The translations under genes and the position numbers were made by a program. A stretch of 64,000 bases of DNA from Acidobacteriota bacterium (GTDB taxonomy: Bacteria; Acidobacteriota; UBA6911; RPQK01; JADFOI01), in NCBI GenBank assembly GCA_963663035.1, contig OY760074.1:2016001-2080000 (forward strand). The letters run 5' to 3'. Each line of letters starts with the position of its first letter. Position 1 is the stretch's first letter. Below the pieces are notes generated by a model. The model saw nothing but the letters and a program-made list of their open reading frames with translations, had not been told where the DNA came from and made no database searches. This document shows, piece by piece, positions 1 through 64,000 of this stretch.

Positions 1-1400
1 TAGATCGACGACAATTCCGTCAGTGAGGTATCGGTTCTATCCAGGTCATGCGCTCTGACAGCAACGATAAGTGCGCGCGCATTGTCGTCGACACAGTATC
101 CGTGGGCTCGGTTGGGAACCGTGAACTTCGCATGCTGGAGCACGCCGGTGTGATCCGTCATGGAGCGGAGATGCCTTAAATTTATCTGCGGCAGGCGCTG
201 ATCGTGCTGACTCAGCGTATCCAGTGCCGGGAGATCGCGCGCGCGCGCATGTAGTGCCTTGGCCTGCGAGAACAGTTCCAGATAATGACGGCCCATCTGC
301 TGCATCACCATCGGCCGGGCGTATGCATAGGCGGCACGACGCAACTTGAGACGCTCCTCAGGATAGTCCAGAAGTTGATTGATCTCGTGCGCCAGCGCCT
401 GGTGGTCTTTGAATGGGACAAGCCTGCCGCGCCCATCCGCCAACTTCTCCTGTGCGTGCCAGTAGGGAGTGGATACGACGGCCTTGCCCGCCCCAACCGC
501 GTACGCCAGCGTGCCGGATACGATCTGAGCCTCATTCAGATAGGGGCTGACGTAGATATCGGCAGCCCGAATTATCTCGAGCAATTCACTGCGCTCCAGG
601 AATCGGTCATGGAAGACAATGTTGTCGCCGACTCCCAGTTCCTTTGCGCGATGGTGCAAACTCAGACGATAGTTTTCACCACTTTCGGCTCTGCAATGCG
701 GATGGGTGGCTCCAACTACAAAATAAAGTATTTCCGGATGTGAGGCGACGATCTCCGGCAGAGCATCAATCATGAACTCGATACCCTTGCCCGCCGAGAG
801 CAGACCGAAGGTCAGAATTACAATTTTGTCGTCTGCGGCGAGCTTTCTCTTACACGGATCCGGATCCAGGAAAGGCACATCGGGAATTCCATGATGAATG
901 AGAGTTATTTTTCTCTCTGGAACCTGATATATATCTCGAAGAAAATCGGCGGCGTGCTCACTCATAACGACTAAGCCGGCAGAGAGCTTCGATAATTGGA
1001 TGATGATCTTTCTCTCCTCCGCCAAAGGTTCTCTCAATACCGTGTGCAGGGTGGTAAATAGAGGGCTTTTCAAGTTCTGTGCGAGTTCGATAATGAAACT
1101 GCCGCGTTGGCCGCCGAATATTCCGTATTCGTGTTGTAGACAAACTACCGCTGGATTCCTCAGGTTCAGGAAATCCGCAGCGAGACGGTATTCGTTCAGT
1201 TTGTCCTGGCGGATCTGAAATTTGACCGTGTCCGGGTACTCGTAGCCTTCACGCCGATCGTTCATGGCCACGATAGAACAATCTATTCCCGGGTTATTCT
1301 CGAGAATTGCGCTGGCAAGATCAGTAGTAAATGTGGCGATACCACATTGTCTCGGCAGGTACGAGCCGATCAGAGCGACTGATTTTATTGGGGGCAGCAT
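1..1400 (-). CDS. GT4-family glycosyltransferase with C-terminal extension, truncated by the window edge
   Basis: Not in the ORF track because it runs off the edge. Manual translation from ATG 1400: MLPPIKSVALIGSYLPRQCGIATFTTDL...CLQHEYGIFGG...TTLHTVL, and later HAKFTVPNRAHGYCVDDNARAL, all typical of this family. Confidence 0.85.
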   Translation of the reverse strand, partial: MLPPIKSVALIGSYLPRQCGIATFTTDLASAILENNPGIDCSIVAMNDRREGYEYPDTVKFQIRQDKLNEYRLAADFLNLRNPAVVCLQHEYGIFGGQRGSFIIELAQNLKSPLFTTLHTVLREPLAEERKIIIQLSKLSAGLVVMSEHAADFLRDIYQVPERKITLIHHGIPDVPFLDPDPCKRKLAADDKIVILTFGLLSAGKGIEFMIDALPEIVASHPEILYFVVGATHPHCRAESGENYRLSLHHRAKELGVGDNIVFHDRFLERSELLEIIRAADIYVSPYLNEAQIVSGTLAYAVGAGKAVVSTPYWHAQEKLADGRGRLVPFKDHQALAHEINQLLDYPEERLKLRRAAYAYARPMVMQQMGRHYLELFSQAKALHARARDLPALDTLSQHDQRLPQINLRHLRSMTDHTGVLQHAKFTVPNRAHGYCVDDNARALIVAVRAHDLDRTDTSLTELSSI

Positions 1401-2384
1401 GCTGAGATCCCTCCGGTCTTTCGGTCCCAAATCATAAACTTGAGCGGCAACTCTAACATGCCCGAGCAGCTGATCGCCTTCTTGTGCGGCACTCGACACA
1501 GAATCGATCTTGTTCGGGGTGCTGCTGACGACGCATTGATGTGCACTACCCGGAAAACTATCGGCAGGCGAGAATCCAGAAACGGCGATCTTCGGGCCAC
1601 AACCGTGGCCTGACCTGACGCTGCTTGAGAAAAACCAGCTGCTGTCGAAGGCAAATATTTTCGGCGATTTAGGACTTGAAAATGGCTTTGCAAGCGACCA
1701 GCAAGGCAGCGAATCACTGGAAAACTCCCTACGTTATTCATATTTGTATTGTACATAGCATTGAGTTATTGACGGTGCCATGGCTCCGATACAGTTTTTG
1801 CGCTCTAAGCGCTCAGAGGTGAGGTATGTTGTGATTTCCCCCCTTTTCAGATTGGCTGGGTCATTTCACTCAAGACCGGCATTTGTCTGTTTCTATGGCC
1901 ATTACTTTTACTGCTCTAAGCCATTTCGCTCCAGCACTGCGACCCACTTTGCGATTTCCAAAGAGACCCCATCTGTGCCTGCTATACGGGTGGATCGGAA
2001 ACTTACATTTTTGGATCGTTTTCCCGAAGCACGATCGTTCATCGAAGTACGCTCAACTAGCAGGTAAACTTTACTTCAGTTCTGTGTTTTGTGACATAAA
2101 CTATACGGTTAAAAATAGGCGGTCCAGATTAGGGTGTTGGTGCTGTCGCGGCTGGTGAAACTGGTTTTCGGGCCAATGCTAAATTCCTCCTGGAGTTCGT
2201 GAAATCGGATGATGGGCTCCCAAACTGCCCCCATTTCGACGACCGCTTTCGGGTAGGCTTTAACATTGCCTTTTAAAAAGGGGGTAACTTCATAGGACTC
2301 AAGTACCGATTTATCAATACGTGCATGACTAGTGCCCCTATAATCCCCTTTCTCCTACCTCTCCTCTCCTTCCCCCAAGCTCGC

Positions 2385-2921
2385 TCAGCCAGGCAGCGAC
2401 TTCTGCGGCTCGGGATAGACAATACTTCCAGCCTCTAACCTGGCGAAGGAGGTTAAGCGGTGCTCTTTCAACCCGTCTGCCGTAACGTGAACTATGGAGA
2501 TCTTTCTCAGACCGAGAAGAGCATCAGAAATCAATTGGCGATGACAGCGCCAGGGGACGGCTTCGGCACACATTATGCTGGTTGTAGCTTCTAAAGCAAT
2601 TTCGACAAGAACATCCAGAGCACTCTGAAACTCATCAATCAGCATATAGTCTGCATAGGCACGGAAGCCTGGGCTTTTCCATCCCAGATTGGGAGACTCT
2701 TTTTCGCCCAATTTGCGAAAGCCTCCTAAGGCCTTTAAGTGATAATAGTGGATGCCTATTTCTTCTAATTCTCTGATCAGATTTTCCTGGCTGAAGTGTG
2801 GGAATTTCCGGGAAGTGGGGAATGATCGAACGTCTACGAGTCGTTCAATGCCATGTTCCTGAAGTAACTGGGCAAATTCCTGGAAACTGCGTGTCGAATG
2901 TCCAATGGTAAAAATCTTCAT
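2385..2921 (-). CDS. DUF488 family protein
   Basis: KIFTIGHSTR, LVDVRSFP, LGGFR and MCAEAVPWRCHR motifs; start placed at MKIF. Confidence 0.88.
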   Translation of the reverse strand: MKIFTIGHSTRSFQEFAQLLQEHGIERLVDVRSFPTSRKFPHFSQENLIRELEEIGIHYYHLKALGGFRKLGEKESPNLGWKSPGFRAYADYMLIDEFQSALDVLVEIALEATTSIMCAEAVPWRCHRQLISDALLGLRKISIVHVTADGLKEHRLTSFARLEAGSIVYPEPQKSLPG

Positions 2922-3297
2922 GTCGTAATTATATGGATCTAGAGCCAAAACCTGATACAACTAAGCCTCGCTCCAGGGGCTCGGAGGCCAGTCCGAAGCC
3001 TCTACATTCTGTCAGGGACCTTTTTCTCGGTGCTCCCTGAAAATAAAAAACATTCTGTATCGACACCGAGAACATCATGACTGCGGCTTTGCAGATGGAG
3101 AGCCACCCGCCCTTCACCACAGCCGATACTCACCCGCCATAGAGCAAGCTGGCCCGATAGGTCCATTTTCTTAAAAAAATGACTGGCTATCAAAGCAGCA
3201 GGAGGGTCACCGTCTGATACCTTTCTCACCTTCTCGTTTGGACAGAGTATAATCAGCTTCATACAAACGACCGCAACAATGACCCTGGCAGGGGATT

Positions 3298-4323
3298 GTG
3301 AATCTTCGCTCAATCTTCAGTTATTTTTCGAATGATCTCGCCATTGATCTAGGTACTGCCAACACACTCATTTATGCCCGAGGACGAGGAATCGTTGTCA
3401 ACGAACCTTCCATTGTCGCAATTAACAGACGGAGCAATAACTTGGAAGCAGTCGGACACGAAGCCAAAGAGATGCTGGGCCGTACGCCTGTAAGCATCGT
3501 CGCCATCAAACCAATGAAAGATGGCGTTATTGCTCATTTTGACCTGACTGAAGAGATGCTCAAATACTTCATTAGGAAGGCCCATACCCGCAAGCATTTC
3601 CTGGCTCCCCGAATAGTCATCGGCACCCCATCGGAAATCACCCAAGTGGAAAGGAGGGCGATTATGGACACGGCCTGGGGTGCCAAAGCCAGCGAGGTCC
3701 ACTTGGTGGAACAGGCACTGGCTGCGGCCATTGGTGCCGGCCTCCCCATTACGAAAGCGGGGGGGAACTTGATTGTAGACATCGGAGGGGGAACGACTGA
3801 CATCGCCGTGATTAGTTTGTTTGGCATAGTCTACGGCCGCTCAGTCCGGGTGGCAGGGAATGAAATGGATGAATCCATCATCCAATACATCAAAAGGAAG
3901 TACAGTCTGCTCATCGGAGAACGCGAAGCCGAGCGAGTAAAAATCGAAATTGGCTCAGCTGCACCGCTGGAAGAAGAAATAACGATGGAGATCAAAGGGC
4001 GTGATCTGATCCAAGGCATTCCTAAGGTCATGACCATTACGGATGGAGAGGTGCGCGAGGCCTTGTCCGGCACCATCGACACCATTGTCAATGCCGTGCG
4101 GGTGGCCTTGGAACAGACGCCTCCGGAACTTTCCGCGGACATCGCGGATAAGGGCGCCGTCGTGACCGGAGGTGGAGCTCTCTTAAAGAATTTGGACTTG
4201 AGACTTAAAAATGAGACAGGATTACGTGTGGTGCTGGCTAAAGATCCTTTGTCTTCAGTGGTCCTGGGAGCGGGCAGAATGCTAAGTGATATGGCCCTCC
4301 TCAAGAGAGTCAGCTCTTCGTGA
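3298..4323 (+). CDS. mreB: Rod shape-determining protein MreB (actin-like ATPase)
   Basis: DLAIDLGTANT, VNEPSIVA, PMKDGVIA, IVDIGGGTTD and TGGGALL motifs. Confidence 0.93.
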   Translation: MNLRSIFSYFSNDLAIDLGTANTLIYARGRGIVVNEPSIVAINRRSNNLEAVGHEAKEMLGRTPVSIVAIKPMKDGVIAHFDLTEEMLKYFIRKAHTRKHFLAPRIVIGTPSEITQVERRAIMDTAWGAKASEVHLVEQALAAAIGAGLPITKAGGNLIVDIGGGTTDIAVISLFGIVYGRSVRVAGNEMDESIIQYIKRKYSLLIGEREAERVKIEIGSAAPLEEEITMEIKGRDLIQGIPKVMTITDGEVREALSGTIDTIVNAVRVALEQTPPELSADIADKGAVVTGGGALLKNLDLRLKNETGLRVVLAKDPLSSVVLGAGRMLSDMALLKRVSSS

Positions 4324-4467
4324 ATTTGTCCAAGGGGGATAGATAGCCATGCCAGCTGGACATCAACGCACCGCGACTCCACTCCACTGGCAATTTCCAT
4401 TGTCTTCAATCCTTTCAAGCGTTGGCATTTAAGGAAAATTTCCTAACATAATTAGGGGGCAACACTT

Positions 4468-4524
4468 CTGGGCGAGAAGACCATATCCTACTACAGGATT
4501 CTGGGAAAACTCGGAGAAGGCGGT
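4468..4524 (+). pseudogene. Short remnant of a Ser/Thr protein kinase N-terminus
   Basis: Translates LGEKTISYYRILGKLGEGG, resembling the start and Gly-rich loop of bacterial Hanks-type kinases; no continuation seen. Confidence 0.55.
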
Positions 4525-4778
4525 AATGCCCGATATTGTCCCGGGCCCGTTGGGGAGAGTTCAATCACCTGAACATCGCAGCCATTCATTGCCTGGAAGA
4601 AGCGGATGCTGCGCAGTGGAGCGCAGTCCGCGTAGAGGTTCAAGGGAAAACGCCCTACTTCGCTCTATTACTACCGTGAATTGCAAAACCTCAGAGATCC
4701 TCTCCATTTTCGCGCGGAACGTAAGACTCTGCCGGCGGGACGGAGCTAGTGGAGTACGACAAATCGCGCCGGGGGGGG

Positions 4779-6162
4779 GGGAGGTTCCGTCAATAAGTGT
4801 GTAAATAGACATCAGGCGGCTTTCTCCTGGGTGACTGGGTTGACTGGAACTCCATTGACATATTGGGCTCCTTGGTAGACATCCTTCATCAAGTGGGGAG
4901 CCTTCAAACGGCGAAATCTCTTCTCAGCGACCAGCAGCATCTTCCAGATGACAGCCCGTGCGTTGGCCACTTTCTTGAACCTTCGAGCAGCATCGGTTCG
5001 CAGTCGCAGAGCAGAGAAGGGAGACTCCACTGGGTTGGTAGTCCGCAGATGTTGCCACTGCTGTTTGGGATAGTTGTAAAACGTCACCATCCGCTCCCAG
5101 TCCTGGTCGATCAGATCAGCCGCTGCCTCCAGGCCTCTCTTGCTACACCAATGTTGGAATCGTCCTTTGACTCGCTCGGCTTCCTGCCGTGTTTCTGCAT
5201 AAGGGATCTGCCGCAACATCAACAAGGCCGCTTTGTGCCGACTCTTGGGGATCTTGGCCAGCAAGTTGACGATGCGATGATTCCAGCATCTCTGCTCGTC
5301 GGCTTCTGGGAACACGTTGCGCAACGCTCCCCAGATCCCCAGATGCCCGTCAGCGATCACCAGACGGGGTGGGTTCATCCCCCGCTCTTTGAGATCCCGC
5401 AGCACTTCGGACCAGCTCTGGGTCGATTCTCGATAACCACTACTGACGGACACCACCACTTTAGTGCCATCACTTAAAGCGGCGATCACTACCAGAATCA
5501 CGGCCTTCTCCTTCTCCAGCCCTGCTTTGATGTACACGCCGTCCGCCCACAAATACACGACTTCCAGATCATCCAGCCGACGGCTCTGCCAGGCCTCCAT
5601 TTCTCCCTGCCACTTCTGTTTCAACCGGGCTACGGTGCTGGGGGACAGCGGCGCTTCTTCCCCTAAAAGCCCTCTCAAGGCCAGATCGAAATCCCCCTCG
5701 GCCAGACCATGTAAATAGAGTTCTGGAATCAAGTCTCGTACCTCTCGCGTTCGCTTGGCAAACAGCGGCAAGACCCGGCTCTCAAAACGCTCTTCCAGAT
5801 CCCGCACTCGGGGACGCCGCAGCTTGATCGTTCCGCAACTCATCGTCAGTCGCCGCTCCTTGCCGTAGCCGTTGCGATAGCCACCGGAGGCGTCCACTTC
5901 TCGGCGACGCTCATTCTTTCTTCGTCCCAGCAGCTGTGTCACTTCATCCTCCAGCAGTTCCTGTACGTAAAACTGGATCTGCTCTCGCACCCACTCTTCC
6001 AGCTGTTCAAAGCAGACTCTTGACTCCACACTGTGATCAATGTTCTTCTTGCTCATGGCGGTGTGACTCCTTCCTTTCGGGCTCTTCCGCCCGGGTTTTT
6101 ATTTTCACCCGGAAGGATAATCACCGCCTGTGCTATTTACACACCTTTTGAGGGTAGCTCCC
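4779..6162 (-). mobile_element. IS256-family insertion sequence
   Basis: Imperfect terminal IRs GGGAGGTTCCGTCAATAAGTGTGTAAATAG / CTATTTACACACCTTTTGAGGGTAGCTCCC; 8-bp TSD GGGGGGGG at 4771-4778 and 6163-6170. Confidence 0.92.
4812..6056 (-). CDS. IS256-family (Mutator-like) transposase
   Basis: YRNGYG, RPRVRD, YLWADG, IADGHLG, QRCWNH and RTTNPVES motifs. Confidence 0.95.
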   Translation of the reverse strand: MSKKNIDHSVESRVCFEQLEEWVREQIQFYVQELLEDEVTQLLGRRKNERRREVDASGGYRNGYGKERRLTMSCGTIKLRRPRVRDLEERFESRVLPLFAKRTREVRDLIPELYLHGLAEGDFDLALRGLLGEEAPLSPSTVARLKQKWQGEMEAWQSRRLDDLEVVYLWADGVYIKAGLEKEKAVILVVIAALSDGTKVVVSVSSGYRESTQSWSEVLRDLKERGMNPPRLVIADGHLGIWGALRNVFPEADEQRCWNHRIVNLLAKIPKSRHKAALLMLRQIPYAETRQEAERVKGRFQHWCSKRGLEAAADLIDQDWERMVTFYNYPKQQWQHLRTTNPVESPFSALRLRTDAARRFKKVANARAVIWKMLLVAEKRFRRLKAPHLMKDVYQGAQYVNGVPVNPVTQEKAA

Positions 6163-6373
6163 GGGGGGGGCTAGCATGAGCCAGACTGCCATTCAGGAGA
6201 TTAGACCCTGGGACCGGCCTTTTTGGAAACTTGCCCGAGGTAAAGTGTGAGGTTCTTACTTATCTTGTCTTGATCCATGTACTCGCCGTCATCGGGCTGA
6301 TTCTTTTTCCGCTGTCGCGGCTCTGTTCATTTTGGACCACCAGGCCAGCAGCCGCGGCAGCTGTCGTTGTAGA

Positions 6374-7561
6374 ATGGTGAACAGAATCATGAAGAAGTCC
6401 GGTATTGGCATCCTAACGGGTGGCGGCGATGTACCCGGTTTAAATTCGGTGATCAAGTCGGTGGTCTATGGGGCCAAACATCTTGCTCGCGAGGTCATTG
6501 GGATTCGCAGAGGCTGGCAGGGTCTCACCGATGTCAACCTCTCTCAGCACCAGGACCCCGGGTTCATCATGCCTCTAAACAGATTGAACACTCGCAGCAT
6601 TGACCGAACCGGAGGTACGGTTCTCCATACCTCCCGCACCAATCCCGCCATGATGAACAAATCCAAACTGCCTGCGCATCTTTCCGCGGAAGAGTTGCGT
6701 CCCCTCCAGGTTGACGAAGACGCCTATGATCTCACACCGATCGTGATTCGAAATCTGGAGCAGCTTGGGATCGAGACCCTCATCGCGATCGGAGGAGATG
6801 ATACACTGGGCTATGCTGCGCACCTGAGTGGCGAGGGTTTTCCCGTTATTGGCATTCCAAAGACCATGGACAACGACGTACCCGGCACGGAATACTGTAT
6901 TGGCTTTTCCACTGCTATCACCAGGGCTAAAGAATTGATCACCCGCCAACGCACGACGCTGGGCTCGCATGAACGCATCGCCGTGTTTCGGATGTTCGGA
7001 CGCGAGTCAGGCTTTACGGCCCTTTATACGGCCTACGTTACGTCCACTCGCTGCCTGATACCAGAATACCCTTTTGACCTGGAGACGATCTGTCGCTTGA
7101 TGGTCGAGGACAAATACAATGCTCCCAGTCGTTACTCCCTGATCGTGATTTCTGAGGGGGCCACCTGGCGAGGACAACCGAAGGCAGAGTTCGGCGAGAC
7201 TGATGCCTACGGTCACCGCAAGACGGTGGACATCGGTCATGCTTTGGCGGCGGAGATTCGACGCCGAACTGGAGAGGAGACGATGACCTCCGATCTCACC
7301 TATGATCTACGCAGCGGGGATCCCGACTCACTGGACAGTCTCGTTGCCGCGACTTTTGCCAACAACGCCATGGACCTGATCAGCAAGGGAATGACAGGTC
7401 AGATGGTCTCGGTCCGAGATGGCCGTTACCACCATACCACCTTACCCGATCCTGCATCTCCTCCTCGTCGGGTCAACGTGGAGAGGCTCTACGACACCTC
7501 CCGCTTTCGGCCGCGCTACGACAACAAGCTAGGCTCCCCCATACTCCTTGACCACGTCTAG
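6374..7561 (+). CDS. pfp: 6-phosphofructokinase, probably PPi-dependent
   Basis: ILTGGGDVPGLN, GGTVLHTSR, IGGDDT and IPKTMDND motifs; start may be 6374 or 6389. Confidence 0.85.
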   Translation: MVNRIMKKSGIGILTGGGDVPGLNSVIKSVVYGAKHLAREVIGIRRGWQGLTDVNLSQHQDPGFIMPLNRLNTRSIDRTGGTVLHTSRTNPAMMNKSKLPAHLSAEELRPLQVDEDAYDLTPIVIRNLEQLGIETLIAIGGDDTLGYAAHLSGEGFPVIGIPKTMDNDVPGTEYCIGFSTAITRAKELITRQRTTLGSHERIAVFRMFGRESGFTALYTAYVTSTRCLIPEYPFDLETICRLMVEDKYNAPSRYSLIVISEGATWRGQPKAEFGETDAYGHRKTVDIGHALAAEIRRRTGEETMTSDLTYDLRSGDPDSLDSLVAATFANNAMDLISKGMTGQMVSVRDGRYHHTTLPDPASPPRRVNVERLYDTSRFRPRYDNKLGSPILLDHV

Positions 7562-7730
7562 GAGCTTTGTGCTCGGGTGGCTGAGGCCGCTGGGCCTTCA
7601 GTCCGGCCTGAGTTTATCTCAGCCCGGGGCTTACCGCACGCTAGCCAGAATTGTTGCAGTCCAAGGCGGAGACCGTGGGTAGCTTTCTGCCCGGGCGGTC
7701 GCCGAACCGTGCCAAGCCTCAGGGCCCACA

Positions 7731-8759
7731 TTAGGCCACTTCCTTTTCCATCGCTTCATTGTAGCTTCCGCTGCGAGCAGCCCCATTGCAGCTGGCGCGG
7801 TGGTAGAAGGCCTTTTTGGCGGCTTCGATGTTCCGGCTCTCTCCCTGCCAGGCCTCGAGAACCGGGGCCTGGAGGGCGCGGCCGAAGGAAAAGCTGAGTT
7901 CCCATGGGAGCTTGCCCATGGCATTCATGGCATTCAGATTCGTCGTGGCCTGTACGTCAGACTGCCCGCCTGAGAGAAAGACCAAGCCGGGAACAGCCGC
8001 TGGAACATGACGGAGAAAACATCGCAGAGTGGCTTCCGCGACTTCCTCTGGATGCGCCTGAATGGTGCAGTCCTTCCCAGGCAGAACCATATTGGGTTTC
8101 AATAGGATTCCTTCCAGAAGTACACCACTCTCATCCAGAGCGCCAAAGACCGCTTCCAGGGTCTTGCCGGTCTCCGTTTCACAACGGTCTATACTATGAG
8201 CTCCTTCCATCAAAACTTCGGGCTCCACAATGGGAACCAGGCCTTCTTCCTGACAGAGGGCAGCATACCTGCCCAGAGCATGCCCGTTGCAATGAATGCA
8301 GTAGCGGGATGGAGTCTCCTCTCCAATGGCAAGAACCGCTCTCCACTTGGCGAATCTGGCCCCCAGCTGCCGATACTCCTTCAATCGGGCTCTGAGCCCG
8401 TCCAACCCCTCAGTGATCTTCTCTCCACGGCTGAAGGGTAAGGGTGTAGTGCCCTTGTCTACCTTGATGCCTGGAATGATCCCCTGTTTCAGGAGAACAT
8501 CGGTAAAGGCTTGGCCCTCCGAGGTGGTCTGTCGGATGGTCTCATCAAACAAAATGACGCCACTGATGAACTCGTTGGACCCGGAAGTGGTGAAAAAGAT
8601 TTCGCGATAGGCTCGACGACGGTCCGTCGTAGAAGCCACATCGATCGTCTTGAACCGTTTTTCAATGGTGCTGAAGCTCTCGTCGGCTGCCAGGATACCC
8701 TTGTTCGGGGCTACCAGGGCCCGGGCCGTCTCTCTCAATGTATTTCCGTATTCGTACAT
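7731..8759 (-). CDS. fba: Class I fructose-bisphosphate aldolase (eukaryote-type Glycolytic family)
   Basis: KGILAADES, GIKVDKG, FAKWRAV, PIVEPEV, LLKPNMV (Schiff-base Lys), FLSGGQS and SFSFGRALQ motifs. Confidence 0.95.
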   Translation of the reverse strand: MYEYGNTLRETARALVAPNKGILAADESFSTIEKRFKTIDVASTTDRRRAYREIFFTTSGSNEFISGVILFDETIRQTTSEGQAFTDVLLKQGIIPGIKVDKGTTPLPFSRGEKITEGLDGLRARLKEYRQLGARFAKWRAVLAIGEETPSRYCIHCNGHALGRYAALCQEEGLVPIVEPEVLMEGAHSIDRCETETGKTLEAVFGALDESGVLLEGILLKPNMVLPGKDCTIQAHPEEVAEATLRCFLRHVPAAVPGLVFLSGGQSDVQATTNLNAMNAMGKLPWELSFSFGRALQAPVLEAWQGESRNIEAAKKAFYHRASCNGAARSGSYNEAMEKEVA

Positions 8760-8793
8760 TAGAACACCCCATTTGTTGCCGCTGTTGACAACC

Positions 8794-9759
8794 TCATTTA
8801 AGGAAATCGACTGGAAGGTCTTCCGCCCTCTCGCCCAGGAGAATTCGGTGGAGGTTCAGGGCCGCGCGGCGGGCAAGGCGGTTTGCGTCTCCTTCCACAT
8901 CGAGTTTGTCCACTGATAGACTTGCCAACAAACCTCTCCTGACCTCACTCTGGCCCCAAAGTGAGAAACTGGGCAAGCGCCTCTCGATCAGGGCCTCCAC
9001 CAGACGATCGAAGTCCCCGGTTGGCAGCTGCAAAAGAGGGGACACATAGACCGCCTGGGCATCAGGCGGGATCGCCGCCAATGCTTCCTCCAGCGAGTCG
9101 CTCACCTGAACCATACTCAGTTCCAGACCCAGCGGGCTGAGTTCGCTTACGACGTTTTCGGGCAGTTGTGGAATGGCTTCCGTAAAGGCCGACATGGTGA
9201 AGATCGTCAGCTGTGAGAAGGGAACGATCTCACGGAATCTCGACGCCTCCCGCAGGAGATTGGCGCGGATGTCAACATAGCTGAGATTCTGGACCCCGCT
9301 CACACGGCTGCGCTCAACAGCCTCTTGCCCTGGAACTCTCCGTTCACGAATCTCATAAGGAATTTCCTGAAGTTCCGGTCTGATAATGTAGGGGGCGATG
9401 ACGGGCTTGGGCAGAGGGCCGCGGCGGGCCGCGTCGTTGGAGGTGAGGACACCCAAGGTCAGCACGTAGTCCACCTCTGGATCGGCCAGCAGGCGGTCGA
9501 TGACAGCTTTCACGCCGGCAGCCGTCCAGTCAGCCTGGAGACGTTTCTCAGGCGGAAATCGGACATCATATTCTGCCTGCAGCAGTTGAGTGATTTCCCG
9601 CTCAAAGGTGGTCCGGATCCTCTCATTCCGCTCCCAGGGACCGTCCACGGCAATACCGATCCGTACCAGGCGATTTTGTGCTTGTCTCGCCGAGGTGCTC
9701 ATACCACCCAGCACGGCGAATACAAGCAAGAAACGAATCAGCCCAAGGGTATAGGTCAT
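8794..9759 (-). CDS. Secreted periplasmic-binding-fold protein, possibly 3'-truncated
   Basis: Signal peptide, then RIGIAVDGP...LIERRLPSFSLWG..EVRRGLLAS, resembling ABC substrate-binding domains. Confidence 0.55.
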   Translation of the reverse strand: MTYTLGLIRFLLVFAVLGGMSTSARQAQNRLVRIGIAVDGPWERNERIRTTFEREITQLLQAEYDVRFPPEKRLQADWTAAGVKAVIDRLLADPEVDYVLTLGVLTSNDAARRGPLPKPVIAPYIIRPELQEIPYEIRERRVPGQEAVERSRVSGVQNLSYVDIRANLLREASRFREIVPFSQLTIFTMSAFTEAIPQLPENVVSELSPLGLELSMVQVSDSLEEALAAIPPDAQAVYVSPLLQLPTGDFDRLVEALIERRLPSFSLWGQSEVRRGLLASLSVDKLDVEGDANRLARRAALNLHRILLGERAEDLPVDFLK

Positions 9760-10001
9760 GAGTTGTCCTTCCCGTAGTCTCCCTTAAGATACTGTGTACA
9801 CTTTCGGATTACCGGACATGGAGGAGTTTTCCCAGACTGGCGATTGTATTGACGGTAGAAAACAGCGTCAAGGGATGCAGTTTTCCTCAGACAACAGACC
9901 GGAGGCAACACACAGTTGTCAGCTGTCAATGCTCAGTTCCCTATTGCCCTTTCTCTTCTCCCGCCTTATCATTCTATAGAGCTACAGGGGAGGGAACTTT
10001 C

Positions 10002-11729
10002 ATGGATTCAAAATCTTGGAGTAAAACTATGTCACTGATGCGATTTAGCCTGCTGTTTCTAGCTATCCTTATTATGACAGCCGCTCTGAGTGCGGTGAGC
10101 GCACAGGACTCAGACTTCGTTCCGGTCACTGACGCCGTCCTTGAAAATCCCGATCCAGGCGACTGGTTGAGGTGGCGCCGCGATCACAGCGCCAGCGGAT
10201 ACAGCCCTCTGGACCAGGTGAATCGCCAGAATGTTCAGAAATTGGCTTTGGCGTGGGCGTGGCCTATCGAAGAAGGGTCCCAGGAGCAGGAGCCCATCGT
10301 CCACAATGGAGTGATGTACCTTCCCCATCCCAATAACGTGGTACAGGCCCTCGATGCGCGAACGGGCGACCTGATCTGGGAATACCGTCGAGAGTTGCCA
10401 GAGGACGCCAGCAGAAGCGCCAGCCGCAATATCGCCATCTATCAGGATAAGATCTTTATGGGCACACTGGATGCTTACCTGGTTGCGCTGGATGCGAAGA
10501 CCGGGGGCGTTGTGTGGGAAACCAAAGTCTCCGACTATCAGCAGCGAGTCCGTTACTCGGCCGGGCCAATCGTGGCAGATGGCAGGGTCTTTGCAGGTCT
10601 GAGCTGCAATGTGGGTACTCCTTTACCCTGCTTCATGACCGCCCATGACGCGGCAACGGGGAAACAGTTGTGGCGAAGGGAGTCGATCGCCGGACCCGGA
10701 GATCCCGCAGAACACAACGCGACCTGGGGTGGTGTGCCTTATGAGGAGCGCAAGAAGGGCTCCTTCTGGCTGACCGGAAGCTACGATCCCGCTTTGAAGA
10801 TGCTCTACTGGACAACTGCCAGTGCTTATCCCTATCCGGAGATCCTCAAAGGAACGGGCGACGGTGAGGTGCTCTACACCAACTCATTGCTGGCCCTTGA
10901 TGCCGAAACCGGGGCCATCAAGTGGTTCTTCCAGATGCAGCCCCGTGACAATTTCGACATGGACCATCAGGATAACCCCATACTGGCCGACGTGGAGATC
11001 GGCGGAATTCAACGCAAGGTCGTATTCACACTGGGTAAACCCGGCATTCTGTGGGCTTTCGATCGGGAGACGGGAAGACATCTCTGGAACCGCCAGCTGG
11101 TGACCCACCAGAACATTTACCAGCACATCGATCCCGAGACGGGCGCTATCACCATGAACGAAAACATCATTCCCAAGGAGGTCAATACCTCTAAACTGGT
11201 CTGCCCGGGAATGCGTGGGGGGAAGCTCTTTCAGACCGACGCCTATAACCCCATAACGAATACTGTCTACAGCCCGGTCACCAATGAATGCATTGTCTTT
11301 GAGGTCCTGCCGCTGGACGTGAGTACCTCAGGACTCAATTACGGTCAAATCGAGCACATGCAAGGTTCTAACGGTAACGTGGGGAGGCTGGCTGCGGTTT
11401 CGGCTTCTACAGGCGAGCTGCTGTGGACGCATGATCAGCGCGCCGGCCTCGGCTCTGTCTTGACAACAGCGGGCAGATTGGTGTTTGTGGGTGATTTCTA
11501 TCGGCACTTCAAAGCCCTGGACGCCGAGACCGGCAAGGTCCTTTGGGAAGTTCCGCTCAACGGCCCGGTTACAGGCTATCCCATCAGCTATGCCGTAGAT
11601 GGGAAGCAATATGTGGCCATTGGGGCGGGATCAGGTACGGGTGGGCAGCGCCATATAAGCCAGTTGTCCCCCGAGCTGATTTCTCCTGGAGGAAGTAATA
11701 TTCTGATGGTTTTTGCGCTGAGCGAGTGA
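10002..11729 (+). CDS. PQQ-dependent dehydrogenase (beta-propeller quinoprotein)
   Basis: Signal peptide, YSPLDQVN, repeated ALDAxTGxxxW blades and C-terminal PISYAVDGKQYVA; GGGGAGG RBS before ATG 10002. Confidence 0.9.
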   Translation: MDSKSWSKTMSLMRFSLLFLAILIMTAALSAVSAQDSDFVPVTDAVLENPDPGDWLRWRRDHSASGYSPLDQVNRQNVQKLALAWAWPIEEGSQEQEPIVHNGVMYLPHPNNVVQALDARTGDLIWEYRRELPEDASRSASRNIAIYQDKIFMGTLDAYLVALDAKTGGVVWETKVSDYQQRVRYSAGPIVADGRVFAGLSCNVGTPLPCFMTAHDAATGKQLWRRESIAGPGDPAEHNATWGGVPYEERKKGSFWLTGSYDPALKMLYWTTASAYPYPEILKGTGDGEVLYTNSLLALDAETGAIKWFFQMQPRDNFDMDHQDNPILADVEIGGIQRKVVFTLGKPGILWAFDRETGRHLWNRQLVTHQNIYQHIDPETGAITMNENIIPKEVNTSKLVCPGMRGGKLFQTDAYNPITNTVYSPVTNECIVFEVLPLDVSTSGLNYGQIEHMQGSNGNVGRLAAVSASTGELLWTHDQRAGLGSVLTTAGRLVFVGDFYRHFKALDAETGKVLWEVPLNGPVTGYPISYAVDGKQYVAIGAGSGTGGQRHISQLSPELISPGGSNILMVFALSE

Positions 11730-11818
11730 TGCCAGCGGTCAAGTCGACAGGCCGAGTTCGGTTGAGCCTGTAGGCTGCAATCGAGTGTGCCCGCGCCAAA
11801 CTTACTCCACCTCACAGA

Positions 11819-13085
11819 TGACCTTGCCCCCTAAAACGAGTCCAGTTTGAATGTTAGGATTTCCGGTTTAGGAAGGAGGCAAGGATGGCAGGGAAGCGGT
11901 TTAGGGCAGAACAGATCATCATGAAGCTGCGTGAGGCAGAGGTGGGTCTGGCCCAAGGACAGAGGGTGGGACAGGTGTCGAAGCAGATGGGGGTGAGCGA
12001 GCAGACCTACTACCGGTGGCGCAAAGAGTACGGAGGGCTCCGGTTGGACCAGGCCAAGAGGTTGAAGGTGTTGGAGAAGGAGAATACCCGGTTGAAGAAG
12101 CTGGTGGCGGATCTGTCTTTGGACAAGCAGATCCTGAAGGAAGTGTCCTCGGGAAACTTCTAGGCCCGGCGAACAGGAGACGAGCGGTGATGTGGGTACG
12201 AGAGCGATTAGGAGCAGAGCGAGTCTCCGAACGTCGGGCCTGCCAAGTGCTGGGACAGGTTCGATCGACCCAGCGAAGGGAAAGGCAAATTCCCGATGAT
12301 GAGGCCCGATTGGTGGCCCGGATGGTGGAGTTGGCTACGCAATACGGGCGTTATGGCTACCGGCGGGTCACGGCGATACTTCATGGGGAAGGGTGGAAGG
12401 TGAATCCTAAGCGGGTGGAGAGGCTGTGGAGACAAGAAGGGCTGAAAGTCCCGTCCAGACAGCCGAAACGAAGGAGGCTGTGGCTTAATGACGGTTCCTG
12501 TGTTCGGTTACGAGCGGCTCGCAAGAACCACGTCTGGAGCTATGATTTCGTGCATGAACGGACCCATGATGGGCGAGCCTTTCGGCTATTGACGATCCTG
12601 GATGAGTACACCAGAGAGTGCCTCGCCATTGATGTGAAACGGCAGATGAATCACCAAGACGTGTTGGACCGGCTGGCGGAGTTATTCGTTGATCGGGGAG
12701 TGCCTGAGTTTATCCGGTCCGATAACGGATCGGAGTTTACGGCACAGGCGGTCCGGGACTGGCTGCAGGCTGTTGGGGTAAGGACCTTGTACATCGAGCC
12801 GGGCAGCCCCTGGGAGAATGGGTACATTGAGAGTTTCAACGGGAAACTACGGGATGAGCTGCTGAACATGGAGATCTTCGACACGCTGGGGGAAGCCAAG
12901 GTGTTGGTAGAACGCTGGCGGAGGGATTACAATCAGATCCGGCCTCACAGCGCCTTGGCCTATCGGCCGCCGGCGCCAGAGGCCAAACTACCTAGGTCGC
13001 AGGCACTGGATCCAATCCCTTGGAGTGGACTTCAAATGGTCCCGGGTCTAGCATAGAGGGTGGACTCGTTCGTGGGGGCAGGTCA
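11819..13085 (+). mobile_element. IS3-family element, copy 1 (1267 bp)
   Basis: TG...CA termini; IRs TGACCTTGCCCCCTAAAACGAGTCCA / TGGACTCGTTCGTGGGGGCAGGTCA; no TSD visible. Confidence 0.95.
11885..13056 (+). CDS. IS3 transposase OrfA/OrfB with programmed -1 frameshift
   Basis: OrfA HTH at 11885-12163; slippery G-GGA-AAC at 12151-12157; OrfB has [13 protein letters not shown] and ENGYIESFN (DDE). Confidence 0.93.
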
Positions 13086-13232
13086 CCTCCCTTTGGCAAT
13101 GAGTTCGTTTGTGGGTTCCGGGGGTGGCGGTGGTTTGCAGCCTGCCAGTGTCATCAAGCCAAGGCATGCGGGGAGAATGGCTGTCAGGAGTAGATGAATT
13201 CTAGGAAAGGCAAACCACTTCATGCTTTTCAT
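13086..13232 (-). pseudogene. Lipoprotein gene 5' end truncated by IS3
   Basis: RBS plus 49 codons MKSMKW...LMTLAGCKPPPPPEPTNELIAKGR with an LAGC lipobox; the next codon is a TGA supplied by the IS end. Confidence 0.65.
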
Positions 13233-13334
13233 TGCTTCCCCCTTTTCAGTTTGGGTCTACGGGGGCCGGACAGTATCACAGAACCCCAGGTAAGTACCAT
13301 CTTCTGTGTCAACTGGGTTGCGAACGATTACGGT

Positions 13335-14855
13335 CCAAGGACTTCGCCCGTTGCCTCACGTAAAAATCTATTCGAAAGGGTATTGGTTGCCTCATTTAAA
13401 ATCTATCCGAAAGGGATTGCAGGAAGGGGTGGAAAAAAGCACCAGCCAGAGGAGTGGCAAAGTCTTGTTCAACACCCGCAGCCTGTAGCCAGAGAAAGAT
13501 TTTCACATCCAGCCCGCTTCGCATCGTTTCTTCTGTTCAGGAGTCAGTTTGAGTAAAAGGCAATTCTGAAACCAGCCGATCTGCCGTGCCAGCTGGGCTG
13601 GATTGAGCTCCTCATACTCTTGGGCCAGTTCCCGCTTGATCTTGTCCGCCACCTCAGGGGACTGGCAGATCCGCCGGTAGGGAGTTTTCGGAACATCATA
13701 CGTTTTCCAGATCCGAGACCCTCGAGGTTGCTTGGCCACCATCTTCATGACCGGCTTGAAAAAGTTGATCTGCAGTCGCAGCCGATCGTACAACTCGTTG
13801 CCCAGTTCCAGTTCTCGCTCTCCCTCGTAGCGAGCATAACCCACGGCCCGCCGAACCACCGAATAGTTTTTCTGTTCCACATAAGGGTTGTCATTCTTGC
13901 GGGAGGGGCGGGTGCGGGTGAAGGTGATCTTGTGCTGCTCACAAAAACGAATCAAGTGTGGGTTGATGAACTCGCCGCCGTTGTCCGAAGCGATCCCCAG
14001 CCAGGGGAAAGGCGAGCGCTTCTCAAGCAGTTTCATGGCTTCCAGGACCCACACCTGGGCCTTATTGCGCACCGCTCGCACCTCCGTCCAGCCCGTGTAC
14101 ACATCCGTTACATCCAGGGTTTGACAGTAATCCCCCCGCCCTATGCCTCCCTCATGGCCCACCAGGTCCACTTCCACAAAACCGGGGCGATCCTCTTGCC
14201 AGTCGGCGAAACGCTTGATCGGAATCTGATGTTTGAGCAGCGTCCCCGGCTTGGTCCCGGATCGCCCCTTGAGCTGATGCTTGCGCCTCTCGGGCGCCAG
14301 CAGCCGATCGATGGTGGCGGCGCTGATCTGGATCAACCGCTCTCGTGTCCTGGCATCCACTTTCAGCTCCCCATGTCTTTCTAAAATCGGCACCACTTCC
14401 GGCAAAATGGCCACCAGACGTTTCCCACACAAATAGTCCAGTATCTTCCAGATGATCTTGAGCGCCTCCACAACTTTCTGGTCGTATTTGCGGGCCCGCT
14501 GCCCACCAGCTTTCTTCCGGATGTCTCCCACCGCCACTACTTTGGGGCTCAACCAAATCCGCTTGCCCTGGTGGCGAAGCAGATAGGCCCCATAGCAGCG
14601 GTTGTATCCCGTCATCTCGGTAAACTCCGTCAGCACTTCTCCCTTTACCTTCTTGCGCTTCTTCCGGTAGCGGGGGGCAAAGCTTTTGATCAAGACACCC
14701 TTTTCGCTCATCGTTAACCTCATGGGTGCCCTCCATTCCTTCTTGGAGGACACTTCTATTCCCCTGCCTACGCACAGGCCATTTCGAATAGATTTTTAAA
14801 TGAGGCAACGTATCCATTTCGAATAGATTTTTGATGAGGCAATTCGCTCTTGACG
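13335..14855 (-). mobile_element. Unclassified rve/DDE insertion element with two subterminal repeats at each end (termini approximate)
   Basis: TTGCCTCANNTAAAA(A)TCTATYCGAAA occurs twice at 13351-13412 and twice inverted at 14782-14842. Confidence 0.75.
13503..14723 (-). CDS. DDE integrase-core (rve-like) transposase
   Basis: TKPGTLLKHQIP, PGFVEVDLVGH, TDVYTGWTE, SDNGGEFIN and KNDNPYVEQKN motifs; start at MRLT. Confidence 0.88.
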   Translation of the reverse strand: MRLTMSEKGVLIKSFAPRYRKKRKKVKGEVLTEFTEMTGYNRCYGAYLLRHQGKRIWLSPKVVAVGDIRKKAGGQRARKYDQKVVEALKIIWKILDYLCGKRLVAILPEVVPILERHGELKVDARTRERLIQISAATIDRLLAPERRKHQLKGRSGTKPGTLLKHQIPIKRFADWQEDRPGFVEVDLVGHEGGIGRGDYCQTLDVTDVYTGWTEVRAVRNKAQVWVLEAMKLLEKRSPFPWLGIASDNGGEFINPHLIRFCEQHKITFTRTRPSRKNDNPYVEQKNYSVVRRAVGYARYEGERELELGNELYDRLRLQINFFKPVMKMVAKQPRGSRIWKTYDVPKTPYRRICQSPEVADKIKRELAQEYEELNPAQLARQIGWFQNCLLLKLTPEQKKRCEAGWM

Positions 14856-14919
14856 AATTTATCGAGTCGCTGCCAGAATACACCGCAGGTGGAAGACCCG
14901 GTGAAGAAAGGAGGTAAAC

Positions 14920-15986
14920 ATGGCAATCAACCGGGTCAAAAAGAGAGGAAAAGAACGTATTGAGGTCCGCAAGCGGTGGCCGGATGGCACAGAGTTTCGC
15001 CGCTTCTTTAGCAGCATGACAGTAGCAAAGCAGGCACTGGCGAAGATTGAGGGAACTATTGTATTGGAACGTGGCGTGAAACGCGCGAGGACCTAGCTCG
15101 AGGGCCAGAACCTGGTGCAGTAACGTTTGAGAAATTCTCAGACCGGTTCTTGGAGGAATACGCGAAGGTCCGCTGCCGTTCTTGGAAACGCTATGAATTG
15201 TCGCTCCGCACCATGAAGCGGTATTTTGGAAAAATCGAGCTCGAGGAATTCACGCGGCATCACCTTCACAGCTACGTTCAGAAACGCTCGCGGGAGGTTA
15301 GTGCTGCCTCCGTCAATCGAGATATTGCGTGTGTCAAGAAGCTTTTCAGCTACGCATACGAGCTTGGAACTGTCGAGAATCACCCGCTGTTTCGTTTTCC
15401 GCTTCTACCAGAGCGTGAGAAAAGCCGGCGCATTTTGACGGTGGAAGAGTTTCGTCGCCTAGTCGAAGCAATGCCCAACACTGTCATGGCCGCTTATGTG
15501 GCTCTGCTAGGCGAGGCTGGGCTACGGAAGAGTGAGGCTCTGCACCTTAAGTGGTCAAATATCGATCTTAGAGAAAGGCTAGTCATTCCAGAGAAGACCA
15601 AAAGCAACAAAGTACGCATGATTCCGCTGTCCGACTATGCGCTTGAGTGGATGTCGAAACTCATACGCTACGTTCACTGCCCGCACGTCTTTGTCAATCC
15701 TCTAACGGGACGACGTCTTATCAGTCCCGACAAGACCTTCAGACAAGCTGCTGAAGCTGCAGGATTCCAAGGGCTTGGCTTTCACGACCTACGAGTTTTT
15801 CGTGGAACACAGTGGAACCGTATGGGGGTGGATCTCAGAACGATTCAGCAGATGCTGGGGCACTCTGACATCAAAACGACCATGCGGTACGTCAGATATC
15901 TCGATAAGGCATTGGTCGAAGTTAGGCAGGCCCAAGCGAATGAGACCTCAGCAGCGGGTGACAAACGGGTGACAAGGCTTCAATGA
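14920..15986 (+). pseudogene. Tyrosine recombinase/phage-type integrase, frameshifted near 15066
   Basis: AGGAGG RBS and ATG 14920; this frame stops at about 15096 while the -1 frame (GTWRETRED...) continues into the 15150-15986 ORF carrying GLRKSE, KTK, HDLR, LGH and TMRY. Confidence 0.82.
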
Positions 15987-16031
15987 CGGCCAGGGAAATT
16001 CTGAGAATCCGCGTAAGTCATTGAAAAGAAA
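15955..16031 (+). other. Candidate att-site arm: arm-type direct repeats and an IHF-like site
   Basis: CGGGTGACAA at 15955-15964 and 15966-15975; the reverse complement TTTCAATGACTTA resembles the IHF consensus WATCARNNNNTTR, next to the tRNA 3' end. Confidence 0.5.
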
Positions 16032-16109
<78 letters not shown>

Positions 16110-16209
16110 ATTAAGGTTTTCGGGGGAATTATCTCACGCTTGTGTGTGGATCTGTAGAAGAAGTAGACTGTCCCCAATTTCCGCTGAGAAACACGTCAGG
16201 GGAGTAGCG

Positions 16210-16680
16210 ATGGAAAAAGAGGTTCCAGATAACGCAGGTGTGATTGCACCTCCTCCGTTGATCTATGGCGTGGCTTTTTTGCTGGGAAGCCTGAGCCATT
16301 TCATGTTTCCGATTTCTTTTCTGCCCACGAACCTGGCCCGCTGGCTGGGAGTCCCGTTGATGTTGGCGGCAGGCTTGATCGTAGCAACAGCATTTCGTGC
16401 ACTCGGACGTGCCAAAACGACCTTTGATGTTCGAAAACCGACCACCACCATTGTCGCCGAAGGTCCCTTCCGATACAGCCGCAATCCGATGTATCTCTCA
16501 CTGACGTTGCTCTATATGGGACTCGCTGTGCTGATCAATTCCCTGTGGATACTTCTCCTTCTCTTGCCGGTAATGATCGTAATCCAGAATAGTGTGGTAA
16601 AACGGGAAGAGCAGTATCTGGAACGAAAGTTTGGAGAAACCTACCTGCGCTACAAGGCTCAGGTTCGACGTTGGATTTAG
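16210..16680 (+). CDS. Isoprenylcysteine carboxyl methyltransferase (ICMT/PEMT) family membrane protein
   Basis: PPPLIY, GPFRYSRNPMY, REEQYLERKFG and YKAQVRRW motifs; GGAG RBS. Confidence 0.88.
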   Translation: MEKEVPDNAGVIAPPPLIYGVAFLLGSLSHFMFPISFLPTNLARWLGVPLMLAAGLIVATAFRALGRAKTTFDVRKPTTTIVAEGPFRYSRNPMYLSLTLLYMGLAVLINSLWILLLLLPVMIVIQNSVVKREEQYLERKFGETYLRYKAQVRRWI

Positions 16681-16691
16681 TCACGTCTCTA

Positions 16692-18866
16692 CTACTTCGC
16701 GAGCGGGTCGGGGCGAAGCTGGAAGTGTACGACCTTGCTGGTCGTCCCGGTGCCGGTTTCCATGTGGAAAGGTGCTCGGGTGCTCACCGTCGTCCAGAGC
16801 CCCTTGCCTTTCCAGCCGGCATCGGGATCATCGATGCGGCCGTCCATCCACTTGGTGTAGAACCCGAGCGGATAGGGCACCCGCATCACAACCCACTCCC
16901 CGTCCTTCAAGGCCAGCAGCCCTTCGGACCCATTGCCGGTATTGATGGGCACGTTTGTGCCCAACCCCAAGGTGTCGAACTGATCCACCCAGGTGTAGTA
17001 GCTGGCCTCGGCGCCACCAGAATCGGTCAGGCCTTTGAGTTGCGGTAACGGCTCCGGATAGAAGGTCCAGCCTTCCGGGCAGTGCTGCCCGGTCGCGGTG
17101 GGCCCATTGAGCGGCCCCGTGCACTTGCTGCGGTCGAAGCTGGCCATGTGCCCGCTGGCCAGGGGCGCCCAGACGACTCCGTTGCGGTCGATGTCCATGC
17201 CGCGCGGAGAGTACCCTTGTACGGGCGCCTCGGGGTTGCCCCAGGGCAGCTCGTAGAGTTCCGTTATCGCGGTCTCCGGGGGGTTGGGCCCCGGGTCCAG
17301 CCGCATAACCGAGCCGGGAAAGCCTAACGAAGATCCCCAGATCGATCCGTCGACGGGGTTCACGGCAACGCCGTAGTAGCCAGCTCTGATCCGTTTGTCC
17401 TTGCTGGGATCGATTGGCTCGTCGGGCTCCACATAGTCGTCCCGTTGGCCGTTCCCGTTGGTATCGAGGATGAGCGCGGTCCAGCCCTGCGACTTCTCCT
17501 CATCGCCGGTCTCGTCAAACATCTTCGTGTTCAGCCAGCCGATGACCTGGCCGCCACCGCTGGTCCACAGCGTGTGGTTGTCATCCTCTGCAAACACCAG
17601 GTGGTGCGTACTGAAACAGGTGCTCACGAGCGTGAACTGCTCGGTTGCCGGATCGTACACGGAGACGTGGCGGCGGGCCCTGGCAACCGGGAACAGCTTC
17701 GCCGACGGATGGTCCGACCCCTCCTTGCAGAAGGCCGGATTCTCACTGGGGCGAACTGTCGAGGTGAGCCAGACCCGCCCCTTGTGATCGAGCATCGGAT
17801 TGTGGGCGTTGCCACGACTGGTCCAGATCGCTTCCTCCCCCCAGTAGGGTGACGGCTCCAGCGGCGGCCCGGCCGCAATCGGGGTCTCCGGATCGCGAAC
17901 CGGCAGCTTCACCTGGCTCGCCGTGTGACTCACCGGATCCAGGACGGGCACGTAATCCGCGCTGGCCTCGAGGGCTCCGTAGATCGGGCCATTGGCGTTG
18001 ACGGTGGGATTCCGCTTGTCGGTGGAAATCTCATCGTGGAGGTAGGCCTTGGGGTCGGCCCAGTCCCACTGGGTGATGACGACGTTTCGCTCCACGCCTT
18101 GCGGTCTGGGCGGCGCTGGCGGCACTTCCCCGTCGGTGATCCGACGGGTCCAGTCCGCAAACACTTCCAGCGCCCTCTGCCGACCCAGCCTGTTGAGCCC
18201 GTTGTTCATGCTGCCCCCAGCTTGTCCGGACTGGATGCGCCGATCCCAGGCGGCCTCCAGGGAATCGAACTCGCCAAGCTCAGCGGGGATCTCCCGCGTG
18301 GCCTTGTTGCCCAGTTGATGACAGGCCATGCACCCACCCGACTTGAGGTTCCTAATCCACTCGGCCTGGCTTTCCATGTTTGGCGAGATGCCATTACCCT
18401 GGGGCCCCGTGCCCGGGAATTCGTCTTTCTCCGGCACCTGGATCAGGGAGAACCAGGACCCGGCCGGGTAGTACTCCGCCGCCGCCTGCGGGTCGGGCGC
18501 CGTGACGGCACTCAGGTTCAGAATCTCGCCTGGCGCGGTCTGAACTTTCGGCGAATCCACCAATCCGTAGCCGCGCACCCACACGTCGTAGTTGGCTGTG
18601 GGAAGGTCGGGCATCACATAGTTCCCCTGATCGTCGGTGACCACGATCTTGACAAACCTGGTGGGTAAGTCAGTCGTCTCGGCGATCACCCAAACCCCAG
18701 CTTCCGGCCCCGTCTCGCTGGTGACCACCCCGCCCAGGTCATCGTTGTCGATGGAAATCGCTTGGTCGGTCGTTTGACAGGCGCTCATCCCGGCCAGCGA
18801 GACAGCCAGGAAAACGGCGATGCCAACATAGAAAATGTCTGGATGCGAAACTCTTTTGGTCCCCAT
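16692..18866 (-). CDS. Lipoprotein with carboxypeptidase-regulatory-like N-domain, one c-type heme motif and a probable beta-propeller
   Basis: Lipobox-like MSAC; GVWVIAET...TDDQGNY..PDLP..YDVWVRGYGL; CMACH; beta-rich C-terminal half. Confidence 0.75.
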   Translation of the reverse strand: MGTKRVSHPDIFYVGIAVFLAVSLAGMSACQTTDQAISIDNDDLGGVVTSETGPEAGVWVIAETTDLPTRFVKIVVTDDQGNYVMPDLPTANYDVWVRGYGLVDSPKVQTAPGEILNLSAVTAPDPQAAAEYYPAGSWFSLIQVPEKDEFPGTGPQGNGISPNMESQAEWIRNLKSGGCMACHQLGNKATREIPAELGEFDSLEAAWDRRIQSGQAGGSMNNGLNRLGRQRALEVFADWTRRITDGEVPPAPPRPQGVERNVVITQWDWADPKAYLHDEISTDKRNPTVNANGPIYGALEASADYVPVLDPVSHTASQVKLPVRDPETPIAAGPPLEPSPYWGEEAIWTSRGNAHNPMLDHKGRVWLTSTVRPSENPAFCKEGSDHPSAKLFPVARARRHVSVYDPATEQFTLVSTCFSTHHLVFAEDDNHTLWTSGGGQVIGWLNTKMFDETGDEEKSQGWTALILDTNGNGQRDDYVEPDEPIDPSKDKRIRAGYYGVAVNPVDGSIWGSSLGFPGSVMRLDPGPNPPETAITELYELPWGNPEAPVQGYSPRGMDIDRNGVVWAPLASGHMASFDRSKCTGPLNGPTATGQHCPEGWTFYPEPLPQLKGLTDSGGAEASYYTWVDQFDTLGLGTNVPINTGNGSEGLLALKDGEWVVMRVPYPLGFYTKWMDGRIDDPDAGWKGKGLWTTVSTRAPFHMETGTGTTSKVVHFQLRPDPLAK

Positions 18867-18960
18867 GATCCCCTCCCCTTAACCTCTTTTAGTAGTCAGA
18901 TTTTTCTCGATGCTATTGTAGCGTCCGCTCTGTGAGCGGACAAATCAAAAGCAGAAATGT

Positions 18961-20913
18961 TCAGTGAAGCGTCTCCGCAAGGGCAGGAAGTTGGTCAGCT
19001 CCGGTGGGGACGGTAATTGATGAATCCTTGAACTCATCGCCAATGGGCTCGGATCGCCCTCCCAGGTGCCGGGCCAAAAAGGCCTCGGTAACTGCGTTAA
19101 AGGAAAGCGAGTTCTCCGGGCGAGCGAAGCCATGCCCTTCATCTGGGTACAACAAATAGGTTACCGGGATGCCCTTCTCCTGCATTGCCTTAACGATCTG
19201 ATCCGACTCGGCCTGCTTGACGCGGGGGTCGTTGGCACCCTGAGCTATCAGGAGTGGTCTGGTTATCCGGTCGACATAGGTGAGGGGCGAGCGCTCCTTG
19301 AGAAAGGCTCGGCCCTCCTCAGTCCTGTGGTCACCGACACGGGTCGCCCACAGCTGTTCAAAGGGTTTCCAATAAGGTGGCATCGACTCAAAGCACGTCA
19401 CCAGATTAGAAATACCCACAACGTCGACACCGCAACTGAAAGTTTCCGGGGTCAAGGTCAAACCCACCAGAACTGCATATCCACCATAGCTGCCGCCCAT
19501 AATGCCCACACGCTGGGGATCCGCTATCCCTTCGCCGACGGCCCACTCAACCGCATCCATTAAGTCATCGTGCATCTTGGCACCCCACTCCAGGTTACTG
19601 GCGTTGATGAAATCCTTCCCGAACCCGGTCGATCCCCGAAAATTGACACTGAGGACCGCATAGCCTCGGTTTGCGAGCAGTTGGTGGAATGGGTGATAGC
19701 CCCACTGGTCGCGGCCCCATGGACCACCGTGGACCAGCAGCACCATCGGTAGAGGATCCTCTGGGCGTGTCCTGCCCTGACCGGTGCTCCACACCGGTAG
19801 TGTGAAATAACTCACCAGTTTTAATCCGTCCCGCGATTGAATAACCACCGGATGCATCTTCGCCAGAGGTGCCCCTTCAAGTTCCTGTCGGCTGGTAAAG
19901 AGGAACCTCACCTTTCTCTCATTGCGACTGTAGAGGTAGTAGTGGACTGGGCCGTTGTCCAATAAATAGGAGACTATCCAGTGTCGGTCGTCAAGCGTTC
20001 GGCTGACGACTTCGATGTCGCCCTCAGCGGCGGCGCTTAGATAGTCCAGGTCCTGGGCAATGGAATCATCCAGAACCTGCCATTCTCTGCGCTCATAGTT
20101 AAAAGCAACAGCCTGAATGTTCTTTTCCGTGGGGTGGATTATCACTTGGGCGGCATCCGCTCGCGGGTCCTCGGCCAAGGTGGTCTCATCACCATTCTCA
20201 AGGTTCAACGCAGTCAGTGCAGCGGTATTGCGGCCGCGGCTATCGCGCATGTAGCGGATTTCACCCTCCCTGTCGAAACCGACGTGGGAGGTGGTAAGGA
20301 TATCTTCCGTTTCTATCTTCCTGAAGAGATCCCATCCTCCTTGGGCCGTACGGCTGAGAACTTGAACCCCGCCGTCAGACTCCATGCGCTCAGCAAATCG
20401 GACCTTGTAGTTGTCGTCCGTGAAGAGATTGATAAATCCCTCATTCTCTTGAATGAGAGTCCTCTTGCCGGAATCGATGTTGACACGGTAAAGATCGTGA
20501 AACTCAGGATTCCGGTCGTTCAGTCCCAGGATAAGCTCGTTTGGGAATTTATGGCTGGTCTCCTGGATGAGGGCTTGCACACCCTCGAAAGGAGTCAGGT
20601 CCTTGGTCTGGCCGGTCGCCAGGTCAACGCTGTATATATGCCAATTTTCGTCGCCCCCTTTGTCCTGGGCGTACACGATGTGCTTGTTCGTATAGGCCCA
20701 GCTGTAAGTGCGGATTCCTCTCTTAGTATCGTTGGTGACCGGCTCGGCCGCCGCCGGGTCGTCGCTTGGTGCCACCCAGACATTGAGCACGGCATTGACA
20801 GGTGCAAGAAAGCTTATCCTGGTCCCGTCGGGGCTAAGCCTTGCCATGGTCCTGTCAGGATTACCAAAGAGGGCTCTACGCGGTATCAGTGGTGTCGTCT
20901 CTTGTTTTGTCAC
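18961..20913 (-). CDS. S9-family prolyl oligopeptidase / dipeptidyl aminopeptidase
   Basis: VHGGPW, GGSYGG, QGANDPRV and DEGHG catalytic triad motifs. Confidence 0.93.
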   Translation of the reverse strand: MTKQETTPLIPRRALFGNPDRTMARLSPDGTRISFLAPVNAVLNVWVAPSDDPAAAEPVTNDTKRGIRTYSWAYTNKHIVYAQDKGGDENWHIYSVDLATGQTKDLTPFEGVQALIQETSHKFPNELILGLNDRNPEFHDLYRVNIDSGKRTLIQENEGFINLFTDDNYKVRFAERMESDGGVQVLSRTAQGGWDLFRKIETEDILTTSHVGFDREGEIRYMRDSRGRNTAALTALNLENGDETTLAEDPRADAAQVIIHPTEKNIQAVAFNYERREWQVLDDSIAQDLDYLSAAAEGDIEVVSRTLDDRHWIVSYLLDNGPVHYYLYSRNERKVRFLFTSRQELEGAPLAKMHPVVIQSRDGLKLVSYFTLPVWSTGQGRTRPEDPLPMVLLVHGGPWGRDQWGYHPFHQLLANRGYAVLSVNFRGSTGFGKDFINASNLEWGAKMHDDLMDAVEWAVGEGIADPQRVGIMGGSYGGYAVLVGLTLTPETFSCGVDVVGISNLVTCFESMPPYWKPFEQLWATRVGDHRTEEGRAFLKERSPLTYVDRITRPLLIAQGANDPRVKQAESDQIVKAMQEKGIPVTYLLYPDEGHGFARPENSLSFNAVTEAFLARHLGGRSEPIGDEFKDSSITVPTGADQLPALAETLH

Positions 20914-21467
20914 CGTTCATCTTCGCGAAGTGCTTCTACATCGATGGTAATCAGGACATCTTTTCCCACCACAACGCCCCCTTTTTCCATTTCTCCGTTC
21001 CAAGTCATTCCAAAGTCGTTGCGATCAATTGTGGTCTTTCCCACAAACCCAGCGCGAGTCTTAGGCCCCTTGTCCTCTCCATCCACCCAGAATGGAGTCT
21101 CCCATTGTCCTAAGTAATTCACCTCCAGGGTCACCCTTTGGGAAACGCCGCGAATAATCAGGTCACCCGTGACTCGAAATTCATTCTTGCCAATGAGTTC
21201 GTTTGCGTTCCCCTTAAACGTGATCATGGGATGGTTTTCCACATCCAGAAAGTCCGAGCCGCGCAGGCTACTATCTCTATTGGTGTCTCCCGACCAAAGT
21301 TCTCCTGTATTAATGCTCACTTCGACGGAAGAACTGCCCGGATTTTCGGGATCAAATTCGATGGTGCCGTGGATATTCTTCAAGTGTCCACGCACCCAGG
21401 TCACCATCATGTGTCGCACACAGAACTCTGCTGCGGTGTGTCCAGGCTCAAAGGTCCATTTCGCCAT
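20910..21467 (-). CDS. YceI-family polyisoprenoid-binding protein
   Basis: HTAAEFCVRHMM..VRG, RD..LR..DFLD and TTIDRNDFG motifs; 4-bp overlap with the peptidase gene. Confidence 0.9.
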   Translation of the reverse strand: MAKWTFEPGHTAAEFCVRHMMVTWVRGHLKNIHGTIEFDPENPGSSSVEVSINTGELWSGDTNRDSSLRGSDFLDVENHPMITFKGNANELIGKNEFRVTGDLIIRGVSQRVTLEVNYLGQWETPFWVDGEDKGPKTRAGFVGKTTIDRNDFGMTWNGEMEKGGVVVGKDVLITIDVEALREDER

Positions 21468-21495
21468 GCAAACTCTCCTTTCTGAACTCTCCTAG

Positions 21496-21703
21496 CTCGC
21501 ATTATGCATAGGTTTTCGTAGCGAAGTGGCGCAAGCGCCGCAATGACAAGGCGTGTGAGGGGTACCCGCTAGCGGGTCGCGCCCCGCAGACGTACTCTTG
21601 CAGTACGTCGAGGAGCGCAAGGGGTACCCGCTTTGCGGGTCGCACAACGCCGTCAGCGCGGATGATTGCGACACTGTAGCAGAAAATTTATGCATAATGC
21701 GGG
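21496..21703 (+). mobile_element. MITE-like element, copy 1 (IS1380-like ends)
   Basis: IR CTCGCATTATGCATA / TATGCATAATGCGGG, flanked by CTAG and CAAG; homologous to 45584-45787 and 58742-58948. Confidence 0.82.
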
Positions 21704-21712
21704 CAAGGATAC

Positions 21713-22696
21713 TCAATCTTCAGCGCTCGAACTTTTGCGCTCGAATCGCCGGACGTTGAGAACTCCGTTCCAGGGGGCAATAGCGATGGAAACGTCTCCG
21801 AAGCATTTGGCCTGGCAGGCGAGACGAATGGGGGGATGAGTCTCCTGGTCGGAGCTGCCAAAGTCGTAGCCGAAGTACTTCAGGCGTCCCTGCTCGAAGT
21901 CACTGATGGGCGACAACTTCTCCTTCCCGCTAAGAACACCAATCCAGCAGGTTCCACAGTTCCCCACACGACACTGGAAGGGAACCGGTCCCTCACTACG
22001 CCGCGAATCGATCGATTGATAGTCTCTTTGATCTCTCCCAGCCGCCATGGAAATATCCTGCCCGTGGATGGCCTGGAAACGAGACGCTTTGTCATGTTCG
22101 TCAAAGATAACCCTGTATTTGGAGTCAACACTGTGCAAAAAGCGATAAATCCGGCCCCTCTTTCTGGAACGGGCTCTCAAGACCTTTTCGGGAGTGGCTA
22201 TTCTCTTACCGGTCTGGAGGGAAGTTGCGGCAAACACGGTTGGGCCGACCTGTCGTAGGGCCATCAAGGCCACGGCTGTCATTCCGATGAGATGAGACTC
22301 AGGAACCTGAAGAGAATCGGCCAGCTTTTTTGCCATGTCACGGATCTGATCGGCTAAGCTACCGTCACTGGATCTCCAGCTCTTCGCATGGGAGGAGACA
22401 GCCGCTTGAACCTCAAGCCAGTATCGAGAGCCAAAGAGAAAACCAAGGGAGGACTGGAGCTGATCCTCCAGCAGGTAGCGTCCCCTCATTTCCAGCCTCT
22501 GTGCAGTCTGGTCGAGGTTCTCAGACTCTCGGACGATCCGGTAGAGATGCAGAGGCCAAAAAGCAAACCAAATACGAGTGGCATCCCGGTCGACCGGGTG
22601 AATCAGCGGCAAAAGGAGATCCAGCGCCTCGCTCCAGGCCCTTTCATCGTGCTGAGCAAGAACTGACTCAAAGGTGTTTTGCTGAACAGTGTCCAT
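21713..22696 (-). CDS. Protein with C-terminal 2Fe-2S ferredoxin domain and uncharacterised N-domain
   Basis: CRVGNCGTC...RLACQ ferredoxin signature. Confidence 0.8.
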   Translation of the reverse strand: MDTVQQNTFESVLAQHDERAWSEALDLLLPLIHPVDRDATRIWFAFWPLHLYRIVRESENLDQTAQRLEMRGRYLLEDQLQSSLGFLFGSRYWLEVQAAVSSHAKSWRSSDGSLADQIRDMAKKLADSLQVPESHLIGMTAVALMALRQVGPTVFAATSLQTGKRIATPEKVLRARSRKRGRIYRFLHSVDSKYRVIFDEHDKASRFQAIHGQDISMAAGRDQRDYQSIDSRRSEGPVPFQCRVGNCGTCWIGVLSGKEKLSPISDFEQGRLKYFGYDFGSSDQETHPPIRLACQAKCFGDVSIAIAPWNGVLNVRRFERKSSSAED

Positions 22697-22880
22697 GATT
22701 CTTACCAGAGGTTCTACCGCCTGATCGTGCTCACCCCATCGAATCGATGAAAGAGGTCGCAGAGGGTCGACGGCCCGCTTAGGATAGCACGCAAATTCAA
22801 AGTTGGCTGGAAGGGACAGAAGTTGTCACTCATGAGGCCCATCGGGAAATTGAGAGAGGGGTGTTTTTTCCACTTCTCTA

Positions 22881-22910
22881 TTGACGGATGTTTTTTACGG
22901 GTGCTATATT
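22881..22910 (+). promoter_or_regulatory. Candidate sigma70 promoter for the amidohydrolase pair
   Basis: TTGACG-18 bp-TATATT with an extended -10 TG. Confidence 0.45.
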
Positions 22911-23067
22911 ACGGCCATTAGTAAGACCCGTAAGTTCAAGCAAGATGATCTGCGAAAAGTTGTATCCACGTCTGAGGTACATAGTGCACCCATGGACTGC
23001 GACACGTACGCCTCCAAGGCGGAAACGGACTAGTATGAATAAACTCAGTTTAAACAAGGAGGGAGCA

Positions 23068-25065
23068 ATGTTTAACCATCTGAAAGGTTTCTTTCTCACA
23101 TCATCGATCCTGCTGGGAGTGATTTTTCTCAGTTCGACTGCAATGGTGCAGTCACAGCAACTGCCGGAGCTGGTTGCCAGAAATGGCTATGCAGAAACCA
23201 TCTTCATCAACGGCAAGATCGTGAGCATGGATGATAAATCTATCTCATCCGAGCCCGGCACCATTTACGAGGCCCTGGCAGTCAAGCGTGACTCCATCAT
23301 GAAGCTGGGCACCAACGCAGAAATCAGGGCCCTGGCCGGAGACTTCACCACGGTCTATGATCTGGACGGCCGCCTCATGATTCCCGGCATCGTTGAGACT
23401 CACTCGCACATTTATGGTGGGGCGCTTCAATATCTGGATCGCTTCGGCATTAAATATCCTCCCAATGAGGTGACCATCACTCCACAGGCAACACCCGAGC
23501 TAGAGGAAACCCAGGGCATCCTGCGGGATGCCATCCAAGAGGCTGTGAAAGACATGGAACCGGGAACCTGGCTGAGTGTCAGGATAAGAGCCACCCCCGA
23601 ATTTCCTCTGCGACTGGACATGTGGGGGGACACGCGGCGTCTGACCGACCGGAGGACCCTGGATCAGTGGGCTCCCGACAACCCGATAGTCGTCAGACCC
23701 GGCAACCGGGGCTCGATTAACTCCGCGGCTCTCGATATTCTGAACGAGATGCTTCCCGGCTATTCAGACTCCATCCGCGACAGCATGCATATGGACGAAA
23801 TCGGAGAGGACCCGGCCGAGATCGGTTGGGTGGGTAGTCAGGAAATGTCCGTTATCGGCTGGGAGATCTACCTGGACGGCCTCGATCCCAATATCCTGGC
23901 CCAGGCGCTGAAGCTGCGATCAGAGGCTTTTGCTGCGCGCGGCGTGACCACTTTTTCCAGCCGCATCCAGTTCCCCAGGATCATGACCGGTTACGCCCGG
24001 CTAGCCGAAATAGGACAGATGCCGATTCGTTTCAGTGCTCACTACGAGGTCCATCGGATGCCCACCGATCCTATACAGACCCGTCAGCTCTACCGCAGGA
24101 CGGGAGTGCTCCAAGGCATCGGAAACGATTATTTCTGGTTCGACGGGGTCGCATCCGAGCGCTGGGATTCGCACATTCCGGAAGCCTGTCTGGGTGACGA
24201 CGTTGCGGCGCCATCGAGCATCAGTGACCGGGAGACCTGTCCGAAGTCCGGCGACCTGCACTGGGACACTCTGAAGAACGCTGTAAAGACCGGTTGGCGT
24301 CTGAAGGGCATACATTCGGTCGGGAGCGACAGCATGCGGCGGTTCATACAGATGATCGACGAGGCTCGAGAAGAGGCCGGACTGACCGTGGAGCAGATCT
24401 ACAATGAGCACTATGCCGTTGAGCACTGTGACCAGATCGGGAAACTCCCGGAAATCATAGACATGATAAAAAAATACGGCATCATCATCAGCTGTGGTCC
24501 CAATTTAATGGGGACTTTTGAGGCCTTGATCAGGGATTATGGTCCCTACAATGAACCCGAGCACCTCAGGAAGTTCATGATGCCTTTCAAGACGTGGATT
24601 GAGTCGGGTGTCCTGGTAGTGGGCCAGCACTTCGGCGGAAATCCCTCTCCTTTCTACAACCCCTGGCTGGCGGTCAGTCGAACTGTCCGAGATACCATCT
24701 GGGCTCCTGAGGAGAGTATCGACCGCGTTCGGTCTCTGAAGCTGTGGACGAGCTGGGCTTCCCGCTATGTCATGAAAGAAGACAAGCTGGGAACGTTAGA
24801 GGACGGCAAGTGGGCGGATCTACTCATTCTGGACCGCGATTACTTCACCATTCCTCTGAACGATATCCTCAGACTCCAGCCTCTGATGACCATGGTGGGA
24901 GGCCAAGTCATTTCCCTTCATGACAGTCTGGCCGCAGCGTGGAATACACCGCCGGTGGGCGAGCAGTTCAACGTCGACCAGAGCGCGATTGACGAACTCC
25001 TGGAGAGGACAGAGAAAGCTACGCCATGGACAGGCGGGCCTATCGGACCCGGAGCCGGCAACTAA
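23068..25065 (+). CDS. Secreted amidohydrolase (Amidohydro_3/YtcJ-like), tandem copy A
   Basis: Signal peptide; INGKIVSMD, DLDGRLMIPG..ETHSH, IHSVG, VEHC and GTLEDGKWADLLILDRD motifs; AGGAGG RBS. Confidence 0.85.
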   Translation: MFNHLKGFFLTSSILLGVIFLSSTAMVQSQQLPELVARNGYAETIFINGKIVSMDDKSISSEPGTIYEALAVKRDSIMKLGTNAEIRALAGDFTTVYDLDGRLMIPGIVETHSHIYGGALQYLDRFGIKYPPNEVTITPQATPELEETQGILRDAIQEAVKDMEPGTWLSVRIRATPEFPLRLDMWGDTRRLTDRRTLDQWAPDNPIVVRPGNRGSINSAALDILNEMLPGYSDSIRDSMHMDEIGEDPAEIGWVGSQEMSVIGWEIYLDGLDPNILAQALKLRSEAFAARGVTTFSSRIQFPRIMTGYARLAEIGQMPIRFSAHYEVHRMPTDPIQTRQLYRRTGVLQGIGNDYFWFDGVASERWDSHIPEACLGDDVAAPSSISDRETCPKSGDLHWDTLKNAVKTGWRLKGIHSVGSDSMRRFIQMIDEAREEAGLTVEQIYNEHYAVEHCDQIGKLPEIIDMIKKYGIIISCGPNLMGTFEALIRDYGPYNEPEHLRKFMMPFKTWIESGVLVVGQHFGGNPSPFYNPWLAVSRTVRDTIWAPEESIDRVRSLKLWTSWASRYVMKEDKLGTLEDGKWADLLILDRDYFTIPLNDILRLQPLMTMVGGQVISLHDSLAAAWNTPPVGEQFNVDQSAIDELLERTEKATPWTGGPIGPGAGN

Positions 25066-25094
25066 GCTCGTTCTGGAAATGTGCTAGGACGGAC

Positions 25095-25132
25095 GGTCCC
25101 CCTTGTTTAGGACTTCCCAAACAAGGGGGACC
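25095..25132 (+). terminator. Stem-loop after amidohydrolase A
   Basis: GGTCCCCCTTGTTT...AAACAAGGGGGACC 14-bp stem; no clear U tract. Confidence 0.5.
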
Positions 25133-25198
25133 CCAACTGACCTCTTCACTTCACCTCTAATGCTGACCCATCTAATGCTGACCCCAAAGGAGGGAGCA

Positions 25199-27196
25199 AT
25201 GTTTGACTATCTGAAAGGTTTCTTTCTCACATCATCGATCCTGCTGGGAGTGATTTTTCTCAGTTCGACTGCAATGGTGCAGTCACAGCAACTGCCGGAG
25301 CTGGTTGCCAGAAATGGCTATGCAGAAACCATCTTCATCAACGGCAAGATCGTGAGCATGGATGATAAATCTATCTCATCCGAGCCCGGCACCATTTACG
25401 AGGCCCTGGCGGTCAAGCGGGACTCCATCATGAAACTGGGCACCAACGCAGAAATCAGGGCCCTGGCCGGAGACTTCACCACCGTCTATGATCTGGACGG
25501 CCGCCTCATGATTCCCGGCATTATTGAACCTCACTCGCACATTTATGGTGGGGCGCTTCAATATCTGGATCGCTTCGGCATTAAGTATCCTCCCAATGAG
25601 GTGACCATCACTCCACAGGCAACTCCGGAGCTAGAGGAAACCCAGGGCGTCCTGCGGGATGCCATCAAAGAGGCTGTGGCAAACATGAGCCCGGGAACGT
25701 GGTTGAGGGTCAACATGAGAGCCACCCCCGAATTTCCTCTGCGGTTGGACATGTGGGGGGACACGCGGCGTCTGACCGACCGGAGAACCCTGGATCAGTG
25801 GGCTCCCGACAACCCGATAGTCGTAAGACCCGGCAACCGGGGCTCTATTAATTCCGCGGCTCTCGAAATCCTGAACGATTTCCTTCCCGGCTATTCAGAC
25901 TCCATCCGCGACAGCATGCATATGGACGAAATCGGAGAGGATCCGGCCGAGATCGGTTGGGTGGGTAGTCAGGAAATGTCCGTTATCGGCTGGGAGATCT
26001 ACCTGGATGGCCTCGATCCCAATATCCTGGCCCAGGCGCTGAAGCTGCGATCAGAGGCTTTTGCTGCGCGCGGCGTGACCACTTTTTCCAGCCGCATCCA
26101 GTTCCCCAGGATCATGACCGGTTACGCCCGGCTAGCCGAAATAGGACAGATGCCGATTCGTTTCAGTGCTCACTACGAGGTCCATCGGATGCCCACCGAT
26201 CCTATACAGACCCGTCAGCTCTACCGCAGGACGGGAGTGCTCCAAGGCATCGGAAACGATTATTTCTGGTTCGACGGGGTCGCATCCGAGCGCTGGGATT
26301 CGCACATTCCGGAAGCCTGTCTGGGTGACGACGTTGTGGCGCCGTCGAGCATCAGTGACCGGGAGACCTGTCCGAAGTCCGGCGACCTGCACTGGGACAC
26401 ACTGAAGAACGCTATAAAAACCGGTTGGCGCCTCAAGGGTGTCCATTCGGTCGGGAGCGACAGCATGCGGCGTTTCATTCAGATGATCGACGAGGCTCGA
26501 GAAGAAGCCGGGCTGACCGTGGAGCAGATCTACAATGAGCATTATGCCGTTGAGCACTGTGACCAGATCGGGAAACTCCCGGAAATCATGGACATGATAA
26601 AAAAATACGGCATCATCATCAGCTGTGGTCCCGGTTTAATGGGGACTTTTGAGGCCTTGATCAGGGACTATGGTCCCTACAATGATCCCGAGCACCTCAG
26701 GAAGTTCATGATGCCTTTCAAGACGTGGATTGAGTCAGGTATCCAGGTGGTGGGCCAGAGCTTCGGGGGAAATCCCTCTCCTTTCTACCAACCCTGGCTG
26801 GCGGTCAGTAGAACTGTCCGAGATACCATCTGGGCTCCTGAGGAGAGTATCGACCGCGTTCGGGCTCTGAAGCTGTGGACGAGCTGGGCTTCCCGCTATG
26901 TCATGAAGGAAGACAAGCTCGGAACCTTAGAGGACGGCAAGTGGGCGGATCTGCTCATTCTGGACCGCGATTACTTCACCATTCCTCTAAACGATATCCT
27001 CAGACTCCAGCCCCTGATGACCATGGTGGGAGGCAGGGTCATTTCCCTCCACGACAGTCTGGCCGCAGCGTGGAATACACCGCCGGTGGGCGAGCAGTTC
27101 AACGTTGACCACAGCGCGATTGACGAACTTCTGGAGAGGACCGAGAAAGCTACGCCATGGACAGGCGGGCCTATCGGACCCGGAGCCGGCAACTAA
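25199..27196 (+). CDS. Secreted amidohydrolase (Amidohydro_3/YtcJ-like), tandem copy B
   Basis: Near-identical paralogue of 23068-25065 with the same RBS and length. Confidence 0.85.
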   Translation: MFDYLKGFFLTSSILLGVIFLSSTAMVQSQQLPELVARNGYAETIFINGKIVSMDDKSISSEPGTIYEALAVKRDSIMKLGTNAEIRALAGDFTTVYDLDGRLMIPGIIEPHSHIYGGALQYLDRFGIKYPPNEVTITPQATPELEETQGVLRDAIKEAVANMSPGTWLRVNMRATPEFPLRLDMWGDTRRLTDRRTLDQWAPDNPIVVRPGNRGSINSAALEILNDFLPGYSDSIRDSMHMDEIGEDPAEIGWVGSQEMSVIGWEIYLDGLDPNILAQALKLRSEAFAARGVTTFSSRIQFPRIMTGYARLAEIGQMPIRFSAHYEVHRMPTDPIQTRQLYRRTGVLQGIGNDYFWFDGVASERWDSHIPEACLGDDVVAPSSISDRETCPKSGDLHWDTLKNAIKTGWRLKGVHSVGSDSMRRFIQMIDEAREEAGLTVEQIYNEHYAVEHCDQIGKLPEIMDMIKKYGIIISCGPGLMGTFEALIRDYGPYNDPEHLRKFMMPFKTWIESGIQVVGQSFGGNPSPFYQPWLAVSRTVRDTIWAPEESIDRVRALKLWTSWASRYVMKEDKLGTLEDGKWADLLILDRDYFTIPLNDILRLQPLMTMVGGRVISLHDSLAAAWNTPPVGEQFNVDHSAIDELLERTEKATPWTGGPIGPGAGN

Positions 27197-27226
27197 GCTC
27201 GTTCTGGAAATGTGCTAGGACGGCTA

Positions 27227-27263
27227 GTCCCCCTTGTTTTGGGAAACCAAAAACAAGGGGGAC
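27227..27263. terminator. Stem-loop after amidohydrolase B, between convergent genes
   Basis: GTCCCCCTTGTTTT...AAAACAAGGGGGAC. Confidence 0.5.
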
Positions 27264-27282
27264 CCCACATCAGAAGGCAAGA

Positions 27283-27981
27283 TCAACTGGTTTGAGCCGC
27301 CTCCCCATCACTGGCCTTGGATCCCAGCAAAGCAGCGGCAATTCCACCAAACAGGGTCCCGAACAGCATGGTAAACATGACCCAGAAGGTCATTTGGGGT
27401 AGCACAGCAATCACGATAAACTTGACCAGGAAACCCATCTCTGGGTAGCCGGGAGGGCCCAGCTCGTAGTGGGTTCCCCAGTTGCCCAGCATCGCAATAA
27501 ACATCACAAGCAGCACCGGAATACGGGACGCGTAAGCGTAGCTGAGCATGGTTCGAAAAAACACCGGCCACGCCTTGCGTAGGATCAAGACAGCAACCAG
27601 GGAGGCAACTGCTATTCCTAGCTGTTGACCGATTGCTGCGCCGAAGCTGACACTCACATTGGGATCTCCCGTGAGAAGAAACACCGGTAAGACAATCGCT
27701 ACTGCTGCTAGCAGGCCCAGCCCGGCAGATTTGATGACTTTGCCGGCGCTCTCGGGCCCAAGACCTCCTCGGACCAGCTTCACAGCAAAGTAAACCCCAA
27801 AGATGGGAACCAGCCACACAATGCCGACCAGCGCCCCTCCCCCACCGGCATCGCGGCTGAAGAGAGCCGCCGGTCCGCTTCCTAGCTCACCCACCAAGCG
27901 AACAATCGTGATGGCCAGCGCGATCAATGCCGGAACCATGATCAGCTTTTTAACGTCAAGACCTGAACTGGAAAGTTCCAT
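27283..27981 (-). CDS. Hypothetical integral membrane protein
   Basis: About 6 hydrophobic segments, WGTHY motif, GGAGG RBS. Confidence 0.75.
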   Translation of the reverse strand: MELSSSGLDVKKLIMVPALIALAITIVRLVGELGSGPAALFSRDAGGGGALVGIVWLVPIFGVYFAVKLVRGGLGPESAGKVIKSAGLGLLAAVAIVLPVFLLTGDPNVSVSFGAAIGQQLGIAVASLVAVLILRKAWPVFFRTMLSYAYASRIPVLLVMFIAMLGNWGTHYELGPPGYPEMGFLVKFIVIAVLPQMTFWVMFTMLFGTLFGGIAAALLGSKASDGEAAQTS

Positions 27982-28151
27982 GGACGACCTCCTTTCAAAG
28001 GATCATTGTTCTGAATGATAAGCAGAACGGGGTTTCAAGGCAATCCTCGGTTGATTCATGGGACAGAGAAAGACTCAGGAGGTCGGAGTGTGATGGCCGT
28101 CACTGCCTTGCTGGTGTGATATCGCTAAAGTAGTCATCAGGAAATTGAACA

Positions 28152-28481
28152 ATGAATCTAGGAAGGAAGTGGAATGTGAAAAATTATCTGAGAGCTGGTT
28201 TATCCCGCACCCTGTTCAGCGCCGGTCTACTGCTGGTCCTGAGCAGCAGCATGGGCTGTTCGTCGAAGATCGTTCGTACAATGACATTTCAAAACGATGA
28301 TACTGTTCAGGTACAGGGCTCAACGGTCAATGTTCGACAATCTGCCACCACCAGTTCACGGGTCATCTCCACTGTGAAACGGGGTGACAAGTTAGAAGTA
28401 ATCGAGAAAACTGGGTCCTGGTATCAGATCAAGACTGCGTCAGGCAGAACCGGCTGGGTGCACGCTAGCTTGGTGAAGTGA
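28152..28481 (+). CDS. SH3b-domain lipoprotein
   Basis: SMGC lipobox; VNVRQ...WYQI...GRTGWVHASLV. Confidence 0.85.
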   Translation: MNLGRKWNVKNYLRAGLSRTLFSAGLLLVLSSSMGCSSKIVRTMTFQNDDTVQVQGSTVNVRQSATTSSRVISTVKRGDKLEVIEKTGSWYQIKTASGRTGWVHASLVK

Positions 28482-28514
28482 ATTCCATCCTGATCAGAGA
28501 CTGTCTCAAAACTT

Positions 28515-28589
28515 GTAGTGGCCGTTCTGAGAACGGCTCCGATACCTCTGCAAGGCCGTAATTTTGGCCGCTCATAGAGCGGCCGCTAC
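28515..28589. repeat. Inverted pair of GTAG-type REP-like palindromes (REPIN-like)
   Basis: GTAGTGGCCGTTCTGAGAACGGC ... GCCGCTCATAGAGCGGCCGCTAC. Confidence 0.55.
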
Positions 28590-28713
28590 CCTACCCCGAA
28601 AAAGCTGACCGATCCCCCCGAACATCTTTGACGCCAGACCAATCTGGTGTAGACTCACCCCAAAAGTCTGACTCAAGCTCAGAGCCGGTAAAAAGACTAA
28701 GTTGGGAACCGCC

Positions 28714-30219
28714 ATGCCAAATGAAACTCTTCGAAAATACCCCCTGGCGCCGACGGTACGCCGGGAATTCCTCAAGAAGGCTTCGATGACAGCTCTTCTC
28801 CTGGGTTACCGCCCACAGAGTGTCCTGGGGCAGGCAGAGCCGACCTCGCTGGTGGTCCGAGGCGGGCTGATAGTGACCGCTGAACGGCAGTTTCCTGCTG
28901 ACATTCGCGTCCGCGGAGGAAAGATAGACCAGATCCGCCCCAATCTTCCTCCGCTGTCTTCCGGGACTGAGCGCGTGGTGGAGGCCGGCGGTATGCTGGT
29001 TCTTCCCGGAGGCATTGACCCGCACACTCACCTGCCTGGCGGTGCCGACGACCTCACCAGCGGCTCGGCAACGGCCCTGGCGGGTGGGATCACCACTATC
29101 GGAAATATGACCTTTCCGAGCACCGGGGAAGATGTGGTGGCCGCTGTCAACCGGGTTTCTTCACTGGTCGAGGAGCAGGCAATGGTCGACGTCATGTTGC
29201 ACCCGGGACTGCGCGCATTTGCTGACAGTGCACCCCGTCAGTTGGCGGATCAGTTTGCTGCCGGTCACACCAGCATGAAAGTGCAGATGCATCGGCCCAG
29301 CTTCGATCAGAAGGCGCTGGAGTTTCTCAACTTGATTCGAAGCACGGGTGAAGCGGGAGCGCTGACCATGATTCATTGCGAAGACTACGCAATCGTCAAC
29401 CAGGCCACGGACGCCCTGATGGCAGCCGGTCGAACTTCGGCTCTCTACTGGGGACAGAGCCGGCCTGTACTGGCCGAAGCCGTAGCGGTACAGCGGGCCG
29501 TAGCCATCAGCGAGCACACCGGTTCGCCCATCTATGTGGTTCATCTTTCATCGGGACGGGCTCTGGAGATCTGCCGGGAAGCTCGGGAAAGAGGCCTTCC
29601 CATTTACGTGGAAACCCGACCGACCTATTTGCATCTCACAGAAGATCTGTATGGCACACGGACTCCGGGCCTCTATATCGCCTCGCCGCCGCTGCGCTCC
29701 CCCCAGGACGTGGAGGCGATGTGGCGCGGACTGACGGACGGGCATATCGATACCCTGGGAAGCGATCATAGCGCCTTGATGCGCGCCGAAAAAGCGAACC
29801 CGGATTTGACTCTGAAGACACTCCGTCCAGGTTTCAGCAACCTGGAGGTGATGCTTCCGATGCTGCATTCAGACGGCGTGCTGACCGGAAGGATCTCGCT
29901 GGAGCGTTTCGTCGCCATCACTTCCACGCAGCCAGCACGTCTTTTTGGCCTTTTTCCGACAAAAGGCGTCATCGCAGAGGGCTCTGATGCCGACCTGGTA
30001 CTGTGGAATCCCGCTGAAACGCGGACCATCCATGCGGCCGACCTGCAGTCCCGCTGCGACTTTTCACCCTACGAGGGTCGCCAAATCACCGGCTGGCCTC
30101 AGATGACGATCCGACGCGGGGAAGTCGTCTATGAGAGAGGTCAGGTTTCTGCCCAGGCGGGCAGCGGGCGCATTCTGAGGCGCGGGCCAACTCAGCCTCT
30201 GACGGGAGTTTCCGGCTAG
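28714..30219 (+). CDS. Dihydropyrimidinase/hydantoinase-like cyclic amidohydrolase with Tat signal
   Basis: PGGIDPHTH, AGGITT, IHCED, YVVHLS, SPPLR and GSDH motifs; N-terminal VRREFLK. Confidence 0.85.
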   Translation: MPNETLRKYPLAPTVRREFLKKASMTALLLGYRPQSVLGQAEPTSLVVRGGLIVTAERQFPADIRVRGGKIDQIRPNLPPLSSGTERVVEAGGMLVLPGGIDPHTHLPGGADDLTSGSATALAGGITTIGNMTFPSTGEDVVAAVNRVSSLVEEQAMVDVMLHPGLRAFADSAPRQLADQFAAGHTSMKVQMHRPSFDQKALEFLNLIRSTGEAGALTMIHCEDYAIVNQATDALMAAGRTSALYWGQSRPVLAEAVAVQRAVAISEHTGSPIYVVHLSSGRALEICREARERGLPIYVETRPTYLHLTEDLYGTRTPGLYIASPPLRSPQDVEAMWRGLTDGHIDTLGSDHSALMRAEKANPDLTLKTLRPGFSNLEVMLPMLHSDGVLTGRISLERFVAITSTQPARLFGLFPTKGVIAEGSDADLVLWNPAETRTIHAADLQSRCDFSPYEGRQITGWPQMTIRRGEVVYERGQVSAQAGSGRILRRGPTQPLTGVSG

Positions 30220-30309
30220 CCTGGAGTATGAAAGAAAGTTAAAGCGAGTCGATTCGAAAGAGCCAGACCCGAGCGATGCAGATGAACTGAAGCTAGGGTG
30301 CCTCTAATC

Positions 30310-32769
30310 TTATCGGCCGGCCACGATTCTGCGAATGGTCACCTTATCCAAGGCAGGACTCTTCACCGGATCATTCCCCTGAACGACGGCTACAACGTCA
30401 CTGTCCGTAAAGAGCTTCCTGACATCTGGAGGAATCCCATCAGGCTCCGGTTCGCTTCCTATCTTTTCTACCATCTCAGGATGATCGGTCAGATAATCGG
30501 CCAGAACCGGCCATCTCAACTCCATGAGGGTCCACAACACCAACGGCTCTCTTTCAATGTCGCAGTCTCCCAGTAGAGCGATAGCTTTCCTCAACGCATA
30601 AGCATTGACAAATCTCTTCATGGCGCGAGGATTGGGTTCTAACAAATCGACAAAGGGCTGCAAAAGGTGCTCGGTTTCTTTCCGAGCAGCAGGTTTCATG
30701 ACTCGCTTGGCGGCAACCCCAAGCATGGCCTGCTTGACGAGCAGGTCACCTCGATACTCCCGAATCTTCCACATGAGCGCATCTTCGTCCTTCTCCTTGC
30801 CAATGATTCTTGCGGCTTCCTTCTCGGCACTACGAAGGGCAGCTTTGGCTGCTTTAGGGTTCTGGGACTCCCTGATTCGGAGGAGATGATCCCAATATTG
30901 TCTCTGGGTCGTAACCGCCATCTGCGGTACCGGAGCAGAGATTTGGAACATCTTTGCAAGGAATAAATCGGACAGAGAGCGTCCCACACCGCCGATCGAC
31001 CCCTTGTACTCTTGATATGAATGTTCATAACTTGCTCGGAGCCACTTCCGGTCCGCGGCAACGACAAACACGACGTTCGAGTCGTGAAAAAGGGTCTGAA
31101 TGCCCTGCAAGAGCTCTACAACATAGCTCCCATGGCAACGGTCAAGGTCGTCAATAAAAACGGCGAATGGCTGGCAGGCACCTTGAACCATCTTCCTGAA
31201 ATGCCGGACAATGACCGCCACGGGATCGCGGTGATGTTCCATAAAGATCTTTGCCGAGCGTCTTGACCCCATCAGTAGAAAGCGACCGAGCAGGACACCC
31301 AGACCCCAGAGCGTCATCAAGCCGGCCAGGGTCCTGAGTATGATCTCAGCACTTGTTCCCACGGCCATTCCCGTGGTGAACCAGATCGCCCAGAGAATCA
31401 GGGCTCCCATCAGAATGTGATGAGCCCGACCGGCTTGGAAGCGCCACAAGCGGTCGCTGATCATGAGCCGAAACGAGCGCCACAGGCTAATCTTTCTGAG
31501 TTCGCGGTGTCTTTTTCGGTAGATCGCGTTGAGCAGAGCCCACCAGGACGGGCCAATCTGCTGATGGCGCCAGGCGTTGAAATCAACCACCAGCCACTTT
31601 TTGCCCACCGCACCGGAACTCAGCTCCTGACGCAGGAAGTTGAGCACGGAAGTCTTTCCGGAACCCCAGGGTCCGTGGATCAACACCCCGAAAGCGTCCC
31701 CGGGCACCTCTTCAGTCCTGCCAGTGACAGTCCCTTTTGCTTTGCGCCTGGCCCAGACCTCGTGAATTCGTGCCGCCAGAATTTGGGCAAAGGGCCTTCC
31801 CCCCAGCTCGTCGATCTCCGTCGGGTCATCCGAGAGTGTGGGTACGGCGTCAGTGGGAGCTCCTGGCGATCTGCCCGGTTCCATGAACTCCTTTGGCTTG
31901 GCCGTTTCGGGGATTGGGGCCGGTGGGGGCTCTTCAGGTGGCTCGGCCGGCTCGCGGATTGGGGCAGCTGGGGGCTCTTCAGGTAGCTCGGCTGTCTCGC
32001 GGATTGGGGCAGCTGGGGGCTCTTCAGGTAGCTCGGCTGTCTCGCGGATTGGGGCAGCTGGGGGCTCTTCAGGTAGCTCGGCTGTCTCGCGGATTGGGGC
32101 AGCTGGGGGCTCTTCAGGTAGCTCCATCTTTTCAGGAGCTGGAGCAGGTGGGCTCTCCGCGACCAGTGCCAACCCAGCCGACAGGTCTTCCAGCGGCTGA
32201 GCGATCCTCTCTTGGGGGACCTCCAGATCATCCGAGCCCCTGGCACCCCCATCCAAGACCGCAACACTCAACTGCTGGGATGTAAGGTTTACCGCATCCG
32301 CTAACATGGTGCCCGTAAGATCTGCCTTCTTGAGGTTTGCTCCTCGCAGGTTTGCTCCCTTGACGCTCGCGTCCCTGAGCTCCGCCTGACTGAGGTTCGC
32401 ATTGGTCAGGTTGGCATCACTGAAATCCACCTGATTGAGCTTGGCCGTGCTCAGGTTTGCTCCCATGAGGTTTGCCCCCATGAGCCTGCCTCCCGTCAGG
32501 ATCGCCCCCTTGAGCTTTGCCTTGGTCAGATCGGCTTCGCTGAGGTTCGCTCCCATGAGGTTCCCATGGCTCAGGTCCGCCCCCTTCAGGTTGGCTCCCA
32601 TGAGATTCGCTTCGCTCAGATCCGTCGCACTCAGATTCATGCCATGGAGGTCCAGCTCCATGAGCTGCCCGTTGTAAAGGTTGGGACGCTCCTGGGGATT
32701 TTTCCTCCTCCACTTGTTCCAGGCCTTTGCGCCTTTCTGTAGGATCTCCAGATGTTTCGGCTTAGCCAT
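30310..32769 (-). CDS. Pentapeptide-repeat / Pro-rich linker / KAP-family P-loop NTPase fusion
   Basis: AxLxx repeats; GPWGSGKTS, FNAWRH, two TM helices, FIDDLDRC and NPRAMKRFVN motifs. Confidence 0.85.
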   Translation of the reverse strand: MAKPKHLEILQKGAKAWNKWRRKNPQERPNLYNGQLMELDLHGMNLSATDLSEANLMGANLKGADLSHGNLMGANLSEADLTKAKLKGAILTGGRLMGANLMGANLSTAKLNQVDFSDANLTNANLSQAELRDASVKGANLRGANLKKADLTGTMLADAVNLTSQQLSVAVLDGGARGSDDLEVPQERIAQPLEDLSAGLALVAESPPAPAPEKMELPEEPPAAPIRETAELPEEPPAAPIRETAELPEEPPAAPIRETAELPEEPPAAPIREPAEPPEEPPPAPIPETAKPKEFMEPGRSPGAPTDAVPTLSDDPTEIDELGGRPFAQILAARIHEVWARRKAKGTVTGRTEEVPGDAFGVLIHGPWGSGKTSVLNFLRQELSSGAVGKKWLVVDFNAWRHQQIGPSWWALLNAIYRKRHRELRKISLWRSFRLMISDRLWRFQAGRAHHILMGALILWAIWFTTGMAVGTSAEIILRTLAGLMTLWGLGVLLGRFLLMGSRRSAKIFMEHHRDPVAVIVRHFRKMVQGACQPFAVFIDDLDRCHGSYVVELLQGIQTLFHDSNVVFVVAADRKWLRASYEHSYQEYKGSIGGVGRSLSDLFLAKMFQISAPVPQMAVTTQRQYWDHLLRIRESQNPKAAKAALRSAEKEAARIIGKEKDEDALMWKIREYRGDLLVKQAMLGVAAKRVMKPAARKETEHLLQPFVDLLEPNPRAMKRFVNAYALRKAIALLGDCDIEREPLVLWTLMELRWPVLADYLTDHPEMVEKIGSEPEPDGIPPDVRKLFTDSDVVAVVQGNDPVKSPALDKVTIRRIVAGR
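31911..32124 (-). repeat. 42-bp tandem repeat, about 5 copies, encoding ELPEEPPAAPIRETA-type units
   Basis: Unit CGGATTGGGGCAGCTGGGGGCTCTTCAGGTAGCTCGGCTGTCTCG-like; central copies identical. Confidence 0.92.
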
Positions 32770-32971
32770 TAGTGGTTACCTCTTAAGGATTGCCCCAGCA
32801 AACCCACTCAATCCAGTGTCCTATAAATATTGATGGCCGTTCAAGCCGGACTCCCACAGCCTGGCACTTCTTCACTTCGAAGGCAGCGACCTTGAAGGCT
32901 CTCACCCTCCACGGTATACTCCCGCGAGAGCAAGGCCCGGGTGAAATGAATCAGTTTGCAAAGGAGGCACC

Positions 32972-33520
32972 ATGAGATCTTACGGAGCGAAGGAGCTGAG
33001 CAGAAGTTTCCAGACGGTCCGGAACAACACCATCACGCTTGCCGAAGAGATTCCGGAGGATCAGTACGACTTTCAAGCGGCTCCCGACACCCGAACTGTG
33101 TCACAGCTGCTGACCCACATCGCACTGGCCTTCCAATTCCAGCACCAAATCCATACTCTGGAGGGCCTGACAACTCTTGAGGGGTTTGACTTTCAGTCGG
33201 CCATGCAGCCTCTCAGATCTCAGGAGCAGCAGCCCAGAACCAGAGATGAGATCATCGAGCTGTTGCGGGACAACGGCCAGAAGTGGGCCGAATGGCTGGA
33301 AGGTCTATCCGAGGACTTCCTGGCAGAACGTGTGGGCATGCCGCAAGGTGTGACGCCCGCCGAAAAGAGCCGCTTTGAGATGATTCTTTCAGTCAAAGAG
33401 CACGAAATGCACCACCGGGGCCAGCTCATGTTGATTCAGCGAATGCTGGGCCTGGTGCCACACTTGACGCGCCAGATGCAGGCCCGCATGGCCCAAATGC
33501 AGGATGCCGACAAGGCTTAG
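32972..33520 (+). CDS. DinB-family protein
   Basis: RTVSQLLTHI and EHEMHHRGQL motifs. Confidence 0.88.
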   Translation: MRSYGAKELSRSFQTVRNNTITLAEEIPEDQYDFQAAPDTRTVSQLLTHIALAFQFQHQIHTLEGLTTLEGFDFQSAMQPLRSQEQQPRTRDEIIELLRDNGQKWAEWLEGLSEDFLAERVGMPQGVTPAEKSRFEMILSVKEHEMHHRGQLMLIQRMLGLVPHLTRQMQARMAQMQDADKA

Positions 33521-33538
33521 TGCTTAGTGATTAGTGCT

Positions 33539-34516
33539 TCACTCGAGCAGACCTGTCTCTTTGAAGTATCGTTCTGCCCCTTTGTGGAAGGGAAGAACGG
33601 GTCCAAGGACTGCCATTTCGCGGCTGAACTCTTCCATTGAGGGATGGATCGCCCGGACCTCATCCAAGTGCTCCAGTATTGCCTTGGCGATTTGATAAAC
33701 AAGCTCTTCGGGGGTGTCCTCGCGCACCAGTATGAGGCTGGAGGTAGCCAAGGTAGGGATATTCTCACTCAAACCGTAGACTTCCCCGGAGATGGCTGCA
33801 GATACGAAATAGGGATATTTCTCCGTAACCATCTTGGTGTATTCATCGCTCACCGGCAGCATTCGAAAGCTATGGGTTATGGCAAACTCCAGGAGAGAAG
33901 CAGCGGGTGGGGCCATATACAGTACCGCAGCGTCAACACGATGGTCCCCCAAGGCTTGCAGTGAATCCCGAAACGGCAAATAGATGGGGGTGAAATCCTC
34001 AAAGGATATTCCCATCTCTTGATACACCTCTTTTTGCCTGGGAATCGCCCCATGCCCGGGAGGACCCAACACGACCCTTTGTCCCGCTATGTCCTCCACG
34101 GACTTTAAGGGAGAATCTTCCAGCACGACCATCTGAAGATAGCCAAGCTGGAAGGTTGCTATGAGAGTGCGGAGGTTGCTAAAAGACTGCTTATAGGGAG
34201 GGTCTCCCTGGAAACCATTTAAGGCAGTGGCTGCGATGGAAAGCCCTATGTCGGCCTGTTGGGTTCCCAGAAGGCGTACGTTTTGAACTCCGCCCTCCGT
34301 AGACTCGACATTGACCTGAATACCGGGGACGTATCTGTTGATGATGTTCCCGATCACTCCACCGATGGGATGCCAGCTGCCTCCGCTTGGGCCCGAGGCA
34401 ATACTCAACACCGTTTCCCTCTGCCCACAGGTGGTCAAAGAAAGAATGGCAAACACTGCAACAATGATCCTGATAGCTGCTCTTGTCATCACTCTCACCT
34501 TCACTCGAACTGGCAA
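33539..34516 (-). CDS. TAXI-family TRAP transporter solute-binding subunit
   Basis: IASGPSGGSW, STEGGVQNV, LVYQIAKA and PFHKGAERYF motifs; true start probably a few codons downstream. Confidence 0.88.
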   Translation of the reverse strand: MPVRVKVRVMTRAAIRIIVAVFAILSLTTCGQRETVLSIASGPSGGSWHPIGGVIGNIINRYVPGIQVNVESTEGGVQNVRLLGTQQADIGLSIAATALNGFQGDPPYKQSFSNLRTLIATFQLGYLQMVVLEDSPLKSVEDIAGQRVVLGPPGHGAIPRQKEVYQEMGISFEDFTPIYLPFRDSLQALGDHRVDAAVLYMAPPAASLLEFAITHSFRMLPVSDEYTKMVTEKYPYFVSAAISGEVYGLSENIPTLATSSLILVREDTPEELVYQIAKAILEHLDEVRAIHPSMEEFSREMAVLGPVLPFHKGAERYFKETGLLE

Positions 34517-34826
34517 CTCTGACCAGCCTTTTCACTCATTATAGATGGAGTCACGCTGCATTCCCAACCTTTAATCTGTGCAGGAAAAAAGAGCTCCCCG
34601 ATTTCTCTGCCTGAAACTGCGGTTGCTGAAGGCCCAGGGCACTAGCCCGCACATGTTTTGGTGATCTCTATCACTGAAAAACTCATGGGATGTCACTAGA
34701 ATCTTCTAGAATAAAATAGAATGATGAAGTGTCGCAAGACGACAAGAGACTTAGTCAAGAGGTAAATTGGCCCTTATCGGGTGGTTAACTAAACATGGGA
34801 ATGGTTTTGAAAGGGGGATACGACGT

Positions 34827-35471
34827 ATGAATGGCAGAAAAATACTTGTCTTTGTCAATACCCTGGTTTTCTTAAGCCTTGCCACTCTATCCGCCCAAAA
34901 CACGGATTTTGAGGTCACAACTGCGCTTGTAACGACCAGGATCGAAAACCGGGTGCCAGAGACACAGACATCGGAAAACAGATTTCCTGCAACCGTGGAC
35001 AAGCTCATCTATTTCACACAGATCGAAGAGGCCGCAGCGCCCACCACAATCCTCCACGAATGGTACTGGGAAGGGGAATTGCTGGCCAGCATTCCACTAG
35101 CAATAGCCGCTGAGCGTTGGAGAACCTGGAGTTCAAAAACCATCATGCCCCACCAGACCGGGAACTGGACTGTCGTCTCGAAAAGGCCCGATGGTAGTAC
35201 AGCTCAAAACACTTCTTTCTCTATCGACAGCGATATGCGGACTGTCCAGCTGCACATTGAAAGTAATCCTGGTGACGCCATTGTGTATGAAGGCAGCACT
35301 ATCTTGGGAACTACGGGAACCGATGGTCTGAGCATCGTCTGGTTCTGGGAAGAGGGAGAATACACCCTGGATATTACCAAGCCTGGCTATCAGTCTGGGG
35401 CAATCAAGCTCACGGTTGAAGACCCTGTCACTCGCATCCAGGAAGTCGTCCAGCTGCAAGGAAGCCCGTAG
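34827..35471 (+). CDS. Secreted DUF2914-like + PEGA-domain protein
   Basis: HEWY...RWRTWSSK..GNWTV followed by IESNPGDA...Y.L.ITKPGY. Confidence 0.7.
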   Translation: MNGRKILVFVNTLVFLSLATLSAQNTDFEVTTALVTTRIENRVPETQTSENRFPATVDKLIYFTQIEEAAAPTTILHEWYWEGELLASIPLAIAAERWRTWSSKTIMPHQTGNWTVVSKRPDGSTAQNTSFSIDSDMRTVQLHIESNPGDAIVYEGSTILGTTGTDGLSIVWFWEEGEYTLDITKPGYQSGAIKLTVEDPVTRIQEVVQLQGSP

Positions 35472-35529
35472 CCTGACAAGTCCTGAAGGGCGCGGAGAAC
35501 GAAGAGATTGGCCTTCCTGGCCAACCGCC

Positions 35530-36330
35530 CTAGCCGGGACGGCGGAAGTCCAGCAAATACTCGAAAGTAACACCCATCGTGATGTAGTTGCTGGGCCAGC
35601 CAAAAATGCCGACGCGATTCACGATATTGGTGCGATCCCAGATGATGATGTTACGAAGCTCGTAGCCAACACTCTGGAGAGCCTCGATCAGCGCCACGTG
35701 GATTAGGATCCTTTTGTCCTCCCACCACATATCTGGCACATTGATGACACAGTGGGCCTTGGGACGCAGGAACGGCAACAGGTTTGCATAAATACTGGCC
35801 ATCCCAGCAGCGTACTTCTCCAGCGGAAGAAGGCCCAAATCACGTGAGTCCTGCGAATACTGTTCGACTCTCATGTACTGTTCATTTTTCCGATCTTTGG
35901 TCCGTCGGCTCTTGTTCTTTCGCCTCCGATTGAGAAGGTTTGCATAGGGCGGAGATGTGAGAATGAGCGAGAGGGTTTCTTCCTCTAAATAATGTGAGAC
36001 TTTCCGTGCATCTTCGTGAAAGGCAATCTGACGACACTTTCCGCGCAAGCTTTCTTGTCCCAATCTCTCAAGACAGAGATCAATGTAACTCTTCTGTAAG
36101 TCGAAGCCCACTGCATTTCTGTCAAGGTCCCGAGCCGCAACCATGGTGGTTCCCGATGCCACAAAGGGATCAAGCACCAGCTCTCCCTGGTGCGTAAAGA
36201 GCTCTATACATCTTTTAGCCAGGGAGATAGGAAAAACGGCTGGATGGAGTTTCTTGTCGCGAATGTCTCTTCCTTCGTAGTAGGACTGCCACACACCCAG
36301 CTGTGCTTTGAGCCACTCCTTTGCTGACAT
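35530..36330 (-). CDS. Orphan amino-DNA methyltransferase (probably N4-cytosine)
   Basis: HPAVFP and VLDPFVASGTT (motif I) precede TSPPY (motif IV); IIWD and FEYLL follow. Confidence 0.82.
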   Translation of the reverse strand: MSAKEWLKAQLGVWQSYYEGRDIRDKKLHPAVFPISLAKRCIELFTHQGELVLDPFVASGTTMVAARDLDRNAVGFDLQKSYIDLCLERLGQESLRGKCRQIAFHEDARKVSHYLEEETLSLILTSPPYANLLNRRRKNKSRRTKDRKNEQYMRVEQYSQDSRDLGLLPLEKYAAGMASIYANLLPFLRPKAHCVINVPDMWWEDKRILIHVALIEALQSVGYELRNIIIWDRTNIVNRVGIFGWPSNYITMGVTFEYLLDFRRPG

Positions 36331-36564
36331 GCAATTGAGGTGCTTGGGTGAACAGGAACAGATTCTCTGGCACGGGATGTCAGCTTGGGGGGGGGCGATT
36401 CTTCGACCTGGTTGCGGAAAGACGACTCATTTCATGCTCACAGCCAATCAAAATTATAACTTCTGGGTCCGTCAATCGTGCAGAGATCCATGTGTGCTAT
36501 TTTTTTGAGTTTTTGTGACGACCACCACCCCAAAACATACTTTTATTGGCTATCCTGTCTTCAG

Positions 36565-38421
36565 ATGCACAAAGAAAACATCGCCGGGAAGACCCTCGGC
36601 TCAGGACTCAGGCACCGCAAGGAGCACAGATCCTGGAGCTGGGCGACCATCTCCCAGGAACTCGAACGGGCAATGGGTCAGACAGCCCCCCCCAAGACCA
36701 GTGTCTTCGGATACTCCACTGGAGAAGTGGAGCGACCGAACGTGTTGGTGGAGCGATATATTCAGGAGGCAATCAATAGACGCAGGATCGACGCAGTTCA
36801 AGAGCCACCAAGCCGGAGTCAAATACACTTTAGCGAGCTGGTTGAAAATGCCAGGGACCTCATCTTCCGCTATCGTCTTGCACAGCCGCAAGGCTTTGAA
36901 TATATGAGCCCGGTGGTCCAGGAGATGCTGGGCTACACCCCAGAAGACTTCTACACCGACCCCAGCCTGATCCACAAGCTCATTCACCCCGAGGACCGGC
37001 AGAGGCTGGAGCAGTCTCTCCAGGGAAAAGGTCCATATCATGAGCGGGAGACTCTTCGATGGGTGCACAGGAACGGTGGGATGCTGTGGATTCAGTGGGT
37101 GAACGTGCCCATCTATGACGAATCCGGAAACCGAGTGGCCATTGAGTGCATCGCCCGCGACATCACTTCCCAGGTGGAGGCGGAAGCAACCGCCATCCAC
37201 TTAGCCGCCATTGTCAAGTCCTCCAACGATGCCATCATTAGCACTGCACCAGATGGCTCAATTGTCAGCTGGAATGCCGCCGCGGAGCGTCTCTTTGGCT
37301 ACACGGCCCAAGAGGTGATCGGACGCACCGCCGCGATCCTCCGGCCAGGGTACAAGGCGGGGCAGTATTCTGAGATTTTTGAGAGACTCATAAAAGGCGA
37401 ACGGTTAGAATATTCTGACACGGTAGGAGTTTGCAAAAGCGGCCGGCGAGTTCACCTCTCTGTAAACATCTCTCCCATCCGAAATAACCTAGGTCAGATC
37501 ATTGGGTTCTCCGCGATCGTCCGCGACATCATAGAGCGCAAGTGGGCCGAGGAAAAGAATCGGAAGAGCCAGGAACGCTACCAACAGCTGTTCGAGAACG
37601 CGCCAGATATGATGGCTGTGATTTCCTATCCGGACGGAGAGGTCCTGGAATGCAACCAAACTCTGGTGGATGAGGTTGGCCTGAACAAAGAAGAGATCGT
37701 GGGGCGCTCCTGGCTGAAACTGTATCCTTCCGATTCCCGAGAGACGGCCCAGGAAACGTTTACGACCTATGTCCAGACAGGCAAACTACCCTGGAAGGAG
37801 CGTACCCTCCTGCGAGCCGACGGAAGCACCTTTCCTGCTCTGGTACAGGTGATGCCGATCTCTGATGAAGCAGGCTCAATTGTGGCCACTCACGTTACCT
37901 GGCGAGACATCAGCGACCTGAAACAGACCCAACAGGCTCTAGAGCAAAAGGAAAGAGAGCTATTCGCGTCTCAAAAGATGGAAGCCATTGGAACCTTGGC
38001 CGGTGGCATTGCCCATGACTTCAACAACCTCCTGACCGGTATTCGAGGCTACGCACAATTACTGCAGGAGAAACTAGAGCCAGCCTCTCCTCAAAGCAAG
38101 GATGTCCTTGAGATACTGGCATGTTCTGATCGTGCTGCGGCCTTAACAGCTCACCTTTTGGCCTTCAGCCGAAGACAACTCTTCGACCCCGTAGTCCTCC
38201 ATCTCAACTCAGTGATCGAGAACACCTGCAAAATACTCAAACGGCTGATTGGAGAGGACATAAGCCTGAACTTCGTGGCTGCCACGAACCGAGACAATAT
38301 TCGAGCCGATCCGGGTTACATCGAGCAGGTACTGATGAATCTGACCATCAATGGACGCGACGCCATGCCCGATGGGGGCACACTCACCATCACAACTTCC
38401 CACGTGACGGTGAAGCAGAAC
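36565..38421 (+). pseudogene. PAS-PAS-PAS hybrid histidine kinase, 5' part, interrupted by IS3/IS1380
   Basis: Three PAS/PAC units, H-box GGIAHDFNNLLT and N-box EQVLMNLTINGRDAM; ends at the IS3 TGA. Confidence 0.9.
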
Positions 38422-39688
38422 TGACCTTGCCCCCTAAAACGAGTCCAGTTTGAATGTTAGGATTTCCGGTTTAGGAAGGAGGCAAGGATGGCAGGGAAGC
38501 GGTTTAGGGCAGAACAGATCATCATGAAGCTGCGTGAGGCAGAGGTGGGTCTGGCCCAAGGACAGAGGGTGGGACAGGTGTCGAAGCAGATGGGGGTGAG
38601 CGAGCAGACCTACTACCGGTGGCGCAAAGAGTACGGAGGGCTCCGGTTGGACCAGGCCAAGAGGTTGAAGGTGTTGGAGAAGGAGAATACCCGGTTGAAG
38701 AAGCTGGTGGCGGATCTGTCTTTGGACAAGCAGATCCTGAAGGAAGTGTCCTCGGGAAACTTCTAGGCCCGGCGAACAGGAGACGAGCGGTGATGTGGGT
38801 ACGAGAGCGATTAGGAGCAGAGCGAGTCTCCGAACGTCGGGCCTGCCAAGTGCTGGGACAGGTTCGATCGACCCAGCGAAGGGAAAGGCAAATTCCCGAT
38901 GATGAGGCCCGATTGGTGGCCCGGATGGTGGAGTTGGCTACGCAATACGGGCGTTATGGCTACCGGCGGGTCACGGCGATACTTCATGGGGAAGGGTGGA
39001 AGGTGAATCCTAAGCGGGTGGAGAGGCTGTGGAGACAAGAAGGGCTGAAAGTCCCGTCCAGACAGCCGAAACGAAGGAGGCTGTGGCTTAATGACGGTTC
39101 CTGTGTTCGGTTACGAGCGGCTCGCAAGAACCACGTCTGGAGCTATGATTTCGTGCATGAACGGACCCATGATGGGCGAGCCTTTCGGCTATTGACGATC
39201 CTGGATGAGTACACCAGAGAGTGCCTCGCCATTGATGTGAAACGGCAGATGAATCACCAAGACGTGTTGGACCGGCTGGCGGAGTTATTCGTTGATCGGG
39301 GAGTGCCTGAGTTTATCCGGTCCGATAACGGATCGGAGTTTACGGCACAGGCGGTCCGGGACTGGCTGCAGGCTGTTGGGGTAAGGACCTTGTACATCGA
39401 GCCGGGCAGCCCCTGGGAGAATGGGTACATTGAGAGTTTCAACGGGAAACTACGGGATGAGCTGCTGAACATGGAGATCTTCGACACGCTGGGGGAAGCC
39501 AAGGTGTTGGTAGAACGCTGGCGGAGGGATTACAATCAGATCCGGCCTCACAGCGCCTTGGCCTATCGGCCGCCGGCGCCAGAGGCCAAACTACCTAGGT
39601 CGCAGGCACTGGATCCAATCCCTTGGAGTGGACTTCAAATGGTCCCGGGTCTAGCATAGAGGGTGGACTCGTTCGTGGGGGCAGGTCA
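38422..39688 (+). mobile_element. IS3-family element, copy 2 (matches copy 1)
   Basis: Same 1267-bp length, IRs and OrfA/OrfB (38488-39659); no TSD. Confidence 0.95.
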
Positions 39689-40375
39689 CCCGTCTCGCCA
39701 TCGAATAGCAGCAGCGGATGATACATGTGCTCGCGATAATAGCCGTGGTAAAAGCTGAACTCCTGCTGCCCATGCGTGACGTCATCCGTGCTGTCGATGT
39801 CCAGGATGATCTTCTCGGGCCGGCTCTTCTTGCGGTGCTTCAAGTAGGTCTCCAGCAGCCACTGTCCCAGGCGAGTGAGATCCTTCGAGTCCACCGAGTT
39901 CTCCAGTCGCGACAGCGTGGGTTGAGAAGCCAGATCCGGATCGCTTTCCGGCAGCCGATCACACACGGTCTTGAAGATGGGATCCGAGCGCAAGCTGTCG
40001 GCATCGTTGCAGTCCTCATAGCCGGCCACGATCTGAAAGCTGCGCTGGGTGAGCAGTTCGCGAATCTGGTGGCGGACGTAGCGGCTATCTCGAGCGTCCT
40101 TCAGGCAGGAGGCAAAGCCAGCCGTCAGTCCGTGCTGTTGATCCAGGGCGTACAGACACAGCAGCCCGGCATCGGAGGAGAGCCGGCCTCCATCGAATCG
40201 AGCCACCACTTTTCTGTCAGGGTGAGATGGCAAGTTGATCTGGCAGACTGATGCATCGCTGGGCCGTACCTTTTTGGTTTGGAGTTGTTTCATAACCCCT
40301 TTTATATCAAAGAGGTACGGCATCTTTTTGTGCCCTCGATCAGACCCCTTCTTCAGAATTTATGAATAATCCGGG
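39689..40375 (-). mobile_element. Truncated IS1380-family element (left end and 5' part of transposase)
   Basis: Reverse complement of the start of 55845-57483; CTAG at 40376-40379; cut at the IS3 boundary. Confidence 0.92.
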
Positions 40376-41041
40376 CTAGAAGCTGGCCGCTACGTGGTAC
40401 TGGTCGTAACCGACACTGGCTGTGGAATGGATCAAGCGACACAGCAAAGGATCTTTGAGCCTTTCTTTACGACCAAGGACGTGGGCGACGGAACAGGTCT
40501 GGGTTTGTCCACTGTCTATGGCATTATCAAACAGCACCACGGTTACATCTGGGTAGACAGCCAACCCGGCGAGGGGTCAAGCTTCACCATCTATTTACCA
40601 TCCACGGATAAAGAGGTGGAAGAGAAGACTAAGCAGGTCAAGCAAGAGGGGACACTCAAGGGCTCTGAAGTGATCTTGGTTGCAGAGGACGAAGAGCCGG
40701 TGCGCGAGGTCTTAAACCGTGTCCTGAAGGAGTTGGGATACACGGTCCTCTCCGCGAGCCATGCGCAAGAGGCGGAAGCACTACTTATGAAGCACGATGG
40801 TGAGATCGACCTTCTTTTGAGTGATGTCATCATGCCTGGTCGAAGCGGCCCAGCTCTGTATAGCAGGCTCAAGGACAAGCGGCCCTCCCTGAGGGTCTTA
40901 TACATGTCCGGCTATGCCGAAACCATGTTCGGCTCCTTGGATCCTTGCGCTCCCTTCCTTTCCAAGCCTTTCACCCATGAGATCCTGGCACAGAAGGTGC
41001 GAGAGGTACTCGATGGCAAGAGAGTGGAGGCTGGACGATAA
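40376..41041 (+). pseudogene. Hybrid histidine kinase, 3' part (rest of HATPase_c + receiver)
   Basis: LEAGRYVVLVVTDTGCGM, FEPFFTTK, GTGLGL, AEDE, SDVIMP and SKPF motifs. Confidence 0.9.
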
Positions 41042-41086
41042 GTGCTCCACTAAAGTTTCACCTCAACCTGTAGCGAGAAGAAGACT

Positions 41087-41533
41087 ATGACACAAAAGTC
41101 AGCTACCAAAATTCTAATCGTCGACGATGAGTTCTACATACGGGACATCCTCTCGCAATGGTTAACGGAGGAGGGATACGAGTGTGTCACCGCCGGGGGC
41201 GTCGATGAAGCCTGTAAGCTACTGACAGAGCATAGCTTCTCTTTGGCCCTGTTGGATATCATGATGCACGAGAAGCCGGGGACCGTCATTCTTCAGGGAC
41301 TCAGGGAAGACCAACCGCAGATCGCCGTTCTTATGGTGACTGCTTTGGACGATCCTGGGATCGTCGCGGAAACCGATCGGTTTGGTGCTTCCGGATACAT
41401 CACCAAACCATTCGATCGAGATGAGATTACCGGTAATGTTGCCAGTGCGCTGCGGCGTCGTGAAGAGGCTCTGCAAGCCGGAGAGTCTCAAATGCGCCTG
41501 GAGCAAGAACTCCGGGAACTGAAATCCGGCTAG
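41087..41533 (+). CDS. Single-domain response regulator with coiled-coil tail
   Basis: ILIVDDE, LLDIMM, MVTA and YITKPF motifs. Confidence 0.9.
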   Translation: MTQKSATKILIVDDEFYIRDILSQWLTEEGYECVTAGGVDEACKLLTEHSFSLALLDIMMHEKPGTVILQGLREDQPQIAVLMVTALDDPGIVAETDRFGASGYITKPFDRDEITGNVASALRRREEALQAGESQMRLEQELRELKSG

Positions 41534-41553
41534 CCCGGTTGACCTGCCCTTCC

Positions 41554-41928
41554 CTACTCCTCGGAAAGAGCAGGCACAGAGGAAACATCAGGCGGATCCG
41601 GGATCGACTCCAGGTATTCGTAGATGTCTCGCAGCTTTTCGTCGGTCAGTACCTTGGGTGAGTAAGCCGGCATGACATTAGGAGGCCGCCGCACCACGCT
41701 GGAGAAGGCCGCGAAGGGCAGCGGATCGGGGGCAAGGCGCGGGCCGCTCCCTCCATTGCCGTCATAGCCGTGGCACTGATAGCAGCCCATTTCGATGTAC
41801 TCCTCACTACCGGGTGGGAACTGGTCCTCTTCCTGCGCGCCCGCCCCTCTCATCCTTCCACCCAACACCAAGGCGGCTACCACCACAGCGAGGACAAGCA
41901 GGGTCTGTTGACGATTCTTGCTCTTCAT
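41554..41928 (-). CDS. Monoheme cytochrome c
   Basis: Signal peptide, CYQCH and distal Met in NVMP; AGGAG RBS overlapping the upstream stop. Confidence 0.9.
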   Translation of the reverse strand: MKSKNRQQTLLVLAVVVAALVLGGRMRGAGAQEEDQFPPGSEEYIEMGCYQCHGYDGNGGSGPRLAPDPLPFAAFSSVVRRPPNVMPAYSPKVLTDEKLRDIYEYLESIPDPPDVSSVPALSEE

Positions 41929-41939
41929 GGCTGTACTCC

Positions 41940-43871
41940 TTAACGAGGCTGGCACACAACATCCACCAGAGCGCACCCGCCCCGTTTCACCACATCGACG
42001 GCGCGTTTGAATGCCCCTGCCAACTGGGTGGGGTCGCTGATCGGTCCTTCCGCCGACACCCCCATACTCCTGGCCAAAGCGGCATAGTCAATATAGGGAT
42101 CCTCAAAGACATTGCCGATCTTGGCCGGGCCGTCGACACCGCGCTGCCGCCGTGCCGCAATACGTTGGATATGCATCACCTCCTGGTGATAGGCGCGGTT
42201 GTTGTTGATCACCATGAGAAGGGGAATATCGTGATGAGTAGCGGTCCACAACGCCCCCGACGAGTACATCAGATCACCGTCGGCCACAACGCTGACCGAC
42301 AGGCGGCCATGTTCGCGGTTTGCCAGCGCAGCGCCAATCGACGCCGGGGCTCCGTAACCAAGTCCCCCCGCGCCCGAGCCCCCGATGTACTGGTAATGCT
42401 TGTTCATCGTCCAAAAGCGTCGCGCACCACCGGTCAATTTCTGACCGACCAGAGACCAGTCGTGGTCCTTGATCTGCTGCCCCAGCTCGACCATGAGCCG
42501 GGTGGTGCTGATCGGACTGGAGTTCCAACCATAGGTGGCTTGCTTGCGCGCTTGAGTGCGACTGTCCTGGTGGCTTTTCCGAAACTCATCCTCACGAGCA
42601 GAGTTCTGGGAGCGACGCTGGGCTGTCATTGCGCGCCTGACCTCCTCGATCAAAGCCGGCAGGGATGCCTGGGCGTCACCGGCGATGGAAAGATCAACGG
42701 GCTGGTAGCGCTGGAAGTTCTGATAGTTGGCCTTGAGGTACACGTCGTTTAGGCCAAGACTGATGAGCTTAACGTCGGGGCTCAGGACGCGCCGCGTCTC
42801 ACGGTGGGGAAGATCGCGCATGCTCCAGACCGTGGTCCAGAAACTGCCCACCTCCAATCCCAGAACGACGTCGGCCTCGCGCACCAGGCGCCTCGACTGA
42901 TAGAGATGGTGATCGTTGGGAAAGTTCATACGGCCACCCCGGTCTGAAACCGGAATCTGAAGCAACTCGGCAAGCTCCACCAGGTCCTCCATTCCCTCCG
43001 GCGTGCGGGCCATACTTCCAGCCATGATCACGGGGCGCTCTGCGTTCACCAGCATTCGCGCCACCTCACGCAAGGCGCCGGTCTCCCCCTGTGAGGGAAC
43101 CGTCGGTCTGAACTCTGGAATAGCCGGCCGGTTATCGCCGACTTCCATTTCCTGCAGGTGGCCGTCCAGGGTAATCACCACCGGTCCCATGGGCGGCGTA
43201 GTAGCAATCTTGTAGGCACGCATCAAGGACTCCGTGAAATGGGCCAGCGAGACGGGGGTGTCATCCCATTTGGTGAAGTCGCGCACCAACTTGGCACAGT
43301 CCTGGGCCGCATGGGACCACTCTGCGCCGGGCCGCCGGTCGGCGGCGTCCAGGTGATTCCCAGCAAAGATAATCAGCGGCACGTGATCGGCATAAGCGTT
43401 GTAAACTGCCATCGACGCGTGCTGCAGGCCGACCGTGCCGTGGCATAACATGGCCAGGGGCTTATAGGCGATCTTGGAGTACCCGTGGCCCATGGCTATG
43501 GCGGTTTCTTCGTGCAGGCAGGTCACGAATTCAGGCGCCTTGTTGCCCCCATAGTTGACGATCGACTCCTGCAGCCCCCGGTAACTGGAGGCCGGGTTGG
43601 CGGTGATATAGTCGATGCCCAGGCTTCTAATAACATCGACCATGAAATCGGATGCCGCATTCTGGACAAAATAATGGGCAGCCTCGTCTGTGGTATAGCC
43701 ATCGGGCGGCTCCACTTCCATCCCTGCGAGGGCACTCGAGGACGGCAAAGCGGCAGCTGCACCTCCCATTTGCGCCTGGGCAAGAGCTCTGCCTGTTTGC
43801 GATTGCGCGGCCAGTCCCGAAAGTGTGCCGGCGGCTGCGACCCCCTTCAGAAAATCACGTCTGCTTGTCAT
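41940..43871 (-). CDS. Thiamine-diphosphate-dependent enzyme (ALS/BFD/POX superfamily) with Tat signal
   Basis: SRRDFLK; CLHEETA (catalytic Glu), HGTVGL and ADGDLMY...NN ThDP-binding motif. Confidence 0.9.
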   Translation of the reverse strand: MTSRRDFLKGVAAAGTLSGLAAQSQTGRALAQAQMGGAAAALPSSSALAGMEVEPPDGYTTDEAAHYFVQNAASDFMVDVIRSLGIDYITANPASSYRGLQESIVNYGGNKAPEFVTCLHEETAIAMGHGYSKIAYKPLAMLCHGTVGLQHASMAVYNAYADHVPLIIFAGNHLDAADRRPGAEWSHAAQDCAKLVRDFTKWDDTPVSLAHFTESLMRAYKIATTPPMGPVVITLDGHLQEMEVGDNRPAIPEFRPTVPSQGETGALREVARMLVNAERPVIMAGSMARTPEGMEDLVELAELLQIPVSDRGGRMNFPNDHHLYQSRRLVREADVVLGLEVGSFWTTVWSMRDLPHRETRRVLSPDVKLISLGLNDVYLKANYQNFQRYQPVDLSIAGDAQASLPALIEEVRRAMTAQRRSQNSAREDEFRKSHQDSRTQARKQATYGWNSSPISTTRLMVELGQQIKDHDWSLVGQKLTGGARRFWTMNKHYQYIGGSGAGGLGYGAPASIGAALANREHGRLSVSVVADGDLMYSSGALWTATHHDIPLLMVINNNRAYHQEVMHIQRIAARRQRGVDGPAKIGNVFEDPYIDYAALARSMGVSAEGPISDPTQLAGAFKRAVDVVKRGGCALVDVVCQPR

Positions 43872-43977
43872 TTCATTATCTCCTTGTTCTTGATGCTTGA
43901 TGCAGGCTTCATAGCCAGTGAGCTTACTTTAACTCTACGACAAGGTTTCCACAACTTCTTTTTTACGGTTTTGAGGC

Positions 43978-44015
43978 GACGGCGCTGCAGTCGAAAACTT
44001 ATGCAATAGTCACGG
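43978..44015 (+). repeat. Degenerate right-end remnant of the MITE family
   Basis: CGGCGCTGCAGTCGAAAACTTATGCAATAGTCACGG then CTAG, similar to the end of 45584-45787. Confidence 0.55.
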
Positions 44016-44125
44016 CTAGGTGACAGCAGTCACAGCTTGTTGCTAGGCTGCCGTATAAACTGCTCTTTGAGTGTTGTCAACGCCTCTTCAGTGGTGGTGG
44101 GTGTGAAAAAGGCCGGAGAGTCTTC

Positions 44126-45583
44126 TTGGACTTTGATCTAAATAGTCTTCTCGACAGTCATGAGCTGCAGAGTACGCCTCTCTTGAGAGGCGTCGAGCTT
44201 GAATCGATCCAGACTCTGCTGGAGGGCTGTCCGATACAGGAGTTAAAAAGAGGCGACGTGCTGATCAGAGCCGGTCAGCGGAATCGCTTTCTCTACCTGG
44301 TCCTGGCTGGTGTTTTGCATATCCACCTGAAAGAACATACCCTCGACCCAATCGTAGTATTGCAACCTGGGGAGGTCGCCGGCGAACTGTCCGTCATTGA
44401 TTGTCAGGTGACTTCGGCCTATGTTGTGGCCAACGAAGACTCCTGTGTGCTCCTGCTGGACGAAAAAACCATCTGGGCCCTGGTTGATTATTATCCCATT
44501 GTGGCCCGCAATCTACTCTTCGTCCTGGCCCAGCGTTTGCGTAACGGCAACGTTATTATCGAGGCTTCCCTGATAGAGGAGGTTTCTGAGAAGGAGCTGC
44601 AAGAATTCCAGTCCCACGAGGTCCCGGCGAGCAAGGATCTGCCTGACGTGGATCTGCCTGAAGAGGACCTGCCTGAAGAGGACCTGCCTGAAGGGGACAT
44701 CGAAGCCGAACCAGCCAAACTGTACAAAGCCGCAAAGGACTATGTTGTGGAATCGATCCGTGGGGCTGAGGCAAAAAAGGGCCCCGATCTCACAAGGGGA
44801 GAGGAGTTGGTCAAAGGCCTTCACGATTCCATGGCTGATAGTTCCGCTCTCCTGCTGTTAGCCACCGACAGAAGGCAGGAATTCTCTGTCAGTGCCCACT
44901 GTGTGAATGTGGCCATTTTCTCACTTCGGATGGCACAGACCCTGAAATACGAGCTGGAAAATCAGTTGCAGGTGGGGCTGGCTGGACTCTTACACGAAAT
45001 TGGGGTGGCACGGCTCCCCAAGCGAGTGCTCCATCAACCTACACCGATGCGTTCGGAAATGAGGCACCGGCCTGCTTACGGCGCCGAGCTGTTGCACGAG
45101 TTCAACCCCGAGTGCGATTGGCTTATTGAAACTGTGGGGCAGGTATACGAACGAGAAGATGGAAGCGGATTTCCCCTGGGACTTCAGGGAAGAGATATCC
45201 GCGAAGAGGCGAAAATCCTGGGCATCGTGGATGTCTTCGAGGCCAGTGTCCACGATCGCCCTTACCGCAAGGCCTTGACTGGCTATCAGTTACTCGAAGG
45301 GTTAACCCTTGGCGTCACCACAGGTTTTTCGGATCACGTTGTAAAGGCTTTGATAGAGAGTTTCTCTGTTTATCCTTATAATGAGTACGTCGTGCTGAAT
45401 TCCGATGAGGTGGGGCAAGTCGTGGAAGTCAATCCGAGAAACTCATGGCGTCCTATCGTCAAGATCCTTTTCGACAAAGAAGGGGTACCCCTGAACAAAC
45501 CCAAAGAGACCGATCTGGCACAGGATTCCTCGCTGTTTATCACCAAAGCCATTACCTACCATGAGTTACCAGACGCGGACTAG
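44126..45583 (+). CDS. cNMP-binding domain + degenerate HD-GYP domain protein
   Basis: GEVAGELS (cNMP fold); HCVNV, LLHEIG, EREDGSGFP and DRPYRK motifs. Confidence 0.82.
   Translation: MDFDLNSLLDSHELQSTPLLRGVELESIQTLLEGCPIQELKRGDVLIRAGQRNRFLYLVLAGVLHIHLKEHTLDPIVVLQPGEVAGELSVIDCQVTSAYVVANEDSCVLLLDEKTIWALVDYYPIVARNLLFVLAQRLRNGNVIIEASLIEEVSEKELQEFQSHEVPASKDLPDVDLPEEDLPEEDLPEGDIEAEPAKLYKAAKDYVVESIRGAEAKKGPDLTRGEELVKGLHDSMADSSALLLLATDRRQEFSVSAHCVNVAIFSLRMAQTLKYELENQLQVGLAGLLHEIGVARLPKRVLHQPTPMRSEMRHRPAYGAELLHEFNPECDWLIETVGQVYEREDGSGFPLGLQGRDIREEAKILGIVDVFEASVHDRPYRKALTGYQLLEGLTLGVTTGFSDHVVKALIESFSVYPYNEYVVLNSDEVGQVVEVNPRNSWRPIVKILFDKEGVPLNKPKETDLAQDSSLFITKAITYHELPDAD
44636..44695 (+). repeat. 15-bp tandem repeat x4 (DLPEE linker)
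   Basis: GAYCTGCCTGAAGAG-like units. Confidence 0.85.
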
Positions 45584-45787
45584 CCCGGACTATGCATAGG
45601 TTCTCGTCACGAAGCGGTGAAAGCGCCGGCCTGACAAGGCGCGCGAGGGGTACCCGCCACGGGTCGGCCCCCGCAAACGTACTCTTGAGTAGGTTGAGGA
45701 GCCGAGGGGTACCCGCTTGCGGGTCGCGCAACACTGGCAGGGCGAGTGATTTCGGCGCTGCAGTAGAGAATTTATGCATAGTGCGGG
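45584..45787 (+). mobile_element. MITE-like element, copy 2
   Basis: IR CCCGGACTATGCATA / TATGCATAGTGCGGG; flanks CTAG (containing the upstream stop codon) and CTAA. Confidence 0.85.
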
Positions 45788-45855
45788 CTAAACATCTCCC
45801 CAGTCATTCAGGCACCTGAAAAAGCTACCTTTCACTTTCGACGGAGCCTCCCATT

Positions 45856-46431
45856 TTGAGCCTTGGATCGCGCAAGAAAAAGTCCTCTTCCGAGGTGGCT
45901 GCTGCCGGACAGGAGTCACAAACCTTAATCGTGGTGGATGATGATGACGAGATCATCCAGTACGCTTCACGAACTCTTTGCCATCGGGGCAACGGTCTTC
46001 GCCACAGAGGGGTGGCCGTTTTTCTCTACAATAGTCAAGCTGAAGTGCTTCTGCAGAAAAGGAAGCACCAGCTCTTCGATAAGCTGTGGGATCTGGCCGG
46101 GGCCACCCATCCGCTCCACCTTGATGACAGAGACGAAAGCTACGAAGAAAGCGGAATCCGCTGCTTAAAAACCGAATGGGGAATAACACTGCCTTTACAC
46201 AAAGTTCTGGCATTTACCTATTTTGAACGGGACAACGATCGATGTGAAAACGAATCTTGTGCTCTTCTGACAGGTAAGTATGACGGAAAACTCAATCCTA
46301 ACCCACGTCACATCTACGACTTCAGGTGGGTCACCTGGAATCAACTTGCCCAGGAGCTCGATGGGGAGCCAAAAGGGTTCACACCGTGGCTGAGAAAGTC
46401 TGTTGAAGGCTTGAATGGAAGCCTATTTTGA
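45856..46431 (+). CDS. Type 1 isopentenyl-diphosphate isomerase-like Nudix protein
   Basis: LIVVDDDD, LRHRGVAVFLYN, LLQKR, ENE and FTPW motifs; start uncertain. Confidence 0.7.
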   Translation: MSLGSRKKKSSSEVAAAGQESQTLIVVDDDDEIIQYASRTLCHRGNGLRHRGVAVFLYNSQAEVLLQKRKHQLFDKLWDLAGATHPLHLDDRDESYEESGIRCLKTEWGITLPLHKVLAFTYFERDNDRCENESCALLTGKYDGKLNPNPRHIYDFRWVTWNQLAQELDGEPKGFTPWLRKSVEGLNGSLF

Positions 46432-46444
46432 AAAAACGCGGCAC

Positions 46445-46999
46445 TCAGGAGGTTGGCAGCAGACGGGACAGCCAGGAGTTTTCAAGGGTTGTTTCAAAAT
46501 CACCGGAGCGAAGCTGCCCCAGGGTACTCAGAAGGGTTTGGAAGACAGGGGTATCGGAACAGACTTCTCCCGACTCAACCAGATCCTGAAACTTGAGCGC
46601 ATCCAAGGCCTGAATCTTCCCCTCTCTGTCACGAAAGTAGAGAAGACCTCCCTTGAGACCATCCAATCCATTGAGAGTCTTGAAGGCTTTAAAGTTACGG
46701 AGGAGACTGTCGATAGAGCAGCCCGAGACACCCTCCTGGCAGTAGGCTGCAGTCACCACAAAACGCTCAGACAGAATCTTGAAGGCAGCCTGGACCGGGG
46801 CCCCGTGCGAAACCCATTGGGGTAGAAACTGCTCCAGTCCCTGGCGGATGATCTCCTCTTGAGGCCCAGTCAGCTCTTCTTGGAAACCGTGAACCCACAC
46901 CCGGGCCTGATCGGGAAGATCCTTGAACTCACTCCAGTCCACCTTCAACTCCCGATCCCCTTCGGCTGTTGCTTGTCCAGCCATGCCTTCAGCCTTCAT
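46445..46999 (-). CDS. Conserved hypothetical protein
   Basis: LPDQARVWV, WVSHG, SGCSIDS and SW motifs recall a widespread uncharacterised family. Confidence 0.7.
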   Translation of the reverse strand: MKAEGMAGQATAEGDRELKVDWSEFKDLPDQARVWVHGFQEELTGPQEEIIRQGLEQFLPQWVSHGAPVQAAFKILSERFVVTAAYCQEGVSGCSIDSLLRNFKAFKTLNGLDGLKGGLLYFRDREGKIQALDALKFQDLVESGEVCSDTPVFQTLLSTLGQLRSGDFETTLENSWLSRLLPTS

Positions 47000-47054
47000 T
47001 CAGTTCCTCACTGCTTTTTCGCATCCCAGTCACACTCCTATTGTACACAATTCG

Positions 47055-49310
47055 TTAAAGAACGGAGAAGCCTGCCTTCGTCAACGGAAGCTCTCGCACA
47101 CGATGACCGCTGGCGGCAAAGATCGCGTTGCAGATGGCCGGTGCAACCGGAGGTAGAGCGGGTTCACCAAGACCCGTGGGCGGGAAATCGCTTTCGATAA
47201 AGTGAACGTCAACCTCTGGCGCATTGGCCAGACGCAGGATTGGATATTGGTGGAAATTGGACTCCTGTACGCGCCCATTTTCTATTGAAAGCTCCAGACT
47301 CAGCATCGTGCTAAAGCCGTCGATAGCCGCACCCTGACACTGATTTTCCGCACCGCTTAGATTAATGATGGGACCGACATCGGCAGCTACCGTTACTTTA
47401 TGGACTGTCAGCTTTTTGTTCTCGTCTACACTCACCTCGGCAACTTCGGCGAAATGGCCGGCGTGACTAAAGTGGAAGGCCAGCCCCAGTCCCCGCCCGG
47501 CCGGGAACGATCTGCTCCAACCGGCTTTTTCTGCGGCAAGTCGAATAACGGCTGCGGCGCGACCGGTGTTCAGGGCACGGTCGTTTCCGGGATCCAGCCA
47601 ACGGGGCTGGCCCATCACTTCGAGGAGAAACTCAAGGTGATCGCGTCCAGCTGCCACCGCAAGCTCGTCAAGAAAGCATTGCACGGCAAAGGCAATTCCG
47701 TTTGAACGCGGTGCCCGCCATGGTCCGCAGGGCGTCGCCAGCGGCAACATGGTTTGAGTCAGTCGGTAGTTGGAAAGCAGAGGTCCGGGGAACTCCTCTT
47801 CGCCAATATTACCTCCGCTGACGGGACGTTGTCCGTCACTGGAGAAGGTCACGAAGTGATCCTGCCAGGCCGAAAGCTTGCCCGATCGATCGACTGCACC
47901 TTTGAAGGAATGGAAGCCCGCCACACGGTAAAAGTCGTGGGCCATATCGTCTTCGCGCGTCCATTGCAGTTTTACCGGTGCGTCAATCTGCTTCGAGATG
48001 GCCGCTGCTTCGCACATGGGATCATTCATTAAGCGGCGCCCGAAACCGCCGCCCACTCGGGTCTGGTGAATCGTTACCCGATCCTCGGGAATGCCGAGCA
48101 GTTTGGCCACGCTGCCAAGTCCCCGTTGGGGAGTCTGGGTGGGAGCCCAAATCTCGACCCCGCCCTCACGATACCAGGCCGTGCAGTTTTGGGGCTCAAG
48201 CGGCGCGTGTGAGAGAAATGGGTAGCTGTAGAAGGCGTCCACCGTTTTGGAGGCGCTGCTGAAGGCTTCCTCCAGGTTGCCAGTGTCGCTAATAATCTGG
48301 TTGCCGCTTTGATTGGCCAGCTCCCCGGCTCGTCGAACGGCACCACTCCAACTATCCTTGGAAGCCTGGCTTTCATCCCAGGTCACCCGAAGCTGACGTT
48401 TGGCGCTGAGAGCGGCCCAGGTGGAAGTCGCAACAATAGCGACTCCGGGCATCAGCTCTGCGACCTGCCCGTTGCCTTCCAGCACAAAGGCATCCTCGAC
48501 GCCAGGAAGCGAACGGATCTCGTCTAGATTGGCCTGGCCAACCCGGCCACCGGTGGCCGGGCATTTTTCATAGGCGGCATAGAGCATGCCCGGCACGACC
48601 TGATCGATTCCAAAAAGCGGTTGTCCGGTAACCACTTTGTGGTTATCGACGCCGCCTACCCGTGTGCCCAGCAGCTTGTAGTCTGAGCGCTCTTTCAGGG
48701 TGACAGATTGCGGGTCCGGAACCGGAAGCGCGGCTGCCCTGTTGGCCAGTTCGCCATACCCCAATCGCCGGCCACTCTGACGATGGATCACCGTACTCGT
48801 TTCTGTGGTGCACTCAGCAGTCGAAACACCCCATTCTTGGGCCGCAGCCGATACAAGCATGGCGCGGGCCACCCCGCCGGCGCGGCGCAGTTGATCCCAG
48901 CTCGAGGCCACGGATCGGGAGCCACCGGCAGACTGACGGCCATACACCGCTTGATTGATCGGTGACTGTTCCACACGCACGTCAGACCAGTCAGCGTCCA
49001 ACTCCTCGGCGACGATCATGGGCAGGGCAGTCATGACGCCCTGACCAATCTCGGGATTCTTCGAGTAGATCAGAATCGAGCCATCGGGTGATATGCGAAT
49101 GAAGGCGTTGGGGACGAACTCGCTTCCAGCCTGTGCGGCAAAAGCACTGCTCCCCCCTTCAATGTAGAAGGCAAGTGCCAGTCCCCCACCAGCCACTCCG
49201 GTCAGCTTCAGGAACGAGCGTCGACCTATGGCCTCCGCCCTGGTTTCAGCAGTTGTTTCAAACGCGGCTTCCGCCTCGCAGAGAACGTCATGAAGATATT
49301 CGTCATTCAT
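47055..49310 (-). CDS. iorB: Xanthine-oxidase-family molybdopterin subunit (isoquinoline 1-oxidoreductase beta-like), Tat signal
   Basis: RRSFLK, EIGQG, AEELD, HAPLEP, GGGFGRR and GLGEP motifs. Confidence 0.9.
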   Translation of the reverse strand: MNDEYLHDVLCEAEAAFETTAETRAEAIGRRSFLKLTGVAGGGLALAFYIEGGSSAFAAQAGSEFVPNAFIRISPDGSILIYSKNPEIGQGVMTALPMIVAEELDADWSDVRVEQSPINQAVYGRQSAGGSRSVASSWDQLRRAGGVARAMLVSAAAQEWGVSTAECTTETSTVIHRQSGRRLGYGELANRAAALPVPDPQSVTLKERSDYKLLGTRVGGVDNHKVVTGQPLFGIDQVVPGMLYAAYEKCPATGGRVGQANLDEIRSLPGVEDAFVLEGNGQVAELMPGVAIVATSTWAALSAKRQLRVTWDESQASKDSWSGAVRRAGELANQSGNQIISDTGNLEEAFSSASKTVDAFYSYPFLSHAPLEPQNCTAWYREGGVEIWAPTQTPQRGLGSVAKLLGIPEDRVTIHQTRVGGGFGRRLMNDPMCEAAAISKQIDAPVKLQWTREDDMAHDFYRVAGFHSFKGAVDRSGKLSAWQDHFVTFSSDGQRPVSGGNIGEEEFPGPLLSNYRLTQTMLPLATPCGPWRAPRSNGIAFAVQCFLDELAVAAGRDHLEFLLEVMGQPRWLDPGNDRALNTGRAAAVIRLAAEKAGWSRSFPAGRGLGLAFHFSHAGHFAEVAEVSVDENKKLTVHKVTVAADVGPIINLSGAENQCQGAAIDGFSTMLSLELSIENGRVQESNFHQYPILRLANAPEVDVHFIESDFPPTGLGEPALPPVAPAICNAIFAASGHRVRELPLTKAGFSVL

Positions 49311-49528
49311 GGCCCAACCTCTTTCCTCGCTGGATTGATCTGTAAGTTTCTTAGCAGCAGTGTTTATCCCCTTGCGGAGGCATTTCCAGCGACCTCCTGA
49401 GAGCTTGAACTCAGTGTTGCACAGTCTCGGGCCAGAATCAATCGGGCGGTTTACCCATTCGATTTGGAACTCACGGACCCTATCGGTTGAACGAGCTTGC
49501 CCATAATCGATATACTCCCGTCCCTTCT

Positions 49529-50608
49529 ATGAAGATTGCTATTGTTGGACTGTCGAATAGCGGCAAAACGACGGTTTTTAATGCATTGACACGGGGAACG
49601 GCTGAGACCGCCTCCTTCACTTCGGGAAAGTTTGAGCCCAATCTGGCCTCGGTCAAGGTTCCCGATCCCAGGTTGGACGTATTGGCCGAGATTTACCAGC
49701 CGCGAAAGCTCACGGCAGCTGAAGTCCAATACGTGGATGTGACCGGCTTCAAGGGAGAGGAACAGGGGACAGAGCTGCCGGCCGAAGTCCTGGGTTATAT
49801 CGGAACGGCCGATGCTTTGCTTCACGTGGTCCGTGCCTTTGAGGACGAGAGGGTCCCCCATCCCTCAGGAGTAGTGAACCCTGAGGACGACCTGTCTGGA
49901 GTCGACTTTGAACTCATCTTTTCAGACCTCAGGATCATCGAGAAAAGGCGGGCACGGCTGGAGAAAGATCTGAAGAAGACTTCAGGCCAGGAGAAAAATA
50001 TTAAGATTGCCGAACAGGATCTCCTGTGCCGACTCAAGGAGAGCCTTGAGGCAGAGAAGCCGATTCGAGATCTGGAACTCTCCTCACAGGAGGAGAAGCT
50101 GATTCGAGGCTATCCACTCCTCTCAAAGAAGCCGGTCCTGGTGGTTTTGAATATCGGGGAAGAGCAGCTCTCCTCCCCCCCGCCCTTGGAATACAATCAC
50201 TCGAAAAGCTTGGTGGTGCCTCTCAGTGCCAAGATCGAGGAGGAATTGACCCAACTGGAGGAAAACGATGCCCGTGAATTCATGGGGAGTCTCAAAATTC
50301 AGGAACCCGCCAGAGATCGGGTCATCGCTTCATCCTACGCCTTGCTGGGACTGATTAGTTTTCTCACCGTCGGAGAAGATGAGGTGCGGGCCTGGACGAT
50401 TCGCCAGGGCGCCGTTGCCGTGGAGGCCGGAGGCGTCATCCATTCCGATATCGAGCGCGGATTCATTCGGGCAGAGGTCATTTCCTTTGAGGATCTGGTC
50501 AAATCCGGCAGTATGGCAAGCGCACGCAAGCAGGGTCTGTTGAGACTCGAGGGCCGCCAATACGTGCTCCAAGATGGAGATATTAGCAATTTTTTGTTTA
50601 ACGTCTGA
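49529..50608 (+). CDS. ychF: Redox-regulated ATPase YchF (Obg family)
   Basis: GLSNSGKTT, HVVRAF, EVRAWTI, AGGVIHSDIERGFIRAEV and RLEG motifs. Confidence 0.92.
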   Translation: MKIAIVGLSNSGKTTVFNALTRGTAETASFTSGKFEPNLASVKVPDPRLDVLAEIYQPRKLTAAEVQYVDVTGFKGEEQGTELPAEVLGYIGTADALLHVVRAFEDERVPHPSGVVNPEDDLSGVDFELIFSDLRIIEKRRARLEKDLKKTSGQEKNIKIAEQDLLCRLKESLEAEKPIRDLELSSQEEKLIRGYPLLSKKPVLVVLNIGEEQLSSPPPLEYNHSKSLVVPLSAKIEEELTQLEENDAREFMGSLKIQEPARDRVIASSYALLGLISFLTVGEDEVRAWTIRQGAVAVEAGGVIHSDIERGFIRAEVISFEDLVKSGSMASARKQGLLRLEGRQYVLQDGDISNFLFNV

Positions 50609-52019
50609 GGGAGTTCGTCGTGCCGGTACAGCCGAGCAGGGCCACGGTCTCGGAATGGGTCGTGTAGGTAAAACAGTCAAAGAGGGCCAGGGAATGCAGC
50701 CAGAAGCCCACATCCAGGAAAGGCTTGAGATCTCGTGCCAAGCTGGCATGATCACAGGCCAGCCAGATGAGCGCCGTCGGCGCCTCTCGGTTGACTAGCA
50801 CCCGGCTCAGACTCCTGGCGGCAGGCAAGCCGATGCCGTCTCTGGGAGGGTCGCAGATCAGGATGTCGGGAAATTCACGATCGTCAATCCTGGCCTGGAT
50901 GAATTCTCGAACGTCGCCCACTACGGCGTGGGCCGCTAAAGCAGGGTGATTGAGCTTTAGTGCGGAAATAGCCGATGCCTCCCCATCCACCGACCAGGTG
51001 GTGACCTTGTGCCCGGCACCCGCCGCCATCTCGAAAAGATCGGAAAGCGCTCCCGCCCCACAGTAAAGATCCCATGCCGTCCACCCGGCTTTCTCCTCAA
51101 GAGATGAGAAAGCCGGCTGCCGAAGCAGTTGCTGCAACTGATCCAGGATCTCCGCTCGATACAGGGACAGGGCTTGGGAGTGCGGCTGCACGAATACCCG
51201 GGAACCCACCATGAACGGATCACGCTCCGGATGGGCCACATCGGCAAATCCCTCGCCATCGACCTGAGCGCCGTTCCACTCCTTGACCAGGCGCTGCAGT
51301 TTCCGGCGAAGCGCAGATTCCTCTTTTGGTCTCCGGCACACCAGGGCACTCAAGCTGAGGACCACGGCATGGTTGCGCAGCAGGGTCGCTTCGAATTGCA
51401 GATCCACCAGACCTGCCCGCCCATACAACCGGCTCATGTCATCGACCTTGAGCCAGGCCATCAGTCTGGAGCGGGTATCCTCCAAGGGGGGAGCCAGGAG
51501 AAGGCAATTTTCAGTGGAGACGACCTGATGGGTACGCCGTGCGAAAAATCCGAGGGTCTCACCGTCAAAATGCCAACGGGCCCTCACCCGATAGCCCAGA
51601 GGACTGCCCTGGTGACACCGAAGCAGCCGGTCCGCAAGATCGACCTGCTGGGGAGACCAACCTCCCACCCGCCGGAGCGTCTGAATCAACCACTGCCTCT
51701 TGAGGGTGAGCTGGCCCTGGGGCGTCACGTGCTGCAGCTGGCAGCCTCCACAGCGAGGAGCATGGGGACAGGGGAGCTCCTGGCGCATCTCCGAGCGCTT
51801 GAGCACGCTCTGGAGGGCTCCCTCTGCCAACGTGCTACGCTCCCCTTCCAGCCGGACGGTCACGCTTTCGCCGCCGATGCCCCCTTCCACCAACACCACC
51901 TTGCCCCCGGGGAGCCGCCCTACGCCCAGCCCGTCCGTAGCGGTATCGTGAAGCTCGACTTCAGGGAAGACTCTTTCGCTTTCTGCGGCAGGTAAATTGT
52001 CAAGTCCCGGATCGTGCAT
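50598..52019 (-). CDS. rlmD: rRNA (uracil-C5)-methyltransferase, RlmD/TrmA family
   Basis: TRAM-like N-terminus, CPHAPRCGGC, DLYCGAG, DPPRDG, LACD and HSE motifs. Confidence 0.8.
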   Translation of the reverse strand: MHDPGLDNLPAAESERVFPEVELHDTATDGLGVGRLPGGKVVLVEGGIGGESVTVRLEGERSTLAEGALQSVLKRSEMRQELPCPHAPRCGGCQLQHVTPQGQLTLKRQWLIQTLRRVGGWSPQQVDLADRLLRCHQGSPLGYRVRARWHFDGETLGFFARRTHQVVSTENCLLLAPPLEDTRSRLMAWLKVDDMSRLYGRAGLVDLQFEATLLRNHAVVLSLSALVCRRPKEESALRRKLQRLVKEWNGAQVDGEGFADVAHPERDPFMVGSRVFVQPHSQALSLYRAEILDQLQQLLRQPAFSSLEEKAGWTAWDLYCGAGALSDLFEMAAGAGHKVTTWSVDGEASAISALKLNHPALAAHAVVGDVREFIQARIDDREFPDILICDPPRDGIGLPAARSLSRVLVNREAPTALIWLACDHASLARDLKPFLDVGFWLHSLALFDCFTYTTHSETVALLGCTGTTNSLRR

Positions 52020-52036
52020 TCGGTCGCTCCCTATCG

Positions 52037-52552
52037 TTATGAATCGGGCAGTTCCATAGGATGATCGGCGCTGCCCCCATATATCTGAGGGACCTTAGCA
52101 CCCATGGGTCTTAGGTAGGCGGACAACTGCCCCCGGTGATGCACCGAATGGCGGATCATGAACGACAAAAAGCCGATAGCCGGTAAGTTAAAGACACCCA
52201 TGAGGGACACTTCCTGGGTCAACCGCTCCCCTGAGAGAGACTTCACCTGCTCTATCAGAGTCGGTATTCTCTCGTTATAGAGGTCAATGGCGTCGGCCAC
52301 CGAAGTCACTTCGGAGTCGTTCCCTTGGGGGGGCACAGGACCAAACTGACCGTCGATCACCGCCTGGAGAAACCACACATCCTCTAAAGAGATATGGCGT
52401 GCAAGCTCCAGGGCGCTCATAGAGTTCGAATGCGGCCTGTAGTCGCGCTCTTCTTCAGGAACAGCTTTGAAAACTCTCACATTGGTCTCGACTTCCTGGG
52501 TAAGGATGGGAATATAAAAATCGGCCATGGCTCTCGCGCTTTCCGAATTCAT
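52037..52552 (-). CDS. DinB-family protein
   Basis: ELARHI and HSVHHRGQLSAYLR motifs. Confidence 0.88.
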   Translation of the reverse strand: MNSESARAMADFYIPILTQEVETNVRVFKAVPEEERDYRPHSNSMSALELARHISLEDVWFLQAVIDGQFGPVPPQGNDSEVTSVADAIDLYNERIPTLIEQVKSLSGERLTQEVSLMGVFNLPAIGFLSFMIRHSVHHRGQLSAYLRPMGAKVPQIYGGSADHPMELPDS

Positions 52553-52617
52553 GAGTCTCTCCTCCTGACAGTTCTCTGGATGGTTTTAGAAATCGTCTGT
52601 AAGTTACTGAAACAAAA

Positions 52618-52695
52618 TGGTACGCCCGACAGGATTCGAACCTGTGACCTTTGGTTCCGGAGACCAACGCTCTATCCGTGCTGAGCTACGGGCGC
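52618..52695 (-). tRNA. tRNA-Arg(CCG)
   Basis: 78-nt cloverleaf; anticodon arm TTGGT-CTCCGGA-ACCAA; ends ACCA. Confidence 0.96.
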
Positions 52696-52761
52696 ATGGA
52701 TTTTAGATTCCGAAGTTTAGCAGAATAGCCACCAGCGGTCGATTGGGAACTTGTGTCTGGA

Positions 52762-52790
52762 TTGACATGCATTCCAGGGCGGGGTATAGT
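52762..52790 (+). promoter_or_regulatory. sigma70 promoter for the RRM gene
   Basis: TTGACA-17 bp-TATAGT. Confidence 0.7.
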
Positions 52791-52996
52791 GCAGGGGATT
52801 GCCCTAGTTTAAGGCCTCCCGAGGGTGTCGATGAAAACAATATATAAAAGGCCTTTATTCAAGTCTAACCTTGCGAAGATCCCCCAAGGAACAACCGACC
52901 AGAATCGTGACACCGAGTAAAAAGTTACCGTGTTCTGCTCCTTTCGAGGTCAAAATTTCAGGGTTGATGACAGTAACATTCTCTTAGGAGGAGAAC

Positions 52997-53299
52997 ATGA
53001 GCAGTAACAAATTGTATGTAGGTGGTTTGCCGTATTCCGTTACGGACGACAAGCTACAGGAACTTTTCTCGCCACACGGCACAGTAGAATCAGCCCGCGT
53101 GATTACAGACCGAATGACTGGTCGGTCACGGGGCTTTGGTTTCGTGGAAATGAGCTCTCAGGCTGAGGCTGAAGAAGCGACCAAGAACCTGAACGGCACT
53201 GATCTCGAAGGTCGAAGCCTTACGGTAAACGAGGCCAAACCACAGCAGCCCCGATCAGGCGGCGGCGGTGGCGGCGGCGGCGGCGGCGACCGCTGGTAA
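52997..53299 (+). CDS. RRM RNA-binding protein with Gly-rich tail
   Basis: RNP2 LYVGGL and RNP1 RGFGFVEM; AGGAGG RBS. Confidence 0.95.
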   Translation: MSSNKLYVGGLPYSVTDDKLQELFSPHGTVESARVITDRMTGRSRGFGFVEMSSQAEAEEATKNLNGTDLEGRSLTVNEAKPQQPRSGGGGGGGGGGDRW

Positions 53300-53320
53300 T
53301 CTCATAGGATAAGCGCAAAG

Positions 53321-53349
53321 AAGAGGCGTCAGGTCGGTTCGCCTCTTTT
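53321..53349 (+). terminator. Probable intrinsic terminator
   Basis: AAGAGGCG...CGCCTCTTTT. Confidence 0.55.
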
Positions 53350-53463
53350 AGCCTGCATTTCCCACACTAGAATAACTGAATCCCCTCCACCAGTGTCTCG
53401 GCCTCTCTTCTCAGCTCCTTTAGTGGAATGACGACTGTTATAGTACAATAGAGATCAATTATT

Positions 53464-54030
53464 ATGCTTGCGATCATTCTTCTACTGCTACTTCTTTCCC
53501 CTGCATGGAGCCTTGCACAGGAAACCGAAGAACCTTCTCTGGCTGAGGTTGCACGCAGAGAGCGTGAGCGCAGAGCCAACTTGACAGGGGAGTTCCGGAT
53601 CATCACCGAAGCCAACTTGAAGGATTTCGTAGGTCTTGTGAGTACAAGTGGGAATCCTCCGACTGCAGCTTCCAGAAGAACGGACGTGGGCGAATCCGGA
53701 TCAGAAGAGAATTCTGAAGACGCCAAGGAAACTCCTGCGGCCTGGCCGGCATTATTCCACGAGGCTCGCCTGGACCTTGCCAACGCTGTGAATCGAGGTC
53801 GCGTCCTAGAGCTCAAAATGACTGACCTCCAAAGCGCATGGTTGCGCGAGGACGACGGTTCGGCACAAGGCAGGATCCAACAACAGTTGCAGGAAACCCA
53901 GCAGCAGATCGAAAGCAACGATCGAGAGACTCAAGCTACCAGAGAAACCTTTCAAGCACTGCAACTCGAAGCTGAACAGGCAGGCGTGTTCCCGGCAGTC
54001 ATTCGCGAACTCGTGGGTGAACTCCCCTAG
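53464..54030 (+). CDS. Secreted coiled-coil hypothetical protein
   Basis: Signal peptide, SLAEVARRER...ITEANL and a Q/E-rich helix. Confidence 0.7.
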   Translation: MLAIILLLLLLSPAWSLAQETEEPSLAEVARRERERRANLTGEFRIITEANLKDFVGLVSTSGNPPTAASRRTDVGESGSEENSEDAKETPAAWPALFHEARLDLANAVNRGRVLELKMTDLQSAWLREDDGSAQGRIQQQLQETQQQIESNDRETQATRETFQALQLEAEQAGVFPAVIRELVGELP

Positions 54031-54287
54031 CGACGATAGACACACCTCTTGGTGTTTTCTGTTCAGAAACATTCCCGTCTTCGACGAAAAAGCTTCAAAG
54101 AAGTAAAAAAACTCACCTGCCGGGCACTTCTGGTGACGGCCGTCACTGAAGAGTGCTTGGGATATCGCTAGAATCTCTCCTATGAAAGTGGCTGTGTTTG
54201 TCTTTGAGGACAAACCAATAACGAATAGGTAGGGGTTTAAAGAAGAAAAGAAAATTCTAAAAAATATTCAAGACAGGGGGTGCTTTA

Positions 54288-55016
54288 ATGAAGAGTCTAT
54301 GTTTTCTGCTTTCGTTCTTGGTCGCCTTTTCAGCCGGTCTCTATGGACAAGAGGAACTCTCAATACAAGATATCATTGACCTGGTACACGCCGGACTCAG
54401 TGATTCATTCGTTCTCCAGAAGATCCGCATCAGCACACTGGAATACGAACCTTCTGTAGAAGACCTCGTCGAGCTCCGAAGAGCAGGGGTTTCGGAAAGA
54501 ATCATCCTGTCGCTGATGGGAGTAACGTCACAAACAAGGCTGACTTCACAGGTCAGATATACATCTGAAGGGGCAATCTACCACGGGTTTGAACTCTTTG
54601 CTGGCTACTCCTATGGACTTTTTGATGGAAATGTCAACCTCCAGGGTTGGAATCTGTCCACTGGTCATAATGTCAACCGTTGGTTCGGAATAACCTTCGA
54701 CGGATCCGGTTTCTATACTAATGGAGTAACCTCAAATGTCCATACCGGCTTGGTCGGACCACAGTTTGCCGTTCGTGTCTCCCGACTGGTAACTCCCTAT
54801 GTGCGGGACCTGGTCGGTTATGCTCATGTAAGAGGAGGCATCTTAGGTGTTGTCGGCAACGCTTCAGGACTTGCCTACGGAGGTGGTGCAGGAGTGGATG
54901 TAAAGGTCACTGAAGAACTGGCAGTAAGGGCGGTCCAGGTCGATTTTATACGAATCGAGGTTGGAAACTTTGCAGACCAAATTCGAACATCCTTCGGAAT
55001 CGTTCGAAGATGGTAA
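54288..55016 (+). CDS. Outer-membrane beta-barrel protein with small N-terminal helical domain
   Basis: Signal peptide, ELFAGYSY, GGGAGVD and terminal aromatic residue. Confidence 0.78.
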   Translation: MKSLCFLLSFLVAFSAGLYGQEELSIQDIIDLVHAGLSDSFVLQKIRISTLEYEPSVEDLVELRRAGVSERIILSLMGVTSQTRLTSQVRYTSEGAIYHGFELFAGYSYGLFDGNVNLQGWNLSTGHNVNRWFGITFDGSGFYTNGVTSNVHTGLVGPQFAVRVSRLVTPYVRDLVGYAHVRGGILGVVGNASGLAYGGGAGVDVKVTEELAVRAVQVDFIRIEVGNFADQIRTSFGIVRRW

Positions 55017-55069
55017 GATTTTTACCTGGCTTAGCCACTAGGTGAACTGAGCATCCGTACTCTCTTGTC

Positions 55070-55702
55070 TCAATCCACCCAGAGGATCTCGGAATCAGAA
55101 TCTTCAGGAAGGATTTGAGCCAGAAACACCAAGAGTTTGTTCTGCTCTTCGGCGGCCAGGTGCAGGAACTCCAGAGCCACAAGGTTATCGGTCTCTCCCT
55201 TGTGGCTCATCGGCTCATATCGAACAACCCACCCCACCGCCCTGACCGCTTCGGATAGAGATAAAAGAAAGCTGATCTCCAGCTTATCTCTCAGTCTCAG
55301 TGGAACAGGGGTACGAAAAGCCAGTCCACCCACACTGATGTTTTCAGTCTCGGCGTTGAGCACTCTCTGTCCGATGAGTCGACTGTCCGCAGCGTCAATG
55401 ATAGTAAATGAGAAGGAGATCGGATAAGACACTCGCTGGGCCTTCCTGCGTTGCACTGAGATCTCTTCTCTGGGACCTGCGATGGTCAGTAGTTGGTTTG
55501 AAGGGCCGGATACGTTGAGGATCTCGGAGTTGAAAGAGTAGGCCGCTTGTTGGTTCCAATATTTCACCTGCACCTGCTCTCCTGGTGAAAAGGGCCGTGC
55601 TGAGGACGAACAAAACAATTCTAACCAGACTTGATTGGAAGAGATTTTCGCCACAGTGGCGGCACGTTCGGTACCCACTTCCGCCAAGGGAGAAAGGGAC
55701 AC
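55070..55702 (-). CDS. PilZ-domain (YcgR-like) c-di-GMP effector
   Basis: QRRKAQR (RxxxR) and NISVGG ([D/N]xSxxG) motifs. Confidence 0.82.
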   Translation of the reverse strand: MSLSPLAEVGTERAATVAKISSNQVWLELFCSSSARPFSPGEQVQVKYWNQQAAYSFNSEILNVSGPSNQLLTIAGPREEISVQRRKAQRVSYPISFSFTIIDAADSRLIGQRVLNAETENISVGGLAFRTPVPLRLRDKLEISFLLSLSEAVRAVGWVVRYEPMSHKGETDNLVALEFLHLAAEEQNKLLVFLAQILPEDSDSEILWVD

Positions 55703-55844
55703 TGTGTGATCCAGGAGAAGGTGATGATCCGAACCAAGCGTTAAGACTTCCGCAAACTTCAGATCTTTACAATCGACTAATGTGCTAAAGATATCGATAC
55801 CCCGCTGTTCTCCGATGGTTTGCTGCTGTGGAGATTTCGTCTAG

Positions 55845-57483
55845 CCCGGATTATTCATAAATTCTGAAGAAGGGGTCTGATCGAGGGCACAAAAAGATGC
55901 CGTACCTCTTTGATATAAAAGGGGTTATGAAACAACTCCAAACCAAAAAGGTACGGCCCAGCGATGCATCAGTCTGCCAGATCAACTTGCCATCTCACCC
56001 TGACAGAAAAGTGGTGGCTCGATTCGATGGAGGCCGGCTCTCCTCCGATGCCGGGCTGCTGTGTCTGTACGCCCTGGATCAACAGCACGGACTGACGGCT
56101 GGCTTTGCCTCCTGCCTGAAGGACGCTCGAGATAGCCGCTACGTCCGCCACCAGATTCGCGAACTGCTCACCCAGCGCAGCTTTCAGATCGTGGCCGGCT
56201 ATGAGGACTGCAACGATGCCGACAGCTTGCGCTCGGATCCCATCTTCAAGACCGTGTGTGATCGGCTGCCGGAAAGCGATCCGGATCTGGCTTCTCAACC
56301 CACGCTGTCGCGACTGGAGAACTCGGTGGACTCGAAGGATCTCACTCGCCTGGGACAGTGGCTGCTGGAGACCTACTTGAAGCACCGCAAGAAGAGCCGG
56401 CCCGAGAAGATCATCCTGGACATCGACAGCACGGATGACGTCACGCATGGGCAGCAGGAGTTCAGCTTTTACCACGGCTATTATCGCGAGCACATGTATC
56501 ATCCGCTGTTGCTATTCGATGGCGAGACGGGCGATCTGGTATGTGCGCTACTGCGGCCCGGCAACCAGGGGGCGGCCGCCCACGCGGTGGCGGTTCTCAA
56601 ACGGGTGGTGGCCCGGATGCGCCAGGTTCTGGGATCCGATGTTCCGATCGAAGTGCGAGCCGACAGTGGCTTTGCGACGCCGGCACTGTACGAGTTCTGT
56701 GAGGAGGAAAAACTGCAGTATGTGGTGGGCTTTGCCCGCAACTCCCGGCTGGCGGCCACCGTCGAGCCCTTGGTTGAGCAGGTGCAAGCAGACTATGACG
56801 ACTCAGGAGAAAAGCAACGCCAGTTCACCGAGCTCGTCTATCAGGCCGACAGTTGGGACCGGGAGCGGCGCATGGTGGCCAAGGTGGAAGTGAGCGAGCG
56901 CGGGTTCAACCGTCGCTTTGTGGTCACCAACCGCCAGGATCTCACGGCCGGGCAGCTGTATGACCACTACATCGGACGGGGCCAGTGCGAGAACTTCGTG
57001 AAAGCTTTCAAAAAAGATCTGGCCATGGATCGCTTGAGCTGCCACCGTTTCCTGGCCAACCAGTTCCGACTCTTCATCCACGCCCTGGCCTATGTCTTAA
57101 TCCTGCGCCTGCGGGATTACCTGTGCGGGACTCCCTGGCACAACCTGGAGATTGAGACGCTCCGCCGCCGCCTGTTCAAAATCGGTGCCCGGGTTCGGGA
57201 AACTTCTCGTCGCATCTGGGTGCACCTGGCATCGTCTTATCCCGAACAAAAGCTCTTCGCATTACTGATGCACCGTCTGTGTCCCACCTGACGGTCCCCT
57301 GACTCCCTGCGCCAACACAGATATACAGCCCCCTGCGGGCCGAGCTGTTTCCGGAAGGGGCTCTCGCTTCATCTCTATTCGGCTCAACAAGCTTGGACGC
57401 CTTGTAATCGCACCTGAACACACTCTCAGCCCTGAACTTCCGCAGAAAATCGACACTCACCCCAAACTTATGAATAATTGCGG
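55845..57483 (+). mobile_element. IS1380-family element, complete
   Basis: IRs CCCGGATTATTCATAA / TTATGAATAATTGCGG; CTAG TSD at 55841-55844 and 57484-57487. Confidence 0.93.
55897..57291 (+). CDS. IS1380-family transposase
   Basis: FDGGRLSSDAG, GYEDCND, ASQPTLSRLEN, LDIDST, RADSGF and RGQCENFVK motifs. Confidence 0.95.
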   Translation: MPYLFDIKGVMKQLQTKKVRPSDASVCQINLPSHPDRKVVARFDGGRLSSDAGLLCLYALDQQHGLTAGFASCLKDARDSRYVRHQIRELLTQRSFQIVAGYEDCNDADSLRSDPIFKTVCDRLPESDPDLASQPTLSRLENSVDSKDLTRLGQWLLETYLKHRKKSRPEKIILDIDSTDDVTHGQQEFSFYHGYYREHMYHPLLLFDGETGDLVCALLRPGNQGAAAHAVAVLKRVVARMRQVLGSDVPIEVRADSGFATPALYEFCEEEKLQYVVGFARNSRLAATVEPLVEQVQADYDDSGEKQRQFTELVYQADSWDRERRMVAKVEVSERGFNRRFVVTNRQDLTAGQLYDHYIGRGQCENFVKAFKKDLAMDRLSCHRFLANQFRLFIHALAYVLILRLRDYLCGTPWHNLEIETLRRRLFKIGARVRETSRRIWVHLASSYPEQKLFALLMHRLCPT

Positions 57484-57595
57484 CTAGTGTATCGATAATG
57501 GCAGGAACCGTGCTGTGACTGCCATCACCACACTGAGGGGAGTACTTCGCCGGTTGCACATGTTTTTCGAGTGAGTCTGTGGTAAAGATTAAGGA

Positions 57596-58741
57596 ATGCT
57601 GAAGAATCCGATTAGAATCCGATTTGACAGGAATGAGTTCGCAGGCGCGTTTGGCGATATCGGCACCGATTTCCCTCTGATTATTGCCATGATACTGGCA
57701 GCCGGTTTGGACAGCACCAGTGCATTGGTCATGTTCGGCACGATGCAAATCCTCACGGCCCTGATCTATAGGATGCCTATGCCTGTCCAGCCTCTCAAAG
57801 CCATGGCTGCCATCGTCATCACGCAAGAAATCAGTGGAGATATTTTGTACGGGGGCGGCTTGGCAATTGGGGTTCTTATGTTCATGCTCACCGTAACGAA
57901 ACTCATTGACCTGTTGGCTAAAGTTGTACCCAAGTGCGTAATTAGAGGGATACAATTTGGCTTAGGCATCAAGCTTTCCTTACTGGCATTAGGCGACTAT
58001 GTGGCCTCCGAGGGTACCTACGGTTACTGGCTGGCAGCTGTAGCGTTTATCTTGACCGTTGTTCTTCTGGGAAACCGGAAATTCCCAGCTGCCCTGTTCG
58101 TGATCGCTTTAGGTATCACTTACGCCTTTATCTTCAATGTTGATAGCACTGACTTAGTCGCAAGCGTGGGCATTCGATTGCCGCAATTGCATGTACCTGA
58201 GTGGGCGGACATTCTCACAGGCTTTGTTCTTTTGGCCATACCCCAAATCCCACTTTCTCTTGGCAATTCGGTCCTGGCCACCAAACAAGTGTCTGACGAT
58301 CTGTTCCCGGATAGAAAATCTCTCACGGTGCGCAAGATCAGTTTTACCTATTCCTTCATGAATTTGATCAACCCTCTCTTCAGCGGGATACCCACTTGTC
58401 ACGGCTCAGGAGGAATGGCGGGACACTATACCTTCGGCGGCAGAACGGGCGGCTCAGTAGTCATTTACGGATCGATGTATCTCTTTGTAGGACTTTTCCT
58501 CAGCAAGGGATTCGAGACTGTCATTCATATCTTCCCTTTGCCGGTATTGGGAGTGATACTTCTATTTGAAGGGATTGCCTTAATGTTATTCATCAGGGAT
58601 ATCGTGCCATCGAAATCGGAGTTCAGTATCGCTAGCCTGGTTGCCCTGATGGCAGGTGGCTTAGCCTACGGCTTTGTCGTGGGACTGTTAGTGGGCACCT
58701 CGTTGTATTACTTGTCCAAAAGAGGAATGGTAGGAGTCTAG
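57596..58741 (+). CDS. Putative molybdate/sulfate transporter (MOT1 family)
   Basis: EFAGAFGDIGT, PMPVQPLKA and PTCHGSGGMAG..FGGRTG motifs. Confidence 0.88.
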   Translation: MLKNPIRIRFDRNEFAGAFGDIGTDFPLIIAMILAAGLDSTSALVMFGTMQILTALIYRMPMPVQPLKAMAAIVITQEISGDILYGGGLAIGVLMFMLTVTKLIDLLAKVVPKCVIRGIQFGLGIKLSLLALGDYVASEGTYGYWLAAVAFILTVVLLGNRKFPAALFVIALGITYAFIFNVDSTDLVASVGIRLPQLHVPEWADILTGFVLLAIPQIPLSLGNSVLATKQVSDDLFPDRKSLTVRKISFTYSFMNLINPLFSGIPTCHGSGGMAGHYTFGGRTGGSVVIYGSMYLFVGLFLSKGFETVIHIFPLPVLGVILLFEGIALMLFIRDIVPSKSEFSIASLVALMAGGLAYGFVVGLLVGTSLYYLSKRGMVGV

Positions 58742-58948
58742 CCGGGATTATGCAGAAATTTTCTACTGCAGTGCCGCAATCATCCACGCTGACTGCGTTA
58801 TGCGACCCGCAAGCGGGTACCCCTTGGGCTCCTCGGCGTACTGCATGAGTACGCCTGCGGGGCCCGACCCGCAGGCGGGTACCCCTCGCATGCCTTGTCA
58901 TCGCAGCGCCAGCGGCACTTCATCACGAAAACCTATGCATCATCCCGG
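58742..58948 (-). mobile_element. MITE-like element, copy 3 (inverted)
   Basis: IR CCGGGATTATGCA / TGCATCATCCCGG; perfect CTAG TSD, the left copy containing the transporter stop codon. Confidence 0.87.
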
Positions 58949-59024
58949 CTAGCCGCAGACAGTTTTGATGAACTGCTCTGGCTGCGAATCATCAGAGCAA
59001 GGGACGGTCGTTATCTGGTGAGAG

Positions 59025-60590
59025 CTATCCGGTTGATGCTTGCTTGGCGAGGATCGGGTTAGCGCCAGCCTTCCGTTCCCTTGAGCTCGCGGGCACCTGC
59101 AGCTCCGGCATGGGTGCCGACTGAAAAAACTTTTGCAGCGGCCTCGCCAACCACGACGCCCAATGGGCTGCCTTGCCGATCCGAGCACTATCGGTGGCCA
59201 ATCCCGTGTTGGCGTACATCTGCCGGTAGAGCTTTGAAATCATGATAAAGGCCAGCCGGGAGCGCAGGGTCGGCGTGCAGCGGGATCGCTGCCAGATTCT
59301 TTTCAGGCTATAAAAACGGTCCCAAACCCCTTGGGTGTTCTGGCGGATCTCCTCAATGGACATCTCCGGATGGGGTATAAACAGCCTCGGTCGAACCGGC
59401 CTGGGAATGAGCCAGAATCTCGTCAGAGGAAAACCTGCAACGCGGGTGGGGTCGTTCTCCATCTTTTTTTCCCAGCGCATAAAGTCCACCGTGCCGGGAA
59501 AAGGGGTCAGGGTTACAAACTGGGCCAAGGCCACCTGGGCAGCCTGAGCCACAGTGACCGTGGTGTCGAAGGTTTCCGTGCGGTCGCTGGACAGCCCAAA
59601 GATAAAGGAGCCCAGGACCTGGACGCCGTGTTCCGGGAAAATTCGGAGCCTTTTCACCAGGTCATCGCCCGACGAGTTGAACTCCTTGTAAACGGCCTTC
59701 AGACCCTCCGGGGTGACCGATTCAACTCCCACCAGGGCTCCCTTGATCCTGGCCCGGCGCATGGCGTCCAGAAATTCCGGATCGTCTGCGGCCTCCATCG
59801 TGATTTGGGTGAAAAAGCACATGTTCTTGGGCAGCTCGGCCAGCCGGTCCATCAATTCAAACCGCTCCTCGCGGATGGCCTTCAGCTCGGCCAGCCGCTC
59901 GGGTTGGTTCCGGCTCTCGGCCAGTCTCAGATCTTCCAGCGTCACCGGATAGAAGTTGTCATCGGCCAGCGCAATGAATCGATACCCCTGACGACGCAGG
60001 TCCACAATCTCTCCCAGGACTCTATCCACTACGGGCTGTCTGGGACGCTGTCCGTCGGTTCGCCACACCGAACAAAAGGAGCAGTGTTTGGGACATCCCC
60101 GCACCGTTTGGACCGATGCCATCATGTAGGCGCGCGGCGGCATCAAATCCCAACGCGCTGCCAGGAACTGGTCGGGCTCGATTTGCCCTCCGTCGTAGAG
60201 GCGTTGGGGACCCCCATTGCTGCAATCCGCCAGCACTTTTTCCCAAATGACGTCTCCATCGCCCTTCACCGCCGCGTGGGCACCCCCAAACTCGTAGGCT
60301 TCCTCCGGATAGAGCGTGGCGTGGATGCCGCCGAAGACCACGTAGGCTCCCCGCTGGCGAGCCGCCCGCCCCACCTCGTAGCCGCGCAGCGCATTCAGAG
60401 TGTGAATCCCGATTCCCACGACGTCGCCCTCTTGAATCTGGGTGAAGTCCATGGGCTCGAGCGTTTCATCTATCACCCGGGGATCTCCGAAGCTGCCTGG
60501 AGTCGCAGCCGCCAGGACATAGAGCCAGCGCGGCGTTATAACCCCTACGCCAAAAGCTACGTCACTGGGATTGACCAGGTGTACACGCAT
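59025..60590 (-). CDS. B12-binding radical SAM protein
   Basis: VVFGGIHATL, RGCPKHCSFC, LADDNF, VGVES and TPFPGT motifs. Confidence 0.9.
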   Translation of the reverse strand: MRVHLVNPSDVAFGVGVITPRWLYVLAAATPGSFGDPRVIDETLEPMDFTQIQEGDVVGIGIHTLNALRGYEVGRAARQRGAYVVFGGIHATLYPEEAYEFGGAHAAVKGDGDVIWEKVLADCSNGGPQRLYDGGQIEPDQFLAARWDLMPPRAYMMASVQTVRGCPKHCSFCSVWRTDGQRPRQPVVDRVLGEIVDLRRQGYRFIALADDNFYPVTLEDLRLAESRNQPERLAELKAIREERFELMDRLAELPKNMCFFTQITMEAADDPEFLDAMRRARIKGALVGVESVTPEGLKAVYKEFNSSGDDLVKRLRIFPEHGVQVLGSFIFGLSSDRTETFDTTVTVAQAAQVALAQFVTLTPFPGTVDFMRWEKKMENDPTRVAGFPLTRFWLIPRPVRPRLFIPHPEMSIEEIRQNTQGVWDRFYSLKRIWQRSRCTPTLRSRLAFIMISKLYRQMYANTGLATDSARIGKAAHWASWLARPLQKFFQSAPMPELQVPASSRERKAGANPILAKQASTG

Positions 60591-60676
60591 GGAACGCTCC
60601 CCTTCCCCTGAAACTTGAATTCCGAAGAAAGATTCATTATACAGAGTCACCCTGCAATTGATTGCTCATTTGCGCG

Positions 60677-62527
60677 CTATTCGAGTTCCGCAAACCGTTT
60701 TTCGAACTCCGGCTTCAACCTGTCGTGCTCGTTGATGAGTTCCTCCAGCTCCTCAACGAGGTTCTGAATCTGAGGCTTGAGTACACTGCTGCGCTGCGCC
60801 AGTTTAGCGATCGACTCCCTCTCGCCTTTGGTTGCCGCCTCACACAGCAAAGCTTCGACCTCTTTTGCCTCCTCTTCGCGCGCGGCCATTTCCTTCTCGA
60901 CCCCCTCGATCCGAGCCTTCAAAGGCTTCAGACTCTTGGAACGCTCCGCAACAAGCTCTGCCCGCAGGCGACGCAGCTCTTTACGACTTCTTCCCCGCGC
61001 CGGAGTCCGTTTGGCCACCTGGTTCTGGGAATTCTGCTCTTCTCTCCAGCCCACCCGCTCGAGAAAATCCTGGTAGTTGCCCTCAAACACACAGCTCTGC
61101 CCGCCGTCGAACACGACGAGCCGGTTGGCCACCCGGCGTAGGATCAGCTCACTGTGAGTGACCAACACGACCGCTCCCTCGAAGAGCTCCAACGCATGCA
61201 TAAGGCCCTCGGTCGACTGCATGTCCAGGTGATTGGTGGGCTCGTCCAGAATCAACAGATTGGCAGGGCTCACCAGGAGCTTGCCCAGCAGGACACGACT
61301 CTTCTCGCCACCGGAGAGGACTTGCACTTTCTTGAGGGCATCGTCACCCGGGAACATCATCAGACCGCAAATCTTGCGTGCGGCCCCGCGGCTATGGTCG
61401 GGATGGGCCGATTGGATTTCTTCCTCTATTGTCTTATCAGGATCCAAGCGCTCCACATTATTCTGACCGTAGTAGGCCACCTGAGCCTTGGGATGCAGCT
61501 GAATCTTGCCGGTGACCGGCTGAAGGACATGGGCGAACAACGACAGGAGTGTCGTCTTTCCTCGGCCATTGGGCCCGATAACCGCGATTCGATCCTTTGC
61601 TCCCATCCGAAATTTCAATTCCTCGATCAGGGTCGGCCCATCGGGGTAGTGAAAGGACAGTCCCTCCACATCCATGATCTTCTTGGCCGCAAAGGGAGCG
61701 GCATGGAACCGGAAGCTCAGATCATGGATCTGATCGAGGCGCTCCAGGGTCTCCGCCTTCTCCAGCTTTCTAACGCGCGATTGCACCGCCCTGGCTTTGG
61801 TGGCTTTGGCCCGAAACCGCTGGATGAACCGCTCCTGCTGACGACGATCCCGCTCCTGATTCAGGCGCGTCTTTTCATGGATCTCCTCTTCCTGCACAAT
61901 CTGTGCAAAGACCTTGAGGGTCGTACCTTCCACCTTGCGCAACTTGCGACGCTGAATCGCCATGGTATGGGTCGTCACCTGGTCCATGAACTCGCGATGG
62001 TGGGTGATCAGAATCATCTCGCCACGCCAAGCACAAAGAAAACGCCTCAACCAGCGCATGGAGACAATGTCCAAGTAATTGGTGGGCTCGTCCAACAGCA
62101 GCAGGTTGGGCTCGGAAACCAGCACTTTGGCAAGGTTGAGACGCACCTGATAGCCGCCCGACAGCTTTTCAGGGGAGCACTGCAGCAACTCGCCCTCGAA
62201 CCCCAGACCGTGCAGCGCGGCTTCCGCCCGGTAACTGAGGTCAGTGCCGTCTTCCGACCCGGGGAGTGCGCTGCAGGCCTCGTCCAGAACGCTGTCCTGG
62301 CTGAATTCGAGATGCTGGGACAGATGACCGATCCGATAATGTTTGGGCACCACGATCTCCCCGCCATCCGGCCTCTCGGTTCCGAGAAGAAGCCGGAACA
62401 GGGTGGTCTTGCCGTGCCCATTACGGCCGATAAGTCCGAGACGCTCGCCCGGATTCATCAGAAAGTTGACGTCATCCAACAGTACGTTGGAACCGTAGGA
62501 CTTGGAAAGATTGAGAACACGAATCAT
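60677..62527 (-). CDS. ABC-F family ATP-binding protein
   Basis: Two ABC cassettes (GRNGHGKTT / LSGG / LLDEPTN, twice), no TM segments, coiled-coil tail. Confidence 0.93.
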   Translation of the reverse strand: MIRVLNLSKSYGSNVLLDDVNFLMNPGERLGLIGRNGHGKTTLFRLLLGTERPDGGEIVVPKHYRIGHLSQHLEFSQDSVLDEACSALPGSEDGTDLSYRAEAALHGLGFEGELLQCSPEKLSGGYQVRLNLAKVLVSEPNLLLLDEPTNYLDIVSMRWLRRFLCAWRGEMILITHHREFMDQVTTHTMAIQRRKLRKVEGTTLKVFAQIVQEEEIHEKTRLNQERDRRQQERFIQRFRAKATKARAVQSRVRKLEKAETLERLDQIHDLSFRFHAAPFAAKKIMDVEGLSFHYPDGPTLIEELKFRMGAKDRIAVIGPNGRGKTTLLSLFAHVLQPVTGKIQLHPKAQVAYYGQNNVERLDPDKTIEEEIQSAHPDHSRGAARKICGLMMFPGDDALKKVQVLSGGEKSRVLLGKLLVSPANLLILDEPTNHLDMQSTEGLMHALELFEGAVVLVTHSELILRRVANRLVVFDGGQSCVFEGNYQDFLERVGWREEQNSQNQVAKRTPARGRSRKELRRLRAELVAERSKSLKPLKARIEGVEKEMAAREEEAKEVEALLCEAATKGERESIAKLAQRSSVLKPQIQNLVEELEELINEHDRLKPEFEKRFAELE

Positions 62528-62644
62528 GGGAGGCTAAAATTTAGTTGCATAATCTGATCTTGTGAATCCTGAATGCCCCGATAGGGCAGCCACCGCCCCG
62601 TAAAGGGTACACTGTAACGGGGGCTATCTACCATAGCGGAGGAA

Positions 62645-63139
62645 GTGGCGGCAGTTGAAATGAGCAGTAAACGGAGTCGAGAGAATCAGCCTGAATCGGA
62701 ACAGGAAAGCAAGCTCATCATTGGCTGGCGGGAGATGATTTCTATCCCGGAATGGGGCATCACCAAGCTTCACGCAAAAATGGACAGCGGTGCCAGGAGC
62801 AGCGCCATTGATGTTGCCAGCTCCGAGATATTGCCGGAAGGCCGGATTCGCTTTGAAGTGGTCCTAGACCGAAAGAAAAAGGACCGCAACCGGATCATTG
62901 AAGCATCGATTAGCAGAAGGACGTCAATCCGGTCCAGCACGGGGGAGACTCGGAATCGATTGATGGTGCTGGTCCAGGTGAAAATTGGACCGATCGTGAA
63001 ACCTGTCGAATTCAGTCTGGTGTGCAGAAAGAACATGCTGTGTCGGGCCCTCCTGGGTCGAAGGGCTCTGGAGGGTGATTTCCTTATTGATTCCACCAGA
63101 AAATATTCTTTGAACAGTGGATCGAGGAAGAATCTTTAG
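62645..63139 (+). CDS. RimK-associated putative protease (retropepsin-like)
   Basis: IIGWRE, AKMDSGA and LLGR motifs; abuts rimK. Confidence 0.85.
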   Translation: MAAVEMSSKRSRENQPESEQESKLIIGWREMISIPEWGITKLHAKMDSGARSSAIDVASSEILPEGRIRFEVVLDRKKKDRNRIIEASISRRTSIRSSTGETRNRLMVLVQVKIGPIVKPVEFSLVCRKNMLCRALLGRRALEGDFLIDSTRKYSLNSGSRKNL

Positions 63140-64000
63140 ATGAGAATCGCCATCCTTTCCAGAAGCCCCGAAGCCTATAGCACCCGTCGACTCTGTGAAG
63201 CTGCCACCGGGCATGGGCACCAGATGGAGGTCCTCGATACCCTTGAACTGGGCATCCATGTTGAACAGGCCCAGCCATCGCTTACCCACAGGACCCAACA
63301 GTGCGAGCCTTTCCAAGCTGTTATCCCTCGAATTGGCGCATCTATTACCTTTTTTGGAACCGCTGTGGTGCGACAGTTTGAGCAGATGGGTGTCTTTTCT
63401 CTCAATTCTTCCCAGGCTATTGCTGTGGCCCGGGATAAGCTGCGCTGCCTTCAAATTTTGAGTCGACATGACATCGGAATTCCTCCCTCGGCTTTTGTGC
63501 GGAGCAAAAAGGACGTTCTCCCCGCAATCGAAAGAGTGGGTGGAACTCCCGTCATCATCAAACTTCTGGAAGGCACACAGGGTATCGGGGTCATTCTGGC
63601 TGAGGATCTCAAAACCGCAGAGGCGATTATCGAGACTCTCCAGAGTACCAAGCAGAACGTTCTCATTCAGAAATTCGTTTCAGAGAGCAAGGGACGCGAC
63701 ATTCGGGCTTTCGTGGTGGGGGATCGTGTCGTTTGCGCCATGAGGCGACAAGCTGCAGGACAGGAGTTCAGAAGCAATGTGCACAGAGGAGGCTCCGTAC
63801 AAGCGGTCCAGTTGGATGAACTCTACGAGCGTACGGCGGTCAGAGCAGCCCAAATCATCGGCTTGCAGGTTGCCGGCGTGGATATGCTGGAAGGCGACGA
63901 CGGGCCTCAGATCATGGAAGTCAATTCTTCCCCCGGCCTGCAGGGCATCGAAATGGCCACAAAGATGGACGTGGCAGGCGCCATCATCGAGCATTTAGAG
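63140..64000 (+). CDS. rimK: RimK-family ATP-grasp glutamate ligase, truncated by the window edge
   Basis: Manual translation MRIAILSR..YSTRRL..VIPRIGAS..ARDKLR..GTQGIGV..DIRAFVVG..FRSNVHRGG..EVNSSPGL. Confidence 0.92.
   Translation, partial: MRIAILSRSPEAYSTRRLCEAATGHGHQMEVLDTLELGIHVEQAQPSLTHRTQQCEPFQAVIPRIGASITFFGTAVVRQFEQMGVFSLNSSQAIAVARDKLRCLQILSRHDIGIPPSAFVRSKKDVLPAIERVGGTPVIIKLLEGTQGIGVILAEDLKTAEAIIETLQSTKQNVLIQKFVSESKGRDIRAFVVGDRVVCAMRRQAAGQEFRSNVHRGGSVQAVQLDELYERTAVRAAQIIGLQVAGVDMLEGDDGPQIMEVNSSPGLQGIEMATKMDVAGAIIEHLE

Follow-up and report, generated by a model that had tools for sequence, protein, structure and literature searches.

The DNA analysed here (the window) is a stretch of 64,000 nucleotides. 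Two genes on its minus strand, encoding a thiamine diphosphate (ThDP) enzyme and a small cytochrome c, follow one another at the locus under study. The features of the locus are as follows.

41940 to 43871, minus strand: gene of the ThDP enzyme P0001, 643 aa, with its TAA stop at 41940-41942 (ORF list and translation)
43779 to 43871, minus strand: region coding for the twin-arginine signal, residues 1-31 (predicted from translation and conservation)
43880 to 43885, minus strand: ribosome binding site AAGGAG of the ThDP gene, with the ATG 8 nt further on (read from the sequence)
43506 to 43514, minus strand: codons of H120-E121-E122, E121 being the cofactor-activating Glu (sequence and conservation)
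42198 to 42284, minus strand: ThDP/Mg motif, A530-D-G-D to N557-N558 (sequence and invariance)
41936 to 41941, minus strand: ribosome binding site AAGGAG of the cytochrome gene, overlapping the TAA of the ThDP gene, with the ATG 7 nt on
41554 to 41928, minus strand: cytochrome c gene, 124 aa, monohaem class I, with its ATG at 41926-41928 and its stop at 41554-41556
41770 to 41784, minus strand: haem attachment motif C49-Y-Q-C-H53 (sequence; C49, C52 and H53 invariant)
41671 to 41673, minus strand: codon of Met86, probably the distal ligand of the haem, in an MP.Y motif (M86, P87 and Y89 invariant)

The preliminary description of this DNA had claimed a ThDP enzyme with an HEE glutamate and an ADGD..NN motif, a canonical Tat signal at its start and a cytochrome c gene 11 bp downstream with its ribosome binding site overlapping the stop. 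These claims were borne out by three Pfam TPP domains together with invariant motif residues, by the translated N-terminus and by the position of AAGGAG relative to the TAA, respectively. The intergenic gap covers 41929-41939, and the two genes are best explained as one operon. The GC content of the operon was 0.57-0.61, which is inside the range of the surrounding DNA. The scan for promoter and terminator consensus sequences gave no excess over the shuffled expectation, and Rfam, riboswitches included, returned two matches only, both at chance level. Contigs from RNA libraries in three runs of one study matched the operon and three of them spanned the 11-bp junction, a result to be read with possible DNA carry-over in mind. 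In every run these contigs left stretches of the ThDP gene bare.

The domain composition of P0001 was analysed with Pfam. The models TPP_enzyme_N, TPP_enzyme_M and TPP_enzyme_C matched with 66.8, 49.9 and 82.9 bits, all above their cut-offs, indicating the three-domain architecture of PYR, middle and PP domains. The motifs HEE, ADGD and NNN were located at residues 120-122, 530-533 and 556-558, and E121, D531, G532, D533, N557 and N558 were invariant in 32/32 aligned homologues. P0001 thus carries both the activating glutamate and the GDG-X(24-27)-NN motif for Mg and diphosphate by which ThDP enzymes are recognised. E121 was aligned with the catalytic Glu of benzoylformate decarboxylase and is invariant in the clade and conserved in no fewer than 90% of the sisters. 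The invariant H144 and the nearly invariant S95 were aligned with His70 and residue 26 (Ser26) of benzoylformate decarboxylase, both of which we take to have roles in that enzyme. Judged by its residues, the ThDP catalytic apparatus of P0001 is intact. No redox cofactor besides ThDP, and no flavin or Fe-S motif, could be read from the sequence of P0001 or the alignment, in which one Cys only is invariant.

The assignment of P0001 to a known family was also analysed. The best NCBIfam match was PRK08327 ('thiamine pyrophosphate-requiring protein') with 270.6 bits, below the cut-off of 456, and the same model matched the other three ThDP enzymes with RR signals in this genome, together with a cytoplasmic paralogue, at 218-273 bits, also below the cut-off. 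The benzoylformate decarboxylase model PRK07092 gave 168.4 bits and did not reach its curated equivalog cut-off of 493. Weaker matches were obtained for the glyoxylate carboligase model (110 bits) and for the pyruvate oxidase model PRK08611, which aligned over partial stretches only (88.8 bits against a cut-off of 742). All PDB matches at E<=1e-30 (46/46) were benzoylformate decarboxylases, which are non-oxidative and free of FAD; the closest of the solved ones are about 25% identical to P0001. The nearest solved relative is benzoylformate decarboxylase MdlC (for example PDB 1bfd and 4q9d), with an E-value of 3e-31 by sequence and 7e-38 by family profile. Both enzymes belong to one three-domain ThDP fold family and have an activating Glu, a GDG...NN-type motif and the aligned His70 and Ser26 positions in common, but the decarboxylase is cytoplasmic and without a cytochrome partner. 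P0001 differs from it in the RR signal, in a conserved, clade-specific mature N-terminal extension of about 35 residues (roughly 36-72) and in the second half of the middle domain, which could not be aligned.

The N-terminus of P0001, as translated, reads as a Tat signal, having SRRDFLK at residues 3-9, an uncharged stretch (the h-region) at 10-27 and an ALA-Q site at 29-32. The Pfam model TAT_signal gave 19.0 bits, which is below its gathering score of 22.7. The residues R4 and R5 were invariant in 32/32 aligned homologues and in 49/49 clade members. An RR motif was present within the first 60 residues of 112 of the 121 proteins formed by the query and its 120 best matches, and the nine others comprise seven with a shorter N-terminus and two whose motif falls outside the search pattern. 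At related genomic loci the RR signal was found in 75/78 cases, and the signal stretch was missing from 62/62 cytoplasmic sister proteins. Clustering at 50% gave the same picture. RR signals were carried by the best full-length representatives (41-53% identity), whose alignment begins at residue 2-3, whereas in the next tier (33-40% identity, 560-610 aa) the alignment starts at residue 72-73 and no RR signal was present. The signal-bearing proteins formed a single clade with 100% SH-like support, which few residues discriminate from the cytoplasmic sisters (M77, T117, N382, E564, M566 and G578). The genome encodes TatC (214.5 bits, above the cut-off), and P0001 would be exported across the membrane.

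The cytoplasmic sister clade is 33-42% identical to P0001 and has nearly all of the invariant core residues in common with it. Since residues 1-72 are missing, these sisters are without the signal. Where examined they adjoin carboxylate transporters, not cytochromes, and the PRK08327 family is itself uncharacterised.

The second gene encodes a protein with CYQCH at residues 49-53, Met86 and a hydrophobic N-terminus that is predicted to be of Sec type with an AGA-Q site. It matched Pfam Cytochrome_CBB3 with 43.1 bits against a cut-off of 27, which places it among the class I c-type cytochromes. C49, C52, H53, M86, P87 and Y89 were invariant in 37/37 partner cytochromes. Among the 74 related loci with at least 500 nt of sequence downstream, a same-strand frame with CxxCH was found within 900 nt downstream in 60; the controls gave 4/74 upstream and 5/74 on the opposite strand. 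The partner cytochromes extracted downstream of related ThDP genes were homologous to the cytochrome of the window in 63/63 cases (E<1e-5). The partner profile also matched the cytochrome subunit of p-cresol methylhydroxylase (1e-8) and alcohol dehydrogenase cytochrome subunits. Three Cytochrom_C_asm (cytochrome c assembly) matches and a haem-copper oxidase were present in the genome.

The preliminary description had named homologues without the Tat motif, or without the cytochrome neighbour, as results that would speak against its reading. Neither holds. The RR signal defines the whole clade, and tblastn located a homologous cytochrome c, which co-diverges with the enzyme, at 72/80 related loci from Acidobacteriota and Proteobacteria. 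At 7 loci with room for a partner, no cytochrome was found within about 6 kb. The identity matrices of enzyme and cytochrome were correlated over 50 pairs with a Mantel r of 0.85, a value equalled by 0 of 999 permutations and confounded by shared descent. The two genes are thus encoded and conserved together, as in a two-component dehydrogenase:cytochrome c system.

The co-occurrence of the two genes was also analysed at the level of genomes. Of the 201 genomes sampled from the phylum, 5 have the enzyme at E<=1e-150. In these same five genomes, directly downstream of the enzyme gene, lay the top five matches (93-144 bits) that the cytochrome profile gave across all 201, and the profile had a single match in the genome of the window. 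Five genomes that have no cytochrome neighbour at the sampled locus all encode full-length copies elsewhere. They carry 2-6 enzyme paralogues each, 23 altogether; a cytochrome copy of their own lies within 400 nt of 15 of these and within 3 kb of a further 2. This expansion in the five surveyed genomes would presumably serve different substrates. At least 597 related stretches were found in a collection of species-representative genomes, a count that may include cytoplasmic sister proteins.

Fused forms of enzyme and cytochrome were looked for among proteins of 1127-3215 aa and none was found, which is weak evidence; CxxCH was absent from all of the 120 best enzyme matches. The homologue P0131 was considered as such a fusion and rejected. 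It was read as a frameshift or gene-calling artefact because its enzyme part ends at query residue 616 and the signal peptide of the cytochrome itself lies in the middle of the protein.

This genome also encodes two members of a second ThDP family (26% identity with P0001), each with an RR signal and with a dihaem cytochrome gene 13-18 bp downstream. Among its 120 best matches, 110 are at least 600 aa long and 100 of these 110 carry the RR motif. The metagenomes yielded 433 related stretches, and a CxxCH frame lay downstream at 52/65 metagenome loci, as compared with 2/65 on the minus strand and 7/51 upstream. The dihaem partner has a SorB-like domain (68 bits, below the cut-off of 93), and no relationship between it and the monohaem partner was detectable by hhalign (probability 6.9%). 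An unrooted tree built from the two families with RR signals plus the cytoplasmic sisters split into three groups, and is therefore compatible with one as well as with two origins of export.

The neighbouring genes were clustered over 80 loci for indications of the substrate. Nothing but the cytochrome was widely conserved, the best other cluster being present at 13/80 loci; the neighbours are otherwise heterogeneous and therefore do not indicate a substrate. A periplasmic PQQ dehydrogenase (8/80) and a molybdenum hydroxylase (6/80) were found as minority neighbours. In the cases examined, the genes of the cytoplasmic sisters sit behind a DASS symporter or a TctABC tricarboxylate transporter, and a D-2-hydroxyacid dehydrogenase gene lies upstream of the second-family operon. 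The transporters and the dehydrogenase gene hint at a carboxylate substrate. The substrate class is probably that of the 2-oxoacids, an aldehyde being less likely.

An enzyme with an export signal, whose gene is paired with that of a dedicated small haem protein in hundreds of bacterial species, suggests a respiratory enzyme of a kind not yet described. The explanation favoured here, which we regard as probable without holding it firmly, is a periplasmic ThDP-dependent dehydrogenase that acts, probably on 2-oxoacids, by reducing its dedicated cytochrome c. The ThDP enzyme would fold in the cytoplasm, load ThDP and Mg and most likely form a dimer or tetramer like its relatives, and Tat would then export it in the folded state. 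Its small cytochrome partner would leave by Sec, with haem attachment taking place in the periplasm. Once outside the membrane, the ThDP enzyme would bind a small carbonyl compound as its substrate, from which the carbanion/enamine on ThDP would arise. This intermediate would be oxidised by the dedicated cytochrome c in two one-electron steps and no aldehyde would be released. Hydrolysis of the resulting acyl-ThDP would yield the acid, and the reduced cytochrome would pass its electrons to the aerobic respiratory chain. The reaction would be the oxidative decarboxylation of a 2-oxoacid or aldehyde, with electrons moving from ThDP to haem and with a flavin either present or absent between the two. 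In a bolder form, which is put forward tentatively and which we consider less probable than the general explanation, the pair would represent an unrecognised class of respiratory dehydrogenase in which the enamine or its radical is oxidised directly by haem c without flavin or Fe-S, and which came into being on at least two occasions with unrelated cytochromes and expanded to 2-6 paralogues. We know of no precedent for the oxidation of a ThDP intermediate by a c-type haem.

The proposed mechanism is similar to those of pyruvate oxidase/PoxB (pyruvate:quinone oxidoreductase) and pyruvate:ferredoxin oxidoreductase, which are known to oxidise the ThDP intermediate and feed a redox chain. For the known oxidising ThDP enzymes, the electron acceptors are FAD, iron-sulfur clusters or lipoamide. 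The PoxB-type enzymes use FAD (to O2 or quinone) and pyruvate:ferredoxin oxidoreductase uses [4Fe-4S] (to ferredoxin), and these enzymes are cytoplasmic or lie on the cytoplasmic face of the membrane, whereas here a c-type haem outside the membrane is the sole visible acceptor. In its gene logic, which combines a Tat signal on a cofactor-loaded catalytic subunit with an adjoining gene for a small class I cytochrome c exported by Sec, the pair follows the pattern of SorAB sulfite dehydrogenase, of the flavocytochrome c p-cresol methylhydroxylase and of PQQ alcohol dehydrogenase with its cytochrome. The catalytic cofactors of these systems are molybdopterin, FAD or PQQ, not ThDP. To our knowledge, ThDP is not among the cofactors of Tat substrates or cytochrome c-linked dehydrogenases, and every characterised ThDP enzyme resides in the cytoplasm or an organelle matrix.

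Among the other explanations, the strongest is that of an exported but non-oxidative ThDP lyase, decarboxylase or carboligase, whose neighbouring cytochrome serves another, aldehyde-handling dehydrogenase of the periplasm or has a structural or anchoring role. It agrees with the non-oxidative nature of the nearest solved relatives, with the retention of the benzoylformate decarboxylase-like His and Ser positions and with the lack of a visible flavin or Fe-S motif; moreover, the PQQ dehydrogenase or the molybdenum hydroxylase nearby could use a cytochrome c. These two are minority neighbours, however, and the ThDP enzyme is the only dehydrogenase conserved beside the cytochrome. The cytochrome is specific to the family, is present as a single copy in the genome of the window and is found in the same genomes as the enzyme, and the enzyme paralogues tend to have a cytochrome copy each. 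The second ThDP family, moreover, took an unrelated cytochrome at the same position. The non-oxidative explanation is thus considered unlikely.

A pyruvate-oxidase-like ThDP-flavocytochrome c is a variant of the favoured explanation with another electron path, in which FAD in the middle domain takes two electrons and gives them to the haem one at a time. P0001 contains TPP_enzyme_M, the domain by which acetolactate synthases and pyruvate oxidases bind FAD, and the partner profile matches the cytochrome subunit of a flavocytochrome. Two FAD-dependent families, glyoxylate carboligase and pyruvate oxidase, are among the weaker NCBIfam matches of P0001, which also speaks for this variant, and a flavin loaded in the cytoplasm would suit Tat export. 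Against it, the best-scoring characterised families, like all the PDB matches within the threshold, are the FAD-free benzoylformate decarboxylases. FAD-binding relatives have a glycine-rich loop and an RFDDR motif past the first strand of the middle domain, where the family consensus is PVI.ADR.AR instead of a glycine-rich loop. The flavin-containing path is rated as rather improbable. That the cytochrome acts on the enzyme, as redox sensor, regulator or reductive donor, or that the RR signal fails to bring about export and leaves the enzyme in the cytoplasm, is very improbable in spite of the TAT_signal score below the cut-off, since the RR motif and the uncharged h-region are invariant in the clade and missing in the cytoplasmic sisters, class I cytochromes of high potential donate electrons poorly to reductive carboxylation, and c-type cytochromes mature only outside the membrane, where an enzyme left in the cytoplasm would have no contact with this conserved neighbour.

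The literature was searched for earlier descriptions of such a system. Full texts gave no description of an exported ThDP enzyme with a cytochrome c, although the supplementary tables of Tat-substrate surveys might list such proteins. The available portions of PMC6050957 and PMC3305326 had no bearing on a ThDP enzyme-cytochrome system. The database names, taken from the sources of the homologues and from the Atlas clusters reached through the homologue P0042, were only generic, acetolactate-synthase-like or "thiamine pyrophosphate-binding protein". Both searches are in accordance with the earlier statement that no characterised example was known.

If the favoured explanation is true, ThDP would join the short list of cofactors that Tat carries across the membrane, and a new type of acceptor would be added to ThDP redox chemistry. 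Soil and aquatic Acidobacteriota and Proteobacteria could then respire extracellular organic acids or aldehydes; if direct oxidation by haem is also true, these compounds would be burnt outside the cytoplasmic membrane without uptake. The gene pair was found on plasmids in three cultured strains, Burkholderia sp. SFA1, Caballeronia zhejiangensis and Novosphingobium sp. KACC 22771, so that the question is directly testable at the bench.

The ThDP (thiamine diphosphate) enzyme P0001 and its neighbouring cytochrome c are encoded by two genes found by ORF translation:
41940-43871, minus strand: ThDP enzyme gene, 643 aa
41554-41928, minus strand: cytochrome c gene, 124 aa

P0001 contained all three Pfam ThDP-enzyme domains, every one over its cut-off, with the HEE glutamate motif at residues 120-122 and the Mg/diphosphate motif ADGD...NN at residues 530-558. 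Its N-terminus carries SRRDFLK (residues 3-9), and an uncharged stretch of 18 residues leads from there to the ALA|Q junction. The 124-aa protein begins with positive charge followed by a hydrophobic stretch, bears the haem motif CYQCH at residues 49-53 and scored 43.1 bits with Pfam Cytochrome_CBB3. The genes are separated by 11 bp; AAGGAG stands ahead of the ATG in both, and that of the cytochrome gene overlaps the TAA of the ThDP gene. Since motifs, gap and overlap all match, the preliminary description of this pair was correct to the base, the one reservation being the Pfam TAT_signal score of 19.0 bits, below the 22.7 threshold with the model taken alone. RNA-library contigs from three runs of one study matched the operon at 99-100% identity, and three of them (41451-42102, 41837-42022 and 41728-41991) spanned the junction. 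Their cover stops at 43907; a DNA run goes on beyond. These contigs of a single study, in which DNA carry-over is possible, are compatible with a single transcript but fall short of proof. Neither the promoter and terminator scans nor Rfam and GC content showed a signal over background.

No curated NCBIfam cut-off was reached by P0001 (PRK08327 270.6 against 456, benzoylformate decarboxylase (BFD) 168.4 against 493, pyruvate oxidase 88.8 against 742), which therefore places it by sequence in the ThDP decarboxylase-type superfamily, outside any characterised family. The closest solved structures were BFDs (E 3e-31 by sequence, 7e-38 by profile), as was every one of the 46 PDB sequences found at E<=1e-30. 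They share about 25% identity with P0001, whose middle domain is unalignable in its second half. Only one cysteine is invariant in the P0001 family, and its alignment held no Fe-S motif. The cytochrome belongs to class I; among solved structures it comes closest to cytochrome domains in actinobacterial bc1 complexes and in cbb3 oxidase CcoP, and to the p-cresol methylhydroxylase cytochrome subunit.

The conservation of the export signal was analysed with a word-index homologue search, in which 7981 of 8000 scored candidates had E<=1e-10. The best 120 of these 7981 were 51-93% identical to P0001 by best local alignment, mostly about 640-670 aa long, and bore generic names only. The twin-arginine (RR) motif noted in the preliminary description was kept in the homologues, being present within the first 60 residues of 112 of 121 sequences (P0001 and its 120 best matches); seven of the other nine were N-terminally shorter and two had a motif missed by the pattern. 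When 1.84 billion cluster representatives were searched exhaustively, 973 matched at E<=1e-30, in two tiers. Full-length representatives of the upper tier (41-53% identity) aligned from residue 2-3 and carried RR signals, whereas the next tier (33-40% identity, 560-610 aa) aligned from residue 72-73 and lacked them. A FastTree of 89 sequences placed the proteins that bear the signal in one clade with 100% SH-like support, which also takes in three N-terminally shorter sequences. Two outliers flagged by the pattern were false positives, with the motif inside the first domain. The predicted export signal is a character of one clade. Apart from the signal, only M77, T117, N382, E564, M566 and G578 discriminate this clade from its cytoplasmic sisters, and the catalytic core is common to both. 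TatC is encoded in the window's genome.

The association with the cytochrome was examined at locus level. A one-genome-per-species scan gave at least 597 related stretches, among which cytoplasmic sister proteins may be included; the best 80 came from Acidobacteriota and Alpha-, Beta- and Gammaproteobacteria. A same-strand CxxCH frame lay within 900 nt downstream in 60 of the 74 loci with at least 500 nt of downstream sequence, against 4/74 upstream and 5/74 on the opposite strand; the count leaves out two loci of the 80, which had no single ThDP frame by pattern. All 63 downstream cytochromes extracted matched the window's cytochrome at E<1e-5. By tblastn 72 of the 80 loci had a homologue somewhere (five convergent, two upstream); of the eight without one, one locus breaks off 115 nt past the enzyme gene. 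The gene pair described for the window is conserved in most of these loci, and the cytochrome is the predicted dedicated partner of the ThDP enzyme. Some partners are dihaem forms. G40, C49, C52, H53, G59, R80, M86, P87 and Y89 were invariant in 37 aligned partners. Pairwise identities of enzymes and cytochromes correlated over 50 pairs, after removal of dihaem, truncated and over-long calls (Mantel r=0.85, a value inflated by shared descent; 0 of 999 permutations as high). A 643-aa metagenome protein, P0131, appeared to be an enzyme-cytochrome fusion; its enzyme part goes no further than query residue 616, and the cytochrome keeps its own signal peptide in the middle. Most likely P0131 arose by a frameshift or faulty gene calling and is not a natural fusion.

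Co-occurrence was also evaluated over whole genomes. Among 40 relatives, the enzyme was found in 8 of 14 same-family genomes and in 0 of 26 from the order's other families. It was present at E<=1e-150 in 5 of 201 sampled genomes of the phylum, and the five best cytochrome-profile matches (93-144 bits) fell in exactly these five, directly downstream of the enzyme gene. The next matches (91 and 78 bits) were to the N-terminal domains of proteins 365-392 aa long, near which no ThDP gene lies; the window's genome had one match in total. Seven loci had no neighbouring cytochrome despite room for one; for five of these (L022, L038, L039, L050 and L057) the genome was searched, and all five held full-length cytochrome homologues elsewhere (132-147 bits, 1-7 matches each). 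These genomes (G229-G233) contained 23 enzyme matches, 2-6 each; 15 of them were followed on the same strand by a cytochrome match within 400 nt, and another 2 had one within 3 kb. Given the co-occurrence and the own cytochrome copy of most paralogues, the pair behaves as a module, duplicating and moving as a unit. The 2-6 paralogues per genome suggest diversification for different substrates.

The window's genome encodes three further ThDP enzymes with RR signals outside the window, none reaching a curated NCBIfam cut-off:
L084 1420-3297 and L084 786-1406, minus strand: second-family ThDP enzyme and dihaem cytochrome c
L085 1450-3342 and L086 2281-2862, plus strand: second-family ThDP enzyme and dihaem cytochrome c
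L083 1429-3321, minus strand: third additional RR-signal ThDP enzyme

The two second-family enzymes share 59% identity with each other and 26% with P0001, and their dihaem cytochromes (193-206 aa) start 13 and 18 bp after the enzyme genes. The L083 enzyme is flanked by ABC transporter genes, with no cytochrome within 4.7 kb. Among the second family's 120 best matches, the RR motif was present in 100 of the 110 of at least 600 aa. Of 65 metagenome loci in which 700 nt or more of downstream sequence was available, 52 had a same-strand CxxCH frame, 42 of the 52 having two motifs, against 2/65 on the minus strand and 7/51 upstream in the controls. Profile comparison of the dihaem protein with the monohaem partner family revealed no relationship past the haem motif (probability 6.9%). 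Unrelated cytochromes were recruited to the same position by two ThDP families, and we regard this double recruitment as the strongest argument for the cytochrome as the enzyme's putative redox partner. The tree of both RR families and the cytoplasmic sisters gave three clean groups and, being unrooted, is compatible with one or two export origins.

In the proposed mechanism P0001 would fold and take up ThDP/Mg in the cytoplasm and would then be exported by Tat, steps which rest on the RR signal and TatC. A 2-oxoacid, losing CO2, or an aldehyde would give a ThDP-bound enamine, which the dedicated cytochrome would oxidise in two one-electron steps, directly or via an unseen flavin. The acyl-ThDP would be hydrolysed to the acid and the cytochrome re-oxidised by the respiratory chain. 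We infer these later steps from family chemistry and gene association; genes for cytochrome c assembly and for a haem-copper oxidase are present in the window's genome. In the literature searched in full text, mostly outside subscription journals, neither an exported ThDP enzyme nor one paired with a cytochrome c was described, in accordance with the earlier statement that no characterised example was known. The pair was rated as a variation on two known kinds, ThDP oxidoreductases and periplasmic dehydrogenases that work with a cytochrome c; specialists would find it surprising, it is widespread, and cultured strains allow it to be tested.

Substrate hints were sought among the neighbours:
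L082 100-1416, plus strand: DASS/CitMHS-type symporter gene, window's genome
L082 1534-3246, plus strand: signal-less paralogue, 42% identical to P0001, behind the symporter gene
L084 3490-4488, minus strand: D-isomer-specific 2-hydroxyacid dehydrogenase gene, preceding one second-family operon
L096 1-7692 and 8001-10564: enzyme/dihaem partner region, Burkholderia sp. SFA1 plasmid AP022311.1
L097: enzyme/dihaem partner, Caballeronia zhejiangensis plasmid

A cytoplasmic sister enzyme follows a TctABC tricarboxylate transporter in Phyllobacterium, and BFD-like His and Ser positions are conserved in the P0001 family. These transporter and dehydrogenase neighbours and the His/Ser positions lean slightly towards 2-oxo carboxylic acids as the substrate class. 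The L082 paralogue is convergent with the dihaem-cytochrome operon that the 2-hydroxyacid dehydrogenase gene precedes. Other than the cytochrome, no neighbour was widely conserved in the 80 loci (largest cluster 13/80); 8 had a PQQ dehydrogenase (in three of them directly upstream and same-strand), 8 had UbiD-like genes, 6 had molybdenum hydroxylase genes, and minorities had amidohydrolases and MFS transporters. Four Gammaproteobacteria MAG loci (L005, L006, L008, L010) have a common order of UbiD-like decarboxylase, CoxL-like molybdenum protein, NMT1-like binding protein, RR-signal ThDP enzyme and cytochrome c, then a DUF3500 protein or amidohydrolase. The plasmid pairs of SFA1 and C. zhejiangensis, annotated "thiamine pyrophosphate-binding protein" and "hypothetical protein" or "c-type cytochrome", adjoin a cluster of ring-hydroxylating dioxygenase, PdxA-like dehydrogenase, reductase, MFS transporter and porin. 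The first domain of the dihaem plasmid partner resembles the monohaem family, by eye from the translation. Novosphingobium sp. KACC 22771 has the pair too.

The operon is flanked by signalling genes (an apparently split PAS/HisKA kinase, a receiver protein and a cNMP/HD protein) and a NUDIX gene, which say little about it. Domain searches gave:
35530-36330, minus strand: 266-aa ORF, N6_N4 DNA methylase model, C-terminal part only (profile positions 142-218 of 221)
36478-38424, plus strand: PAS/HisKA part of sensor kinase
38619-39659, plus strand: rve-type integrase/transposase ORF
39595-40323, minus strand: DDE_Tnp_1_4 fragment
40394-41041, plus strand: HATPase_c/receiver part of sensor kinase
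47055-49310, minus strand: 751-aa protein, molybdopterin cofactor-binding domains MoCoBD_1 and MoCoBD_2

The last encodes a dehydrogenase subunit and shares the operon's strand, lying 3.2 kb upstream of it. The HATPase/receiver part of the kinase lies 2 kb off with two transposase genes in between, and the region 36478-41041 looks like a hybrid histidine kinase gene split by insertion sequences. The methylase-like ORF may be a remnant.
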